A stretch of DNA of 10,918 bases from Candidatus Heimdallarchaeota archaeon. Its GTDB lineage: Archaea; Asgardarchaeota; Heimdallarchaeia; Heimdallarchaeales; Heimdallarchaeaceae. Both the position numbers and the translations under genes were made by a program. The DNA is taken from assembly GCA_030668825.1 (NCBI GenBank), contig DAOVET010000086.1, forward strand, positions 1-10,918. Reading direction: 5' to 3'. Below, in pieces: positions 1 through 10,918 of this stretch (positions are counted from its first letter, which is position 1; each line of letters starts with the position of its first letter). A model generated the notes under the pieces. That model saw only the letters and a list, made by a program, of their open reading frames with translations, ran no database searches and was not told the DNA's origin.

Positions 1-1602
1 TAGAGGTGTCTTTAGATTTTCTACAAAATGAATTGGGGAGCGTTCCTTGTAAAGGTCCCCTTTTTCATCAGGTTTTCCAAACATCATATGAAGATAGTAT
101 TTGAAATGAGGCATGCTTTCGTCATATAGCAATTTCCAGTCTGTTATACCAACGCTTGCAGCACCAGCTTTCCAAATATCTGGTTTCTTTACAGTAGCCC
201 AAAAAGTCATATATCCACCATATGAACCACCAAAGATACCTATTCTACTAGAATCAACATAATCTAGAGTTTTAAGATAATCAACGCCAGCAACAACATC
301 CTCGAAATCGCCACCACCTATATCTTCAACGTTTAAGTCTTGAAAATCTCTACCATATCCTGTTGAACCGCGAAAATTAGGTTTGAGAATAACGAAACCA
401 TTGTTGACAAGTATCTGATCAAACATACTGAAATTTCGGAGATATTGACTAGTGGGACCACCATGTACTTGTACTAGTGCAGGTAATTTCTTACCCATTT
501 CGATATTTTTTGGTTTGTAAAGTACAGCACCTATAGTAAGATTATCTGTTGACGGATATTCAACATAATCGTCTGCTATAAAGAAATCAAGATCTAAATC
601 ACCAAGATAAGGCGGTATAAGCTCTTCAATCTTATCCTTATTCAGATCATATTTAATTAACTTACTTGGGCTTGTAGATGAATTTAAGGTTACCATCAAT
701 GATTCGTCATTTTTTGTTATTGCACTTCCAGCAGCAATTCCTGGAGGAAAATCAAGGATTCTTACATTACCAGAATCTAAATCATAGATTAAGGGAGAGA
801 TTGTAGCTTTAGAATTTCTAATACAGACCAAGAATTCTCCATTCTTTGATAACTTTCCAGAATATTCTTGATACCCACCATCTCCAAACCATTTAATTTC
901 ATCTGTATCTAAATTATAAACGCCTGCTCTAGAATTCCCTTCGAAGTCAGAAGTTATAGCAAGCAGTTTCCCATCCTCAGAAATATCAGTTACTCCATCT
1001 TGAGAACCTACTTTCATGCTTAGAAGCTTTCTTTGATTTGAACCATCAGGTTCCATAATCCAGATATCGCTGTTTTGGAAATTTTCTGTATCATTATATC
1101 CAAAAACAATGAAGTCATTCTGGGGGCTCCACAAAGCTCCTAGGACAGGTCTTGGATAATTGGTTAATTCTTTGATTTCTTTAGTTTCAAAATCAAGACT
1201 AAATAAATTCATTTGTCCATTTCTTGTAGAACGAAAGAGCAATTGTTTTCCATCGGGGCTTGAATGTGCAACATGTTCCTGGAATGATGGTGTATTGGTT
1301 AGTTGTTCTATTTCCTTTGTTGCTAAATTAAGAAGATAAAGATCGTGTTTTTCATCACCATCTTTATCCTTAGCAAAGATAATACCATTGTTATCTCTGG
1401 TCCACAGATATCCAGACCTAAGTGCTCTTGGTACCTCACCATTACTAATCTGTTTATATTCTCCTGAGGACAGATTCATTACATAAAGCTCAATTCTCCC
1501 AGTAATATCCCAATAGAAAGCAACTTTATCCTTCGAATGGTTCAATGAGGGCATATAAAACTGTGGAATTCGAGCTAATTTTTCGATTAGATCATCTGAC
1601 AT
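1..1602 (-). CDS. S9 family serine peptidase (prolyl oligopeptidase / acylaminoacyl-peptidase-like); 3' end lies outside the window
   Basis: Absent from the ORF track because there is no stop in the window. Manual translation from ATG at 1602 gives MSDDLIEKLARIPQFY..., an N-terminal propeller-like region, then VHGGPTSQ, PNFRGSTGYGRDF, DIGGGDFEDV, the nucleophile motif GIFGGSYGGY and RSPIHFVENLKTPL at the window edge. The catalytic Asp and His would lie beyond position 1. Confidence 0.95.
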   Translation of the reverse strand, partial: MSDDLIEKLARIPQFYMPSLNHSKDKVAFYWDITGRIELYVMNLSSGEYKQISNGEVPRALRSGYLWTRDNNGIIFAKDKDGDEKHDLYLLNLATKEIEQLTNTPSFQEHVAHSSPDGKQLLFRSTRNGQMNLFSLDFETKEIKELTNYPRPVLGALWSPQNDFIVFGYNDTENFQNSDIWIMEPDGSNQRKLLSMKVGSQDGVTDISEDGKLLAITSDFEGNSRAGVYNLDTDEIKWFGDGGYQEYSGKLSKNGEFLVCIRNSKATISPLIYDLDSGNVRILDFPPGIAAGSAITKNDESLMVTLNSSTSPSKLIKYDLNKDKIEELIPPYLGDLDLDFFIADDYVEYPSTDNLTIGAVLYKPKNIEMGKKLPALVQVHGGPTSQYLRNFSMFDQILVNNGFVILKPNFRGSTGYGRDFQDLNVEDIGGGDFEDVVAGVDYLKTLDYVDSSRIGIFGGSYGGYMTFWATVKKPDIWKAGAASVGITDWKLLYDESMPHFKYYLHMMFGKPDEKGDLYKERSPIHFVENLKTPL

Positions 1603-1635
1603 AAGAAACCATCTTGTTTTTTTTCAAGTCTTTAC

Positions 1636-1643
1636 TATTTATA
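1636..1643 (-). promoter_or_regulatory. Candidate TATA box for the S9 peptidase gene
   Basis: TATAAATA on the minus strand, 34-41 nt upstream of ATG 1602. Confidence 0.45.
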
Positions 1644-1752
1644 TACAACTATTTTACAGAAAATGTATACTTTATGGTCACAACTTGTGTTGTTTCCTTT
1701 TAAATATAGAAGAGAGTATTTGATTGGAACAAGTAAAATAAAGTGATTATAA

Positions 1753-2949
1753 ATGGGAAAAACAATAGTCAAAGAAGACGAAGAAATCGAACTTATCCAT
1801 GTTGATGGTGATTTGGAAGTACAAGATGGAGCCACAATAGTTGTACCAAAAAGTGCTGAAAGATTAACTGTTGATGGTAGGTTGCTTAGTAGAGGAGATA
1901 TCATAATCAAAGGATCTGTTTCAGCAGAAGAGATTAGACATTCCAATGGATATCTTGAGATTGAAGGTGATGTAAAAGCTCAAAAAGTGAAGGTTCATAG
2001 TAGAAGTGTAAGGAACGGTTCAGTGCTAGAAATTATTGGATCGTTAGAATGTAATGAAGCAGAGATAGAAGGAGCCTTAGAAGTAGATAAAGATCTCTCT
2101 TGTGATGATTTGGAGATAAATGGATCTTGTGTTGTACATGGGGTTGCACAAGTTAATGATTACGAAATAAATGGATCCGCCAAACATGGAATGGATTTAA
2201 GTGCTGGTGACCTAGAAGTCAATGGATCACTAAAAGCTCAAGCTAATGTTACTGTTAAAACTGATTTTCAACTATCTGGTTCTGCCAAAATTGAGGGAAA
2301 ATTAGAAGCTCCTGAGGTTGATATAGGTGGGTCTTTATCCTGTTATGAACTCATATCAAATTCTGTTGAAATCGGAGGAGCAGCAAAGATAGAAATTTCA
2401 AAAATCGAAAAAGAATTGAATGTTGGTGGCTCTTTCAAATGCACAGGAAACATGATAGCCCCTACAGTAAGCTGTAATGGAGCTTGTGGTTTTGGTGATG
2501 AATCAGTAATTCAGAATCTAGTGATAAATGGTTCTACCAAAGTTGGAATAAATTTCAAATTTGATACTATCAAAGTCAATGGTGCCTTTAAAATGGGTGA
2601 TAATGCAACTGGTAATGAACTAACTATTAATGGTTCTTGTGGAGCAGAAGGAAATCTAAAGCTTAAAGGAGATTTACAAATTAATGGATCTTTATCAGCT
2701 TCCACACTTGAAGCTAATGAGATAAAGATTGAAGGTAGCATGACTGTTGATGAAGCTACTGCCAAATTTGTTTATGTTGGAGAGGATTCCAGAGTAAGAG
2801 GAATTATAAGAGCTGATAATGTGGAAGTTGATGATGGAGGACGTGTAGATCACATCATTGCTGATAAAGTCAAATTAGGTGAAGACACTAGAATTGGAAA
2901 GCTAGAAGCTAATGATATTGATGCAGACTCATCCGCGAAATATAAATAA
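1753..2949 (+). CDS. Bactofilin-like (polymer-forming cytoskeletal family) beta-helix repeat protein, 398 aa
   Basis: Nearly the whole protein consists of ~17-aa repeats (LEINGSCVVHGVAQVND / YEINGSAKHGMDLSAGD / LEVNGSLKAQ...), rich in V/I/G/D/E. No signal peptide or TM segment is visible. GTGAT, an RBS-like sequence, precedes the ATG and TTTAAATA lies at 1699-1706. Confidence 0.8.
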   Translation: MGKTIVKEDEEIELIHVDGDLEVQDGATIVVPKSAERLTVDGRLLSRGDIIIKGSVSAEEIRHSNGYLEIEGDVKAQKVKVHSRSVRNGSVLEIIGSLECNEAEIEGALEVDKDLSCDDLEINGSCVVHGVAQVNDYEINGSAKHGMDLSAGDLEVNGSLKAQANVTVKTDFQLSGSAKIEGKLEAPEVDIGGSLSCYELISNSVEIGGAAKIEISKIEKELNVGGSFKCTGNMIAPTVSCNGACGFGDESVIQNLVINGSTKVGINFKFDTIKVNGAFKMGDNATGNELTINGSCGAEGNLKLKGDLQINGSLSASTLEANEIKIEGSMTVDEATAKFVYVGEDSRVRGIIRADNVEVDDGGRVDHIIADKVKLGEDTRIGKLEANDIDADSSAKYK

Positions 2950-3032
2950 TTTAAGCAAACCTTTCTGTTAAAAGATTGGGCTTCAGTTTTTTGAGGCCTA
3001 ATCTTTTTAATGTACAAAATTCAAATTTAATT

Positions 3033-3037
3033 GGTGA
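3033..3037 (+). promoter_or_regulatory. Archaeal Shine-Dalgarno GGTGA
   Basis: GGTGA ends 5 nt before ATG 3043. Confidence 0.7.
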
Positions 3038-3042
3038 ATTAA

Positions 3043-3366
3043 ATGCCAGCAGGTAACAGAACAAGATATGATATTTATGCAGACGTAATCTCTGTTCTAC
3101 AATTTTATGGTGAAGCTGGCATTTCACAAATTGCAAGAAGGGCCAATTTACCTATAGACAGGGCCAAGGGCATAATTCACTTCATGTTATCACGTGGTCT
3201 TATGATTAAATATGAAAATCCCCAAAAAAGACCTGCAGTAATCTATATCTGTACGACAAGAGGTTATCAATATCTTGAAATGTATAAACAGCTTTCCCAT
3301 ATGGTTGTTGAGATAACAGAAGATGAAATGGAGTTCGGAACAGAATTTAAAATCGAAGGAATTTAA
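3043..3366 (+). CDS. Archaeal winged helix-turn-helix DNA-binding protein (HTH_45-like)
   Basis: The pattern RTRYDIYADVI...ISQIARRANL...LSRGLM...YICTTRGYQYLEMY matches the archaeal 'R(S/T)RxxIxxdIL...ANL...Y..T.kG..fL' wHTH family. It has a good RBS and an acidic tail. Confidence 0.85.
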   Translation: MPAGNRTRYDIYADVISVLQFYGEAGISQIARRANLPIDRAKGIIHFMLSRGLMIKYENPQKRPAVIYICTTRGYQYLEMYKQLSHMVVEITEDEMEFGTEFKIEGI

Positions 3367-3376
3367 TTCAACCCAT

Positions 3377-3392
3377 CAAAACTATTTTATTA
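3377..3392 (+). promoter_or_regulatory. Candidate BRE/TATA promoter for a leaderless GNAT transcript
   Basis: CAAAACTA followed by TTTTATTA (3385-3392), centred about 27 nt upstream of ATG 3416. Confidence 0.5.
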
Positions 3393-3415
3393 GTGCAGAT
3401 TGTTTAGACCATATA

Positions 3416-4249
3416 ATGGTTTATTTTAAAAAACTTGATGCCAAGGATTGGCTAGATTTCAAAGAGATGGTCAGAGAAGCTTTTTATCGTGAAGATGTTC
3501 AAGAAGAGGGTTTTCTTAAATTGATAGGTGATGAAGGTCTTATTGGAGTTTTTAAAGAAGATATGCTCATTGGCTACCTTCGCCTAATGACTCACAAAGA
3601 TTTTGGTCATTTAGGACAAATTGCAGTAACAAAATTCGAAAGAGGAAAAGATTATGGAAACAAACTCATGGAACATGCCCTTGGTTACTTTAAAACTAAA
3701 GGGACGAAAAGAGTAGGCTTATACGTAGAAACAAAAAACCAAATAGCTATCTCATTATATGAAAAATATGGATTTGAGAAGCAATTTGAATCTTGGCATT
3801 ATTGGATAGAGGAAGAGTTTTACAAACAAATAGAAGAAACAAGCAAAAAAGTTGAAAAATCTGAGTTAAGAATTCTAACATCTACTGACTATAATACTAT
3901 AATAGAAGTATTTCCTGAAATTAACAAAGAAGAACTTGAAGCACATCTGAACAACATACAAAATCCAGGTTTAACAGGGGGTGAATCTATTCCTCTTGGC
4001 TTATATGTAAACAATAAGCTACAAATTTACGGTAGATTAAATCCAGAATTTCCAGGTTGTAGACCCTTTCTAGTTACCGATCCCAAATACGTTGATGAAT
4101 TTATTTCTGGCACAGTTAAATTCAAGAAAAAAAATTATATTTGCTTAACCTTTGATAGAGACAGTAAACTGGCCAATTTTTTCCAAGAAAGAGGTTACAA
4201 GCTTTGGCATCATATGTTTTTCATGGAAAAAAAGGAAATAAAAGAATAA
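3416..4249 (+). CDS. GNAT family N-acetyltransferase with C-terminal extension, 277 aa
   Basis: Acetyl-CoA motif A (IAVTKFERGKDYGNKLM) and motif B (LYVETKNQIAISLYEKYGF) are present. The start was moved from 3323 to ATG 3416 (MVYFKKL), which removes the overlap with the wHTH gene and fits the TATA spacing. Confidence 0.9.
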   Translation: MVYFKKLDAKDWLDFKEMVREAFYREDVQEEGFLKLIGDEGLIGVFKEDMLIGYLRLMTHKDFGHLGQIAVTKFERGKDYGNKLMEHALGYFKTKGTKRVGLYVETKNQIAISLYEKYGFEKQFESWHYWIEEEFYKQIEETSKKVEKSELRILTSTDYNTIIEVFPEINKEELEAHLNNIQNPGLTGGESIPLGLYVNNKLQIYGRLNPEFPGCRPFLVTDPKYVDEFISGTVKFKKKNYICLTFDRDSKLANFFQERGYKLWHHMFFMEKKEIKE

Positions 4250-4347
4250 GAAACGTTCATATGAAAATCATACTTTAAATGCTAATTTCTTACAAAACAA
4301 ATCACTAGAGATTTTGTGTCCTTAAATAGTATTCTGAGAATTAAATT

Positions 4348-4605
4348 ATGATGGAAGAGAATACTAAACAAATGTATGAAACGACTATTAAGGAGAAATA
4401 TCCTAGCTATAGTTATGCAATACTCTTTTTGGATGCAGATAACATAAATCAAAGAAAAATCGGTTATTCTCTTCTAGCACCTCTCTTTAAGTTACTTCCA
4501 AAAGAATTACAAGAATATGTTAAATTTATTTGGGAAATAGATTCTGAAAAACGAAAGATGCCATATTCTTTTGTTAAATGCTGTGAAAAAATATTCGCTG
4601 AATAA
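4348..4605 (+). CDS. Hypothetical protein, 84-85 aa
   Basis: Non-overlapping ORF with protein-like composition. CTTAAATA at 4321-4328 is spaced like a leaderless promoter. No family recognised. Confidence 0.65.
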   Translation: MMEENTKQMYETTIKEKYPSYSYAILFLDADNINQRKIGYSLLAPLFKLLPKELQEYVKFIWEIDSEKRKMPYSFVKCCEKIFAE

Positions 4606-4626
4606 GTGTCTTTCTGAATTAATTGA

Positions 4627-4842
4627 TTACCATTGTGTTTGAGATTGCGCTAGTTTTGCTTGACTTTCACCGGCAAACTGTTCTCCTTCTAAATCAAGTT
4701 CTCTTTCACGAGGAAGTTCAGACCCAATTGAATTTCTCATCGAATATCTTCTTTTCATTGTTATCAAAATAGATACAAGGATAAATGATCCAAAAACAAG
4801 TAGTACTACTCCATATTCAGGAAATGCCATTATTGTTAACAT
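4627..4842 (-). CDS. Small single-pass membrane protein, about 71 aa
   Basis: The hydrophobic segment GVVLLVFGSFILVSILITM is followed by KRR (positive-inside rule) and a polar tail. ATG 4842 is preferred over GTG 4914, but the start is uncertain. Confidence 0.7.
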   Translation of the reverse strand: MLTIMAFPEYGVVLLVFGSFILVSILITMKRRYSMRNSIGSELPRERELDLEGEQFAGESQAKLAQSQTQW

Positions 4843-5134
4843 TGTCAGCCAAATTATTAAACATTCCTTTTCAAAATTAATTGAATTAAAATGGTGAAGA
4901 ATAGGAATTCCCACTTGTTGATCTTATGTGCTAGCAGAGCTCATTGCTCCAGAGAGGAATCATTTAATTCATCTAACCAATTTCAATTCACCGCTCTCTA
5001 ATTCACATCTTAAGAACTAAATGAGATATCCTTCAGATATTCAATTGATTAATCAAAATTAATGTTTTTGGTTTAGATATATCGAGTAACTCTTAATAAA
5101 ATGTAAGATTAATACTAGTTGAAGGGTACAATAA

Positions 5135-7177
5135 ATGAAGGATACCACTAATCAATCAGACCGAAGGTTACCAAAACCTCATTCTCAACCAACGTATAAC
5201 CTTACAGTAAAAGGTTGGCGAATTCCCATGAGAGATGGAATTCGTCTTTATGCTAAGGCATGGCATCCAGAGGGAGATGATCCTTTCCCCGCAGTTATCA
5301 ATTATGATCCTTACCGTTCTTCTGATTGGCGTACTATGTCACGTGGTAATTTTTTTCACTTTCTCGCTAGACATGGTTATGTTGTTCTCCATCTAGGAGT
5401 ACGTGGAACTGATGGATCCGAAGGTATTGTAACTGACGAATATCCTTTACAGGAACAGGAAGATGGTTATGATGCTGTTGAATGGATAGCAGCTCAACCA
5501 TGGTGCAATGGAAATGTAGGAATGATAGGTACGTCCTATGCTGGGTTTACAGCTGTTCAAGTTGCGATGCATCAACCCCCTCATCTGAAAGCAATCATTC
5601 CCCTTTATGCAACTGATGACCGTTACACAGATGACGTGCATTATGATGGGGGTGCTTTGTGCTCTTTATTTGATTTAGCTGGATGGGCAACTATGATGGT
5701 TTCTATGAATGCTTTACCACCTGCAGAGAGTATTGGTGAGGATTATGATTCAGTATGGAATGAGCATCTAGAAGGGAACACACCTTATCAATTGAATTGG
5801 TTAGAGAATCAAACAGATGGACCATATTGGCGACTTGCATCATTGCGACCCAATTTTGATCTTATAGAATGTCCTGTCTTAATTATTGGAGCTTGGCGCG
5901 ATTTTTATCGAAACAGCGCTTTACGAATGTATGAGCATTTGACTGTCCCCAAGAAGTTATTAATGGGGCCGTGGGGTCATGTTTTTCCTGATTGGGGATA
6001 TCCTGGTAAACCAATAAACTTCATGCCACAAATTGTACGCTGGTTTGACCACTGGTTAAAAGACATAGAAACAGGCATTGTGGATGAACCAAGTTTTACT
6101 ACTTTTATGAGAGAATCAAGTTTCACAAAACCTGATTTCATAGGTGGACTGGGTTACTGGAGGGAGTTAGATAAATGGCCATCAAATGATATGAGTGAAA
6201 AAAGATTTTTTCTAAGCTCCAAACAGAAATTAGAAGAAGAAATCAAAGGTGAAGGGAGTGATAATTATACTTATCATGTAGCGGTTGGAATGGGCAATCC
6301 TACTTGGCTCATCAACATAGCAAAAGGTGAGGCAGAAGAACAGATCTTTGATGAAAAGAATTCTTTAGTTTACACGTCAGATCCTCTAAAAGAAAGGTTA
6401 GATATCATGGGGCATCCTCAATTGGAACTAACTTATGCGTCAACTGCACCAATTGCTAATCTGATTGTAAAATTATTTGACGTTGCTCCTGATGGAAGTT
6501 CAGACATAATAACCTGGGGAGTACTTAACTTATCTCATAGAGATTCGCATACAGAACCAAAACCGTTAACTCCGGGAGAAAAAGTGAAACTGAATATTGA
6601 ACTTGATGCAACTTCTTGGATTTTTCATCCTAAACATAGCATAAAAATATCTCTTGCAGGTTCTGATTTTCCTAATATCTGGCCTTCACCCTATCCTGCG
6701 GAAAACACTGTTTGGTGGGGAGAAAAATATGAATCTTGTTTAAATCTACCAATAGTACCTGAAAGTCATCCTGAAGATGCACCACTGTTTGGTGAGATAG
6801 AGTTGCCATTGAATCAGTATAAAATAAATTATGCACCAGCTAAATCGAAAATATTTTATGATTTCCAAAGTGGAAAAACAACTTTTCAATTCAGTCAAAA
6901 TCAAGAAGGAAGTTTACCTGAAGATGGGATATCCTTAGTTTTTGATGAGAATTCGTTGTTTACTGTTTCAGATAAGAATCCAGCTCAAGCATTGTTAAAG
7001 AATGAACATGATATACAAATCATCACTAATAAATCAAACAGTCGAGCTGTAACAATTGCCCAACTTGAAAGTGATAAGGATAATTTTCATGTCAAGTATA
7101 ATCTTGTTGTAACAGTTAACAAAAAAGAAAAGTTCAAACGAAGTTGGACACGTTCTTTTAAGCGAAATTTGGTCTGA
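5135..7177 (+). CDS. CocE/NonD family serine hydrolase (peptidase S15 / PepX_C domain), 680 aa
   Basis: IPMRDGIRL, oxyanion PY (YDPYR), VRGTDGSEG, nucleophile GTSYAG, acid GAWRD and base GPWGH are all present, followed by a C-terminal jelly-roll-type region (VKLFDVAPDGSS, LAGSDFPNIWP). Confidence 0.95.
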   Translation: MKDTTNQSDRRLPKPHSQPTYNLTVKGWRIPMRDGIRLYAKAWHPEGDDPFPAVINYDPYRSSDWRTMSRGNFFHFLARHGYVVLHLGVRGTDGSEGIVTDEYPLQEQEDGYDAVEWIAAQPWCNGNVGMIGTSYAGFTAVQVAMHQPPHLKAIIPLYATDDRYTDDVHYDGGALCSLFDLAGWATMMVSMNALPPAESIGEDYDSVWNEHLEGNTPYQLNWLENQTDGPYWRLASLRPNFDLIECPVLIIGAWRDFYRNSALRMYEHLTVPKKLLMGPWGHVFPDWGYPGKPINFMPQIVRWFDHWLKDIETGIVDEPSFTTFMRESSFTKPDFIGGLGYWRELDKWPSNDMSEKRFFLSSKQKLEEEIKGEGSDNYTYHVAVGMGNPTWLINIAKGEAEEQIFDEKNSLVYTSDPLKERLDIMGHPQLELTYASTAPIANLIVKLFDVAPDGSSDIITWGVLNLSHRDSHTEPKPLTPGEKVKLNIELDATSWIFHPKHSIKISLAGSDFPNIWPSPYPAENTVWWGEKYESCLNLPIVPESHPEDAPLFGEIELPLNQYKINYAPAKSKIFYDFQSGKTTFQFSQNQEGSLPEDGISLVFDENSLFTVSDKNPAQALLKNEHDIQIITNKSNSRAVTIAQLESDKDNFHVKYNLVVTVNKKEKFKRSWTRSFKRNLV

Positions 7178-7186
7178 AATTCAGAA

Positions 7187-7222
7187 AAAGAAGAAGGAGT
7201 AAGCTAATTTTGCTTCTTCTTT
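7187..7222. terminator. Inverted repeat downstream of the CocE gene, possible terminator or RNA hairpin
   Basis: AAAGAAGAAG (7187-7196) and CTTCTTCTTT (7213-7222) form a perfect 10-bp stem with a 16-nt loop, 10 nt after the stop codon. The sequence is low complexity. Confidence 0.35.
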
Positions 7223-7354
7223 CGTTTAAAACCATAGATGAAGGGGTTAGGGTAGGAAAAGAGATTAGAGGGGAGGGGATGTGCTTTTCTTTATATCATC
7301 AAACTGGAGAATGTTTTTAATAAACTGTAGTTGTAGATATCATAGGTTGTGAAT

Positions 7355-8923
7355 ATGAGTCAGATAGATGAAACTGGGAAGAAAGGATTGATTGTCATAG
7401 GTGCTGGAATAACAGGATTAACTTCAGCTGTTACTTGGGCACGATTCCATGATACAAAGAAAGATCCTGTGTTAATTATAGAAAAGGAACCAAGAATAGG
7501 AGGGTTTGTTACTTCCTACGAACGTGAAGGTTATCTTTTTGATACTAGTCAAATTATTCCAAACTGTAATGATATGTTTGAGCTTTTAGGGATAGAAATA
7601 GATCTTAAGAAATTCAAAGGATATTATACACGAATTTTCCTTGTTAATCCTGAAACAGAAGAAGTAACTAAAATTGAGTTACCTTCAGGAGTGGAAGTCT
7701 TCAAGCAGAAGCTGATGAAGGAATATCCTGATAATGCAAATGAAATAGAAAAATTCCTTGACCATTCTAGAGCAATGTTTCTAGAACTGTTTAAGCTAAA
7801 AACAGAACCTAGTTTTATTGAATTATTGAAGACAATCGTCTCTTGTCCAAAAATTGTTAAGCATGGTTCTAAAACTTTCAAAAACTACTTTGATCAATTC
7901 GGTATAACCAATCCTGAAGTGGTAGAAATTTTTGATGCATTTGCAGCTTTTAGTGGATTACCAGGAGACAGAGCTGCTGCCCTTATGACACTAGGTGCAA
8001 TGAATTCAGTACTTGACAACGCTTACAGACCAACAAAAGGCTTTATTGAATTAGCCAAGCAATTTGAAAAAAGATACAAGGAGCTAGGAGGAGAGGTGCT
8101 TCTTAAAACAAGAGTTGAGAAAATTCTAGTTGAAAATGGTAAGGTTAAAGGTGTTCAAGTAGAAGGTGGAAAGAAAATTTATTCTGATTATGTCATAACT
8201 ACTATCGACCCCAAAGTGTCTATGAAAAATTTGGTAGGATTAGAGACAATTAGTGAAGTAGATGAGAAATTTGCTGAAAAAGTTGAAGAGGTAAAAATGT
8301 CTCCATCTTCAATAAACATAGCCTTGGGTTTAGATGATAAATTAGACCTCGCAGGATTAGGCATGGATTGTGGTTACAATGTTGTCACAACTGGAGGAGA
8401 ATCATTCTCTAAATTGTTTGAAGAATACGAAAAAGGAAATATGGCTTTTACAGAAAAGCAGTTTCATATGGGTGTGATATGTCCATCATTAACAACAGGT
8501 GGTAAACCTAACATTACCATTCGTGTAGTACCTATAGGACTAGGTGATTGGGTAGAATTACGTGAAAACAATCGTAAGGAATATAATAAGAAAAAGGAAG
8601 AAGTATCTAATTTCTTTATTGATCTAGTAGAAAAATATTTGATTCCAGACCTCAAGAAGCATATAATTGTAAAAGACGTATCTACACCAGCAACATATGC
8701 ACGATATTCAGGTTCACCAACAGGATCAATTTATGGAATGGCACCTTTCTCAGACAATTTTGGTAGAACACGTCTGAAAATGCGAACACCAATTGAGGGA
8801 TTATTCCAACCACTCTTTTCTCACGGTATTTTTGGTTGTATGTTGGGTGCTTTGCAAGTAAATGACATGATACTTAATCGCGAAATATTAGGAGGAAATG
8901 CGCGTTTAAAGCCAAAAGAGTAG
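7355..8923 (+). CDS. FAD-dependent oxidoreductase, phytoene desaturase (CrtI)/retinol saturase-like family
   Basis: Rossmann motif VIGAGITGL, then EKEPRIGGFVTSYEREGYLFDT, LGGEVLLKTRVEKILVENGKVKGV, and STPATYARYSGSPTGSIYG...RTPIEGLF. Start is ATG 7355 or GTG 7349. The substrate cannot be inferred. Confidence 0.9.
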   Translation: MSQIDETGKKGLIVIGAGITGLTSAVTWARFHDTKKDPVLIIEKEPRIGGFVTSYEREGYLFDTSQIIPNCNDMFELLGIEIDLKKFKGYYTRIFLVNPETEEVTKIELPSGVEVFKQKLMKEYPDNANEIEKFLDHSRAMFLELFKLKTEPSFIELLKTIVSCPKIVKHGSKTFKNYFDQFGITNPEVVEIFDAFAAFSGLPGDRAAALMTLGAMNSVLDNAYRPTKGFIELAKQFEKRYKELGGEVLLKTRVEKILVENGKVKGVQVEGGKKIYSDYVITTIDPKVSMKNLVGLETISEVDEKFAEKVEEVKMSPSSINIALGLDDKLDLAGLGMDCGYNVVTTGGESFSKLFEEYEKGNMAFTEKQFHMGVICPSLTTGGKPNITIRVVPIGLGDWVELRENNRKEYNKKKEEVSNFFIDLVEKYLIPDLKKHIIVKDVSTPATYARYSGSPTGSIYGMAPFSDNFGRTRLKMRTPIEGLFQPLFSHGIFGCMLGALQVNDMILNREILGGNARLKPKE

Positions 8924-8947
8924 AAATGTATGGTGGGGACTGGGTGA

Positions 8948-8979
8948 GTACCATCCATTAGAACGCGTCTAGATTGGAT
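8948..8979 (-). other. tRNA intron 2, non-canonical T-loop position 59/60, 32 nt
   Basis: Sequence ATCCAATCTAGACGCGTTCTAATGGATGGTAC. The central helix pairs U54-U55-C56-A57 with UGGU (U.U, U-G, C-G, A-U), with bulges AA^A and AC^U. Flanking helices are TCCA/TGGA and the T-stem, with a distal TAGA/TCTA hairpin. Confidence 0.85.
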
Positions 8980-9001
8980 TTTGAACACCCGACCAATTGG
9001 T

Positions 9002-9033
9002 TTCTTCGTGGTTCTTTGCCTAAGCAAAGTTCT
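9002..9033 (-). other. tRNA intron 1, canonical position 37/38, 32 nt
   Basis: Sequence AGAACTTTGCTTAGGCAAAGAACCACGAAGAA. The central helix pairs C32-U33-C34-C35 with GAAG (one C.A mismatch), with 3-nt bulges AG^A and AA^A. Internal hairpin CTTTGC-TTAG-GCAAAG. Confidence 0.9.
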
Positions 9034-9100
9034 CTGGAGCCAACCACTCTACCGGACTGAGCCAAGTCCCCGACCTATTGCTCGTTGTTTTCTCATCACA

Positions 9101-9120
9101 TATTCTTTTAAGGTTTTCTT
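9101..9120 (-). promoter_or_regulatory. BRE/TATA promoter of tRNA-Trp
   Basis: Minus strand AAGAAAAC-CTTAAAAG-AATA, with the TATA 34-41 nt upstream of the mature 5' end, implying a short leader. Confidence 0.7.
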
Positions 9121-9161
9121 TATGCTATTGCAATACAAAGCAAAATCCGCATAAAATTAGT

Positions 9162-9800
9162 TTATCTTAATTTAGGTTCTTTAATCATTCCCCAGTTTGT
9201 TATTTCAGTTTCTGGAATTTTCATTTCATCAATCACTTCAAATCCTAAATGCTCATATAAGCCAACATTCCCTTGAAAATTTGTTTCTAAATAAACAGGA
9301 TAACCTTCCTTCTCTATATATTCTAGCATTGGTTTAATCAGAGCACTTCCATATCCCTTCCCTTGATATTTGGGCTCAATACCAATACTCGCTAAATACC
9401 AGTGAGGTTCTTTCATTATTTCTTTATGTTTCTTCAGTATAATATCAGTTAATTGTTTAATTTCTCTTGTAGATCGTTTTCTTTCATCCTTCTGTTTTGA
9501 CATCGCCCAACCCATACTAAGTGCCCCACTTCTAATTGATCTCCAGATACCCATGTGTTCTTTTCCTGGAGGTAACCATTTTGCAACTCCTTCTATTTTG
9601 TTAGTAGGAGAATAAACCTTTCCACATTTTAGCCCATCTTTAATCAGATATCTCCACAAAAAAGGAGTAAATTTCATTCTTTCTTCAGCATTTGGGTAAA
9701 TCAAACAGACTAATGGATCCTCCTGAAAGGCTCTCGTTAAGACCATAGTAGCTTTTTCAATATCCTTCCTTTGAACTAGATATAACCCCTTAAACACCAT
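9162..9800 (-). CDS. GNAT family N-acetyltransferase (puromycin N-acetyltransferase-like architecture), 212 aa
   Basis: LTRAFQEDP, GVAKWLPPG, HWYLASIGIEPKYQGKGYGSALI and PVYLETNFQGNVGLYEHLGFEV are present. Confidence 0.93.
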   Translation of the reverse strand: MVFKGLYLVQRKDIEKATMVLTRAFQEDPLVCLIYPNAEERMKFTPFLWRYLIKDGLKCGKVYSPTNKIEGVAKWLPPGKEHMGIWRSIRSGALSMGWAMSKQKDERKRSTREIKQLTDIILKKHKEIMKEPHWYLASIGIEPKYQGKGYGSALIKPMLEYIEKEGYPVYLETNFQGNVGLYEHLGFEVIDEMKIPETEITNWGMIKEPKLR

Positions 9801-9818
9801 AATTCTTTTTTAGGTGTG

Positions 9819-9838
9819 TATTCATTTAAGGCTTTCTT
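9819..9838 (-). promoter_or_regulatory. BRE/TATA promoter of the leaderless GNAT gene
   Basis: Minus strand AAGAAAGC-CTTAAATG-AATA, with the TATA centred about 27 nt upstream of ATG 9800. Confidence 0.7.
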
Positions 9839-9854
9839 GCGTAATTTGAACATT

Positions 9855-10331
9855 TTATGCAAATTCTACATCAAATAGATACATCAAATAATCAGTTGTT
9901 TTTCCTTCTTTTCCTAGTTTCTTCAAAGCTGTCATTAGTTGAGCTCTATGATAGATTGTATGTGATAAGTATTGAAAATAGTAGTCTTCTTGAGTCATAT
10001 ACACTTTTCCTTCCCCCTTAACGAAATTTGGAAATTCTATCTTTTCTTCAGTTATATTTTTGATATGTTCTAACAACCTTTCATCTGTTTCTTTCCACTT
10101 ATTCAGAAGTTCCTCTTTTGATAGATTGTATAGTTCCTCATACATAACTTCAACATCAACGCTCTTTTTATGAACCTTAGTCTCTAGATTATACTCTATC
10201 GCTAATATTGTGTGAGCACAAAGATCCTGTATATTTTCTTTTGCAAACTCTTCTTCTTTCAAACTTACAATAATCTCTCTAATCTTATCATTTGCCCAAA
10301 TCTGATAGTGAGCTATTTTTTCTAAATTCAT
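9855..10331 (-). CDS. DinB/YfiT superfamily protein (putative metal-dependent thiol S-transferase fold)
   Basis: YQIWANDKI at the N-terminus, a His triad in LCAHTILAIE and HTIYHRAQL, and a C-terminal TDY. Start is ATG 10331 or GTG 10340. Confidence 0.9.
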   Translation of the reverse strand: MNLEKIAHYQIWANDKIREIIVSLKEEEFAKENIQDLCAHTILAIEYNLETKVHKKSVDVEVMYEELYNLSKEELLNKWKETDERLLEHIKNITEEKIEFPNFVKGEGKVYMTQEDYYFQYLSHTIYHRAQLMTALKKLGKEGKTTDYLMYLFDVEFA

Positions 10332-10478
10332 AATTCTCACAAAATTTCTATTGGTTTTTTATTATTTAAATAAATAAAAAAGGTTAGCTTTTACTTATTG
10401 TGTTCAATAGGCACCCCAATAAGAAGAAAAGCAAAGCTATATTAATAATTTCTTACCTATTCTACTTGGTTGATTAAG

Positions 10479-10918
10479 ATGGTTAAAGCAATTGTACTCT
10501 ATAATTCTCGTAGTGGTAACACTAAAAAAGTAGCATCGAAGATTGCAGAAGGGCTTGAGGTTGAATTTAGGGGCAAACGCAATATTCCAGATCTAATAGA
10601 TTATGATCTGATAGTTGTAGGTTCATGGGTTATAATGGGGCATATCAGTTTCGGTGGGGCTAGATACTTGAAAAAGCTTTGTCGAAAAAACATTGCAGGT
10701 AAGAAAGTTGCTCTTTTCTTTACCAGTGGAGCTCCTGAGGATATTCATCCCATGACTGAAAATAAAGTCCCCAAAAAAATAAAAGAAGTTATGTTTGAAT
10801 CAATGGAGAAAATATTGACCAAAAAACAACAAGTAACTATCCTACCTGAGCGTTTCTATTGCAAGGGAGCTATTAGAATACTTGGTAAAGAGAAAGAAAA
10901 TATTGGTCACCCAACTGA
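10479..10918 (+). CDS. Flavodoxin family protein; 3' end lies outside the window
   Basis: Absent from the ORF track. Manual translation gives MVKAIVLYNSRSGNTKKVASKIAEGL...DYDLIVVGSW...GKKVALFFTSG...FYCKG...GHPT, including the FMN phosphate loop SxxGNT. Confidence 0.92.
   Translation, partial: MVKAIVLYNSRSGNTKKVASKIAEGLEVEFRGKRNIPDLIDYDLIVVGSWVIMGHISFGGARYLKKLCRKNIAGKKVALFFTSGAPEDIHPMTENKVPKKIKEVMFESMEKILTKKQQVTILPERFYCKGAIRILGKEKENIGHPT

Follow-up and report, generated by a model that had tools for sequence, protein, structure and literature searches.

The locus at 9071..8931 on the minus strand of a 10,918-nucleotide stretch of Candidatus Heimdallarchaeota DNA (the window, meaning the whole stretch that was analysed) is a genuine tRNA-Trp gene of a Heimdall-group Asgard archaeon. 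The gene has the anticodon CCA, is 141 nt long and consists of three exons and two introns, one in the anticodon loop and one in the T-loop. It is very probably functional as the only tRNA-Trp gene detectable in its genome, with both introns removed by protein-dependent splicing and with a T-loop intron that would have been gained on the branch to this species from an intron family of the genus. An intron at the position of the first is found in every related tRNA-Trp locus that was extracted, and the second insert is present in none of them.

Exons, introns and predicted splice sites

All parts of the gene lie on the minus strand. Exon 1 (9034..9071, 38 nt) holds the 5′ strand of the acceptor stem, the D-arm, the 5′ strand of the anticodon stem and loop positions 32-37, as given by the ARAGORN cloverleaf, and is the same or nearly so in 29 related loci. 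It is followed by intron 1 (9002..9033, 32 nt), which occupies the canonical position 37/38 and has an internal 6-bp hairpin and a relaxed bulge-helix-bulge (BHB) motif. Exon 2 (8980..9001, 22 nt), delimited by splicing in silico and by the related loci, carries position 38, the 3′ strand of the anticodon stem, the variable loop, the 5′ strand of the T-stem and T-loop positions 54-59. Intron 2 (8948..8979, 32 nt) interrupts the T-loop at 59/60 and includes, at 8959-8973, a 15-nt hairpin core that recurs in T-loop introns of further tRNAs from the genus. Exon 3 (8931..8947, 17 nt) supplies T-loop position 60, the 3′ strands of the T-stem and acceptor stem, the discriminator A and an encoded CCA, and its assignment is backed by compensatory acceptor changes in relatives.

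Once both inserts are cut out, a mature tRNA of 77 nt is obtained, with an acceptor stem of 7 bp, a D-stem of 4 bp, and anticodon and T-stems of 5 bp each. All 21 of the 21 stem pairs in this cloverleaf are standard, and the anticodon loop (CUCCAGA) and T-loop (UUCAAAU) have 7 nt each. The length is 77 rather than 76 because of one additional base in the D-loop, which places the inserts at Sprinzl positions 37/38 and 59/60. In archaeal tRNA-Trp the discriminator A73 and the G1-C72 pair serve as identity elements; the gene carries G1-C72 as well as a discriminator A ahead of the encoded CCA. The initial annotation had proposed a tRNA-Trp gene of three exons with introns at these two positions, and its coordinates are borne out by in-silico splicing, by ARAGORN and by the related loci, just as the two 7-nt loops that it expected are present in the spliced 77-mer.

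The ends of intron 2 are unlike the flanking exon bases, and therefore the intron cannot be slid along the sequence. For intron 1, judged by eye, placement at 37/38 is the sole one that fits bulge-helix-bulge geometry. ARAGORN places this intron 2 nt further 5′ (loop CUCCAAA), a position that was rejected for its lack of BHB geometry.

In the BHB at 59/60, the T-stem forms the outer helix and T-loop positions 54-57 lie opposite the four intron bases ahead of the last two. The central helix is made up of U-U (a mismatch, beside the 3′ bulge), U-G, C-G and A-U, or three pairs out of four. Both bulges, AA^A and AC^U, are canonical 3-nt bulges, the inner helix has 4 bp, and the 3′ cut falls 2 nt past the central helix. 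At 37/38 the central helix, again read by eye, consists of C-G, U-A, C-A (a mismatch) and C-G, with 3/4 paired; AG^A and AA^A form the bulges, and a 6-bp hairpin lies within the intron. The strict hBHBh′ motif, with two 3-nt bulges and a 4-bp helix between them, is formed by neither intron. A relaxed BHB, having at least one canonical bulge between helices as broad-specificity endonucleases accept, is present at both. The initial annotation's BHB-type motif at each insert thus stands in its relaxed form and falls in its canonical one, the central helix being 3/4 in each. The motif is absent from the RNAfold minimum-energy fold, which has a 6x6 internal loop instead.

The genome encodes the enzymes expected of such a processing route. 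Two ORFs score above the PF01974 cut-off for tRNA_int_endo (100.8 and 54.6 bits), and their PDB matches are EndA chains. The ORF of 183 aa has its best matches among crenarchaeal EndA chains (3p1z_B, E=1.4e-38), and the other, of 180 aa, is a divergent paralogue that also matches the chains named NEQ261 and PAE0789, which are presumably structural subunits. As predicted proteins, the two fit the (alpha-beta)2 enzyme that has been reported for Asgard archaea (PMC5829648). RtcB is encoded as well (PF01139, 529.9 bits). In this assembly the RtcB gene is split between two contig ends (C107:8104-9387 and C2:42585-42764), and the two parts overlap in model positions (16-426 and 1-57); the gene could be interrupted by a contig break or by an intein, or one part could belong to a second, partial copy.

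An A/T-rich box at 9104..9121 (minus strand), 33-50 nt upstream of the mature 5′ end, is likely the BRE/TATA promoter element of the gene. It is intact at the window locus, and a box is found at the same distance in 23 of the 25 related loci shown, the exceptions being L015 and L023. From this putative conserved promoter, a transcript with a 141-nt body and two 32-nt introns would be produced. Both introns would then be removed by the archaeal protein pathway, in which a heterotetramer-type splicing endonuclease, composed of a catalytic alpha subunit and the divergent paralogue, is predicted to cut both bulges of the relaxed BHB at 37/38 and at 59/60. Ligation of the exons by RtcB would yield the 77-nt tRNA with its two restored loops. 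Transcription and splicing are here inferred.

Detection by tRNA finders and tRNA content of the genome

The genes adjoining tRNA-Trp share 87-92% identity with metagenome-assembled genomes (MAGs) titled Candidatus Heimdallarchaeota, which agrees with the Asgard-like origin that had been supposed from gene content. The host assembly (G000) amounts to 2.76 Mb in 138 contigs, has a G+C content of 33.4% and is 90.6% complete. Elsewhere in the window, a 398-aa ORF at 1753-2949 (plus strand) contains two bactofilin-domain stretches (PF04519, E=3.9e-17), here in an Asgard archaeon; its neighbours are peptidase (S9, S15) and GNAT acetyltransferase genes.

In the raw window, no tRNA is found by ARAGORN or by Rfam, either at the gathering threshold or at E<=10. 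The sole Rfam matches at E<=10 in the window, to snoR29 (E=8.2) and DUF805b (E=8.1), are regarded as chance. ARAGORN makes no call on the raw locus, nor on a form from which the anticodon intron alone has been removed. When only the T-loop insert is removed, it reports a tRNA-Trp with a 32-nt intron, and the doubly spliced 77-mer is called tRNA-Trp(cca). A natural orthologue (L002), in which the exons and intron 1 are identical and the T-loop intron is absent, receives an Rfam tRNA score of 53.9 bits against a cut-off of 29 and serves as a proxy for the spliced form.

The same holds across the genome, as neither ARAGORN nor Rfam gives a tRNA-Trp anywhere in the 2.76-Mb assembly. The initial annotation had foreseen that scanners would miss the gene and that the genome might appear to lack tRNA-Trp, which is what occurs; the separate intact copy that would have spoken against its reading is found neither among the 39 places listed by Rfam as tRNA nor by BLAST. 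The locus at 9071-8931 is therefore most likely the sole detectable tRNA-Trp(CCA) gene of the genome and, judging from its sequence, a functional one. As the assembly is 90.6% complete, a second gene could lie on a missing contig.

Two further genes of this genome are affected in a similar manner. The gene for tRNA-Phe(GAA) (C105:26936-27040, plus strand) has a single intron of 31-33 nt at 59/60 and no anticodon intron, and it scores 23.6 bits with Rfam, under the cut-off. The gene for tRNA-Pro(TGG) (C105, about 3137-3244, minus strand), likewise with a single 31-33-nt intron at 59/60 and none in the anticodon loop, is not listed by Rfam at all. ARAGORN and Rfam thus give this MAG no tRNA-Trp, under-score its tRNA-Phe and omit its tRNA-Pro(TGG). 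Since each of the three genes carries a T-loop intron, tRNA counts and statements of "missing" tRNAs for such genomes will be wrong.

ARAGORN and Rfam also return no tRNA-Tyr, no tRNA-Ile and no complete tRNA-Met in the assembly, and a search of it with the tRNA-Tyr gene of a same-genus genome (G018) gave nothing useful. An intron-containing Met-like (CAT) gene is truncated at the end of contig C76, and the other absent genes may be either interrupted or left out of the assembly. In addition, a tRNA-like gene flanked by two tRNA-Gln genes (C108:10978-11049, minus strand; Rfam 48.8 bits) is reported by ARAGORN as tRNA-??? with the two-letter anticodon "(ta)", which suggests an odd size of its anticodon loop.

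The tRNA-Trp locus in relatives and metagenomes

The 141-mer was compared by BLAST with 60 related genomes, 24 of the same genus and 36 others. A tRNA-Trp was recovered by this search in 24/24 same-genus genomes, as well as in some other genomes of the family. In most relatives, query positions 1-92 are directly joined to positions 125-141, skipping the T-loop insert. Thirty loci were extracted; the window supplies one of them, and five come from named MAGs that are possibly the same as other genomes of the set. An insert at 37/38 is present in 30/30 of these, with lengths of 27-85 nt. No orthologue without the 37/38 intron occurs among the 30 loci, and the junction there is placed by the size of the resulting loop and by BHB geometry.

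The 32-nt insert at 59/60 occurs in the window locus only (1/30). It is absent from all 29 related loci that form the survey of relatives suggested by the initial annotation, and in 28 of these the sequence is uninterrupted across the predicted 59/60 junction. The exception is G014 (L024), where an anticodon intron of 85 nt is accompanied by a 39-nt insert at the same 59/60 site, whose interior is unrelated to intron 2. Besides folding, the 59/60 boundaries thus have the confirmation of naturally occurring alleles that lack the intron. The gene structure itself lies beyond chance, since related loci carry the same gene minus the 8979-8948 insert and joined at the predicted junction.

The exons are highly conserved, with a mature tRNA-Trp sequence that is identical in 23/30 loci. 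Across the six distinct mature sequences, stem cells are paired in 126/126 cases, and double compensatory changes are found at four acceptor pairs (4-70, 5-69, 6-68 and 7-67). The hairpin of intron 1 covaries among relatives. Additional inserts occur in two of the related genes: that of G016 (L014) has an extra 30-nt insert following mature position 43, and that of G022 (L026) an extra 32-nt insert in the D-arm following mature position 23. A single tRNA-Trp locus was seen in each of the 24 same-genus genomes, save for a second partial match in G022, 3.7 kb away. The loci closest to the window in their flanks (86-87% identity over about 2.6 kb) are all without the 59/60 insert, and one gain on the species branch is thus the simplest account. 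The anticodon intron would be ancestral to the genus and the T-loop intron acquired on the branch to this species.

Metagenomes of cold seeps or marine sediments contain the stretch in whole or in part, in 20 rows from 11 studies, with no RNA run among those listed. Contigs of public runs were compared with it over 8600-9400, with bridging defined as 31 letters past the junction. Run X9 has a contig of 930 nt that matches 8600-9058 with 0 differences. The contigs of X7 (8600-9009) and X12 (8720-9008) likewise show 0 differences each, and extend 30 and 29 letters, respectively, beyond the inner junction, just short of the 31-letter rule. X7 and X9 are not independent of the assembly, as they may be its source samples; X12 is not flagged as a source. 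A second contig of X12 omits precisely 8948-8979, with 16 differences in the flank at 8826-8947 and 0 on the opposite side. This contig indicates that an intron-less relative co-occurs in the X12 sample, and it may itself represent a switch of path in the assembly graph. The intron-bearing contigs of X7 and X12 end at 9008-9009, as expected of a de Bruijn assembler if a sample contains both intron-bearing and intron-free alleles. Run X20, labelled "RNA? probably DNA", contains a 186-nt contig (8913-9098) with both introns present, which is uninformative on expression or splicing.

These data bear directly on whether the insert exists in the organism. An origin of the insert in misassembly or chimerism of the MAG is extremely improbable. 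Chimeric contigs do occur in MAGs, and the second X12 contig, which differs on one side of the gene only, resembles such a path switch; however, the X9, X7 and X12 contigs match the intron-bearing form exactly, one of them from a run not flagged as a source sample, and the breadth of recovery across 11 studies points the same way. It is also quite improbable that the T-loop insert is disabling and that the locus is a tRNA-Trp pseudogene, its working copy residing on an unassembled contig. The assembly is incomplete and split into 138 contigs, tRNA-Tyr is likewise not found in it, and the central helix of the T-loop BHB has three of its four pairs where most introns of the family have all four. 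Against this, the exons are 100% identical to those of functional-looking orthologues and show no other lesion, the promoter box is intact, and the insert has the site and the bulge geometry of the introns in tRNA-Phe and tRNA-Pro(TGG) of the same genome. Moreover, apart from the partial match in G022, one tRNA-Trp locus per genome was seen in the 24 same-genus genomes searched.

A further reading would make the 59/60 intron ancestral to the genus, with precise loss in the relatives. Precise intron loss is a known process, and the 39-nt insert of G014 shows that a second tRNA-Trp is interrupted at this position. However, the interior of that insert is unrelated, and the 28 loci that lack any 59/60 insert include both the closest in flanks and those with an identical intron 1, so that many independent precise losses would be needed in place of one gain. 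Ancestry of the intron is accordingly very improbable, and the T-loop intron of this functional-looking gene is best read as a lineage-specific gain.

The T-loop intron family and known systems

A pattern combining the start of the T-loop with the hairpin core of intron 2 is present in 20/24 same-genus genomes, in 1-3 copies each, and in 0/36 genomes of other genera; the reversed core pattern has 0 matches anywhere in the genomes searched. A degenerate form of the core occurs exactly three times in the host assembly, every time in a tRNA T-loop (Phe, Pro and Trp), and its reversed pattern does not occur there. When the insert was removed from 24 family loci, ARAGORN typed 10 as Pro, 7 as Phe, 3 as Tyr, 1 as His(gtg) and 1 as Asp (in G008), with 1 unresolved (in G016) and the Trp of the window. 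The locus called His(gtg), from G024, is a tRNA-Tyr by its likeness to the gene of G018. Introns of the family resemble each other across isotypes, with identities of up to 0.88 between Pro and Phe and up to 0.87 between Pro and Tyr; within a genome, Pro and Phe introns are 0.76-0.81 identical. A separate T-loop-intron scanner, which needs a perfect T-stem and a TTCRA loop and is thus not a full census, gave many false positives in coding DNA, and its tRNA matches were Phe, Pro and Trp only. A heuristic based on T-stem closure mis-sized two introns, that of G016 and that of the window.

The Trp intron shares the 15-nt core at 8959-8973 identically with the tRNA-Phe intron of G006. None of 1000 shuffles reached 15 identical letters, the maximum being 12. 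Compared over its whole length with 22 family introns, the Trp intron is at most 0.72 identical, a level also attained in one of 300 shuffles. The case for homology is therefore made by the 15-nt core, whole-length identity being inside the shuffle range. A near-identical donor of intron 2 was not found in the assembly by blastn-short, whose other matches are of at most 13 nt, the level of chance. The core copies in tRNA-Phe and tRNA-Pro of the host represent another sub-variant, and the closer sub-variant is carried by the tRNA-Tyr of relatives. The Trp intron is best understood as a diverged member of a genus-specific 59/60 family found also in tRNA-Phe, Pro, Tyr and Asp. An att remnant of a mobile element was considered as the source of intron 2 and rejected, since the 3′ part of the tRNA is not duplicated and the insert is merely 32 nt long.

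Outside the genus, a tRNA gene in another family of the class (L041, in G055), probably for Arg(CCG), has a 37/38 intron together with a 59/60 intron of roughly 30 nt, the first 11 nt of which resemble the start of intron 2. T-loop introns as such therefore exist beyond the genus, unlike the hairpin-core family.

The central helix of the BHB is fully paired (4/4) in 19 of the 22 other family introns tabulated, as against 3/4 in the Trp intron of the window and 2/4 in the Asp intron of G008. Given its U-U mismatch and G-U pair, where most of the family has four pairs, intron 2 could be a poorer substrate. The two sporadic introns thus have the weakest central helices of the family, which amounts to a prediction on the substrate tolerance of the Asgard endonuclease. 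By the sequence comparison, the gained intron possibly arrived by copying between tRNA genes. A tentative extension, offered with less than even confidence, is that an active genus-specific family of 59/60 introns copies itself among Heimdallarchaeota tRNA genes, probably by gene conversion through near-identical T-arm flanks. The Trp intron here and the Asp intron in G008 would then be fresh arrivals with BHB helices not yet optimised, and selection for spread or for splicing of the element would act on the conserved hairpin core, including its YGCGY loop.

The locus provides a clean case of intron evolution among the prokaryotes most closely related to eukaryotes: the exons and intron 1 are as in relatives, one additional intron is found in one species, and the core of this insert matches same-site introns of other isotypes. 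The arrival of archaeal tRNA introns can be put to the test here in a concrete setting. The shared T-loop intron family may be the part that interests specialists.

Position 59/60 is presumably a recurrent intron site in the Thermoproteales. According to one review, this order has multiple-intron tRNA genes with non-canonical BHB introns (Sugahara et al. 2007/2008) and intron transposition (Fujishima et al. 2010; reviewed in PMC4033280). Both systems feature short, protein-spliced introns at non-canonical positions besides 37/38, similar introns across tRNA isotypes, an endonuclease of the heterotetramer type and genes on which standard scanners fail. They differ in that the host here is a genus of Heimdallarchaeota (Asgard) and not a crenarchaeon, and in that most tRNAs are described as disrupted in the Thermoproteales, whereas each genome here has only about three 59/60 introns of a single family.

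Within the Asgard archaea, a Heimdallarchaeota MAG was among the material of Kaneta et al. 2018, which describes an (alpha-beta)2 splicing endonuclease with an L1 loop (PMC5829648). To judge from its genes, the present genome may follow that arrangement: it encodes a pair of tRNA_int_endo paralogues, each about 180 aa long, and the best matches of one are crenarchaeal EndA chains. In two other Asgard classes, 92-95% of tRNAs are stated to bear introns (Valentin-Alvarado 2024; PMC11291895), and a 2026 preprint describes hidden introns, T-arm introns at BHB sites and many gains on terminal branches (bioRxiv 10.64898/2026.10.13.758758). These two studies resemble the present case in their Asgard hosts, in tRNA genes with several introns and with introns at non-canonical positions, in T-arm introns bounded by BHB motifs, in many gains on terminal branches and in a share of introns missed by annotators; their focus is on intron-rich classes. 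Multi-intron tRNA genes with non-canonical introns, including those of the T-arm, are thus already in print for Asgard archaea, and the initial annotation's expectation that such a gene might be undescribed for the lineage is upheld only for the architecture of this gene and its restriction to one species, both of which appear to be new.

The preprint further states that intron families common to several isotypes are almost absent from its focal Asgard lineages (1.5% at 80% identity), and leaves undecided the route by which Asgard tRNA introns arrived (bioRxiv 10.64898/2026.10.13.758758). In contrast, the Pro/Phe and Pro/Tyr T-loop introns of this genus reach identities of 0.81-0.88. If the copying family proposed above is real, it would constitute an intron transposition system like that of the Thermoproteales in Asgard archaea, where the 2026 census saw no general route of arrival.
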